Below, one piece after another: positions 1 to 42,912 of a stretch of 42,912 nucleotides of DNA. Positions within the stretch are counted from its first letter, which is position 1, and each line of letters opens with the position of its first letter. The position numbers and the translations under genes are program-made. This stretch comes from Chloroflexota bacterium. GTDB lineage: Bacteria; Chloroflexota; Limnocylindria; Limnocylindrales; Limnocylindraceae. The stretch lies in contig JBEDDM010000003.1 in assembly GCA_041176225.1 (NCBI GenBank), forward strand, positions 1-42,912. Reading direction: 5' to 3'. The notes beneath the pieces were generated by a model. That model did not search any database. It saw nothing but the letters and a program-made list of their open reading frames with translations, and was not told the origin of the DNA.

Positions 1-1
1 C

Positions 2-1627
2 GTCATTGACCGCGTCGGCAACGAACTCCAGTCACAAGAGTTTGCGTCGCTGCAGGTGCGCCGGATGGCAGTCTCAAGTGCAGCGCGGAGTATTGCGATC
101 GCTGCCGCGTCCGATGGGAGCGTGGTGACGCGGGCTGGCACGCTGAATCCACTTGTACAAGAACGCTTCTTGTTGCAGGATCCTGAACTGCAAGGACTCG
201 CCACCGTCATTGCGCGTGCAGATGTGCGCTTGCGCTTCGGTACGTGGGACGAGGCACAGCAGAAGTTCACTCCCCTCGAAGGCTCCAAGTTCACGATTGA
301 CTCGTCTGGCGTTGAGGCGGCTGCGGGTGAGCAGCGTGATTCGATTGAGAGCGGCTCGGAGATTGTTCTCCTTGGTGGGGTGGAAGCGATCGGCGCGGTT
401 GAGGTGACGCTGGAGCAGCCACTCTCGACGCGCGCGACGCGCATTGCACAAGTCACCGGCGCAATCACGCTCGTCGGACTTCTTGCACTCGGTGCAACGA
501 TCCTCTTTGCCACACTTGCCGCGCGCCGATTTGCAAAGCCAGTACGATTATTGTCGGAGACGGCGAGTGCGATCGGTGATGGTGATCTCTCCGCGCGCGT
601 CCCTACTGGGCCAGAGGTTGCCGCCAACATTGAGATGGAGGCCCTGCTTGAAGGGTTCAATCGCATGGCGAGCCGCCTTGAAACCACCGTGGGCGCGCTG
701 AAGCGTGAGCGGGATCGCGGTCAAGAGCATCTCGCCGATGTCTCGCATGAGTTGCGAACACCGCTGGCGGCGCTTCGCGCATTTGTTGATCTTCTTGATG
801 AGGACGGGACCACGGATCCGGCAACGCGAAAGCGCCTGTTGAGTGAAGCGGGGCGCCAACTAGAGCGCATGGATGCACTCACCGCCAACATCCTTGAGCT
901 CTCACGGTTTGATGCAGGGATTGCGCGACCAGAGTTTACGGAGACCGACCTTCGTTCGAGTGTCAGTGCCGCGATTGAACAGGCGGCGGCGGGGGCGCGT
1001 CGTCGTGGCGTTGCGCTCGATGAACGACTCCCGGCACGGCGCGTGGTGGTTCGACATGACGTGACCCTTGTGAGCCAGGCGGTTGCAAACCTTGTTGGGA
1101 ACGCGCTGAAGTTCACACCAAAGGGTGGAAGTGTCTCCGTTGCGGTGCGCCCGCTCGCGACGGGCGCCGCAACGATCACCGTAAGTGATACTGGTGTTGG
1201 CATTGCGGCGGAAGAGTTGCCTCGCATCTTTGATCGCTTCTACCGAGGCACGGAGGGACTCGCCGCATCACGGAAGGAGACGCGCGCCTCTGGTTCAGGC
1301 CTCGGACTCGCAATCGTGAAGTCAATCGTTGACATGCACGCCGGTCGCATTGTCGTTGAGAGTCTCCCTGGGAGCGGGACCAGCTTCACCCTGACGCTCC
1401 CTGCCGACCCACTCGCGGACGCGGATAGCGCGGTGGAGCCAACTACCGCCACACAGCCCGCCGCAACCCTGATCAGCGTTGGCCGTCGTGCAGCAGCGCT
1501 CCTCGGCGAGGTTGCGAAAACTTCACTTCGTCTGCGTCGTGTTCTTCGCGCGGATACGACATCCTCTACGCTGAGTGAGCCGCCTGCGCCTGATCGCGCA
1601 CTGCCAACGACGAAGGAGAAGACGTGA
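2..1627 (+). CDS. Two-component sensor histidine kinase (TM-HAMP-HisKA-HATPase), 5'-partial
   Basis: Frame is open from the window start. H-box DVSHELRTPL, N-box NLVGNALKF, G1 DTGVGI, F-box IFDRFYR, G2 GSGLGLAI; TM segment followed by HAMP. Confidence 0.95.
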   Translation, partial: VIDRVGNELQSQEFASLQVRRMAVSSAARSIAIAAASDGSVVTRAGTLNPLVQERFLLQDPELQGLATVIARADVRLRFGTWDEAQQKFTPLEGSKFTIDSSGVEAAAGEQRDSIESGSEIVLLGGVEAIGAVEVTLEQPLSTRATRIAQVTGAITLVGLLALGATILFATLAARRFAKPVRLLSETASAIGDGDLSARVPTGPEVAANIEMEALLEGFNRMASRLETTVGALKRERDRGQEHLADVSHELRTPLAALRAFVDLLDEDGTTDPATRKRLLSEAGRQLERMDALTANILELSRFDAGIARPEFTETDLRSSVSAAIEQAAAGARRRGVALDERLPARRVVVRHDVTLVSQAVANLVGNALKFTPKGGSVSVAVRPLATGAATITVSDTGVGIAAEELPRIFDRFYRGTEGLAASRKETRASGSGLGLAIVKSIVDMHAGRIVVESLPGSGTSFTLTLPADPLADADSAVEPTTATQPAATLISVGRRAAALLGEVAKTSLRLRRVLRADTTSSTLSEPPAPDRALPTTKEKT

Positions 1628-2850
1628 GCGAAACCCGAAAGCCAATCTCTCGACGCAGCGCGCGCCCGATCCGTTTTGAGCCAGAGCGCTCCGAATGGCA
1701 GCCGTGGCTTGAGAACTTGGATGACGGTGTCCCAAAGTCGAGCGCAGTGAGTGACGCGCAAGAACCATCTGCGACAGAACCGCGAACGGGCCTGACTGGG
1801 CGCGCAACCGCCGGCCTCCTGGCCCTCTCCATCATCTTTGGGGCGGCGGGCGGCGCTGGCGCAACCTACTTCGTCCTCGGTGGAGTCCAGGGAAGCGGCG
1901 ACATCGTGACGCAGATCCGCCAGACGCTCACCTCTGAGCAGTCAGCAATCGTCAACGTTGCGGAGCGCGTCTCCCCCGCCATCGTCACGCTTGAGGTCAC
2001 AACGGCAGGGAGCGATAGTGTTGGCTCAGGGGTGATTTACTCCGCAGATGGGTGGATCGTCACCAATCGCCACGTGGTTGAGGACGCAACCAGCATCACC
2101 GTCAACCTCAAAGATGGTCGTGACTTTGTTGGCACCATCTATGGCATTGACACGCTAACGGACCTTGCCATCGTGAAGGTGGAAGCCACCGATCTCTCCG
2201 CTGCAACGCTCGGACGTTCGCGAGATATCCAGGTAGGACAGACCGCAATCGCCATGGGCTCGCCCCTTGGCGTCTACACCAACTCTGTCACTGCAGGAAT
2301 CATCTCCGCGCTTGGACGACAGATCACCACTGAATCTGGCCGACTTGACGGACTCCTGCAGACGGATGCCGCAATCAACCCTGGAAATTCTGGTGGCGCA
2401 CTCGTCGACTCCAGTGGCGCAGTGATTGGCATCAATACGGCGATCTCCAATGAAGGCGCAGGGATCGGTTTTGCAATCCCTATTGATATCGCTCGGCCGA
2501 TCATGGAGCAGGCGCTCGCCGGCGTACCGCTCTCACGTCCATGGATTGGAATTCGCTACACCTCGCTTGATCGCCGCTCAGCGGCGCAGAACAACCTGCC
2601 GGTCTTCCAGGGGGCGTGGCTCTCACCGGGAGCTGAGCCTGCGGTCGTCCCTGGCAGCCCTGCCGAAGCGGCCGGATTTACAGATGGTGACATTGTCGTG
2701 AAGGTGGAGGGGGTGGCGATTGATGAGCTGCACCCGTTGCAAGATCTCCTGGTGCAGTACTCGCCTGGTGCCACGATCGTCCTTGAGGTGTTGCGCGGCG
2801 AGAGCGTCATCCAGCTCTCCGTCACCCTAGGAACCCGACCGAACCAGTAG
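1624..2850 (+). CDS. htrA: HtrA/DegP-like membrane serine protease with one PDZ domain
   Basis: Catalytic triad motifs TNRHVV, TDLA, GNSGG; N-terminal TM; C-terminal PDZ; GTGA overlap with the kinase stop; SD AAGGAG. Confidence 0.93.
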   Translation: MSETRKPISRRSARPIRFEPERSEWQPWLENLDDGVPKSSAVSDAQEPSATEPRTGLTGRATAGLLALSIIFGAAGGAGATYFVLGGVQGSGDIVTQIRQTLTSEQSAIVNVAERVSPAIVTLEVTTAGSDSVGSGVIYSADGWIVTNRHVVEDATSITVNLKDGRDFVGTIYGIDTLTDLAIVKVEATDLSAATLGRSRDIQVGQTAIAMGSPLGVYTNSVTAGIISALGRQITTESGRLDGLLQTDAAINPGNSGGALVDSSGAVIGINTAISNEGAGIGFAIPIDIARPIMEQALAGVPLSRPWIGIRYTSLDRRSAAQNNLPVFQGAWLSPGAEPAVVPGSPAEAAGFTDGDIVVKVEGVAIDELHPLQDLLVQYSPGATIVLEVLRGESVIQLSVTLGTRPNQ

Positions 2851-2859
2851 GCGCAACGC

Positions 2860-4329
2860 CTAGCCGTCGAGGCTCCCATCGTTCGTAATTCGCCCTTCGC
2901 GCATGAGGCGCTCACGAACGGTACCGACGAGATAGAGAGAACCGGCAACAACCACTGCACCGCGCGCCTTGGCCGCGCTGTCGAGTGCCTCCACCGGATT
3001 CGCTGCGCCACTGATCTTTGCACCGAGTCCCGCCGCTCGCGCAGCGGCGGTGAGGTCATCAACTGACGCGGAGCGCGCGTCACCAACACTGGTGCAGATC
3101 ACGGTCGCTTCTTTGAGAGCCGGTACCTGTGCGAGCGCACGGAAGATCTCAGGGATCGACTTATCTGACATTGCGGCGATCACAAGCGTCAAGGGCGTCA
3201 CCCCCGCCACTCCATCTGCGCCCTGCAGGAGCGGTGCAAGGTCTCGGATTCCGGATGCGAGTGACGCGGCACCATCTTCATTGTGCGCGCCGTCCAAGAG
3301 GAGATCGCGCGAATCTGGCGCTCCAAACGGTTGACGAATCAGCTCCATGCGTCCTGGCCACTGCACCGCGGCAAACCCTTCTCGAATCGCCGCATCGCTC
3401 ACTGTGACCACTCCCGCGTCGCGCATCGCGTCCAGTGTTGCAAGCGCAACCGCTGCGTTGTCTCCCTGGTGTTGACCGAGGAGTCCAACCTGCACTAGTC
3501 CGAGGCGCGGGAGTTCCACCTCAATCCCGTCGCGACCGCGCGGGCGAACCGCACCGCGCACCGCCTCGGTGAGTACCGCTCCAACGTCGCGTGCTCGCTC
3601 GCGGATCACGCGCAGCGCACCGCCGCGTTCGCTCGCTCCGGTGACCGCGCGATCGCCTGGCATGATGATCGCCGCCTTCTCTTTAGCGATCAACTCGATT
3701 GTGTCGCCGAGATACTCTTGATGATCGAGTCCAACATTCGTCACCACCGCCACCCCGCCGTCCCAGGCGTGCATGGCGTCTAAGCGGCCGCCGAGTCCAA
3801 CCTCAACCACCGCCCGGTCAATGCCAGCAGTACGAAACCCATCAAAGACGACCCCCGCAAGCAGTTCAAACTCTGTCACCGGACCGACGGCGCTCTCCAC
3901 CTGATCAGCGGCGCTCAGCGCGCGTTCCACTGCAACCGCAAACGGGAGAGGGGTGAGCGGCTCACCGTTGATCCGAATGCGTTCGCGGTATGAGATGAGG
4001 TGCGGCTTCGGCGTGCTGCCGTGCCGCACGCCCCCTGCGCTGAGTGCGGCAGAGACAAGGGCGCTGACGCTCCCCTTCCCATTTGTCCCAGCGATGAGCG
4101 CGCCACGCACCCCGCGCTCAGGGTGTCCGAGGGCCTCAAGGAGCGCAACGGAGCGCTCGAGCCCGAGTCGGACGCCGAAGCGGCCACGCGCACCGATTGC
4201 AATCTGTGCCGCCGCCCACGCCTCAGGGCCGCGACCCTCTGCGATGGCGGTGCGCATGCGCTCGCGTGCCGATTCAACCTCGCGCCGCAGCGCATCAACT
4301 ACGGCGGGTTCGGACGGAAACTCTGGCAT
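2860..4329 (-). CDS. folC: Folylpolyglutamate/dihydrofolate synthase
   Basis: IAGTNGKGS P-loop, YRERIRING, TEFE, EVGLGGRLD, WPGRME, LDGAHN, GSLYLVG. Start trimmed to ATG 4329 (TACGCT 6 nt upstream). Confidence 0.93.
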   Translation of the reverse strand: MPEFPSEPAVVDALRREVESARERMRTAIAEGRGPEAWAAAQIAIGARGRFGVRLGLERSVALLEALGHPERGVRGALIAGTNGKGSVSALVSAALSAGGVRHGSTPKPHLISYRERIRINGEPLTPLPFAVAVERALSAADQVESAVGPVTEFELLAGVVFDGFRTAGIDRAVVEVGLGGRLDAMHAWDGGVAVVTNVGLDHQEYLGDTIELIAKEKAAIIMPGDRAVTGASERGGALRVIRERARDVGAVLTEAVRGAVRPRGRDGIEVELPRLGLVQVGLLGQHQGDNAAVALATLDAMRDAGVVTVSDAAIREGFAAVQWPGRMELIRQPFGAPDSRDLLLDGAHNEDGAASLASGIRDLAPLLQGADGVAGVTPLTLVIAAMSDKSIPEIFRALAQVPALKEATVICTSVGDARSASVDDLTAAARAAGLGAKISGAANPVEALDSAAKARGAVVVAGSLYLVGTVRERLMREGRITNDGSLDG

Positions 4330-4376
4330 CTGCTGAGCGTAGCGGTGAATCTGCTCTGCGTGCCACAATCAGGGAC

Positions 4377-5603
4377 ATGGCAGGGTTCAATCGACCCGGA
4401 TCGCAACCGCCACAGCGCCGCGGTCTCTTCGGCAACCGCAGTGACAGTCGCGGCGGAGCTCGCCAACCAATCCGACGTGTTGATTCAGCGGCGCCAACGC
4501 GCGCCGCAGTCTCCTACACATCACAACGCGCACCCCAGCGAGGTGGTGGCTCGTTTGGCCGCGCGATCACCACGTTGATCACGCGACTCGTAGGGCTCGG
4601 AGCAGTTGTGATTTTGATTGTCGCGGCGGTCCTTGGCGCGCGCCTGGTGATCTCGCTCGGCGAACCCACACAGAGTGCCCTCCCAAGCGACGCGGTCCCG
4701 TCCGCCTCCGCGGGCCAGCCACTAATCGTTGCACCAGACCCAGCAACCGTTGCAACAGCCACCATCACCGTGAGGGGCTCTCTCCCGGATGACCTTCTTG
4801 AGTTGAGTAACGCCATTCTGCGCATCAATGTCGTTGGCGCGGATGGATCACAACGCGTTGGCGCAGAGATTGAACTGCCGCGCACGCCCGGGTTTGAGGT
4901 AAACAGCATCCCCCTGACTGAAGGCACGAACACGATCACCGCCGTAGTAGTTGTTGACGGAGAAGAGAAGACGCCGAGTGCTGGAATCATCGTCACGCGT
5001 GACAACACTGCGCCACTCGTCGAGATCACGTCGCCCACACCTGGTCAGCTGGTAAGTGGGGCAGAGGTGACGGTGCGTGGTACGAGTGAGGCGGGTGTGG
5101 AGATTCAGTTAAGAAATGACACGTCTGGACTTACCGCTTCTGGCACGTCAAACAACAACGGCAACTATTCGGTGAATATCTCACTCCGTGATGGAGTGAA
5201 TCTCCTCACCGTGGTGGCTACCGACGCCGTGGGGAATAGTTCGCGCACGAGTGTGGAGATCACCACCAACGCCTCGGTTGGCCGAGTGATTGTGGTCGCA
5301 AATCCTGCAACGATCTTCTTGAACAAGTCGCCGAAGGCGTTCCGCATTACCGCAACCGCAACCGATTCCACCGGTGCGACTGTTTCGGGAGCCACGGTCT
5401 GCATGATGATCACCGCGCCTGGTCTCGCGCCGATCTCGCTCCCCTGCACAACATCAGATTCAAACGGTCGCGCGATCGGTGAGTACACGTTCCCGGAGAA
5501 TTACGACACGGAGGGGCGAGGACTGATCCTTGTGACCTACACCCTTGCGCAGGGTGATCCACTTGAAGCGACCACGCCGATTACCGTGAAGAAGAAGCCA
5601 TAG
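4377..5603 (+). CDS. Membrane-anchored protein with tandem bacterial Ig-like domains
   Basis: Basic N-terminal tail, one TM helix, repeated beta-rich modules (LTEGTNTITA; LRDGVNLLTVVATDAVGN; DNTAPLVEITSP). Start at ATG 4377 after TGcCACAAT. Confidence 0.75.
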   Translation: MAGFNRPGSQPPQRRGLFGNRSDSRGGARQPIRRVDSAAPTRAAVSYTSQRAPQRGGGSFGRAITTLITRLVGLGAVVILIVAAVLGARLVISLGEPTQSALPSDAVPSASAGQPLIVAPDPATVATATITVRGSLPDDLLELSNAILRINVVGADGSQRVGAEIELPRTPGFEVNSIPLTEGTNTITAVVVVDGEEKTPSAGIIVTRDNTAPLVEITSPTPGQLVSGAEVTVRGTSEAGVEIQLRNDTSGLTASGTSNNNGNYSVNISLRDGVNLLTVVATDAVGNSSRTSVEITTNASVGRVIVVANPATIFLNKSPKAFRITATATDSTGATVSGATVCMMITAPGLAPISLPCTTSDSNGRAIGEYTFPENYDTEGRGLILVTYTLAQGDPLEATTPITVKKKP

Positions 5604-5926
5604 TGGACGGTGCACACCTCGCGTGGCAGTGCCCGTCATGCGGCGCGCTGCAAGAGGAGACGGGTCGGTGCTGGGTCTGCCAAGCGCCAACTACCGCGTG
5701 TGGAACCTGTCGACATCTTCGGCGCGCCGTCGTGGGAAAGATTAGCTACTGCGGCATCGACAAGAAGAAGAAGTTGATCGCAGAGAGTGATGTACGACCA
5801 TGCTGGACGGCCCCTGTGGAGCTGCAACGCGCCGCAAGTCATGGACGTCGCGTTGACGGTGCAGACGTGCGCCTTCCGCGACTCAGTTGGGCGAGTGGCG
5901 GACTCTGGGAAGGACTTGAGGCGTAA
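5603..5926 (+). CDS. Small Cys-rich (Zn-ribbon-like) hypothetical protein
   Basis: CPSC, CWVC, CGTC-H plus two further Cys; GTG start overlaps the upstream TAG. Confidence 0.65.
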   Translation: MDGAHLAWQCPSCGALQEETGRCWVCQAPTTACGTCRHLRRAVVGKISYCGIDKKKKLIAESDVRPCWTAPVELQRAASHGRRVDGADVRLPRLSWASGGLWEGLEA

Positions 5927-5928
5927 CT

Positions 5929-7707
5929 CTACGGACAGCCGGCGAGTGGCGTACCGAACGGGCTCGTAGAAACGATCGTCACGACACTTCCGCTCGGGAC
6001 CAAGACTCCCGCCGCTGGTGAAATCACATCAACAATCTCCGTTGCGTCGAGCGCTGCTGACGCTGGGTCAAGCGTGAGTCCCACCGCCTCCAGCATGAGC
6101 GACGCCTCACCGACTGCGGCGCAGCGCAACACGGGCACCGCGGTATCTGCAACGCCGGACGGGGAGGCGCTCGCACCCGGCGATGGCTCAGGCCCGAGTG
6201 AAACCACAAGATCAACGCGACTCCCATTCGCCACCTGAAGCCCCGCTCGCGGGTTCTGCTGCAGCACGCTCCCGAGCGGAGCATCCGGAGACCAGGCGGA
6301 GATCACCTGACCGAGCCGCAAGTTGGCGGTGCGGAGGCGCATGGTCGCCTCCTCCTCCGTGGTGCCGAGCAGATCGGGGACGACCGCAAGTCCGCTCCCC
6401 GCCACCACGCGCACCTCGATCACGCTATTGAGCGGAACGAGCGTTGACGGGTCTGGTGACTGCGAGAGGATGGTGTCAACAGGGAGTGACTCAGAGGTGA
6501 CGCGTTCGCTCACCTTGATGCGAAGCCCGAGCTGTTCAGCAATTGGGATCGCCTCTGCGAGCGTGAGTGACGTAATTGGCGGCACCTTAACGTTGTCGTC
6601 TGGCCCAGCGCCCGCGTTGATGAGGCGCAACCCGAAGATCACCGCGGCGAGCAGTACAAGGACCGTCACCGCAACGCCAGCGATCGTTAGCATCGTGGTG
6701 CGCAGCGGCATCGCCTCTTCATCGTCATACCGAGCACTCTCATCAAATGGATCGGCTGGCATCTCTGGCTCCCCGGGTCCCGCCTCCCCTGCCACACGCG
6801 CAACGCGCGTCCCAGCGAGTGCGCGCGGCGCACCCGCCGCAGGGCCAACCGCTCGCGGCGGAATTGATGTTCGCCCGACTTTGACCACATATGACTCGAG
6901 TGCATCTGCAACAAGCGTGGCGCTCTGTGTTCGTTTTGTCGGATTAGCAGCGAGCAGTTGCATCGTGAGTGACTCAAGCTCCGCGGGGATATCTGGTCGC
7001 AGCGTGCGTGGTGACGGGACAGCATCATCTGCGCCGCGCAGCGCCGGTCGTCGCCCTGTGAGCAGTTCAAAGAGGACAACGCCGAGCCCGAAGAGATCTG
7101 ATGACGACGTGGCGGGCGCACCAGCGGCAACCTCAGGCGCAACGTAGTGCGCAGTTCCTGGGGGCGCCGCAGAGCCCTTTGTTCCAGTAGGAAGACCATC
7201 TTCAAGGATGGCGTGTGCAATTCCGAAGTCTGCGATCTGCGCGCGTCCTTCGCGTCCAATCAGAATGTTCCGAGATGAAACGTCGCGATGAATGATCCCG
7301 CGCTGATGCGCCGCTGCTAAGCCGCGAGCAACCTGTGCCGCGATTGCGGCGGCGCGTCGGGGAACGAGTGGCCCAACGCGTCGCAGCATCGAGGCGAGAT
7401 CTTCCCCGTCAACGAATTCCATAATGATTGCTGGCGCATCGCCCTCGGGGGTGACGTCAAACACGGCGGCAACGTTTGGGTGCGCAATGATTGCTGCGGC
7501 GCGACCCTCGGCGCGGAATCGCGCGGTCGCGTCAGGAGATGCGGCAAGTGCGCCACGGAGCACCTTCACCGCCACATCTCGACCGAGCACTTCGTCAGTT
7601 GCGCGGAAGACAGAAGCGGCAGCGCCTTCGCCAATCTGTTCTCGCAGCCGATACCTTCCTGCAACGAGATCGCCGGGCTTGAGGCGCACCTCGGACGAAC
7701 CGCTCAC
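5929..7707 (-). CDS. pknB: Hanks-type Ser/Thr kinase with TM and about 3 PASTA domains (PknB-like)
   Basis: VAVKVL, HPNV, HRD, DFGIA, GTAHYVAPE, SDLFGLG; TM; PASTA-like repeats (VPPITSLT, VPDLLGTT, VPVLRCAA). Confidence 0.9.
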   Translation of the reverse strand: MSGSSEVRLKPGDLVAGRYRLREQIGEGAAASVFRATDEVLGRDVAVKVLRGALAASPDATARFRAEGRAAAIIAHPNVAAVFDVTPEGDAPAIIMEFVDGEDLASMLRRVGPLVPRRAAAIAAQVARGLAAAHQRGIIHRDVSSRNILIGREGRAQIADFGIAHAILEDGLPTGTKGSAAPPGTAHYVAPEVAAGAPATSSSDLFGLGVVLFELLTGRRPALRGADDAVPSPRTLRPDIPAELESLTMQLLAANPTKRTQSATLVADALESYVVKVGRTSIPPRAVGPAAGAPRALAGTRVARVAGEAGPGEPEMPADPFDESARYDDEEAMPLRTTMLTIAGVAVTVLVLLAAVIFGLRLINAGAGPDDNVKVPPITSLTLAEAIPIAEQLGLRIKVSERVTSESLPVDTILSQSPDPSTLVPLNSVIEVRVVAGSGLAVVPDLLGTTEEEATMRLRTANLRLGQVISAWSPDAPLGSVLQQNPRAGLQVANGSRVDLVVSLGPEPSPGASASPSGVADTAVPVLRCAAVGEASLMLEAVGLTLDPASAALDATEIVDVISPAAGVLVPSGSVVTIVSTSPFGTPLAGCP

Positions 7708-8594
7708 CTCTCCCCGTCCCGAATGCGCGTTGCGAGCGCTGCGCGCAAGCTTGTGCCGTAGGTTGGGTGCTCAAGCGCAAGATCAAGATTTGCGCGCAGC
7801 CATCCCTCTGGAGCGCCGACGTCGTATCGGATGCCACTGAACTTGTAGCCGACTACCGGCTGGTCTGCTGCGAGCGCCTGGATGGCGTCGGTGAGTTGAA
7901 TCTCTCCGCCCGCGCCGTGCTGCGTTCGCTCAAGTGTCTCGAAGATCTTTGGGCTCAGCACGTAGCGGCCCACGATCGCCAAGTTGGATGGGGCATCTGC
8001 AGGTTCGGGCTTCTCAACAAGGCCGCGGAGCGGAATTGTTCGACCACCATCAGATGAGGGGAGCGTAGGGTCAGGCTCCACGATTCCATAGCGACGGGTC
8101 TGGTCCGCCGCCACTTCCATCAGCGCAACCACGGAGGCGCTGCTCGCCTCAAAGGCCTTGATCAGTTCGCCGAGCGCCGGTTCCCCGCCAATGATCAGAT
8201 CGTCTGGAAGGACAACGGCGAACGGCTCTCGCCCTACGGCGTCGCGCGCCATCAGCACCGCATGCCCGAGTCCGAGCTGCTCTTTCTGACGAACCGTCAC
8301 AAGGTGCACCATGTCGGCCACGGCACGAACCGCGCGTAAGTGTTCTATGTCTCCGCGGGCCTCAAGGATCGCCTCAAGATCGGTCGCGCTGTCAAAGTGA
8401 TCTTCAATCGAGCGCTTATGTTCGCTCGTGACAAGGATCACCCGCTCAATCCCAGAGGCGATCGCCTCCTCAATGGCGTACTGAATGACGGGACGGTCTA
8501 CAACGGGGAGGAGCTCTTTCGGCACCGCCTTGGTTGCGGGCAGGAATCGAGTTCCCCATCCGGCGACGGGAAAGACTGCGGTGCGAATCTTCAT
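7704..8594 (-). CDS. galU: UTP--glucose-1-phosphate uridylyltransferase
   Basis: AVFPVAGWGTRFLPATKAVPKELLP, QLGLGHAV, VEKP, GEIQLTDA; SD GGAGG. Confidence 0.96.
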   Translation of the reverse strand: MKIRTAVFPVAGWGTRFLPATKAVPKELLPVVDRPVIQYAIEEAIASGIERVILVTSEHKRSIEDHFDSATDLEAILEARGDIEHLRAVRAVADMVHLVTVRQKEQLGLGHAVLMARDAVGREPFAVVLPDDLIIGGEPALGELIKAFEASSASVVALMEVAADQTRRYGIVEPDPTLPSSDGGRTIPLRGLVEKPEPADAPSNLAIVGRYVLSPKIFETLERTQHGAGGEIQLTDAIQALAADQPVVGYKFSGIRYDVGAPEGWLRANLDLALEHPTYGTSLRAALATRIRDGER

Positions 8595-8649
8595 GAACTC
8601 CTCCGTGCGGCGCTACTCAAGAGGATAGCAGCCGTCCGTTGGTGCGCTC

Positions 8650-9678
8650 TCACCCGCGAACCCAACGTAGGGCGGCACGGAGCGGTGCGCCGACGAGCGG
8701 GAGGCTGATCTCGCTCGGCTCGTCAACGCTTACGAGGAAGCCGATGAGGAGGAGCCCCGCGCCGAGCAGCTTGCCGAGCGCATAGGCCTCAGTGGATCCC
8801 CCTCGATTGAGTGTGTCGGTGAGGCTTGGGAGAAACGCGCCCAGCGCAATGAGGAGCGTTGCGGGGACGCGCCGGTTCAACGTCCCTTCGCGCCACGCGC
8901 GAACTGCAAGTGGGAGGCTGCGGAAGAAGTTCACGATGATCGCAACGGGGGCGATCGCCAGATTGAAAAGGAGTTCGTCGCCGCGCTGGTTCGGATCACT
9001 TGAGTACGGCAGCGTTCTCCTCTTTGGCATAAACACATATGCGGAGAAGAGTGCGCCAGTGAGTAGTGCGAGTGCTCCACTCACATTCAAGAGCGGCGTC
9101 AACAGTCGAAGTGATGGCGGGAGTAGCACGGCAACGGGCGCCCCTGTGGTGGGATCAACCGCCCACCCTGGCGCGGGGAGTGTTGCGGTTGCAACAAGCG
9201 GAAGTGCGAGCGCACTCACTGCAACCATGAATCCAATTGCGATGCGACTCCAACGCGGACTCGCAAGATACGAGAGCCATGCGATCGCAACGGCTGTTCC
9301 CCATGCGCTCAGCGCATACGCAAGTGCAATCGGCCCAGCGCTTGGATCTTCAAGGCGGCGTGCAACGAGAATCGTGAAGAGACCTGCAAGCGCGAGGCAG
9401 AGTGCATACCAGTAGCCGAACCGCGTCTTGGCGAGGAGCAGAATGGTTCCGGCGCCGAGCCAGCCGGCGGTCCAGACCGCACCGGTGAGATACCAGGCTC
9501 GATACAGCGGCTCGCTCCATCCCACGAGTTGCGCAACGAGTTCGGTCCCTGCCGCAACTGCAAAAGCGGTCGCGCCGATCGCCCAGGCGAGCTGATACGG
9601 CGCGCGTCGATTTGCGTACTGATTGAAGAGAAGTGCGGCGAAGAGTGCGGCGAGGATCGTAGTGGCGGCGGCGATCAC
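8650..9678 (-). CDS. Multi-pass membrane protein of unknown function
   Basis: About 9-10 hydrophobic segments; SD GGAGG before the GTG start. Confidence 0.8.
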   Translation of the reverse strand: MIAAATTILAALFAALLFNQYANRRAPYQLAWAIGATAFAVAAGTELVAQLVGWSEPLYRAWYLTGAVWTAGWLGAGTILLLAKTRFGYWYALCLALAGLFTILVARRLEDPSAGPIALAYALSAWGTAVAIAWLSYLASPRWSRIAIGFMVAVSALALPLVATATLPAPGWAVDPTTGAPVAVLLPPSLRLLTPLLNVSGALALLTGALFSAYVFMPKRRTLPYSSDPNQRGDELLFNLAIAPVAIIVNFFRSLPLAVRAWREGTLNRRVPATLLIALGAFLPSLTDTLNRGGSTEAYALGKLLGAGLLLIGFLVSVDEPSEISLPLVGAPLRAALRWVRG

Positions 9679-9690
9679 GCGCCCTCCGGC

Positions 9691-10050
9691 CTACGCCGGA
9701 ATGAACTCGTGCGCGCTCTGATGAAGTCCGTCACAGAGGCCGAGTCCGTTCGCGCCGCCCGGTAGTTGAATGGGTACCGGTCGCATGATCTCGCGCACCT
9801 CACTCTGCTGACAGGTGTACCAGCTGTTTCGGGACATCCAGAGGGTGGGGCACTCAGGCTTCTTGCAGAACTGGAATGGGCCAGGGTTGATGGGAGATGC
9901 CTGCTCAAATGACGGGGCCACCTCGGTGGCGATGATGTCCAGCACGCTGACACGAAAGGGGGTGCCTGTAATCTGTTCGCGACACCCTTCACAGCGAATC
10001 CCACTGTTCTCCGTGATGATCGTCGGAATCTTGATGCCCATGATCTCCAT
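9691..10050 (-). CDS. Small Cys/His-rich putative zinc-binding protein
   Basis: CEGC...FCKKPEC (TRASH/treble-clef-like) plus C...CDGLH...H. Start at ATG 10050 with TACGAT 6 nt upstream. Confidence 0.75.
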   Translation of the reverse strand: MEIMGIKIPTIITENSGIRCEGCREQITGTPFRVSVLDIIATEVAPSFEQASPINPGPFQFCKKPECPTLWMSRNSWYTCQQSEVREIMRPVPIQLPGGANGLGLCDGLHQSAHEFIPA

Positions 10051-10143
10051 GCACGCATCGTAGCCGAGGGGCCGCTTCGTGTCGGCTCGCTCGCGCTCGC
10101 GGCGAGGCTCGCCGTATTCGATGCGGGGGGCTACCCTATGCAG

Positions 10144-10476
10144 ATGAGCCAACAGCGCAGCCGAAGAATTCGCGGGGTGGTCTCACTCGGCACGGGCGTT
10201 GCGGTCTCAGTGGCGCTCGGGTCGTCGCTCCTCTACTTCCTCTGGGTTGCAAGCATTCGCGACTCCGAGCAGATCGGGCAGCTCTCGATCGGGACGTTCG
10301 TCGTGGGGCTCGCCTGCGCCTTCGCCGCCCTGATGCTCGCCTTCAGCATGATCCGGGCAATCCGACGGGCTGAGGACGGCCGAGCCCTCCTCGCCGCCCT
10401 CCTCGCAGGCGGCTTTGCGATCGCCGCCGCACTCGCGCTTGCCGCCTCCGACGTCCTCGGCAAACTCGCCGCCTGA
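10144..10476 (+). CDS. Small 3-TM membrane protein
   Basis: Three hydrophobic helices; TACCCT (10132-10137) 6 nt before ATG 10144. Confidence 0.7.
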   Translation: MSQQRSRRIRGVVSLGTGVAVSVALGSSLLYFLWVASIRDSEQIGQLSIGTFVVGLACAFAALMLAFSMIRAIRRAEDGRALLAALLAGGFAIAAALALAASDVLGKLAA

Positions 10477-10507
10477 ATCGAGCGGGTGCTACCCTCACCG
10501 TCCTGAC

Positions 10508-10584
10508 GCCCCTATCGTCTAGCGGCCTAGGACGCCACCCTTTCAAGGTGGAGATCACGGGTTCGAATCCCGTTGGGGGCACCA
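10508..10584 (+). tRNA. tRNA-Glu (TTC)
   Basis: Acceptor GCCCCTA/TGGGGGC, anticodon arm CCACC-CTTTCAA-GGTGG, T-loop GTTCGAATC, encoded CCA. Confidence 0.97.
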
Positions 10585-10626
10585 CACGTCCAAGACGAGC
10601 CGCTGCGCTCGTGCCATCCTGAGCCC

Positions 10627-10980
10627 ATGCCGATTAGCGTCCTCGCATTTCTCATCTACGCGCTCCTCCTTCTCGCGGGGCTCGGCCTCACCCTTGGGCC
10701 AATCGTGGAGCAGGCAACCGCGGCGCCCGTCACCCTGCAGGGAGTGGTCTGGATGGCGCTCATCGCCGCCGCAATCTTCAGCGTCACCCTCGTCCTCCAG
10801 CGAAAGGAGGCGGGGCGAGGTTTTGCGATCGGCCTCTCTACCGTTCTTATTCCGGCGGGCCCGCTGATCGCCCTGACCTTTGGCAACTGGCTCCCTGGCC
10901 TTCCTCCGATGCTGCTCGCACTGCTCCTCATTCGTGGGCTACGCGGCGGCGCGGCGCGCAGCTGGTTGAACCAGCAGTAG
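10627..10980 (+). CDS. Small 4-TM membrane protein
   Basis: Hydrophobic 117-aa ORF; TGcCATCCT 6 nt before ATG 10627. Confidence 0.75.
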   Translation: MPISVLAFLIYALLLLAGLGLTLGPIVEQATAAPVTLQGVVWMALIAAAIFSVTLVLQRKEAGRGFAIGLSTVLIPAGPLIALTFGNWLPGLPPMLLALLLIRGLRGGAARSWLNQQ

Positions 10981-10993
10981 TGAGGCGGACACG

Positions 10994-11857
10994 ATGAGTG
11001 CAAACGAACGACCAAAGAACCTCGCGATCAACGGAATCTTTGATCTTCCCCTTGATGTACACCTCCACACGCTGCTTTCACCAGATTCTGCGGTCCCAGT
11101 TGACGTGTACCCAGCACTTGCGATCGCGCTCGGCATGCCGCGCATTGCAATCACCGATCACCTCGACTTTGATCCTCGAGAGCCTGGCGCAACGCTTGCA
11201 CCCCATCAACGTCGCGTCGAGGTTGTCAACGAACTGCGCAGGAAGTTTGGTGATCGGCTTGAGATTCTTCTTGGCGTAGAGATCACCTACGAGCGCGCGT
11301 ATGAGCAGGATATTCGCGATCACCTGCAACGCCACCAGTACGACCTTACGATCGGGAGCATCCATCCAGGGATTGACTCTCCGTTCAAGCGATCACGTGC
11401 TGCGATATTTGCTGGGAGTGACGCAAACGTAACCGCGCCGTACTTTGATGAAGTCCTTGGTGCAGTTGAGAGCGGACTCTTCGACATCCTTGGCCATGCC
11501 GACTACGTTCGCAAGTATGTGTACCCGCATATCGGCACCGATCGTTTTGAGGCGGCACCTGAGCTCTACGAACCGTTCTTGCAGGCGCTGGTAAAGACTG
11601 GCACCGCACTCGAAATCAACAGTTCTGGCTGGAGACAGCGAACTGGCGTCTGCTATCCGCTCCCACAGGCCGTCGCACGGTATAAGGAGATTGGCGGTCG
11701 CTACATTGTCACCGGGTCTGATGCGCACGAACCAGATTGGTTTGCGCTGAATTTCGACCGTGCGCGAGCGCTCCTCCTAGAGCACGGGTTTGATGAGCTC
11801 GTCACGAAGCGGTGGGAGCGCGCTGGTGAACACTGGCCCGTACCGCCAACGCGCTAA
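10994..11857 (+). CDS. PHP-family phosphatase, histidinol-phosphatase HisJ/HisK type
   Basis: DVHLHT, ITDH, GVEI, GSIH, GHADY, LEINSSG, GSDAH metal-binding motifs. Confidence 0.88.
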   Translation: MSANERPKNLAINGIFDLPLDVHLHTLLSPDSAVPVDVYPALAIALGMPRIAITDHLDFDPREPGATLAPHQRRVEVVNELRRKFGDRLEILLGVEITYERAYEQDIRDHLQRHQYDLTIGSIHPGIDSPFKRSRAAIFAGSDANVTAPYFDEVLGAVESGLFDILGHADYVRKYVYPHIGTDRFEAAPELYEPFLQALVKTGTALEINSSGWRQRTGVCYPLPQAVARYKEIGGRYIVTGSDAHEPDWFALNFDRARALLLEHGFDELVTKRWERAGEHWPVPPTR

Positions 11858-11895
11858 CGGCGCGTCGCGGGCGCTGTTGATGCGGCGCGCCTCGA

Positions 11896-12438
11896 TCAGT
11901 CCGGTGGAAGCGTTGGATCTGCGTTCGAGAATCCTCGCTCAACAGCAAGTGCAATGCCGCCGCGCTGATCGACCAGAACAATCGCGCGAATAACATCGAG
12001 TGAGTCGCCGCTCGGAATCTCCATGCTCGGACGAACGTCATCGGTGACGATGAGCCAGTAGACGCCACTGAGTGACGGTGCGTCACTCCCTGCGGTCGTT
12101 AGTGTGATCAGCCGCACACGTGGCGACGCGCCAACCGGTGCATCGGCGGTGCGCGCCGCGCGAACCGCGCTCTGTGGTGAGATGCCAGCGAGCACCGTGT
12201 CCGCACTCACCGCCTCCCACCCTGCTGGAAGTGGGAGGTCGAGCGGTCGAATGCGGTCCGCCTGCACGCGAAGGAGGAGTGCGCCGACGAGAAACGCAAC
12301 CGTCAGCAACGCCATCACGCGAAGCACCTGTCCTCGACTCACTGGGGTCGCGATCTCTACCCCTGCAGGGGGCAGCGCCGCCTGAGAGACCTCGTTCTGG
12401 CCGTCTGGCCCTGGGTGCTCGCTCGGGTGCTGGCTCAT
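11896..12438 (-). CDS. Single-TM hypothetical protein
   Basis: One TM (VMALLTVAFLVGALLL) followed by a soluble domain. Start trimmed to ATG 12438 (CACGAT 6 nt upstream). Confidence 0.65.
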   Translation of the reverse strand: MSQHPSEHPGPDGQNEVSQAALPPAGVEIATPVSRGQVLRVMALLTVAFLVGALLLRVQADRIRPLDLPLPAGWEAVSADTVLAGISPQSAVRAARTADAPVGASPRVRLITLTTAGSDAPSLSGVYWLIVTDDVRPSMEIPSGDSLDVIRAIVLVDQRGGIALAVERGFSNADPTLPPD

Positions 12439-12476
12439 GCCGCCATCGTGCCAGAGTTCGCCGCTACGATTCAGCC

Positions 12477-14291
12477 ATGACCACATCTGGCGCACACCCG
12501 ACTCCTGCTGAGCGCGCCCGAGCCCTCCCGCGCGACCCGCTCCTCGGCATCCCGCTGCGACACGTGGTCCGTGATGCGGTCGGCCGCGCCCTGCGTCGTG
12601 CAATCGCCAACGGCACCCTCCCCGCACCTGCCGATGCGAACGCGCTTGAGGCACTCATCCGTGGGATTGAAGTTGAGGTGCCTGCAAGCAGTGAACATGG
12701 TGACTACGCCTCAAACATTGCAATGAAGTCTGGAAAGCTCCTGCAACGCGCCCCCGCACAGATTGCTGCGGCACTCGTTGCAGAGTTGGACGTGGAGGCG
12801 CAAGAGCGGCTCCATGGTGGCGCGGGTTCGCTCGGACCAATCACGCAGGCCAGCGTTGCAGGCCCAGGGTTTCTCAACATGCGCCTCCGCGCCGGACTCC
12901 TCGCCGATCTCCTTGACACAATCATCGCGTCACCGTCCGCGTGGGGACACGTCGTGCCAGCGGACTCCAAGGGTCCGCTCCGCGTCAATGTGGAATTCGT
13001 CTCCGCAAATCCCACAGGGCCACTGACGGTCGGTAATGCGCGCGGTGCATTTGTCGGCGACCTCCTCTCGCGCGTCCTTGAAGCCGCTGGTCAAGAGGTA
13101 ACTCGCGAGTACTACTTCAACGACTTTGGCGAACAGGTGCGCCGACTCGGCGAAAGCGTGATCGCGCTGCGTGACGGCATTCAGGTGGCAGAAGATGGAT
13201 ACAAGGGCGACTACGTTGGCGAACTCGCCACAGCGATCCCTGCTGATGTTGCAGCGCGCGCTGCAGAGGCACGTGAGGCACACAGCGCTGACCCTGATCG
13301 CGACGAGGTCGCCGTCATCGGTAAGTGGGCATCAGAGCGCATTCGTATTGGCATTCAGTCTTCGCTCGCCGCGCTCGGTGTTGAGTTTGATGTGTGGCGC
13401 TCAGAAGGGTCTCTGTATACCGAGGGGCACGTTGAACGCGCCATTGAAAAGCTCCGCGCGGCTGGCTGGCTTGAAGAGCGCGACGGTGCGCTCTGGTTCA
13501 AGAGCACAGCGTTCGGTGATGACAAAGACCGTGTGATCAAGAAGTCTACGGGCGCATACACGTACTTCGGATCAGATATTGGTTATGTCGAGGAGAAGTT
13601 TAACCGTGGCTTTGATCACCTGGTGTATGTCTGGGGTGCGGATCATCACGGCACCGTTGCACGAGTGCGCAATGCAGGCGAGGCGCTCGGATACCAAAAG
13701 GAGCACATGGAGATGCTTCTCGTGGCGTGGGTACGATTCGTTCGGGACGGCGTAGAGATGAGCATGTCTAAGCGTGCCGGAACCTTTGTGACGCTTGATG
13801 AGCTTCTCGAAGAGATCGGTGTGGATTCTGCACGTTGGTACTTTGCCTCTCGCAGTGCGAGCACCGCGATTGACTTCGACATCAAGGCAGCCACCGCGCG
13901 CAACAATGAGAATCCTGTCTACTACGCGCAGTACGCGCATGCACGCATGCAATCAATCTTGCGCAAGGCGGCTACCGAAGGGCTCGCGACGGCACCTGCC
14001 ATTGGAGATCTCCTTGACAACGAGACGAGTGCAGATGCTGTGTTGGCGCGGGTCGTCGTTCGACTCCCGGAAGTCGTGGAGGATGCTGCGGCGCACCATG
14101 AGACGCAGGGCGTGACGACGTACGCCACCGAACTCGCTACCGCCTTCTCCGCCTTCTATCGCGATGCGAAGGTGGTGGACAGTAGTGCCCCTGAGCTCTC
14201 CGCCAAACGGCTGCGGCTGGTCCAAGCGGCCGCAACCAGCCTCGCCGCCTCGCTCCGCCTGCTCGGGATCTCCGCCCCCGCCGAGATGTAG
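12477..14291 (+). CDS. argS: Arginine--tRNA ligase
   Basis: HGDYASNIA, AGPGFLN, VEFVSANPTGPL, FGDDKDRV, WGADHHG, MSKRAG, NPVYYAQYAHAR, C-terminal DALR-like domain. Start at ATG 12477. Confidence 0.96.
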   Translation: MTTSGAHPTPAERARALPRDPLLGIPLRHVVRDAVGRALRRAIANGTLPAPADANALEALIRGIEVEVPASSEHGDYASNIAMKSGKLLQRAPAQIAAALVAELDVEAQERLHGGAGSLGPITQASVAGPGFLNMRLRAGLLADLLDTIIASPSAWGHVVPADSKGPLRVNVEFVSANPTGPLTVGNARGAFVGDLLSRVLEAAGQEVTREYYFNDFGEQVRRLGESVIALRDGIQVAEDGYKGDYVGELATAIPADVAARAAEAREAHSADPDRDEVAVIGKWASERIRIGIQSSLAALGVEFDVWRSEGSLYTEGHVERAIEKLRAAGWLEERDGALWFKSTAFGDDKDRVIKKSTGAYTYFGSDIGYVEEKFNRGFDHLVYVWGADHHGTVARVRNAGEALGYQKEHMEMLLVAWVRFVRDGVEMSMSKRAGTFVTLDELLEEIGVDSARWYFASRSASTAIDFDIKAATARNNENPVYYAQYAHARMQSILRKAATEGLATAPAIGDLLDNETSADAVLARVVVRLPEVVEDAAAHHETQGVTTYATELATAFSAFYRDAKVVDSSAPELSAKRLRLVQAAATSLAASLRLLGISAPAEM

Positions 14292-14310
14292 GCCCGCCCT
14301 CAGGGCGAGC
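14292..14310. terminator. Hairpin between argS and the convergent ncRNA candidate
   Basis: CGCCC-TCA-GGGCG stem directly after the argS stop; no U-tract. Confidence 0.35.
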
Positions 14311-14315
14311 GCGAG

Positions 14316-14527
14316 TGGGTCCCGAGCCGTAGAGGGCCCCTTGGTACAGGTGGGTCCGAAGGATTGCGAAGTCTTTACCTGGCTGCTCAGTGGAGATTCA
14401 CCCGCGAGGAAGATGATGGGGTTCGGTTCACTGGACCTCCCTCCTGAGAACCGACCTCCAGCCAGGCGGGGGCGATGGGCATTGACCCCGCCTGGCACAC
14501 CCCTCCGTACGACGCCCGCGGGTGGCG
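14316..14527 (-). ncRNA. ssrS: 6S RNA-like structured RNA
   Basis: The minus strand carries the 6S-like string GAACC...GGGTG...GACCCACCTGTACCAAGGGG...ACGGC...GGGAC; the ends pair (GUCGUA/UACGGC, GAGGG/CCCUC, CCCG/CGGG); -10 TATTCT at 14539-14534. Boundaries are approximate. Confidence 0.6.
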
Positions 14528-14532
14528 CGTGG

Positions 14533-14539
14533 GAGAATA
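14533..14539. promoter_or_regulatory. Overlapping bidirectional -10 elements (GAGAAT on +, TATTCT on -)
   Basis: GAGAAT lies 6 nt before ATG 14545; TATTCT on the opposite strand lies about 7 nt before the predicted ncRNA 5' end. Confidence 0.5.
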
Positions 14540-14544
14540 GGGCG

Positions 14545-15237
14545 ATGGAACTCACCTATTACGGACGCAGCTGCGTCCGAATCCGAGGACGCGAGGCAAC
14601 GATCGCCTACGACCCGTACACCTCCATCGTGGGGCCAACCGGTCGCGGGATCACGGCGGACATCGTCACCCTCAGCCACCCAGATGACGCGCCGCTCGCG
14701 CGCGTGAAGGGTCGCCTCGCACCACGCGACGGACGCACCCCCATTGCCACCAGCCTGGACAACGCTGTCGTCTTGGAGGGGCCAGGCGAATACGAAGTGA
14801 AGTCGGTGCTCATCACCGGCATTCGTAGCTACCGCGATAGCCATCGCGGCGGCGCAGCGCGACACAACACCGTCTTCTACGCAGAGATCGACGGCATCCA
14901 CGTCGTGCACCTCGGCGACCACGCTGAAGGGTTTTCTACTGATCAGATCAAAGAGCTCCCAGGCGCGGACATTGTGCTCATCCCAGTTGGGGGAGAACTG
15001 AGCGCCGAAGCAGCATCCGCGCTCATCAACCAGCTCGGCCCCAAGATCGTCATCCCAATGCCGATGACCGATGACGTTGCCAAGGCGAATGCCGCCGTCA
15101 AGGCCTTCTGCAAGGAGGAGGGGCTCACCACACCGCCAACCGCGCAGCCAAAACTGACGATCACGATCTCAGGTCTCCCAGAGGAGACGACCACCATTGT
15201 GGTCGAGCCACGTGGCGAGGCCTTCGGCGCTGAGTAG
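14545..15237 (+). CDS. MBL-fold metallo-hydrolase family protein (degenerate metal site)
   Basis: MELTYYGRSCVRI, DPY, GPGEYEV, VHLGD, DIVLIPVGG, PKIVIPM are typical of Lactamase_B_3/UPF0173-like proteins. Confidence 0.85.
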   Translation: MELTYYGRSCVRIRGREATIAYDPYTSIVGPTGRGITADIVTLSHPDDAPLARVKGRLAPRDGRTPIATSLDNAVVLEGPGEYEVKSVLITGIRSYRDSHRGGAARHNTVFYAEIDGIHVVHLGDHAEGFSTDQIKELPGADIVLIPVGGELSAEAASALINQLGPKIVIPMPMTDDVAKANAAVKAFCKEEGLTTPPTAQPKLTITISGLPEETTTIVVEPRGEAFGAE

Positions 15238-15240
15238 ACC

Positions 15241-15266
15241 CTGTCTCGCCGCATAGGGCGAGACAG
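15241..15266 (+). terminator. Stem-loop after the MBL gene
   Basis: Perfect 10-bp stem CTGTCTCGCC/GGCGAGACAG with a 6-nt loop. Confidence 0.55.
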
Positions 15267-15337
15267 ACTGCTGGCACAACTTCTTGATCTAATCTCACGG
15301 AGCGGCGCGTCAGCGCCACAACACACGGAGGGCGCAC

Positions 15338-15601
15338 ATGCGCGACGGAGATTTTGGCGGTGATGCCTTTGATGGCGGAGATGATCCGAGTGGCGACGGT
15401 GGGCCGCTCGATCTAAACAACAACGGGACCGGACTTGATGAGTTCGTCCTCTTCGCTGCGATCACTGAAGATCAGCGTCGTCGTAAGGAGAAACGCGCGG
15501 CAAAGGCCGCTCTCGCTGACGAGAAGAGGGTGGCGAGTTCATCTGGCTGTCTCTTGCCACTCGTTGCAGTTGCGCTGCTGGTGACGCTGCTCGCTATCTA
15601 G
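15338..15601 (+). CDS. Small hypothetical protein, acidic N-terminus and C-terminal TM
   Basis: SD GGAGG 7 nt before ATG; TAATCT upstream; C-terminal hydrophobic anchor. Confidence 0.6.
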   Translation: MRDGDFGGDAFDGGDDPSGDGGPLDLNNNGTGLDEFVLFAAITEDQRRRKEKRAAKAALADEKRVASSSGCLLPLVAVALLVTLLAI

Positions 15602-16565
15602 AGAGTCGGGATTCAATCGTCGCGCGCTGCCAGCCGCCGCGAATCTTTAAGGTATTCGGATCACCACCCGCACGCAGCGCAGCCTCTGGAACGAGCCCCA
15701 CAATCTCACTCTCGCCGAGCTGAACGCCGAGCGCACGCGCCTCACGCTCCGCACGATCACGAATGCTGTGCAGTGTGATTCCCGCTTTGGCAGCGCCGAT
15801 CACGTCGTGCAGATTCATTGAGAGCTGTGCGCTATGAACGCTTGGCAGCGCAAGGCCGAGCGCTTGCAAGTTCGGCACTCCTCCAGACGCGCTCCCTCGC
15901 ATTGATGCGGCAGCGCTCCGTGCCGCACGGAGGAGTTCCGCCTCTGGCGCACCCGTAAGTTCAATGTTCCATGCCGCCATCAGTGGACGAACGCCAACCG
16001 CAACTGCACCAGCAGTGATATGCGGCACTGCGGGGCCCTCATCAGGTTCGTGCGCTGGATTTTGCTGCCGTGCGACAAGATCCTCAAATCCACCGCGTCG
16101 AATCTCTGGAAGCGCGCGTCGCGCCTCAGAGCGCGCAACCGCGCCGTAGAAGTGCACTGAGATGTCGAGGTCTGCGGCGAGTGCACGACCAAGCGTGCGC
16201 GCTGCGGCGATTGCGCCGCGCTCGTCACCGGCGGGACCAAGCGGCACGATTGGGACCACGTCGATCGCGCCAATACGTGGATGGACGCCGCGGCCGGCAC
16301 CGCTTTTTGCAGGTGACGCAAGGTTGATCGTTGCCACCGCAAGCCGCGCCAGCGCGCGTGTTGCAAGGATGAGAGCGTCTGCTTCACCCACGTAGGTGTA
16401 GACGCTGCGGTCATGGTCAGCGTCGTGGTGAACGTCGAGCAGGTGCACGCCTGGCGAGCCTGCGACCACTGACGTAAAGGCGGCGAGGATCGATGCGTCC
16501 CGCCCCTCGCTGACGTTCGCAACCACCTCATACGGAGGGAGCAGCGAGGGCACGCGCCCGTTCAC
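15594..16565 (-). CDS. ftcD: Glutamate formiminotransferase (FtcD N-terminal FT domain)
   Basis: VANVSEGRD, DADHDRSVYT, GVHPRIGAIDVVPIVP, IRRGGFE, PDEGP, QLSMNL, SEIVGLVP. Confidence 0.9.
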   Translation of the reverse strand: MNGRVPSLLPPYEVVANVSEGRDASILAAFTSVVAGSPGVHLLDVHHDADHDRSVYTYVGEADALILATRALARLAVATINLASPAKSGAGRGVHPRIGAIDVVPIVPLGPAGDERGAIAAARTLGRALAADLDISVHFYGAVARSEARRALPEIRRGGFEDLVARQQNPAHEPDEGPAVPHITAGAVAVGVRPLMAAWNIELTGAPEAELLRAARSAAASMRGSASGGVPNLQALGLALPSVHSAQLSMNLHDVIGAAKAGITLHSIRDRAEREARALGVQLGESEIVGLVPEAALRAGGDPNTLKIRGGWQRATIESRLSR

Positions 16566-17326
16566 TCCAGGACTCGGCGCATCACGGGCCAGCGTCCATC
16601 CGGCCCAGTGGCCGCGACGGCAAAGCCGAGGCGCTCCCAGAAGCGTTGCGTCGCCGAGGAGGTGGCCTCCGCATCAAGCGCCGCCGCCGTGGCAGGCTCT
16701 TCTGGATACGCCTCTACCGCGGCGAACCCTGCGCCATTTAGCCGCGTCAACACTCCTTCAACAAGCGCACTCCCCAGCGCACTCCCGCGTGCCGCGGGGA
16801 TCACAGAGATGCAGGTCACCACCGCGGGCGGTGGCGTGGAGGGGAGATCTGGATAGCGATCACGGAGTCGTTGCGCGCGAGGAAAGGCAGAGAGTGGGCC
16901 CGCCTGGCAGTACGCCACTGGCTCGCCCTTCGCGAGCAGAATCCACCCCATTGGTCCACTGATTGGAAGTTGGCGCGTCAGGAGTCGCAGCTTCGCCGGC
17001 TGCCCTGGCGCCGCCGCTGCGTCACGAAGCGCCTCTTCACGCGTTGGCGCCTTTGGTGCAAATGGATTGAAGGCTGGCGCTTCGCTCACCTCCGCGCCGA
17101 GAAAGGCGGCGAGTGCCGCCTTGCCACCCGCAGGGGCGGTGGCGCGCGGCGTCACGTTCGCGGGCCGCGCATCAAGGTGGGCCGCCTTGCTCCCTTTGTC
17201 TGCATCCTCCCACCAGGTGCAGGTGGCGTGATCGGCATCGTCGCGAGTGCACGGGGGGACGAGCGCAAGGTCATCGGCGCTCTCCACGCCGATCAGTTCA
17301 AAGCCGTCGCCGATGTCAATCCTCAT
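16562..17326 (-). CDS. GNAT-family N-acetyltransferase
   Basis: VAYCQAGP, VVTCISVIPAARGSALG acetyl-CoA motif, AVEAYP, FWERLGF; N-terminal CxxW. Start at ATG 17326. Confidence 0.8.
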   Translation of the reverse strand: MRIDIGDGFELIGVESADDLALVPPCTRDDADHATCTWWEDADKGSKAAHLDARPANVTPRATAPAGGKAALAAFLGAEVSEAPAFNPFAPKAPTREEALRDAAAAPGQPAKLRLLTRQLPISGPMGWILLAKGEPVAYCQAGPLSAFPRAQRLRDRYPDLPSTPPPAVVTCISVIPAARGSALGSALVEGVLTRLNGAGFAAVEAYPEEPATAAALDAEATSSATQRFWERLGFAVAATGPDGRWPVMRRVLE

Positions 17327-17346
17327 CGTCTGGGATACTAGCCCGC

Positions 17347-17481
17347 ATGGGAACACATGCGTCAGAAGAGAACGAGAAGCTCGGACCGATCAACGTTCGT
17401 GCCTGGCTCGCCGGAGCCCTCGGCGTGGCGATCGGTCTCATCACCGTCGCGGTGATCGCAGTTGCCGCCGGAGCCCTCTAG
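17347..17481 (+). CDS. 44-aa single-TM small protein
   Basis: MGTHASEENEKLGPINVRAWLAGALGVAIGLITVAVIAVAAGAL; GATACT 7 nt before ATG; fills the gap between minus-strand genes. Confidence 0.55.
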   Translation: MGTHASEENEKLGPINVRAWLAGALGVAIGLITVAVIAVAAGAL

Positions 17482-17516
17482 GCCCCAGCGGCAGTCTGCA
17501 GTTCAACAGAGTTCGA

Positions 17517-18464
17517 TTAGCGCCGTGCTGCGCGGCGTGCACCCTTTGGCGCTCCGCCGAGTGTGCGCTTCGCTCGGGATGCAAGTGCGCTGAAGGCTCG
17601 GCCGATCAGCGAACCGAAGAGTCCTCCGAGCAGTGCGATCGGAGCACCGATCACAACGATGTTGATGGCGGCAACGATCACCGCTCGCCCCACGTTGATC
17701 AAGTTTGCGAGGGCGCTACTGATCTCGTACCTAAGATCAAAGTCGCCCGACGCCTCAGCGACGGGAGAGACTGGAAGTGAGAGTGAGACGTTGATGCTCG
17801 CCATCTCAACCTGATCCTTCACGCCGCTGAGCTGTGCTTCGTAGGACTCAATGTCGCCCTGGATGCGGCTCAGCTCGGACTGCACCGCGACAACGTCTGC
17901 GACAGACTCAGCGCGATCAAGCAGCTCGAGGAATGCCGCCTCACTTGCGCGAAGGTTTTCCAGTCGTGCTTCAAGGTCAATCACCTGCATGGTGACTTCG
18001 TAGCTGCTGATGTCTTCATAGAGAACTTCGCCTTCGCCGCGCAGCGATGCCATCACGGCACTGAACTCTGCAGCGGGAACACGAAGGGTTGCACTGAGAT
18101 AAAGGTTTTCGCCTTGACCTGATCGGGAGCTTGCGGAAATGTAGCCGCCTGCGCTTTCAACAATTGTGTTGACACGTGCGAGCGCATCATCAGCGTCGGT
18201 TACCTCTAGGGAGAGGTTGCCGTATCGGACGACGTCGCTTGTGCCATCGCCACGAATTGAAGAGGTCGTGTCGCCAAACTCAGGGGCCACTCCACCGGCG
18301 CCGATCTCTTTGCCGTCTGAATAGCTCGGTTCAAACCCTCCACCCAAGTTGCTCGTTCCGCCAGTCACTCCGAGTCCTGAGATCAGGGCCAGGGCGAGGG
18401 CGAGGACGGCACCGAGGACGGCCGGGAAGCCGAGGCGCGTCATCAGGGCACTTCGTGCGTTCAT
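17517..18464 (-). CDS. DUF4349 domain-containing membrane protein
   Basis: N-terminal TM, LSLEVTD...GGYI, LRVPA, DLEARLENL coiled coil, ELSRIQGDIE, C-terminal TM; SD AAGGAG before ATG 18464. Confidence 0.85.
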   Translation of the reverse strand: MNARSALMTRLGFPAVLGAVLALALALISGLGVTGGTSNLGGGFEPSYSDGKEIGAGGVAPEFGDTTSSIRGDGTSDVVRYGNLSLEVTDADDALARVNTIVESAGGYISASSRSGQGENLYLSATLRVPAAEFSAVMASLRGEGEVLYEDISSYEVTMQVIDLEARLENLRASEAAFLELLDRAESVADVVAVQSELSRIQGDIESYEAQLSGVKDQVEMASINVSLSLPVSPVAEASGDFDLRYEISSALANLINVGRAVIVAAINIVVIGAPIALLGGLFGSLIGRAFSALASRAKRTLGGAPKGARRAARR

Positions 18465-18510
18465 TGATTCACTCCTTCTCTTTGGGCTCAAGAGAGCCCT
18501 TCAGTCCCAT

Positions 18511-18536
18511 AACGCCCCGAGCGTGGTGGGGGTTCC
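18511..18536 (-). promoter_or_regulatory. ECF sigma factor-type promoter GGAAC-N17-CGTT
   Basis: The minus strand reads GGAAC cccc accacgctcgggg CGTT, about 47 nt upstream of the DUF4349 start. Confidence 0.6.
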
Positions 18537-18566
18537 AGAGGTGCTCAACTGAGCACGAGAGTGGGC

Positions 18567-20279
18567 CTAGAAGAGGCCGACGATCTCCCCGCCACGGGTC
18601 AAGTCGAGATCGATCCGTTCGCCGCCAGGCGCCTTGTTGAGGCCAGGCATCAGACGCATGTCGCCGCAGATCGCGGTGATGAAGCCTGCCCCTGCCGCCA
18701 GCGTGACGCCACGAACGGGGACTCGGAAACCGGTTGGGCGACCGAGTTTACTCGCGTCATGGGAGAGCGAGTACTGCGTCTTCGCCATGCAGATCGGAAG
18801 CTTCCCGTAGCCGAGCTCCTCGAGTCTCGCGAGTCGTTTTGCAGCGGCAGGTGCAATGTCCACGCCGTCCGCGCCATAGATCCGCATCGCGATCGTCTCA
18901 ATCTTCTTTGCGAGCGGCACATCGTCTGCGTAGATCGGCGCGTATTTGGCTTCGCCAGATGTAACCGCCGCCCAGACCGCCTCGGCGAGTTCCGCCGCAC
19001 CCTTGCCACCATCGGTGAAGTGCGAGGAGATCACCGCGGCGCGTGCCCCTGCAGCAAGCGCGACGCGCTTGATCGCCTCGTGTTCTGCTGGTGTGTCGGT
19101 TGGGAACTTGTTGATTGCAACCACCGCGGGGATGCCGAAGGCGAGGACATTCTCTATCTGCTTCGCAAGATTCTGCGCGCCAGCTTCAACCGCCGCAACA
19201 TTCTCCTGATTCAGTGCTGGGTCGAGCGGCTTTCCTGCAACAATCTTTCCTACGCCGCCATGCATCTTCAGCGCGCGCACCGTCGCCACAATCACTGCCG
19301 CATCTGGTGCAATGCCAGAGGCGCGGCACTTGATATCAAAGAACTTCTCAGCCCCCATATCTGCGCCGAAGCCAGCCTCAGTCACAACGATCTCGCTCGT
19401 TGCAAGTGCCGCTCGATCCGCGATGATGGAGTTATTCCCGTGCGCAATGTTGGCGAACGGCCCTGCGTGCACAAAGGCAGGACCGCCTTCAAGCGTCTGC
19501 AGCAGATTCGGCTTGATTGCATCGCGCAGCAGTGCCGCCATTGCGCCAGCAACCTTCAGGTCTTCTGTTGTCACCGGTTTTCCGTCGGTGGTTTCGGCAA
19601 CCACAATGCGGCCGAGACGTGCGCGCAAATCAGCAAGATCTGAAGCGAGTGCGAGCACCGCCATCACTTCGCTCGCAACGGTGATCACCGTCTCTGATTC
19701 GCGGACCACGCCATTCTCTTTCCCGCCCAGACCGATGATCGTCTTTCGAATCGCTCGGTCACTGATGTCGACGACGCGCGGCCAGGTGATGGCGCGCAGA
19801 TCAATGTCGAGCGCGTTGCCGTGATGGAGGTGATTGTCCAGAAAGGCGGCGGCAAGGTTGTGTGCGGCGCCAATGGCGTGGACGTCACCCGTCAAGTGCA
19901 GGTTGAACTCTTCCATTGGAATGACCTGGCTGTGGCCGCCGCCAGCGGCGCCGCCCTTGATGCCGAAGACAGGGCCGAGACTCGGCTGGCGGATCGCCAC
20001 CGTTGCCCTCTTCCCGATCACGTTGAGCCCCTGCGCAAGACCGATCGTGGTGGTGGTCTTCCCTTCACCAAGTGGCGTTGGCGTGATCGCCGTCACCACC
20101 ACGTATTTGCCACGCGCGCCGAGCTTCTCCATGCGCTCAATCGCCTCAATGGAGATCTTCGCTTTGGTGCGACCGTACGGCTCCACCTCGTCTGGAGTGA
20201 AACCAAGATCCGCCGCAACGGCGTCGATTGGCTTTGGCGTGACGCTACGCGCGATCTCAAGGTCAGATGGAAACGACAT
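18567..20279 (-). CDS. fhs: Formate--tetrahydrofolate ligase
   Basis: TAITPTPLGEGKTTT, GIKGGAAGGG, FNLHLTGD, HAGPFANIAHG, TEAGFGADMGAEKF, CMAKTQYSLS. Confidence 0.97.
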   Translation of the reverse strand: MSFPSDLEIARSVTPKPIDAVAADLGFTPDEVEPYGRTKAKISIEAIERMEKLGARGKYVVVTAITPTPLGEGKTTTTIGLAQGLNVIGKRATVAIRQPSLGPVFGIKGGAAGGGHSQVIPMEEFNLHLTGDVHAIGAAHNLAAAFLDNHLHHGNALDIDLRAITWPRVVDISDRAIRKTIIGLGGKENGVVRESETVITVASEVMAVLALASDLADLRARLGRIVVAETTDGKPVTTEDLKVAGAMAALLRDAIKPNLLQTLEGGPAFVHAGPFANIAHGNNSIIADRAALATSEIVVTEAGFGADMGAEKFFDIKCRASGIAPDAAVIVATVRALKMHGGVGKIVAGKPLDPALNQENVAAVEAGAQNLAKQIENVLAFGIPAVVAINKFPTDTPAEHEAIKRVALAAGARAAVISSHFTDGGKGAAELAEAVWAAVTSGEAKYAPIYADDVPLAKKIETIAMRIYGADGVDIAPAAAKRLARLEELGYGKLPICMAKTQYSLSHDASKLGRPTGFRVPVRGVTLAAGAGFITAICGDMRLMPGLNKAPGGERIDLDLTRGGEIVGLF

Positions 20280-20289
20280 GAGCAGAAGT

Positions 20290-21159
20290 TTACGCCCCTG
20301 CGAGCCGAAGGGCCGCCTGCGCCGCCTGCAGCACCAGGATCGCGTTCGTCATCGGGCCTACTCCGCCAGGGACAGGGCTCAGCGCGCCCGTTTCGCCGAC
20401 CGCGTCGCGGACGCTCGCCTCGTCAACATCACCAACGATCTGATCCCCCTGGACGTGAATACCCACATCCACCACCACACAGCCAGGTGAGACATGCTCA
20501 CCGCGCACGAGTGCGCGGACACCCGCGGCAACCACAAGGATCTGGGCGGTTCGTGTCACAGCACCCATATCGGGCGTCTTTGAGTGAACGACCTCCACGT
20601 GTGCGCCCGCCAGGGCGAGGAGCTGCGCCACAGGGCGGCCCACGACGGCGCTCCGCCCCACTACTACCGCGCGTCGCCCCCGGATCTCAATCTGGTGCGC
20701 TCGAAGGAGCTCCATCACCGCTGCGGCAGTTGCTGGGAGCAGCGCTCCATCAAGGTCGCCTGCGCTCAGGCGCGCAGCGCTAGCAGCCGTGATCCCATCA
20801 ATGTCTTTCTCCGCAACAATCCTGGTGACGACGCGGGTTCGGTCCACTCCTTCAGGGAGTGGTGATTGGAGGATGATCCCAGCGACGTCAGCGTCTGCAG
20901 AGAGGCGCTCCAGTGCGGTCGTGATATCACCCTCGCTCGCCGTTGCGGGGAGCGAGATCTTCTTCACGGCAAACCCTGCCGTAGCCGCCTGCTTCAGGAG
21001 TTGTTCCATATAGATAAGCGCAGCCACATCCTCTGTTGCCGCAACGGCGGCGAGTACGGGCGCGCGACCACCTCGGGCCACTGTTGCGCGCTGCACACAC
21101 TCAGCGGCTTCCGCTGCGAGTTCGAGCGATCGCGGGCGCGCGCTAAGCGTTCGGCTCAC
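20290..21159 (-). CDS. folD: Methylene-THF dehydrogenase (FolD family)
   Basis: ILQSPLP, EKDIDG, VVGRSAVVGRP, HSKT, VVDVG, PVPGGVGPMT. Confidence 0.93.
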   Translation of the reverse strand: MSRTLSARPRSLELAAEAAECVQRATVARGGRAPVLAAVAATEDVAALIYMEQLLKQAATAGFAVKKISLPATASEGDITTALERLSADADVAGIILQSPLPEGVDRTRVVTRIVAEKDIDGITAASAARLSAGDLDGALLPATAAAVMELLRAHQIEIRGRRAVVVGRSAVVGRPVAQLLALAGAHVEVVHSKTPDMGAVTRTAQILVVAAGVRALVRGEHVSPGCVVVDVGIHVQGDQIVGDVDEASVRDAVGETGALSPVPGGVGPMTNAILVLQAAQAALRLAGA

Positions 21160-21755
21160 TGCGGGGTGGCGCGACGAAGCGCAATCAGTGCCGCTTCAGT
21201 CTGGTGTGCGAGCGTTGCTCGAATCTCCGCACTTTCAATGAACGGAAGGTTTGCCTCGACATTTTCCGCTGCGCTCTCGCCTGCGGCGCGCGCAAACCGC
21301 GCGGCAACGGCCAAGTCGCTCTCCGCAGAAGCGAGCGAACGGTCGGTGATGCTTTTCGCAGCCTCCGCAACTGTGACGCTTGCACGAAGGGTTGCGAGCG
21401 GCACTTCTGCTGCGCGTTGCGCGGCAGTTGAAAGTGTGGCGGTACGCGCAGCGCGTTCGCTCTCTGAGTTTTTCGGAAGCTTTAGCGCTTCCATGAATGC
21501 GGTGAACGCGGTGACATCTTCTTCGGCAAGCGCGAGTAACTCGCTCCGTGCCGCACGTGCTTGATCCAGCGCGGTGCGTTGAACAGCGGAGTGCTCACTC
21601 TCACCCTTCGCGAGCGAGAGGCCAGCGACCATCTCTACAAGCGCCGCCCCCATTGCACCCGTCACGCCGGCCGCGGAACCACCTCCAGGAGTTGGGGTTG
21701 CCGCGGCGAGCGCAGCTAGATAGTCGGCAAGCGAGGTAGACGGCAGGTGCGTCAT
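21156..21755 (-). CDS. fchA: Cyclodeaminase/cyclohydrolase family protein (FTCD_C; FchA-like methenyl-THF cyclohydrolase)
   Basis: PTPGGGSAA, ALKLPK, AAEVPL, SDL, NVEANL; SD GGAGG before ATG 21755; GTGA overlap with folD. Confidence 0.85.
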   Translation of the reverse strand: MTHLPSTSLADYLAALAAATPTPGGGSAAGVTGAMGAALVEMVAGLSLAKGESEHSAVQRTALDQARAARSELLALAEEDVTAFTAFMEALKLPKNSESERAARTATLSTAAQRAAEVPLATLRASVTVAEAAKSITDRSLASAESDLAVAARFARAAGESAAENVEANLPFIESAEIRATLAHQTEAALIALRRATPQ

Positions 21756-21785
21756 GCAACCCTCCCTAGCTTGCACGTGAAGAAG

Positions 21786-22286
21786 TTAGTCGGCCTCGTA
21801 ATCGCTGCCGCGACCGCTGTGCCTTCGGGCGAGAGAGAGTGCGATGGCGAGGGAGAGGACGAGCCCCGCGAGTGCGCCGAGTTCGTAGAGAAGCGGCGAG
21901 ATATCCTTGCCGGCGACCAACCACTGCTCGACCTGCGCGGTGGCGATCAGGATGCGTCGAACGACCGCAACGAGTCCGATGATGAGGAATGGTTCAAGGA
22001 TGAGCTGTGATCGCGCGAGTGAAATGCGTAGTGTGTAGATCAACTCCGCAATGATGAAGAGGAGGAGTACACGATCAAGGATCTTGAGCGCCGCTTCGAT
22101 GCTGCCAGATTGGAGCCCGACGACGATCTCATGAAGTACTTCACCGCCAATGATGAGGACCGCGACCAGGAGAACGCCAGCGAGTATGAGATCAAGTCCG
22201 ATCTCGACCAGGCGAAGCGCAGATCGCGCGGACTCGACGGGACCCTTGCCGCCTGAAACTCTCCGATTACGTCTCTGCTCTGCCAT
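21786..22286 (-). CDS. Phosphate-starvation-inducible PsiE family membrane protein
   Basis: LDRVLLLFIIAELIYT...EPFLIIGLVAVVRRIL signature; 4 TM; ATG 22286 with GATGCT 6 nt upstream. Confidence 0.8.
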   Translation of the reverse strand: MAEQRRNRRVSGGKGPVESARSALRLVEIGLDLILAGVLLVAVLIIGGEVLHEIVVGLQSGSIEAALKILDRVLLLFIIAELIYTLRISLARSQLILEPFLIIGLVAVVRRILIATAQVEQWLVAGKDISPLLYELGALAGLVLSLAIALSLARRHSGRGSDYEAD

Positions 22287-22321
22287 GGGCGTAGCATCGC
22301 ACGGCGGAGCACTTTGGCGAA

Positions 22322-22639
22322 CTAGGCGTGGCTGAAGAGGCCCCCAGGGGCCTCCAGTGCGGAGGCGAATGGGAGTGTGCTCCACGAATCGTCGAATGCT
22401 TCGATCGTCCATGCGCCGCTGCGGCGTGAGAAGGCGATCACGAGCGTTGCGTCCTCAGTCTCTAGCTCCCAGAGTGTGCGAGGGCCGGAGTTGGCACGGT
22501 AGGCACCGTGCTCCTGGCGCAAGGCGAGCACCTTGGTCACCTTACGCACGATCCCCTCGAAGGCGACCGCCTGAGGGGTCCCTTTCCACCAGTGCGCGGT
22601 CACCTTGACCGCGACTGGAACAATCTGCTGCATTGCCAT
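22322..22639 (-). CDS. Small DUF6504/ImuB C-terminal-like protein, LexA-regulated
   Basis: GTPQAVAFEG-x-RKV...RTLWEL...GAWTIEAFDD pattern resembles DUF6504/ImuB-C; SD GGAGG; two LexA boxes in the promoter. Confidence 0.65.
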   Translation of the reverse strand: MAMQQIVPVAVKVTAHWWKGTPQAVAFEGIVRKVTKVLALRQEHGAYRANSGPRTLWELETEDATLVIAFSRRSGAWTIEAFDDSWSTLPFASALEAPGGLFSHA

Positions 22640-22689
22640 TTCATGCCTCCCGCCCCGTGGGGCCCCCTTCCGGGGTCTGCTGCGAACTA

Positions 22690-22701
22690 GAACATCTGTT
22701 C
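22690..22701. promoter_or_regulatory. LexA (SOS) box 1
   Basis: GAACATCTGTTC = GAAC-N4-GTTC, just downstream of the predicted transcription start of the 22322-22639 gene. Confidence 0.88.
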
Positions 22702-22710
22702 GGCACAGCT

Positions 22711-22739
22711 AGTGTCATAGAACATCTGTTCTCTGTCAA
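22711..22739 (-). promoter_or_regulatory. Sigma-A promoter TTGACA-17-GACACT containing LexA box 2 (22720-22731)
   Basis: Minus strand: TTGACA (22739-22734), a 17-nt spacer holding GAACAGATGTTC, then GACACT (22716-22711). Confidence 0.8.
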
Positions 22740-22817
22740 GGGGTTGTTTTCGTAGGTGTGCGAGAATCCCCGCACCAGCGCGGGGGCCTCTCCCCGCCCC
22801 TAAGGAAGGAGCGCATC

Positions 22818-23264
22818 GTGAAGGTCATCCTCACCGCTAATGTCCCAAAGGTCGGCAAGGCCGGCGAACTCAAAGAAGTGGCGAGCGGGTACGCCCGGAA
22901 CTACCTGATCGCCAATGGCCTCGCCATCCCTGCGATCGGCGGGGCGGCGAATCGGGTCGCGGCGGAGATCGCCTCACGGGCCACCAAGGTTGATCGCGTC
23001 AAGCAGGAGGCGGAGGAGTACGCCAAGAAGATCAGCGCCACCGCCCTCACCATGGGGGTGAAGGTCGGCGAAGGCGGGAAGCTCTTCGGCTCCATCACCA
23101 ACAAGGAGATCGCTGACGCGCTCGAGCGCCGTGGCATCACCGTAGAGAAGCACCAGGTTCTCCTTGATGAACCGTTGAAGCAGCTCGGCACGTACAAGGT
23201 GCAGGTGAAGGTTGCGGCGCACCTCATCGCTGAGGTGACGGTCACGGTTGAACCGAAGAGCTAG
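22818..23264 (+). CDS. rplI: 50S ribosomal protein L9
   Basis: MKVILTANVPKVGKAGELKEVASGYARNYL, GKLFGSIT; SD AAGGAG before GTG 22818. Confidence 0.97.
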   Translation: MKVILTANVPKVGKAGELKEVASGYARNYLIANGLAIPAIGGAANRVAAEIASRATKVDRVKQEAEEYAKKISATALTMGVKVGEGGKLFGSITNKEIADALERRGITVEKHQVLLDEPLKQLGTYKVQVKVAAHLIAEVTVTVEPKS

Positions 23265-23292
23265 CCAGTCGCATCGCTGAGAGAAGAAACGG

Positions 23293-24480
23293 CTGACGGC
23301 AACGAACACGTCCGCACCCCGCAGCATCCTTCACGTTGATCTCGACGCCTTCTTTGCGTCAGTAGAGATCCGCGACAATCCGTCGCTTGCCGGAAAGCCT
23401 GTTGCTGTTGGTTACGGCGATGGACAGCGCGGCGTAGTCTGCGCCGCAAACTATGAGGCGCGCGCGTTCGGTGTGCGTGCGGCGCTCTCCACACATGTCG
23501 CGCGCGCGCGCTGCCCTCAGCTGATCCTCATTGAACCTCGCCATGATCGCTACAGCGAAGCCTCTGATGAGGTGATGTTGCTCCTTGATGCGTGGAGTCC
23601 GCTCATTGAGCAGGTCTCGGTTGACGAGGCGTACCTTGACCTCGCTGGAACGCAACAGTTGCACGGCGATGCGGCACAAGTTGCGCAAGGTCTGAAACGT
23701 GCCGTGCGCAAAGAGACTGGTTTAACGATCAGCGTCGGTGGCGGGGCAAGCAAGCTTGTGGCAAAGATCGCGTCAGGTGCATCAAAACCCGACGGTCTGC
23801 TCATCGTTCCCGCCGAAGAACAGGCGGCCTGGCTTGCACCACAGCCGGTCGGCGTCATCCCGGGAATTGGACCGGTTGCGCAGTCAACGCTGCGCGAACT
23901 TGGAGTTTCCACCTGCGGCGAACTCGCCGCCGCGCCTGACGATCACCTGCTGCGCAGGTTCGGCCCGCACGGTCCAAGCCTAAAGTTGCTCGCGATTGGC
24001 CAAGACGACAGCCCCGTTGACACAGGTGACGACCGAAAGTCACTCGGGCGTGAGGTGACTCTTGACGAAGATGTCGCCGACCCGCACGCGCTAGAAACGC
24101 TCCTGCTTGATCTTGTAGAGTCCGTTGCGCACTCGCTGCGCAAAGAGGAGCTACTTGCGCGCACTGTCACCCTCAAGCTAAAAGACACGGAGTTTGTCTC
24201 CATCACGCGGCAGGTGAAACTTCCTCAACCGAGCGCGTTGAGCGGGCCGATCTTTGAAGCGGCGCGTGCGCTACTCCGCGCAGCCGCACAGGGGGAGCCG
24301 TATCGACTCATCGGCGTCTCCGCCTCAGACTTTACGAGCGACGAACAGCTCGGACTCTTTGACGGCAAACGGACCGCGCGGGAGCAGGCCATCACCGCCG
24401 CCGCAGACGAACTGCGCGCAAAATTCGGCGACGGAGTGATCAGACGCGCGCGGCTCTTGCCTCCAGAGGACGAACCCTAA
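23293..24480 (+). CDS. dinB: DNA polymerase IV (Y-family), non-canonical start (probably CTG)
   Basis: Extending in frame upstream of the ORF-track start gives ILHVDLDAFFASVE...RGVVCAANYEARAFGV; SVDEAYLD, KIASGASKPDG and clamp motif QLGLF are present; in-frame TGA at 23278-23280. Confidence 0.92.
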   Translation: MTATNTSAPRSILHVDLDAFFASVEIRDNPSLAGKPVAVGYGDGQRGVVCAANYEARAFGVRAALSTHVARARCPQLILIEPRHDRYSEASDEVMLLLDAWSPLIEQVSVDEAYLDLAGTQQLHGDAAQVAQGLKRAVRKETGLTISVGGGASKLVAKIASGASKPDGLLIVPAEEQAAWLAPQPVGVIPGIGPVAQSTLRELGVSTCGELAAAPDDHLLRRFGPHGPSLKLLAIGQDDSPVDTGDDRKSLGREVTLDEDVADPHALETLLLDLVESVAHSLRKEELLARTVTLKLKDTEFVSITRQVKLPQPSALSGPIFEAARALLRAAAQGEPYRLIGVSASDFTSDEQLGLFDGKRTAREQAITAAADELRAKFGDGVIRRARLLPPEDEP

Positions 24481-25568
24481 GCGCGTACTGGCGCGGAGAC
24501 CTCTCGCTCGGGCTGCTCATGGTGGTGGAGCGACGCGTGAGGGTCGTGCCCATCGTGTGCGCACGGGTTCACGTGGATCTCCACGCTGCTGATTCGCGGG
24601 ATCTCATGGGTCAGCTCGTGGCGAACAAGCTCGGCGATCTCGTGTCCTCGCTCTACGGTCGCCTCCTTGTCCACGGTGATCGCGAACGAGGTCTCAATCG
24701 TATGCCCGACCCATCGAAGTCGAAGGTGTTCGACCGCCTGCACACCCGGCGTCGCACCAGCGATTCGCTCGACCTGATCCGTAAGCGATGGGTCCACGGC
24801 GTCCATCAGGCGGCCGAGCATCTGCTTCGACGCTGAACGCAAGACGAGCAAGATTGCGACCGAGATGAGCAGCCCAACAAGTGGGTCGGCGACCGGAAAT
24901 CCGAGCCCAACGCCGATCGCTCCGAAGACCACGGCGAGCGACGTAAGCCCGTCCGTTCGCGCGTGATACCCGTCTGCAACAAGTGCGGCAGAGCCGATTG
25001 CTCGACCGACGCGGATTCGATAGAGCGCAACGAGCTCGTTGCCAGCGAACCCGATGATTCCTGCTGCGATCACGATTGGAATGTTGCTCACCTGCACTGG
25101 GTTGATCAAGCGATTGATGGATTCGTACGCGGCGAGCACGGCCGACAGGAAGATCATCAAGAGGACGAAGAGCCCAGCGAGATCTTCTGCTCGTTTGTAT
25201 CCGTAGGTGTAGCGCCGATTTGCCGCGCGCCTGCCTAGGATAAAGGCGATCCAAAGCGGAATAGAGGTCATTGCGTCACTGAAGTTGTGAATCGTATCTG
25301 CGAGAAGGGCGACCGAACTCGTGATCGCGACGATGACTAGCTGCAAGACCGCCGTGATCCCCAAGCCAACGAGTGAGATCTTCACGGCGCGAATCCCGCG
25401 CGCGCTTCGCGTTAGCGCGTCGTCAATTGAGTCTGCGTGATCATGGCTGTGCCCAAAGAACTTTGAGAGCACCCCGCGCCAACCACTGTGGTGGTCGTGA
25501 TGCTCCCCGTGCTCGTGGGAATGATCGTGAGGGTGTTCATGGTCGTGATGCGATTGTTGTGCTGCCAT
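24477..25568 (-). CDS. Cation diffusion facilitator (Zn/Co/Ni/Fe exporter) with His-rich termini
   Basis: SVALLADTIHNFSDA, YTYGYKRAEDLAG, ADGYHARTD, LRLRWVGH; ATG 25568 with TACGAT 6 nt upstream. Confidence 0.92.
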   Translation of the reverse strand: MAAQQSHHDHEHPHDHSHEHGEHHDHHSGWRGVLSKFFGHSHDHADSIDDALTRSARGIRAVKISLVGLGITAVLQLVIVAITSSVALLADTIHNFSDAMTSIPLWIAFILGRRAANRRYTYGYKRAEDLAGLFVLLMIFLSAVLAAYESINRLINPVQVSNIPIVIAAGIIGFAGNELVALYRIRVGRAIGSAALVADGYHARTDGLTSLAVVFGAIGVGLGFPVADPLVGLLISVAILLVLRSASKQMLGRLMDAVDPSLTDQVERIAGATPGVQAVEHLRLRWVGHTIETSFAITVDKEATVERGHEIAELVRHELTHEIPRISSVEIHVNPCAHDGHDPHASLHHHEQPEREVSAPVRA

Positions 25569-25604
25569 CGAAAAATCGTACCCCAGCAATCACCCAGTTC
25601 GGTT

Positions 25605-25622
25605 ATTGCACCATGATGCAAT
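25605..25622. promoter_or_regulatory. Inverted repeat ATTGCA-N6-TGCAAT, candidate metalloregulator operator
   Basis: Perfect 6-6-6 palindrome in an AT-richer segment upstream of the CDF promoter. Confidence 0.4.
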
Positions 25623-25664
25623 TGCAGCGTGATTTCACTCTTGCGCAGACTTAAGAAACGCAGT

Positions 25665-25785
25665 TAAAACCCTGATGGGCTCTCGATGTTGCCCGGAACG
25701 CCTTTCGACTCGCCTAGTGCTCCACCGCGCCAACTTGGTGCGCGGTCCAACCCAGAAGCGCGGCTGGGAGGGATACGAGCCCAAG
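25665..25785 (-). ncRNA. Candidate structured sRNA (four-way junction)
   Basis: Closing helix GGGCUC/GAGCCC (25782-25777/25682-25677), three internal hairpins including GUC-GAAA-GGC, CACTCT upstream, U-run downstream. Confidence 0.45.
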
Positions 25786-25845
25786 GTAAAGAGTGATGGG
25801 GCCCTCTTGCATATGGGCCAGGGACATCCGCCTTGTGCCAGCTAC

Positions 25846-25874
25846 TTGACAAGATTCCGAACAGCCGTTCTAAT
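25846..25874 (+). promoter_or_regulatory. lexA promoter with autoregulatory LexA box (25859-25870)
   Basis: TTGACA-17-TCTAAT-6-ATG; GAACAGCCGTTC overlaps the spacer and -10. Confidence 0.85.
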
Positions 25875-25880
25875 GCTCTT

Positions 25881-26528
25881 ATGACCAAGCATGACCAGGA
25901 CAGGAAGACGCGGATCCTCCAGGCGATCGCCGAGGGGAGCCGTCGTTCAGGGACGCCCCCCACGGTGCGTGAGATCGCAGACCTCGTTGGCCTCGCCGCA
26001 CCATCGGCCGTCCATCACCACCTCGAGACCCTTGAGCGCGAGGGCCTCATCAAGCGAGACTCCGGCCTCTCCCGGTCGGTACGCCTCACCGCCCGCGGGC
26101 GCTCCCTCCTTGAGCTCGACGATGCGGTGGAGGCCACCAGTCTCCCAGCGGTCGCCCGCGACCTTGTTGTAGTTGGCCAGATTGCCGCAGGAGGTCCGAT
26201 CGAGGCCTACGAGGAGCGCTCCGAGACTGTGGCGGTTCCGGAGTTCATGTCCACCCCAGACTCCTACCTACTGAAGATCCGGGGTGACTCCATGATCGAC
26301 GCACAGATCGCCGATGGTGACTACGTGGTGATCAAGCCGAGCAAGGTTGCCGCGGACGGCGACATTGTGGTCGCGCAGGTGGAAGAGAATGAAGTCACGC
26401 TGAAGCAGCTCTTCCGCGAGCAGGGGCGTATCCGCCTCCAGCCGGCAAACAAGGCGTACGCGCCGATGTACTACCCAACCGTCAACGTGCAGGGCGTGCT
26501 CGTTGGCGTGCTTCGCCGCGTTCACTAA
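25881..26528 (+). CDS. lexA: SOS repressor LexA
   Basis: PPTVREI wHTH, IAAG cleavage site (Ala-Gly), GDSM (Ser) and VTLK (Lys) catalytic dyad. Confidence 0.96.
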   Translation: MTKHDQDRKTRILQAIAEGSRRSGTPPTVREIADLVGLAAPSAVHHHLETLEREGLIKRDSGLSRSVRLTARGRSLLELDDAVEATSLPAVARDLVVVGQIAAGGPIEAYEERSETVAVPEFMSTPDSYLLKIRGDSMIDAQIADGDYVVIKPSKVAADGDIVVAQVEENEVTLKQLFREQGRIRLQPANKAYAPMYYPTVNVQGVLVGVLRRVH

Positions 26529-26566
26529 TCCACAAAACGGCGCGCGAGGGCGCCGACTTATCCACA
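26526..26566 (+). promoter_or_regulatory. Two DnaA boxes upstream of dnaB
   Basis: TTATCCACA (26558-26566, perfect) and TAATCCACA (26526-26534, 1 mismatch), same orientation. Confidence 0.7.
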
Positions 26567-26660
26567 GTCGACGCGGCCTGCGCCCGCTTCGTGGAGAGAT
26601 TCGCATGAGTTCGTTGACATCTGTCTGGAGTCCTAGCGAAGAGACTGCGATGATGCGCGC

Positions 26661-28037
26661 ATGAGCAACCAACTCCCCCCGCAATCAAGCGACGCCGAAG
26701 AGAGCATTCTCGGCGCACTCCTCATTGACGGCGAGGTGATGCTGGAGATTGCCGACAGCCTCAAGCCCGGCGACTTCTACAAGCCGGCGAACGCAAAGGT
26801 CTACTCCGCCATTCAGCGGCTCTACGAACAGAGCCAGCCGATCGACATCCTTACCGTGTCGGAAGAGCTGGAGCGTCGCGGCCAGATTGAAGAGATTGGC
26901 GGTCGCGCCGCACTCGCAGATCTCTGCGACCGCACACCAACAGCGGTTCACGCAAAGCAATACGCAAAGATCGTTGAGCGAAAGTCCATGCTTCGCGGCC
27001 TGATCGGTGCTGCTGGACGAATCGCATCGATCGGATACGAAGATCCGTCTGACATCTCCGAAGCGATCGATCGTGCAGAGTCTGAACTATTTGCGGTCAG
27101 CGAACGTCGCGCCGCAAACGGCTTCACACAGATCGGTACGCTTGTTGGCGCTGCGTATGACCAACTCGATCGCATGCACCAGAACCGCGGCCAGCTGATG
27201 GGGCTGCGTACTGGGTACACCGCGATTGACACCATCACGCAAGGACTTCAGAACTCTGACTTCATTGTTCTTGCCGCGCGACCATCCGTTGGGAAGACAT
27301 CGCTTGCACTCAACATCGCAGAGAACGTTTCGCTCCGCGAAGGGAAGTCTGTCGGCGTCTTCTCGCTAGAAATGAGCAAGGAGCAGCTGGTGCTTCGTCT
27401 TCTCTCTAGCGTGACGAAGATCAACTCGTTTAATCTTCGCAGTGGCCAAGTCAACGACTTAGACTTTCCGAAGATTGCGGACGCGCTCGGGACGCTCTCA
27501 AGTGCCAAGATGTTCATTGATGACACCGTGAACATTTCGGTGATGGAACTTCGCACGAAGGCGCGACGCTTGAAGATGGAACAGGGTCTTGATCTGCTGA
27601 TCGTTGACTACCTGCAACTGATGCAGCCTGGGCAACAGAACCGCGATGGCAACCGCGTGCAGGAGGTGTCAGACATCTCGCGCGGGCTCAAGGCCCTTGC
27701 GCGTGAGCTCGGAATCCCGATCATTGCCCTCAGCCAGCTTTCGCGTCAGACCGAGGCCCGAGAGAAGGGCGAGCCGCGCCTCTCCGATCTTCGTGAGTCG
27801 GGCGCGATTGAGCAGGATGCTGACGTCGTGATCTTCCTCTACCGCGACGCGGAGCGTAGCGACGACGCCGGCGTGACAGGAGAGGCGATCAACTTCAACG
27901 TTGCCAAGCACCGCAATGGGCCTACAGGGAGCGGCCAACTCTGGTTCCGTAAGGAGGAGACGCGCTTCGTCAATCTGGTCCGCGAGCGCGCACCAGAGCT
28001 CCCCGCACCGGGGGCGGAGGGCGACCCGCTAATGTGA
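26661..28037 (+). CDS. dnaB: Replicative DNA helicase
   Basis: PPQSSDAEESILG, AARPSVGKT, FSLEMS, IVDYLQLM, LSQLSR, DLRESGAIEQDAD, KHRNGPTG; no intein. Confidence 0.97.
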   Translation: MSNQLPPQSSDAEESILGALLIDGEVMLEIADSLKPGDFYKPANAKVYSAIQRLYEQSQPIDILTVSEELERRGQIEEIGGRAALADLCDRTPTAVHAKQYAKIVERKSMLRGLIGAAGRIASIGYEDPSDISEAIDRAESELFAVSERRAANGFTQIGTLVGAAYDQLDRMHQNRGQLMGLRTGYTAIDTITQGLQNSDFIVLAARPSVGKTSLALNIAENVSLREGKSVGVFSLEMSKEQLVLRLLSSVTKINSFNLRSGQVNDLDFPKIADALGTLSSAKMFIDDTVNISVMELRTKARRLKMEQGLDLLIVDYLQLMQPGQQNRDGNRVQEVSDISRGLKALARELGIPIIALSQLSRQTEAREKGEPRLSDLRESGAIEQDADVVIFLYRDAERSDDAGVTGEAINFNVAKHRNGPTGSGQLWFRKEETRFVNLVRERAPELPAPGAEGDPLM

Positions 28038-28041
28038 GGGG

Positions 28042-29274
28042 ATGACCCTCATGCTGATGCGCCCAGAGATGCGGCGCTCCTCGTACCTGTACTTCGTCAT
28101 TGGCCTGATGCAGGCGGCGTATCTCCCCTTCGCTGGAATCGTCCTTCGCGATCGTGGCCTCTCCTTCGAAGCGATCGGTCTGATCGGCGCTGTCAACTCC
28201 ATGATCGCCCTCGCAGCCGGGCCTATCTGGGGTCATCTCGGCGATGCCGTTCTCGGTCGTGCAAATGCGTTCCGGCTTGCACTTGTAAGCGCGGCGGTCG
28301 GCGTCATCCTCTTTGCGATCGGTCCGTTTGCAGGCCTTCCTGGCGCTGCGCTCGCGGCTTTCGCTGGTGCAGGTCTTGTGTCGCTGCTGGATTCAATCGG
28401 CATGGAGCAGCTCGCGCGCGTCGGCGGGCAGTGGGGTCCACTCCGCGCAATCACCAGCTTTAGCTACGCCGCGATGTGCATTCTGAGCGGTGCACTCGTG
28501 GCAAGTGTTGGTGCAATCATGATCGCCCCGCTCTATGGAATCACTGCACTGATTCTCATTGTAGGAACCGTTGGCCTACATACCGCACCCGCGATACAGC
28601 ATGCGTCACGACCAGTACTGAGCGAAGCCGAGGCGGAAATTGAGCGGTCAGAGATTGCGGGCCCGAATGCGGAAATCGCAGTCGCTGGCGATTGGCGCGA
28701 TCGATTCGGCACCGTCACGCTCGCCTTCCAGCAATCTCCGAGGCTCTTTGCGTTTCTGATGCTGAGCCTTCTCGTGAATCTCGGCGCGGGGCTCTTCTAT
28801 GCGTATGGATCATTCCGCATCCAAGAGGTAGGCGGAAGTGCAGCGGCGGTTGCGTTCGGGGGCACCGTCTCCGCAGCCGTTGAGATCCCCTTCTTCCTTG
28901 CTGGCGGACTCGTCGCCGCTCGCCTTGGACTTCGATCACTCTTCTCATTCGGACTTTTTGCGATGGGAATCTGCAGTGTTGGATATGCGTTCATTGATTC
29001 GCCGTACTGGCTCGCGCTCGCGCGCTCGCTCGTTGGCATTGGCTTCGCCTGCACACTCCTCGCGAGCGTGTTGAGTGTCCGCGCAATCGTTCCAGCTGCG
29101 CTGCAAGCAACCGGTCAAGCGTTGTACCAGAGCGTCTCCTATGGGCTTGCGGTCGCAATCGCTGCACTCGTTGGCGGAATCATTTACGGAGAACTGGGTG
29201 CGGCGCCGCTCTTCCTCTTATCTGGCGCAGTCATGTTTGGCGCAATCCCGTTTGCATGGCGGGTGCTTCGCTAA
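28042..29274 (+). CDS. MFS transporter (MFS_1-like)
   Basis: About 12 TM; PIWGHLGD, EIPFF, QATGQALY, GGIIY. Confidence 0.88.
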   Translation: MTLMLMRPEMRRSSYLYFVIGLMQAAYLPFAGIVLRDRGLSFEAIGLIGAVNSMIALAAGPIWGHLGDAVLGRANAFRLALVSAAVGVILFAIGPFAGLPGAALAAFAGAGLVSLLDSIGMEQLARVGGQWGPLRAITSFSYAAMCILSGALVASVGAIMIAPLYGITALILIVGTVGLHTAPAIQHASRPVLSEAEAEIERSEIAGPNAEIAVAGDWRDRFGTVTLAFQQSPRLFAFLMLSLLVNLGAGLFYAYGSFRIQEVGGSAAAVAFGGTVSAAVEIPFFLAGGLVAARLGLRSLFSFGLFAMGICSVGYAFIDSPYWLALARSLVGIGFACTLLASVLSVRAIVPAALQATGQALYQSVSYGLAVAIAALVGGIIYGELGAAPLFLLSGAVMFGAIPFAWRVLR

Positions 29275-29287
29275 ACCGAGCAGAACG

Positions 29288-30247
29288 TTAGGACTTTGCG
29301 AAGATCTCCATCATTAGATCCACAAAGCGCTGCGCGTTCGCATCAAAGGCAACTGCTGCGTTCGGCTCCTTCCCTCCACGGAAGTGCGTGTCGACGACCG
29401 TTCGTCCGAGCGTGAGCGTCCCGGTCGTCTCCACAGCAACGTGATGCCTGCTCGTGGTGATGATGTTCGGCTCAACAAGTGCGGCGACACAGAGCGCGTC
29501 GTGCACAGGGGCTGACTCCGGAACATCCATCTTCTGGCTGCTCTCGTAGCTCGCAACGCGGCGCTGGATGAAGATGGCGGCCGCTTTTCCCGCTGGTGTG
29601 CCGAGCGCTTCGAGTGCATCGCACTGGGCCGCGGTGACGAGAGCCTTATGAGTAGCGTCGAGCGGCACCATCAACACATTCTTGAAGCCCGCGTCAAAGA
29701 CGCTTGCGGCGGCTTCGGGGTCAGCCCAGATATTGAATTCGGCGGATGGGGTCATGTTCCCCACTTCATGGCCGCCCCCCATGATGATCAGCTGCGGCAC
29801 CCACTCAGCGAACTTCGGCTCCTGGGCGACTGCGGCGGCAATGTTCGTGAGTGGCCCAATTGGCATCAAGGTGATCGGCTCCGTTGCCGTTCGATACGTC
29901 TCAATCAGCCACTCAACGGCGCGGTTCGAGGCCGCCCCACGCGTGCTGCGCGGGATGTCGAGATACGTGCCGTGCGGATCCTGCACGGAGTCTGCCTTGA
30001 AGAAGCGCTCTGCGGGCATCGTCTTCCGGACGAGCGGTCGAGGCAGCCCTGCGTGCACGGGGATATCTGAGCGGCCGATCAGGTCCAGTACGGAGATGCT
30101 GTTGGTGGTGGTTGCCGTCAGCGGCGCATTCCCGAACACCGTACTCACGCCAATCAGGTCAATCTCAGGGTGAAGCGCCGCGAGCATCAGCGCGACGGCG
30201 TCATCCGTCCCCGTGTCGCAGTCAATGATTAGCCCCTTTTTCCCCAT
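29288..30247 (-). CDS. Inosine/uridine-preferring nucleoside hydrolase
   Basis: IDCDTGTDDA, GPLTN, IMGG, AEFNIWADPEAA, PVHDA; ATG 30247 with TATGAT 6 nt upstream. Confidence 0.93.
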   Translation of the reverse strand: MGKKGLIIDCDTGTDDAVALMLAALHPEIDLIGVSTVFGNAPLTATTTNSISVLDLIGRSDIPVHAGLPRPLVRKTMPAERFFKADSVQDPHGTYLDIPRSTRGAASNRAVEWLIETYRTATEPITLMPIGPLTNIAAAVAQEPKFAEWVPQLIIMGGGHEVGNMTPSAEFNIWADPEAAASVFDAGFKNVLMVPLDATHKALVTAAQCDALEALGTPAGKAAAIFIQRRVASYESSQKMDVPESAPVHDALCVAALVEPNIITTSRHHVAVETTGTLTLGRTVVDTHFRGGKEPNAAVAFDANAQRFVDLMMEIFAKS

Positions 30248-30373
30248 GCTTTGATCATACGTGGGCGCGGGAGACAAGCACCGACCTGGTACGCGATTGA
30301 TACATGGGAACACCTCACTATCCCCGCAGCCGATTCGCGGCACCCGCTGCGACGGCGTGGAAGGGAGAGGGCC

Positions 30374-32104
30374 ATGCGAAAGCAGATGCAGTTCAGTGTG
30401 GAACGGCCACGGCTGGAGCGGGAGCTTGATCGACTGGAGGCGGGAGGCCTTGGGGTGATCGCTGGGAGCGCCGGCTACGGAAAGAGCAGTTCGGTCGCGT
30501 CATGGGCATCACGTCTCGGCACGCCAGTGCGCTGGATCCGCGGTGCAGAGCGACTGTCGGATGCTCTCCTCTTTGCGGCCGAAGACGACGGCGGGATCTG
30601 GTTGCCACGACTTGGACGTGCGGCACGAAAGAAGAGCCGCATTGACACGTGTGCCGCTTCGCTCTGTGCGGATCTTGCTGCCCCGTATGCATCTCTCACG
30701 CTAATTATTGATAACACCGACGCGCTGACGGAAGACCCTGAATCACTCGCGATGCTCCGCGCCATTGCGGAGCGAGACCCAGATGGGTCACGAGTGATCT
30801 TCATTGGACGACGACGTGCAGCGCTACGGCTCGCCACAGCACGCAGTAAGCGCGCGGTTCTTGAGGTCGGTGCGGTGGCGCTGCGTGTCTCACCCCAGCA
30901 GACGCGTCAGATTGCGGAGGCGCGTGGGTGGCGCGGCACGCCTTCGCAACTTGAAGAGGTGCGGCGTGGTGCCGCTGGCAACGGTGGCATTCTCTCCGCG
31001 TGGCTCTCTCGTGCAGATGACCGCTCTTCAACGCGTGATCTTGATGACTTCATCCGACGCGACGTGGTCGGTGGATGCGAGCCACTGCTGCGACGGCTTG
31101 CAGAGGAGCGAAGCGAAACGACCAACCTGCACATGCTTCAGTCGCTCTGGGGTGAAGGGCTGCTGATCGCTCCTGCCGAAGACGATGAGCTTGGTCGCGA
31201 AGGGTGGGAGATCCCGAAAATGATTGCTGCGGCACTCTCCCTCCCAGGCGAGATCGCTACAGGGCTGCCGCACCCTCCGGGCACGCAGCGCACGCACGTG
31301 CGTGAGATGCCGCGTGAGCAAGATCGTCGTGTCTTCATTCACGACCTTGGACCCCTCCACATGGAGGTTGATGGACGCACGGTCGATGGGGCCGCAATCC
31401 GGCCACGTTCACTCGCGCTACTGACTTACCTCGCCACGCGGCCGCGACATTCGGCGACGCGTGACGAAGCGATTGATGCGCTTTGGCCAGAGGCTGACGC
31501 GCAGGCAGGCTTGAACTCGTTAAACCAGGCGATCTATCACTTGAGACGAGCGATCGACCCAGACTACGACGCATCGCCAGAAGGGGGAGCGACGCCGTAT
31601 GTGCGCCATGAAGCGGAGATCGTCTCCATGCACCCAGAACTGGTCTGCTTTGATTCGGCCTCCCTTACCACACGCCTCAACCGAATCCGCATCCGACCTC
31701 GCACCGAGGAGATTGAGGGGTTACTCGATGACTACCGCGGCGCGTTTGGCTCGGAGCTCCCCTTTGAGCCGTGGGTGCAGCGCTATCGCGGGACGATTGA
31801 GGTCAGCCTCATGACCATGGTGGAACGAGCAATCCAGTCCGCACATGCGGCAGGAGATTACGATCGCGCGATCAACCTTGCGGCTCGCGCCACTCGCATT
31901 GATCCAGAGAGCGGCGAACTACTAGAGAGCCTCGCCCTGATGCTCGCTGAGGATGGCGCGCTCGCAGGGGCGCGGCGTGCGGCACGGCGTGCGATTGCGC
32001 TCTTTGAGGAGATGGAGATTGCTCCTCCGCGTGACCTAGTGCAGCTCAGCGCGGGGGGCGAGTTAGATCGCGGGATTCGCGCGCGTACGAACGAACCACA
32101 CTGA
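30374..32104 (+). CDS. Transcriptional regulator: MalT-like P-loop, winged helix and BTAD (SARP-type)
   Basis: RPRL...GSAGYGKS Walker A, LIIDN Walker B; LGPL...LLTYLA...LWPE...LRRAI wHTH; YRGAF...W BTAD; SD GGGAG. Confidence 0.82.
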   Translation: MRKQMQFSVERPRLERELDRLEAGGLGVIAGSAGYGKSSSVASWASRLGTPVRWIRGAERLSDALLFAAEDDGGIWLPRLGRAARKKSRIDTCAASLCADLAAPYASLTLIIDNTDALTEDPESLAMLRAIAERDPDGSRVIFIGRRRAALRLATARSKRAVLEVGAVALRVSPQQTRQIAEARGWRGTPSQLEEVRRGAAGNGGILSAWLSRADDRSSTRDLDDFIRRDVVGGCEPLLRRLAEERSETTNLHMLQSLWGEGLLIAPAEDDELGREGWEIPKMIAAALSLPGEIATGLPHPPGTQRTHVREMPREQDRRVFIHDLGPLHMEVDGRTVDGAAIRPRSLALLTYLATRPRHSATRDEAIDALWPEADAQAGLNSLNQAIYHLRRAIDPDYDASPEGGATPYVRHEAEIVSMHPELVCFDSASLTTRLNRIRIRPRTEEIEGLLDDYRGAFGSELPFEPWVQRYRGTIEVSLMTMVERAIQSAHAAGDYDRAINLAARATRIDPESGELLESLALMLAEDGALAGARRAARRAIALFEEMEIAPPRDLVQLSAGGELDRGIRARTNEPH

Positions 32105-32195
32105 TCACGGTAGTGGATTCGACGAGCGCTGCGCGTCGCATTGGCTCCGGATGCGTAGTGTATCGCTGGGGCCACGCTCGCTCGCCTTAGCATTA

Positions 32196-32224
32196 TTGAT
32201 ACTCGGTATCATATGTGCTAGGCT
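32196..32224 (+). promoter_or_regulatory. zur promoter with a Fur/Zur-type operator
   Basis: TTGATA-17-TAGGCT-6-ATG; palindrome TGATAC-TCG-GTATCA (32197-32211) overlaps the -35. Confidence 0.75.
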
Positions 32225-32230
32225 CTGGCC

Positions 32231-32653
32231 ATGGCAGAAGAGATGCTCGACGCACTGGATCGCGCAGGGGTGCGCCTGACCGGCCCACGCCGGAAGCTCG
32301 CCGCGCTCATTGAGCGCCGCGAGGGGCACTTCACCGCCGCGGACCTTCTGAAGGATGCGGGTCGGCGGAGGATGGGGATCGGACGCGCAACCGTCTTTCG
32401 ACTCCTAGAGCTCCTCAGCGAGCAGGGGCTGGTAGAGCGGATTGACCTCCCAGACGGAACGCACGCCTACATCCCATGCGAGCCAACCCACCATCATCAT
32501 CTTGTCTGCCTCAACTGTGGCGCTACAACCGATGTGGACGACTGCGGGATTGAAGCGGTCACGCGCGAAGCGGCGCGCCGCTCTGGTTTCAAGATTGAAC
32601 AGCACCGGCTTGAACTCTTCGGCCGCTGTCCCGACTGCCGCTCCGCCAACTAG
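32231..32653 (+). CDS. zur: Fur-family zinc uptake regulator
   Basis: RLTGPR, HFTA, GRATVFR, HHHHLVCLNCG, GRCPDC; heads a metal ABC operon. Confidence 0.88.
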   Translation: MAEEMLDALDRAGVRLTGPRRKLAALIERREGHFTAADLLKDAGRRRMGIGRATVFRLLELLSEQGLVERIDLPDGTHAYIPCEPTHHHHLVCLNCGATTDVDDCGIEAVTREAARRSGFKIEQHRLELFGRCPDCRSAN

Positions 32654-32668
32654 GCGGAGCAGTTTTTT
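32640..32668 (+). terminator. Intrinsic terminator-like hairpin overlapping the zur stop
   Basis: GCTCCGCC-AACTA-GGCGGAGC followed by AGTTTTTT. Confidence 0.6.
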
Positions 32669-32705
32669 AACCGCCTAGCAACGCTAGGCATACAAAGGAG
32701 GAACC

Positions 32706-33710
32706 ATGAGACTAGGTATCAAGAGATCTGTATGGACGGCAGTTGGCGCAGCGATTGCGTCGCTCGTCCTGGTTGCTGGATGCAACGGGAGCGCGGCCTC
32801 GCCGTCACCTAGCGAGAGTGCCGGAACAACTGCTGACTACACCGTGATTGCAACAACCAGCGTGTTTGCTGATCTTGCGCAACTTGCGCTTGGTGACAAC
32901 GTAACGATTGAAACGATCATCCCGGCTGGTGTTGATGTCCATACGTTTGAGCCATCACCGGCCGACGCACAGAAGCTTGCTTCCGCAGACCTGATTGTCA
33001 TGAACGGACTTGGCCTTGATGAGTGGGCACTCTCGCTGCTCGAAGCGGCTGGCAAGAGCGAAGAGGATGTGCTTGAGCTTGCAGAGGGTATCGACGAGAG
33101 CAACGCGTGGGTCTACCTCGAGGGAGAGGAGCACGATGAAGAAGAGGGTGAAGAGCACAGCGAAGAAGAGGGTGAAGAGCACGGACATGGTGGTACCGAC
33201 CCGCACATCTGGCTCGACCCAAAGGGCGCGGCAATCTACGTGAATCGCATTGCCGCGCGAGTGGCAGCGGAACTTCCGGAGCGTGCGGCGGAGATTGAGT
33301 CAGCACGTGATGCAGGACTCGCTGAGATCGCAGCCCTGGACGAAGAGTTGCGAGTCGGATTTGCAGCGGTAGAGGCTTCCTCGCGCAAGATCGTCACATT
33401 CCACGACGCATTCGGCTATTTCGCTCGCGCCTATGAGATTGAGATCGTTGGCGTTGCGGTGGAAGCACCGGGACAAGAGCCGAGCGCGAAGGAGATTGCA
33501 GCGTTGATTGACGCAATCAAGGCGGCTGGAGTGACGTCGGTCTTCAGTGAAGCGCAGTTTCCGTCAAAGGTCCTCGATCAGGTTGCGGCAGAAACTGGCG
33601 CGACCGTCCTTGAGAACCTCTACTCCGATGCGCTCGGTGACGCACCTGCGAACAGCTACCTTGGCGCGATGCGTGCAAATGCATCAGCGATCTTGGCTTC
33701 GTTCAAGTAG
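32706..33710 (+). CDS. znuA: Zn/Mn ABC transporter solute-binding lipoprotein
   Basis: Lipobox VAGC; DVHTFEP, NGLGLD, DPHIWLDP, FHDAFGYF; His/Glu-rich loop; SD AAAGGAGG. Confidence 0.92.
   Translation: MRLGIKRSVWTAVGAAIASLVLVAGCNGSAASPSPSESAGTTADYTVIATTSVFADLAQLALGDNVTIETIIPAGVDVHTFEPSPADAQKLASADLIVMNGLGLDEWALSLLEAAGKSEEDVLELAEGIDESNAWVYLEGEEHDEEEGEEHSEEEGEEHGHGGTDPHIWLDPKGAAIYVNRIAARVAAELPERAAEIESARDAGLAEIAALDEELRVGFAAVEASSRKIVTFHDAFGYFARAYEIEIVGVAVEAPGQEPSAKEIAALIDAIKAAGVTSVFSEAQFPSKVLDQVAAETGATVLENLYSDALGDAPANSYLGAMRANASAILASFK
33129..33182 (+). repeat. 24-bp tandem repeat (2.25 copies) encoding the EHxEEEGE loop of ZnuA
   Basis: GAGCACgatGAAGAAGAGGGTGAA GAGCACagcGAAGAAGAGGGTGAA GAGCAC. 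Confidence 0.85.
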
Positions 33711-33725
33711 TGCGATGATGGTGCA

Positions 33726-34571
33726 ATGAACGAACGCGTTGCACCATCAGTTCTCGAAGGCCGCACGCCCTCCTCGCATCCTGGGGGGCGTGCGGTCACT
33801 ATCTCCAACATCACTGCAGGCTACGGTGAACGCGCCGCCATCAGCGATATCACCCTTGAGCTTGCTCAAGGCTCTCTCACCGCCATTTTCGGTCCGAACG
33901 GCGGCGGGAAGTCCACGCTGCTGAAGTGCATCGCTGGACTCATGCGTCCGTGGTTTGGAACGATTGAGGTGCTTGGGGCACCGGTCGGAGTCCACGCAGC
34001 GCGCGTTGCGTATGTCCCTCAGGCAGAACAAGTGGATTGGAGTTTTCCGATCGCCGTTGATGAGGTGGTGGCGATGGGGCGTACGCCACGGATTGGGCCG
34101 CTCGGTCGTGCTGGTGCCGCAGATCGTGCCGCAGTTGCGGAGGCGTTGGAACGCGTAGACATGGCAGACCTTGCGTCGCGTCAGATCGGCGAACTCTCCG
34201 GTGGACAGCGGCGACGCGTCTTCATTGCGCGCGCACTCGCTGCGGACCCTGAGATCTACCTGCTCGACGAGCCTGTCACGGGGGTGGATCCTGTCACGCA
34301 GGAGAAGATCATGAACATCTTGGATGCCGAGGCGGCTCGCGGTCGGACGGTGGTAGCAACCACGCACGACCTTGCCTGCGCCGCTCAACGGTTCCATGAC
34401 GTGGTTGCGCTCGCTGGCAGGGTGGTGGCACACGGCCCCGCGCAACTCGTGCTTGATCGCGAAGTGCTGGAGAAGACGTACGGCGGCCACCTTGTCCCCC
34501 TCGCGGATGGGGGCGTTGTACTCCTTGATGACCCACACCACTCACACGGCAGCCACGAGGGTCACGAGTGA
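33726..34571 (+). CDS. znuC: Zn/Mn ABC transporter ATP-binding protein
   Basis: GPNGGGKST, YVPQ, LSGGQRRR, LLDEP, THD; His-rich C-terminal tail. Confidence 0.92.
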   Translation: MNERVAPSVLEGRTPSSHPGGRAVTISNITAGYGERAAISDITLELAQGSLTAIFGPNGGGKSTLLKCIAGLMRPWFGTIEVLGAPVGVHAARVAYVPQAEQVDWSFPIAVDEVVAMGRTPRIGPLGRAGAADRAAVAEALERVDMADLASRQIGELSGGQRRRVFIARALAADPEIYLLDEPVTGVDPVTQEKIMNILDAEAARGRTVVATTHDLACAAQRFHDVVALAGRVVAHGPAQLVLDREVLEKTYGGHLVPLADGGVVLLDDPHHSHGSHEGHE

Positions 34572-35401
34572 ACCCGATCGACCTACTCCTCGAACCGCTC
34601 GCCTACGACTTCTTCGTGCGCGCCCTTGTGGCAAGCGCGTTGGTGGGGGTGGCGTGCGCCGTGGTCGGCTCGTTCGTGGTGTTGAAAGGGATGAGCTTCA
34701 TCGGCGACGCGGTGAGCCACGCAGCCTTCCCGGGCATCGTGATCGCCTACATGCTCGGGCTCCCAATCATCCTTGGTGGCGCCGTTGCTGCGATCGGCAC
34801 AGCATTAGGGATTGGCGTACTGACGCGTCGCTCTGGACTTCGCGCTGACTCAATCATTGGCGTCCTCTTTGCGGGGATGTTCGCGCTTGGCGTTGCACTC
34901 TTCTCGTCAATCCCGAACTATGTCGGTGATCTCTTCTCATTCCTCTTTGGCGATGTGCTCGGCATCAGCGTATCGGACATGGCCGCGCTAAGCGTGCTCG
35001 TGGTTGCGCTCCTTCTTGTGATTCGTGCGCTGTGGAAGGAGCTCCTCTTTGCAACGTTCGACCCGCTCGGTGCAGGGGCCGCAGGTCTCCCCGTACGTCG
35101 CCTTGACGATCTCCTTCTCATCCTGATCGCGGTGACAATCGTGATCAGCCTGCAAGCGGTTGGCATTGTCTTGGTGGTGGCCATGATCACTACACCTGCG
35201 GCAACGGCGCAGTTGCTCGTCAAGCGATTCGGCCAGATGATTGGAGTTGCCGCGCTCATTGGTGTGACCGCTGCAGTCGCCGGACTCTACCTTAGCTATG
35301 CGCTGGATCTTGCATCTGGGGCTGCGATCGTCTTGTTTGAAACTGCGCTCTTCCTGGTTGTCCTACTTGCCACGTCGCTGCGCGGACGACGCACTGCGTG
35401 A
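34568..35401 (+). CDS. znuB: Zn/Mn ABC transporter permease
   Basis: GDAVSHAAFPG, LFGDVL, FDP, PAATA (ABC-3 family). Confidence 0.92.
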   Translation: MNPIDLLLEPLAYDFFVRALVASALVGVACAVVGSFVVLKGMSFIGDAVSHAAFPGIVIAYMLGLPIILGGAVAAIGTALGIGVLTRRSGLRADSIIGVLFAGMFALGVALFSSIPNYVGDLFSFLFGDVLGISVSDMAALSVLVVALLLVIRALWKELLFATFDPLGAGAAGLPVRRLDDLLLILIAVTIVISLQAVGIVLVVAMITTPAATAQLLVKRFGQMIGVAALIGVTAAVAGLYLSYALDLASGAAIVLFETALFLVVLLATSLRGRRTA

Positions 35402-36349
35402 TTAACTGCTGCTGAGTTCGCGAAGGCCAGCGAAGAGGTCTTTCTCGGGCAGCGTTGGCGCTACGTCAAGTCGATGAGCAATGAGTCGGTACTGCTCCCG
35501 CGCACCGAGCGCAATCTGATCCTCTTCACTCAGAATTAGCAGCGGACCATCCGGCTTGATCTGCGTTGCGTGCGCCTGGATTGCACGTCGTTTTGCAGCG
35601 AGGTGTTTGCGGATGTCAATGCGTGTGGTGATGATCTCGTCTGGGCAGGCCATGGCGGCGCGCCACGTGCGCCACTTCTCTAGATCTTCTGGTGTTGCAT
35701 CTTTCGGCTCGCTCCACCACGACTCAATCCCACGCGATTCAAGGAGTGCGAGTACCGCGTCTCGTTGCGAATCTGGGATGCGAGTTTCGTAGAGTTTCTT
35801 CGGCGCCCACGCTGGCCCCGCTTCTGGTCGCCACGCTGGATCACCCGCCACCTCCCACGCTCGACGCGTGGTCTTGGCGGCGGCGATGTGGTCTGGGTGC
35901 CCATATCCACCAAAGTCATCGTACGTGGCAAGCACGTCGGGTCGCGCGCTGCGAATCAGGCGCACCAGTGGTTCGGTTGTTGCGTCGAGGTCGGTGCTGA
36001 CGTGTTGGTGGAAGGAGCGTGGATCGGCATTCTCTTCGCTCCCCTCCATCCCGGAGTCTCGGTATCCGAGGTTCTCCCATCGCTGTACACCGAGGGCACG
36101 CATCGCCGCGGCAATTTCGCCCATCCTCGTTTCGCCGAGCCGTTCGTGCTCCTCGGGCGTATCGCGCTCTGGGATGACAATTTCGCCAAGCTCGCCGCGC
36201 GTGCCCGTAACAACGATTACGTCAGTCGACTCGCCGCGCGCGGCGGCGTGCGTTGCCGCGTAGTGCGCCAGGGTGCCACCCATGCTGATCGTCTCGTCAT
36301 CTGGGTGGGCGTGCACCGCCATCAGGAGAAGTCGTCCTTCGTTGTCCAT
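35402..36349 (-). CDS. PIG-L/LmbE family N-deacetylase (MshB/Mca-like)
   Basis: AVHAHPDDE, TRGELGE, YRDSGM, GGYGHPDH, AHATQ. Confidence 0.9.
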   Translation of the reverse strand: MDNEGRLLLMAVHAHPDDETISMGGTLAHYAATHAAARGESTDVIVVTGTRGELGEIVIPERDTPEEHERLGETRMGEIAAAMRALGVQRWENLGYRDSGMEGSEENADPRSFHQHVSTDLDATTEPLVRLIRSARPDVLATYDDFGGYGHPDHIAAAKTTRRAWEVAGDPAWRPEAGPAWAPKKLYETRIPDSQRDAVLALLESRGIESWWSEPKDATPEDLEKWRTWRAAMACPDEIITTRIDIRKHLAAKRRAIQAHATQIKPDGPLLILSEEDQIALGAREQYRLIAHRLDVAPTLPEKDLFAGLRELSSS

Positions 36350-36442
36350 GCCCGCATCGTACGCGGGTACCGCAGGGGGGCGCGCGGGTCGGCTACCCTA
36401 GACGCACTAAGCCGTGCGTAGGAGCGCGAGATAGGGGGCGAA

Positions 36443-37264
36443 ATGGGAGAGAAGAACGTGCAGCGATGGGCCCTCGTGCTCGGCGCCTCCAGTGGCATTG
36501 GTGAAGCTTCGGCGCGACACGCGGCGGAGGCTGGCTACAACATCTGTGGCGTCTATCTCGGACGCTCCCGCGGCGAGAAGCTCGACGCCGCGATTGAGGC
36601 GGTGAGGTCGACAGGCGTTGAGGCGCTCTATATCCGAGGGAATGCGGCAGACGACGAGAAGCGCGCTGAAGTGATCGCGCAGCTCTCCGAACGCTTCGCC
36701 GCCGCACGCGCCGCTGGCGCAGAACCACAACTTGGCATCGTGCTGCACTCCCTCGCCTTCGGGAGCCTGCAGCCATTCCTGCCGTCTGGCGACGTTCCTA
36801 CGATCACTCGGAAGCAGATGGACATGACATCAGATGTGATGGCGCACTCGCTTGTCTACTGGGTCCAGGATCTCTATACCGCAGGACTCATCGGCGGGAC
36901 CACGCGCATCTATGCCACATCATCTGAAGGCGCATCGAAGGCGGTACCAATGTATGGCGCAGTATCCGCCGCGAAGGCGGCCGTAGAGGCGCACTGCCGT
37001 CAACTTGCGATTGAACTCGCAACGCTTGTCCCAGGTGCAACCGTCACCGCGCTGCGCCCAGGTGTTGTAGACACCCCTGCGCTACGAAAGATTCCTGGAA
37101 GCCAAGACTGGATTGACGTGGTGATGAAGAAGCACCCAGGGAAGCGACTCACAACACCTGATGATGTTGGTCGCGCAATTGTGGCGCTCTCAGCGCCAGG
37201 AATGAACTGGGTGACGGGGAATACGATTACGATCGACGGCGGGGAGCAGATCGCCGGCGGCTGA
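36443..37264 (+). CDS. SDR oxidoreductase, enoyl-ACP reductase (FabL/FabI-like)
   Basis: LGASSGIG, Y-x6-K (YGAVSAAK), PGVVDTPAL, RLTTPDDV, IDGG. Confidence 0.85.
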   Translation: MGEKNVQRWALVLGASSGIGEASARHAAEAGYNICGVYLGRSRGEKLDAAIEAVRSTGVEALYIRGNAADDEKRAEVIAQLSERFAAARAAGAEPQLGIVLHSLAFGSLQPFLPSGDVPTITRKQMDMTSDVMAHSLVYWVQDLYTAGLIGGTTRIYATSSEGASKAVPMYGAVSAAKAAVEAHCRQLAIELATLVPGATVTALRPGVVDTPALRKIPGSQDWIDVVMKKHPGKRLTTPDDVGRAIVALSAPGMNWVTGNTITIDGGEQIAGG

Positions 37265-37580
37265 TCCAGACGAGCAGCAGCGGAACAAGAACTGCTGCAC
37301 TCGCAACCGGCAGCGTCACCTCCGCAATGATCCCTGTGACGCGCAACAGCGCAAGCGCTAAGGCAGCAACTCCAACGGCAATACCGCGCTCCGATGGTCG
37401 TGCGCCAACGTTAAGGCGCGCCGCGTTTGCGCCGAGCAGGATTGCTGCAACGCCGAGCCACGCCCAACCAGCTGACGGCGACGATGCGTCACCAATCACG
37501 ACCGAATACGTCAGGACAAGTGCGGCAAGTGCAACGAGTGCCGCTTGATCAATCGTTTTGGCGCTCACTCGAATCAACAC
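37227..37580 (-). CDS. Small 4-TM membrane protein
   Basis: Hydrophobic ORF whose start overlaps the upstream gene stop; overlaps the SDR 3' end convergently. Confidence 0.55.
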   Translation of the reverse strand: MLIRVSAKTIDQAALVALAALVLTYSVVIGDASSPSAGWAWLGVAAILLGANAARLNVGARPSERGIAVGVAALALALLRVTGIIAEVTLPVASAAVLVPLLLVWISRRRSAPRRRS

Positions 37581-38254
37581 TAGATCTTCTTTCCGATCAT
37601 CTGCTCTAGAATTTGCGATGGCGCAGCGATCACTGGCGTGTCGCCATCGGGGATCAACTTGGTGAAGCGCGACTCTAGCTCCAATACGCCAGCCCAGATC
37701 TTCTCACCCGCGTCTTCCTCGTTGTCGTGCACGCCACCATCGCGAATCTTTCCAGATGCCTCGCTGATCTTCATGCCGAGCATCGTGGTTGCCTTCAACT
37801 CTTTGTCATGTGAGGCGCGCAGTTCCTTTGAACGTCCTGGTACTAGTTTTTCTACAAATACGTCAAGTTGTGCCACCTTCTCCACGCCAGTGATCTCTTC
37901 ACAAATTCCAAAGAGTGTTGCGGAGCGATAGTTCATGGAGCTATCAAAGCCACTACGTGCGAGGACAATCCCGTCTGTCAGGTGAATGGAGACGCAGACC
38001 TCAGTCCCAACGACGCGCTTGAGAAACCGGCTCGCTGCGGAGCCGTGCCAGTAGAGGTGATCCCCGTCACGCCAGTGGGCCGTTGGGGTGGCCATTGGAC
38101 GCCCATCGAGGAGGTAGGCCACCGTGCAGGTGAGTGCCGCGTCAACCACCGGATAGATCTCGTTCCGTTCGTAAAGGCCGCGCTCGGGAAGGCGACGGAC
38201 GCGCGTGCGCTCGCTTGGAGGGAAGCCGTCGCTGACAGGGATCTCTCGTGGCAT
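37580..38254 (-). CDS. Pyridoxamine 5'-phosphate oxidase-like flavin-binding protein (NimA family)
   Basis: RVRRLPERG, LYWHGS, DGIVLARS, SMNYRS, EASGKIR, WAGV. Confidence 0.9.
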   Translation of the reverse strand: MPREIPVSDGFPPSERTRVRRLPERGLYERNEIYPVVDAALTCTVAYLLDGRPMATPTAHWRDGDHLYWHGSAASRFLKRVVGTEVCVSIHLTDGIVLARSGFDSSMNYRSATLFGICEEITGVEKVAQLDVFVEKLVPGRSKELRASHDKELKATTMLGMKISEASGKIRDGGVHDNEEDAGEKIWAGVLELESRFTKLIPDGDTPVIAAPSQILEQMIGKKI

Positions 38255-38287
38255 AGACGAATCGTAGCCGACGAAGAAAGAGTCTCC

Positions 38288-38364
38288 TGGCGGACCCGAC
38301 CGGATTCGAACCGGCGATCTCCAGCGTGACAGGCTGGCATGTTGGGCCGCTACACCACGGGTCC
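38288..38364 (-). tRNA. tRNA-Asp (GTC)
   Basis: Acceptor GGACCCG/CGGGTCC, anticodon arm CCAGC-CTGTCAC-GCTGG, T-loop GTTCGAATC, encoded CCA. Confidence 0.97.
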
Positions 38365-38407
38365 GCGACAGGACTGCGAAGCCTACCAGAGGGGGTAGGA
38401 TCCGACT

Positions 38408-39541
38408 ATGGGATATGGAGCTGACGCGGCTAAACGAGCGGGAGGCTCAGGCCGCATCGACCTACGCTCAGACACCGTGACCCACCCTACCCCTGAGATG
38501 CGCCGCGCAATGGCGAGCGCTGAGGTGGGCGATGACGTCTTTGAGGACGACCCCACCGTCGCTGAACTGGAGGAGCGCGCCGCCGATCTGCTCGGTAAGG
38601 AGGCGGGCCTCTTTGTGGCCTCTGGGACGATGGGGAACCTTGTAAGCGTGATGGCGCACGTCCCGCGTGGCGGAGAGATCATCACCCCCGCCGAGGGGCA
38701 CATCCCGAACGATGAGGCGGCAAACTACGCCGTTGTTGCGGGCGCGGGACTTCGAACCGTTCGCGAAAATCCGGACGGCGAGATGCCTGTTAACGACGTG
38801 ATTGAGGCGATCCAAGATTCCTCAGATCCACACTCGGCAATCACAAGCCTGGTGGTGGTGGAGAACTGCCACGCGCACACCTTCAGCCGACCGATCACAC
38901 CCGCATACATGAAGGGGCTCCGCGCAGCGCTCAAGCCATCAGGGATTCCCATCCATGTGGATGGCGCACGCCTCTTCAACGCCGTTGTTGGGCTCGGTGT
39001 GAGCGCACGAGATTTAGTGAAGGATGCGGAGAGTGCAACATTCTGCTTGAGCAAGGGGCTAGCCACGCCGATCGGCAGCGTTGTTGTTGGGAAGAAGGAC
39101 TTTATCTTTAGGGCACGACGCGCACGCAAACTGCTTGGCGGTGGCATGCGCCAGGTTGGCATCCTTGCCGCGGCGGGACTTGTTGCGCTTTCAGATGGCC
39201 CAGAAGGGACGATTCAACGACTCGCTGAGGACCACACCAACGCACGAATCCTCGCGGAAGCACTTACTGAAATGAAGGGTGTGATCTCGCCAGGTCACAA
39301 CGCGCAGCCGGTTGGCGAGCGTCTTGATCCCGCCCGCGTGGTGACAAACTTTGTCCTCTTCAAGGTTGAGGGTGGCGCAGCGCGTCGCGAAAAGTTCCTT
39401 GACGAACTTGAGAAGCGCGGTGTGCTGATGATTGCGTACACGCATGGCCAGGTTCGTGCGGTGACGCACTATGGCGTTGGCAGTGAAGAGATTCAGAAAG
39501 TGATTCGCGCATCCGCAGACGCACTCGCAGCATCCGCGTAA
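38408..39541 (+). CDS. ltaE: Low-specificity L-threonine aldolase
   Basis: [36 protein letters not shown] (PLP Lys), GGGMRQ. Confidence 0.94.
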
Positions 39542-39560
39542 CTCACGCCAAGGCGTTCTG

Positions 39561-40274
39561 ATGCGCATCGTCCCCTCTATTGATCTCGAGAAGGGTCGCT
39601 CTCGAATTGTCTTTTGGCCCGGTGCGTCCACCGGCGTTGGCGCACCAACGGACCAGCCCGCACGAATCGCACGTCACTTTGTGGATCACGGCGCAACGCT
39701 GATTCACCTTGTGGACTTTGACGGTGCACGGGCCGGCGCGCCACAAAACCTTGCGGCGATCGGCGCAGTCGCGGGTCTCGTTGCCACACCCCTTCAAGTT
39801 GCGGGCGGTGTGGACTCTCCTGAAGCGATCCAGATCGTCTTCGCGACGGGCGCCACACGCGTGGTTGTGGGGACCTCCCTCCTTGATGAGCCAGAGCTTC
39901 TCGTTGCGTGTGCACGCGCGGCAGGTGCGTGGCTCGCCGTTGGTCTTGACCCACGTCCGGAGCGGCTCTCGCAATTTCCATGGAGGCGCGCGGTGCAGCC
40001 GTCACTCGACGACCTGCTGCAGCAGCTGGTTTCGGCAGGAATCAGCCGCGTGGTGATGAGCCACGGCGGTGGCACGAGTGAACTCAGCCGCCTGAGCGAG
40101 ATCGGTCAGCGATATCCATCCATTGAGGTGAGTGTTGCCGGCGGCGTCACCGATCTCGACGGCGTCCGTCGTCTCCGCGATGCGGGGGTGAGCGCGCTGA
40201 TCCTTGGCGAAGCACTCCTCTCAGGCGCCATTGACTTTGAAGAGGCGCAAGCGATCGCTAACCAAGCGGGATAG
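39561..40274 (+). CDS. HisA/HisF-related TIM-barrel protein
   Basis: IVPSIDL, IHLVDFDGA, QVAGGV, RVVVGT, VAGGV, ILGEAL. Confidence 0.8.
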   Translation: MRIVPSIDLEKGRSRIVFWPGASTGVGAPTDQPARIARHFVDHGATLIHLVDFDGARAGAPQNLAAIGAVAGLVATPLQVAGGVDSPEAIQIVFATGATRVVVGTSLLDEPELLVACARAAGAWLAVGLDPRPERLSQFPWRRAVQPSLDDLLQQLVSAGISRVVMSHGGGTSELSRLSEIGQRYPSIEVSVAGGVTDLDGVRRLRDAGVSALILGEALLSGAIDFEEAQAIANQAG

Positions 40275-40313
40275 AACGTTCGCGTAAGTGAAGAGTTTGC
40301 GTAGAATGTCCTC

Positions 40314-40955
40314 ATGAAGATTTCGCGACGCACCCTCGGCACGACGGTTGCAGCGCTGCTCCTTGTTGCTGGCTGCACGGATAGCGGCGCTGAGAGCCCG
40401 ACGGCGTCAGGCGTTGCCGGATGCCCCACCGCTCAACCCGCCGCACTCGGCGCGGGGGAGCAGCGTGAGATCGTGATGGCCACCTCACTCGGTGAGATCA
40501 CGCTCCTCGTTGAGGCGGACCTTTCGCCCATTGCAGTCGGAAACTTTGTCGCACTCGCCGAGTGCGGCTTCTACAACGACGTCATCTTCCATCGCATTGC
40601 CTACATGCAGGACGGAACGCCGTTCGTGATTCAGGGCGGTGATCCAACAGGGACGGGGATGGGTGATCCCGGATACAAGATCCAAGACGAGCCGGTGGTC
40701 GGCGATTATCGACGCGGCGTCCTCGCCATGGCTCGCAGCGCAGCACCTAATTCGCAGGGGAGCCAGTTCTTCATCGTCTTGGACGATGGCGCCGCCGGCC
40801 CACTTGAGAGCGTCCGAACCTATGCGATTCTCGGCGAGGTGACCGCGGGTCTTGATGTCGTCGACGCGATCGCCGCGGTAGAACGGGACCAGGAGGACCG
40901 CCCGGTTGTCCCGGTCACCATCTTGAGCACCACGGTGAGCAGCCCCGCGCCATAG
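40314..40955 (+). CDS. Cyclophilin-type PPIase lipoprotein
   Basis: Lipobox VAGC; FHRI, FVIQGGDP, LAMAR, GSQFFI. Confidence 0.92.
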   Translation: MKISRRTLGTTVAALLLVAGCTDSGAESPTASGVAGCPTAQPAALGAGEQREIVMATSLGEITLLVEADLSPIAVGNFVALAECGFYNDVIFHRIAYMQDGTPFVIQGGDPTGTGMGDPGYKIQDEPVVGDYRRGVLAMARSAAPNSQGSQFFIVLDDGAAGPLESVRTYAILGEVTAGLDVVDAIAAVERDQEDRPVVPVTILSTTVSSPAP

Positions 40956-41031
40956 CGGCGAGACGGGTAGACTCCACGGACGCGTCGGCAGTGAGCCGAC
41001 AGAGGCGGCACTGCCGCGGAAGTGAGGACGA

Positions 41032-41484
41032 ATGGCCACCGCAGTCATTGAGACGACCCTCGGCAGCATTGAGTTTGAACTCCTTGACGACGCAGCGCCG
41101 AAGACGGTCGAGAATTTTGTGACGCTCGCCAACAAGGGCTTCTACAGCAACGTCATCTTCCATCGCGTGGTGCCAGGATTCGTCATCCAGGGGGGTGACC
41201 CGACAGGCACGGGGACGGGTGGTCCCGGCTACAAGTTTGATGACGAGCCCGTCACTATGGGCTACGCGCGCGGCACGGTCGCAATGGCGAACGCTGGTCC
41301 GAACACGAACGGGAGCCAGTTCTTTATTTGCCTTGCTGACCTGCCACAGCTCCCACCGAACTACACAATCTTCGGACAGGTGGTCGCTGGCCTGAACGTG
41401 GTTGACGCGATCGCCGCCGCCCCGTGCGGTCCCGGGGATCGCCCGGTTGAGCCTGTAACAATGACCTCGGTGAGCATCCGCTAG
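41032..41484 (+). CDS. Cytoplasmic cyclophilin-type PPIase
   Basis: APKTVENF, FHRVVPGFVIQGGDP, AMANAGPNTNGSQFFI, YTIFGQV. Confidence 0.95.
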   Translation: MATAVIETTLGSIEFELLDDAAPKTVENFVTLANKGFYSNVIFHRVVPGFVIQGGDPTGTGTGGPGYKFDDEPVTMGYARGTVAMANAGPNTNGSQFFICLADLPQLPPNYTIFGQVVAGLNVVDAIAAAPCGPGDRPVEPVTMTSVSIR

Positions 41485-41544
41485 CTGCGGGGCTCGGTGC
41501 GCAGATAGGCGCACAACAGAGGCGCGCACGAGAAAAATAGGGGG

Positions 41545-41573
41545 TTGGAATCGGCCCTCACGCGCGCTATCCT
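41545..41573 (+). promoter_or_regulatory. Sigma-A promoter TTGGAA-17-TATCCT with an A-rich upstream tract
   Basis: Exact 17-nt spacing; AGAAAAATA at 41531-41539. Confidence 0.65.
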
Positions 41574-41579
41574 ACGCGT

Positions 41580-41739
41580 AGCTGTTCTTGTTCGAAGGCC
41601 ATGGGTAGGTGGGTTAGGGTAGTCGCTTTAGGCGACGTGATAGATGCTCTTCGAGCGTAGCTGCGGAACTGACTTGTTCGTTCTAAAAGCGGACCGGCTT
41701 CAGGTGGCTCCCTTCACGGGGGGTCACCTGATCTATTTT
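41580..41739 (+). ncRNA. Candidate sRNA of about 160 nt with a G-rich loop
   Basis: Has its own promoter and terminator; helices GTTCGAAG/CTTCGAGC and GTCGCT/GGCGAC contain G-U pairs; no credible ORF. Confidence 0.55.
41700..41739 (+). terminator. Intrinsic terminator
   Basis: 14-bp stem TCAGGTGGCTCCCT/GGGGGGTCACCTGA (3 G-U pairs) followed by TCTATTTT. Confidence 0.75.
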
Positions 41740-41775
41740 CCCGGCACTTCCTCTCCCCGCTATCCTTCCCCTCTC

Positions 41776-41852
41776 GCGCCCGTAGCTCAGGGGATTAGAG
41801 TGTCTCCCTCCGAAGGAGAAGGTCGCAGGTTCAAATCCTGTCGGGCGCACCA
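41776..41852 (+). tRNA. tRNA-Arg (CCG)
   Basis: Acceptor GCGCCCG/CGGGCGC, anticodon arm TCTCC-CTCCGAA-GGAGA, T-loop GTTCAAATC, encoded CCA; own -10 TATCCT at 41761. Confidence 0.97.
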
Positions 41853-41895
41853 GCTCTATACGCGGTACGCCGCGTGCACCCCCTAGAATCCGCAC

Positions 41896-42363
41896 ATGGC
41901 CGACCCGCAGTACCAGAGCATCCCGCCGCTCAAGCGGCCACTCCTCCTCCTCGCTGTTGCCGTGACCGTGATCGCTTTGGCGCTCGGCTTCACAGGTACG
42001 GATGAGCGCCTCCTCCTGGTCCCCGCCGCCGTTGCCCTCGTATGGGCGGCCGCATACCGTGCGCAACCAGAAGAGAGCGTGCGCCAACTCCGCGCTGCCT
42101 CTCAAGGCGTTGTGGTCGTTCGGCGAACGCCGCCTATTGGGGCGCGGCAACGACGAGAGATGCCACCTACTTCATCAGAATTCGCCCCGGCCGCTGCGCT
42201 TGCGCAGGCGCGCGCCAAAGCGCCAGACGCAAAGCTTGTGAGGAAGTACAACGTTGGGATGCCGGATCGACCAGAGTCCACACCAGAGAAGGGCGAGACG
42301 CGGAAGAAGAAACGAAAAGGACGAGGTGAAGGAGAGGGCGGAAAGCCAACGCTCGGACTTTAG
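41896..42363 (+). CDS. Hypothetical membrane protein with a basic C-terminal tail
   Basis: Two N-terminal TM segments; TAGAAT 6 nt before ATG. Confidence 0.65.
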   Translation: MADPQYQSIPPLKRPLLLLAVAVTVIALALGFTGTDERLLLVPAAVALVWAAAYRAQPEESVRQLRAASQGVVVVRRTPPIGARQRREMPPTSSEFAPAAALAQARAKAPDAKLVRKYNVGMPDRPESTPEKGETRKKKRKGRGEGEGGKPTLGL

Positions 42364-42366
42364 TCG

Positions 42367-42912
42367 CTACGGCGCGATTCTCACCTCAACACGCGGCGGA
42401 TTTTGCCGATCAGCACAGCCTCTTGCACTCCACGCGTTGCTGATTGCTGACTTCTCCGCCGCATCAACACTTAGTCCCCAGCGCAACTTCACTCCAACCC
42501 AACCAACAAGATAGGTGCACGTTGAGGCTCGGTATGGCGGGAGCCAGCTTGCGGGATCACGATCTCCTTTTGAAGAATTCACATTATCCGTCACTGCACG
42601 CAGCGACCACGAAACGCCGAGATCATTTGCGAACGCAAGTCGACGAGACGCGCTCCACCTGTACGCACCAGACTCCCAGGCTTCTTTGAGCGCAACAACA
42701 TGATCAATGTCAACGTCAGTGCCGATCGTCCAGGTCAGATTGTCATACAGGCTGACCCACCTTCCGGTCCGAACGATACCTCTAGAGATCGTGACACTCA
42801 CTTTTGATTCATCAATGAGCACTTCTGCACGTGTATCAAGTCCGTCTCCATCCGCATCAATCCAATCGCTTCCGAACTTGCTTCTGCTGTATCCACTTGA
42901 ATATTCAGACTG
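42367..42912 (-). CDS. HNH/DUF1524-family nuclease, 5'-partial
   Basis: Frame is open to the window end: GYSRSKF...WIDADGDGLDTRAEVL, W-x-S-x-YD, DIDHVVAL-x-EAW-x-SGA, FAND, N-x-SKGD-x-DP-x-x-WLP. Confidence 0.88.
   Translation of the reverse strand, partial: QSEYSSGYSRSKFGSDWIDADGDGLDTRAEVLIDESKVSVTISRGIVRTGRWVSLYDNLTWTIGTDVDIDHVVALKEAWESGAYRWSASRRLAFANDLGVSWSLRAVTDNVNSSKGDRDPASWLPPYRASTCTYLVGWVGVKLRWGLSVDAAEKSAISNAWSARGCADRQNPPRVEVRIAP

Follow-up and report, generated by a model that had tools for sequence, protein, structure and literature searches.

A stand-alone ImuB-C-like gene with two predicted LexA sites near an unboxed dinB in Limnocylindria

What does a free-standing protein of the ImuB-C type do for a Y-family DNA polymerase, and why would such a protein, and not the polymerase, be placed under predicted LexA control? 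These questions are raised by a locus in a stretch of 42,912 nucleotides (hereafter the window; contig JBEDDM010000003.1 of assembly GCA_041176225.1, forward strand) from a Chloroflexota bacterium of the class Limnocylindria. In the window, a 105-residue open reading frame preceded by two LexA-type boxes is divergent from an rplI-dinB pair and thus not operonic with dinB (Table 1).

Pairings of this sort have been described from genome comparisons, so the Limnocylindria module reveals no new kind of system. For example, the sections of PMC3765255 drawn on here (Aravind et al., 2013) report stand-alone ImuB-C genes whose commonest neighbour is dinB and which frequently accompany lexA, those of PMC6511836 (Timinskas and Venclovas, 2019) report active Y-family polymerases (PolY) with a stand-alone ImuB-C, including a Geobacter lexA-imuB-C-polY operon cited there as damage-induced, and those of PMC12926913 (2026) report PolY-ImuB-C-RecA modules. 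The earlier note on this DNA had presented the locus as an ‘undescribed system’, a label that these precedents remove, and its suggestion that the small protein may be an adaptor for DinB or a DnaE matches one already made in the consulted parts of all three papers. What is new here is the class-wide divergent subfamily, an accessory gene that alone is under predicted induction, and the retention of this arrangement in a streamlined genome.

The function of ImuB-C is nevertheless a gap in the field, since its stand-alone role is called ‘not clear’ in the portion of PMC8072749 consulted, it is the least characterised module according to that of PMC6511836, and no biochemical study of any stand-alone ImuB-C protein is reported in the literature covered. 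Limnocylindria provide a clean natural case, with one polymerase, one accessory gene and one repressor in a genus that lacks ImuA, ImuB and DnaE2. Having the accessory gene alone under predicted damage control offers a simple system for asking what ImuB-C does for a Y-family polymerase, and suggests how abundant freshwater bacteria that live in sunlight on tiny genomes preserve a minimal response to damage.

Table 1. Features of the locus, with positions in the window
Feature	Position	Strand	Basis
105-residue gene, divergent stand-alone ImuB-C-like all-beta protein	22322..22639	-	ORF, homologues, AF2, hhalign
GGAGG ribosome-binding site of the 105-residue gene, 6 nt 5' of ATG	22646..22650	-	direct reading
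Proximal LexA-type box TAGAACATCTGTTC, just 3' of the inferred transcription start	22688..22701	.	PWM 24.3
Weak candidate -10 GACACT, 17 nt past the -35, inferred only	22711..22716	-	direct reading
Distal LexA-type box TAGAACATCTGTTC, within the -35/-10 spacer	22718..22731	.	PWM 17.6
Consensus -35 hexamer TTGACA, conserved in related loci	22734..22739	-	direct reading
rplI (ribosomal protein L9), divergent from the 105-residue gene, likely shares a transcript with dinB	22818..23264	+	Pfam Ribosomal_L9_N/C
dinB (DNA polymerase IV type), probable CTG start, without LexA box	23293..24480	+	Pfam IMS 8.6e-47, IMS_C; NCBIfam Pol IV models
QLGLF beta-clamp-binding-type motif of DinB	24346..24360	+	Q352, F356 invariant in 24 sequences
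Candidate RecA-N-terminus-like motif, DinB tail residues 361-385	24373..24447	+	local match to own RecA
Single LexA-type box before lexA	25859..25870	.	PWM 22.4
lexA, likely ATG start (ORF listing begins at TTG 25833)	25881..26528	+	Pfam LexA_DNA_bind + Peptidase_S24

The small gene and its LexA-type boxes

The two identical TAGAACATCTGTTC boxes are spaced 30 bp apart, and the distal one is abutted by TTGACA (22739-22734, minus strand). The promoter proposed in the earlier note therefore stands as far as the consensus -35, the box pair and the 105-residue frame are concerned, but its -10 is poor and a promoter scanner placed no site at its threshold upstream of the gene. The motif GAAC-N4-GTTC occurs three times in the window, twice at the small gene and once before lexA (25859-25870), as had been claimed for lexA; shuffled windows contained a mean of 0.69 copies, and at least three were reached in 3 of 100 shuffles. 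This enrichment in the window alone is modest evidence, and it is conservation across related loci that we take as decisive for the predicted box pair.

Homologues of the small gene (11 close ones and 49 representatives) were found, and all 33 genomes sampled from the class carry the gene. Of 80 related loci of Limnocylindria, a set collected with A2, which is narrower than the family alignment A1, 78 have two or more perfect boxes in the 280 bp preceding the homologous gene; as for the other two loci, one (L082) has one perfect box and one with a single mismatch, and the other (L078) retains only 31 nt of upstream DNA. Across the 824 kb of related loci, 158 of 194 perfect boxes fall inside this 280-bp stretch, and those outside it are mostly beside lexA where the locus includes that gene. 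The order TTGACA, box, -10, box also recurs in related loci. In addition, when a position weight matrix (PWM) built from the perfect boxes of related loci was used to scan the genome, the best score of all belonged to the proximal box at 22688..22701 (24.3), followed by the lexA box (22.4) and the distal box (17.6), with the next best site at 13.9, so that the 105-residue gene is predicted to be the only strong LexA target besides lexA.

The divergent arrangement of the window could place the boxes in the service of rplI-dinB. This was rejected as the main reading, and the boxes were assigned to the small gene, because elsewhere in the class the pair lies 3' of dinB and directly 5' of the small gene. 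The two genes diverge in this genus, whereas in other members of the class dinB precedes the small gene in the same orientation and the promoter falls in the gap. Among the 72 related loci that extend more than 1450 bp upstream, dinB is the immediate same-strand neighbour in 69 and sits about 2.2 kb upstream in three. No LexA box was found near dinB in the window or in related loci. SOS control is thus predicted, from sequence only, for the ImuB-C-like gene and not for dinB. One locus (L108) contains a 591-residue stop-to-stop frame that resembles a DinB-small-protein fusion, and this candidate was rejected as an out-of-frame, Arg/Pro-rich read-through of dinB that encloses the LexA boxes.

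The neighbourhood as a whole is syntenic (of the 80 loci, 73 have folD downstream and 67 have fhs), so adjacency to dinB is not specific evidence of a functional link. Among 31 relatives searched, the small gene was found in 30 and dinB in 29; both are near-universal in the class, so their co-occurrence is uninformative.

Contigs from RNA libraries cover the coding region of the small gene in all four runs, which is weak evidence that it is transcribed in lakes. Positions 22670-22766 are uncovered in three of the four runs, the same three that leave 23543-24415 of dinB uncovered, and such gaps prove nothing about expression or transcript ends.

Family of the 105-residue protein

The earlier note had recognised by eye a pattern of DUF6504/ImuB C-terminal domains in this protein. 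Pfam DUF6504 (PF20114, cut-off 24.2 bits) gave no match to it at E<=1, no Pfam or NCBIfam model matches it, and the same DUF6504 scan returned no match in the whole genome or in the remaining 32 genomes sampled from the class. Sub-threshold matches appeared in 3 of the 37 homologues scanned, the best at 1.7e-4 and 22.3 bits.

Profile-profile comparison gave the by-eye assignment its support. The family alignment A1 matched 15 DUF6504 proteins with an hhalign probability of 90.3% (E 1.5e-6) in an alignment of 83 columns that begins at Met1 and runs through the domain's end, and a local rerun gave 93.5%, compared with 2.9% for the best of 60 column shuffles and 0.1% for the reversed alignment. 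Among the 15 proteins, 11 come from loci in which their own reading frame lies next to a PolIII-alpha-type gene (checked with Pfam in four), and the three that were scanned singly all score above the Pfam cut-off. A comparison of A1 with five fused ImuB C-termini gave 89.9%. The comparison with 11 canonical DUF6504 proteins of about 120 residues was not significant (2.8%); therefore, the family link runs only through the cassette and ImuB forms. Probabilities near 90% obtained from shallow alignments (Neff about 2.6-3.2) are good but not overwhelming evidence. A direct HMM search of A1 against 1742 open reading frames of DUF6504/ImuB loci gave matches outside the family that were non-significant (E 0.037 and worse) and in the correct register, and 24 of the 30 nearest Atlas clusters are in the set that carries DUF6504.

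The AF2 model of the protein is all-beta, with six strands over residues 3-83 and a pLDDT of 76.5. Foldseek found no match to it in the PDB at E<=0.001 (best E 0.13), and VIA-align found no chain among 48,161 with Z>=5, the best being cystatin-like and propeller fragments at Z 4.9. Neither method found a solved ImuB-C structure, and the consulted part of the 2026 study (PMC12926913) likewise describes ImuB-C as being without a PDB relative. Of the two comparisons suggested in the earlier note, the structural one thus yielded no known fold, and the profile one ties the family to ImuB-C/DUF6504. The residues W77, R41, R54 and R73 are invariant in 24 sequences, and fit the 2013 description of the domain as having a conserved C-terminal tryptophan and basic residues (PMC3765255, in the sections available). 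The domain of about 80 residues is therefore all-beta, with a C-terminal tryptophan and basic residues and no catalytic signature. It is best interpreted, through profile-level homology, as a very divergent free-standing member of the ImuB-C superfamily whose nearest model is Pfam DUF6504. A literature search on DUF6504 found nothing.

DinB and the reading of the locus

In the genome (1.02 Mb, 91% complete), the window's dinB is the single gene with an IMS domain and PolIII alpha is encoded once; ImuB and DnaE2 are absent, and hence the ImuB and DnaE2 components of an ImuA-ImuB-DnaE2 mutasome. As the earlier note had it, DinB looks intact, has the QLGLF motif, is without a GAAC-N4-GTTC box and lies past rplI, its start being 654 bp from that of the small gene; the distance of 3.2 kb given there for lexA also holds when measured to its likely ATG (25881). 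The catalytic motifs HVDLDAFF and SVDEAYLD are present and D16, D18, D111 and E112 are invariant, so the polymerase is judged catalytically intact at the level of motifs. No ATG, GTG or TTG precedes the catalytic motif, and a CTG or GTG is conserved at 23293 within the genus, which makes CTG the likely start codon. When the DinB tail was aligned locally to the RecA of this genome, residues 28-52 of RecA gave the best match, with a score of 41 against 22.9+-4.6 for shuffled sequences, a value reached by 6 of 2000 shuffles. Pfam DUF4113 was not reported in the proteins of the window at E<=1. The ImuB-C-like gene thus neighbours an active-type Y-family polymerase gene in a region that is syntenic throughout.

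The explanation that we favour, and regard as rather probable, is that a small SOS-controlled subunit of ImuB-C type joins DinB and, together with RecA, licenses or directs translesion synthesis. For this we infer LexA binding, damage induction and physical contact with DinB, RecA or the clamp. In the undamaged cell, two LexA dimers would occupy the promoter, one in the -35/-10 spacer and one just past the start site; as the boxes are 30 bp apart, the dimers would sit roughly on one face of the helix and may jointly give a tight shut-off. DNA damage would lead to RecA filaments, LexA self-cleavage and synthesis of the small protein, which would then join DinB. The polymerase has no LexA box, probably has low expression from its CTG start, and bears a clamp-binding motif with a candidate RecA-binding-type motif behind it. 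On this reading, damage would induce the small subunit and not the polymerase. A complex prediction made from the DinB alignment, the genome's own RecA and the small-protein alignment as partner scored 0.00 in both runs (mark 0.32), and this counts neither for nor against binding. As a tentative extension, the LexA regulon may have shrunk to lexA and the small gene, with recA and the excision-repair genes outside LexA control and a double-locked switch governing an ImuB-C-type subunit that licenses a weak, constitutive, CTG-start DinB; if true, this would be a minimal SOS system whose inducible element is a polymerase accessory factor rather than a polymerase. A literature search for Limnocylindr together with LexA found nothing.

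The same promoter could serve an SOS effector of ImuB-C fold that does not act through DinB, either a sensor of damaged DNA that recruits repair proteins or a brake on replication or division, in which case the adjacency to dinB would be inherited synteny. When a genome has a single strong LexA target other than lexA, as predicted here, its product in other bacteria is often a checkpoint protein, and in this genus the small gene is served by a promoter of its own and runs in the opposite direction to dinB. The psiE-like gene, folD and fhs downstream are conserved as much as dinB is. Furthermore, the domain has been proposed as a damaged-DNA-binding sensor that recruits other repair proteins, and solo ImuB-C genes also occur beside Ku/ligase, photolyase-like and peptidase genes (PMC3765255, in the sections consulted). 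We nevertheless consider this alternative rather unlikely, since no membrane segment or known division-inhibitor domain was found in the small protein, its nearest detectable relatives are proteins of polymerase cassettes, and the adjacency to dinB persists at about 45% DinB identity despite rearrangements that moved rplI and lexA.

It is less probable again that the small protein would bind the PHP domain of the sole PolIII alpha (DnaE1) after damage and mediate a polymerase switch or pause, a possibility suggested by AlphaFold models in which ImuB-C and the DnaE2 PHP domain form the largest contact surface of ImuB with DnaE2 (PMC12926913, in the part available) and by the presence of a single PolIII alpha and no DnaE2 in this genome. 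Soil relatives with DnaE2 argue against it, as they hold a second, separate ImuB-C-like gene in their imuB cassette; in these relatives, which have both systems, the gene next to dinB forms a paralogue of its own and therefore looks specialised for something else. Finally, the likeness to ImuB-C could be convergent or spurious, the gene then being a class-specific SOS gene of unrelated fold. The failure of Pfam and NCBIfam models, the lack of a solved structure for comparison, and the middling hhalign scores that small beta proteins of biased composition can produce would all allow this, but we judge it highly improbable because the match spans the whole domain in register far above shuffled and reversed controls, came out again with an independent group of fused ImuB C-termini, and agrees with the sub-threshold Pfam matches in three homologues and with the Atlas neighbours.

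Relation to known polymerase modules

If the small protein is a subunit for DinB, as preferred here, its closest counterparts are the lexA-imuB-C-polY operons (Geobacter sulfurreducens GSU0042, ‘GeoPolY-like’; consulted parts of PMC3765255 and PMC6511836). These likewise encode a small all-beta protein of ImuB-C type next to an active Y-family polymerase with a clamp motif in its tail, are under LexA control (predicted here), and occur in a genome without ImuA, ImuB and DnaE2; after the clamp motif their polymerase has a RecA-N-terminus-like motif, for which the DinB tail contains a candidate. In contrast to these operons, the locus analysed here has LexA boxes on the small gene only, whose own promoter holds two; dinB lacks them and is not co-transcribed with the small gene, lexA is 3.2 kb away and outside the operon, and the sequence is too divergent for Pfam DUF6504.

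A functional parallel is found in UmuD'/UmuC (Pol V) and in YolD/YqjX with YqjW/UvrX, where a small, damage-inducible, beta-rich subunit is likewise proposed to activate or steer a Y-family polymerase; that polymerase contacts RecA via a RecA-NT-like motif, for which the DinB tail offers a candidate (sections drawn on of PMC6511836 and PMC12926913 for the known systems). UmuD' and YqjX have an SH3-type barrel, which the latter source describes as unlike the ImuB-C barrel, and the small protein would be expected neither to have a peptidase domain nor to cleave itself.

A separate small ImuB-C gene under SOS control is also a feature of split ImuB cassettes, in which it accompanies an inactive PolY (ImuY/iPolY) and DnaE2, as in Deinococcus lexA-imuY-imuB-C-dnaE2 (PMC8072749) and DnaE2X (PMC12926913), both from the portions consulted; here the polymerase is an active-type DinB and there is no DnaE2. 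In other Chloroflexota, DUF6504 frames of 79 residues lie between IMS-domain (ImuB-like) and PolIII-alpha (DnaE2-like) genes. Split ImuB cassettes are thus found in this phylum too, including soil relatives of the source organism.

A conserved small gene behind two LexA-type boxes

The source genome (69 contigs totalling 1,020,013 bp, completeness 91%, G+C 62.7%), whose close protein relatives carry the labels Candidatus Limnocylindrus or Chloroflexi, encodes near dinB a 105-residue protein (the small protein). The two 14-mer LexA-type boxes preceding its gene are identical and 30 bp apart, and with one site at 25859 before lexA they make up the three GAAC-N4-GTTC sites of the window, where 0.69 were expected and three or more occurred in 3 of 100 shuffles. 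At the small-gene promoter a promoter scanner reported no site at threshold, because the -10 is poor.

Features of the small gene, its upstream region and neighbors
Feature	Position	Strand	Remarks
Small gene	22322-22639	-	105-aa ORF; GGAGG 6 nt 5' of ATG
-35 hexamer TTGACA	22739-22734	-	read from sequence
Distal box GAACAGATGTTCTA	22731-22718	-	directly abuts TTGACA on its 3' side
Candidate -10 GACACT (weak)	22716-22711	-	spacing 17 nt from -35
Proximal box, second copy of GAACAGATGTTCTA	22701-22688	-	small-gene upstream region
rplI	22818-23264	+	across intergenic region from small gene
dinB	23293-24480	+	begins 29 bp after rplI

When one genome from each species was scanned for a peptide pattern, 318 places encoding relatives were identified, and the best 80 of these, which come from Chloroflexota or Limnocylindr* records except for a few oddly labelled bins, were compared. 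In 78 of these best 80 loci, the 280 bp preceding the small gene hold at least two perfect boxes; one locus (L082) has a perfect box plus one with a single mismatch, and in another (L078) the upstream DNA is only 31 nt long. The recurrent layout is TTGACA, box, a TAnnnT-like -10 and a further box, with the boxes 30-36 bp apart. The 824 kb of related loci contain 194 perfect boxes, 158 of which fall in this 280-bp stretch before the small gene; the remainder mostly adjoin lexA, where lexA falls inside the locus, and none of the 194 stands in front of dinB. Conservation across related loci places the small-gene boxes beyond chance, and the boxed gene to which the earlier note drew attention is real and strongly conserved. 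Some gene starts deserve comment in this connection: the lexA ORF as mechanically called begins at TTG 25833 and translates across its own operator (25859-25870), its start likely being ATG 25881, and the N-terminal extensions of several database homologues of the small protein (P0009, P0016 and P0018) are translated LexA boxes.

A profile of the small-protein family (24 aligned sequences) found the gene in all 33 sampled genomes of the class Limnocylindria, namely the source genome, 2 of 2 from its genus, 15 of 15 from the other family of the order and 15 of 15 from the other family of the class; outside the class it gave one weak match among 268 genomes of the phylum (E 6.8e-4). Among 31 near relatives the small gene is present in 30 and dinB in 29, and the assemblies lacking a match are 54% and 81% complete. 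In each of four RNA libraries (freshwater or lake), the coding region is covered by contigs at 90-99% identity, and positions 22670-22766 lack contig coverage in three of the four; such contigs give no strand, level or transcript ends and are silent on induction, and they hint only weakly at natural transcription of the gene.

A box matrix built from the relatives' boxes and scanned over the 91%-complete, 1.02-Mb assembly scored the small-gene sites at 24.3 and 17.6, the lexA site at 22.4 and the best of all other genomic sites at 13.9. Perfect GAAC-N4-GTTC occurs 13 times in the whole genome, and the 10 sites outside the window lie mostly in long reading frames or a tRNA-like stretch (ORF listing). 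In addition, recA (contig 47, L149:1408-2505) has no LexA-type box in the 440 bp upstream. On sequence grounds, the matrix scores and the unboxed recA point to lexA and the small gene as the strong LexA targets of this genome, although weaker sites may still function. The presence of only three high-scoring sites and an unboxed recA suggests a minimal SOS regulon, in which the small gene is possibly the sole SOS gene other than lexA in this 1-Mb genome.

Probable relationship of the small protein to ImuB-C

The small protein has no Pfam or NCBIfam match at E<=1, and a Pfam search found no match anywhere in the source genome to DUF6504 (PF20114), the model nearest to the ImuB C-terminal domain (ImuB-C). 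A word-indexed search returned 11 close relatives with 66-93% identity across the aligned parts, all named 'hypothetical', and exhaustive phmmer found 49 representatives at E<=0.001, most of 87-133 aa. When 37 homologues were scanned with Pfam, DUF6504 matched three below threshold (1.7e-4, with 22.3 bits against a cut-off of 24.2; 0.011; and 0.052) and did not match the other 34.

DUF6504 scores above its cut-off in 42 of 301 sampled Chloroflexota genomes and in none of the window's own class (three unpublished genomes, G038, G173 and G272, are presumably part of this sample and of the one behind the class and phylum counts above, and no individual claim depends on them). Some matches are 79-aa ORFs located between IMS-domain (ImuB-like) and PolIII-alpha (DnaE2-like) genes or directly before the latter, and Pfam confirms DUF6504, IMS and PHP/DNA_pol3_alpha for seven such loci (L106, L117, L133, L135, L136, L143 and L145); weaker matches are the last ~80 residues of ImuB-like proteins of 546-572 aa. 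In profile-profile comparison, the small-protein alignment matched 15 stand-alone DUF6504 proteins, most of them encoded in polymerase cassettes, at 90.3% (E 1.5e-6, 83 columns, Met1 to domain end) and five fused ImuB C-termini at 89.9% (E 1.7e-6). A local rerun of the former gave 93.5% and a score of 41.0, against 2.9% and 17.2 for the best of 60 column shuffles and 0.1% for the reversed alignment; as further controls, the 15 stand-alone proteins matched the fused C-termini at 99.0% and canonical DUF6504 at 98.2%. The match of the small-protein alignment to 11 canonical ~120-aa stand-alone DUF6504 proteins was not significant (2.8%).

In the ESM Atlas, 24 of the 30 nearest clusters belong to the DUF6504-carrying set (best score 0.91, 204 shared features). 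An AlphaFold2 model built with the 24-sequence alignment, in which V13, P22, R41, E43, P53, R54, R73 and W77 are invariant, is all-beta, with six strands over residues 3-83 (pLDDT 76.5, pTM 0.67); fold searches with it gave no meaningful match to the PDB (Foldseek, best E 0.13) or to 48,161 chains (VIA-align, best Z 4.9). The small protein is thus very probably a highly divergent member of the ImuB-C superfamily, and the profile-profile match bears out in substance the DUF6504/ImuB-C assignment that had been made by eye. In 11 loci from other Chloroflexota (L086-L096), canonical ~120-aa DUF6504 proteins stand alone, with no obvious polymerase gene beside them in ORF lists judged by sequence, and one locus has a perfect LexA-type box, distant from the DUF6504 gene; the role of these canonical proteins may differ from that of polymerase-linked forms.

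DinB and the missing ImuB and DnaE2

DinB matches IMS (8.6e-47) and IMS_C in Pfam as well as Pol IV models in NCBIfam, and all 24 sequences compared share its D16, D18, D111 and E112; Pfam DUF4113 was not reported for it. The tail that follows QLGLF (residues 352-356) has its best match at residues 28-52 of the genome's own RecA, with a local score of 41 compared to 22.9+-4.6 for shuffled sequences (reached by 6 of 2000 shuffles), a resemblance that would fit the 'RecA-NT' motif of Y-family polymerase tails (Timinskas and Venclovas, PMC6511836). At window positions 23281-23340, none of ATG, GTG and TTG occurs in the dinB frame after the preceding stop (23278-23280) and ahead of the catalytic HVDLD motif. 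The CTG at 23293, which three of five genus relatives keep and for which the other two have GTG at that position, is probably a weak, non-canonical dinB start.

Elsewhere in the class, the small gene is immediately preceded by a co-oriented dinB that stops ~100 bp before the small-gene start, and the gap is filled by the promoter with two boxes. The genus of the window departs from this arrangement (L006-L085) by an inversion of the rplI-dinB block, so that this block and the small gene diverge from a shared intergenic region. Upstream DNA exceeds 1450 bp in 72 loci, of which 69 have dinB adjacent and 3 have it ~2.2 kb upstream, and the adjacency holds at ~45% DinB identity even as rplI and lexA relocate. 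Because downstream genes are conserved as well (folD in 73 and fhs in 67 of 80 loci), synteny alone is no proof of a functional tie to dinB. A 591-aa frame in L108 that appeared to fuse DinB to the small protein is merely out-of-frame read-through. In L041, L050 and L054 the dinB match is broken into two to four pieces, which could reflect frameshifts, decay or assembly errors, and the small gene and its boxes are intact.

dinB is the sole Y-family gene of the genome and PolIII alpha is represented once, so ImuB and DnaE2 are not found in this 91%-complete assembly. In three soil relatives of the same order (L146, G253:C1; L147, G187:C1; L148, G151:C4), one LexA-type box precedes a cassette in which sequence patterns point to a candidate imuA-like ORF and a short imuB-like ORF of 433-438 aa. 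A DnaE2-like N-terminus is seen in L147 and L148, with its own LexA-type box in L147; L146 has a second box, and no dnaE2 was identified there. By sequence patterns, only L147 of the three has a separate ImuB-C-like ORF. The source genome lacks such an imuA-like/imuB-like/DnaE2 cassette. The separate cassette ORF argues that the dinB-adjacent gene is a distinct paralogue, the copy kept in this streamlined genus.

Comparison with known systems and a proposed mechanism

The proposal that this locus is an undescribed system is not supported, since three papers already describe stand-alone ImuB-C with DinB and LexA (PMC3765255, PMC6511836, PMC12926913). ImuB-C was defined by Aravind, Anand and Iyer (2013, PMC3765255), where its solo form is 'most frequently' combined with DinB, often with LexA; an active PolY with stand-alone ImuB-C and without ImuA or DnaE2 was reported by Timinskas and Venclovas (2019, PMC6511836), who cite a damage-induced lexA-imuB-C-polY operon of Geobacter; and a 2026 survey (PMC12926913) lists PolY-ImuB-C associations and describes ImuB-C as a beta-barrel without PDB relatives. 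According to a Deinococcus review (PMC8072749), it is not yet clear what the small protein does. 'Chloroflex' is absent from the main text of PMC3765255 and PMC12926913, and literature searches found no paper naming DUF6504 or joining Limnocylindr* and LexA. What is new is a very divergent, class-wide form of the known pairing of stand-alone ImuB-C with DinB. It has a predicted regulatory twist: in contrast to the Geobacter operon, the accessory gene alone would be LexA-gated, via a double operator.

In the mechanism that we propose, LexA bound to two operators bracketing the -10 and start site would keep the small gene silent until damage-activated RecA removes LexA and allows expression. The small barrel protein could then assemble at stalled forks with DinB, RecA and the clamp, playing the role of the ImuB C-terminal domain within the ImuA-ImuB-DnaE2 complex. 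The regulatory steps and the ImuB-C homology of this scheme derive from sequence, and every binding step is one that we infer. As ImuB-C touches ImuA and the DnaE2 PHP domain in the 2026 models (PMC12926913), the small protein could, by analogy, have its contact surface on RecA, the DinB tail or even DnaE1. The next gene on the small gene's strand (21786-22286, - strand), which starts 35 nt past the small-gene stop and encodes a membrane protein of the PsiE family, may be co-transcribed with the small SOS gene; FTCD_C-like, folD and fhs genes come after it.
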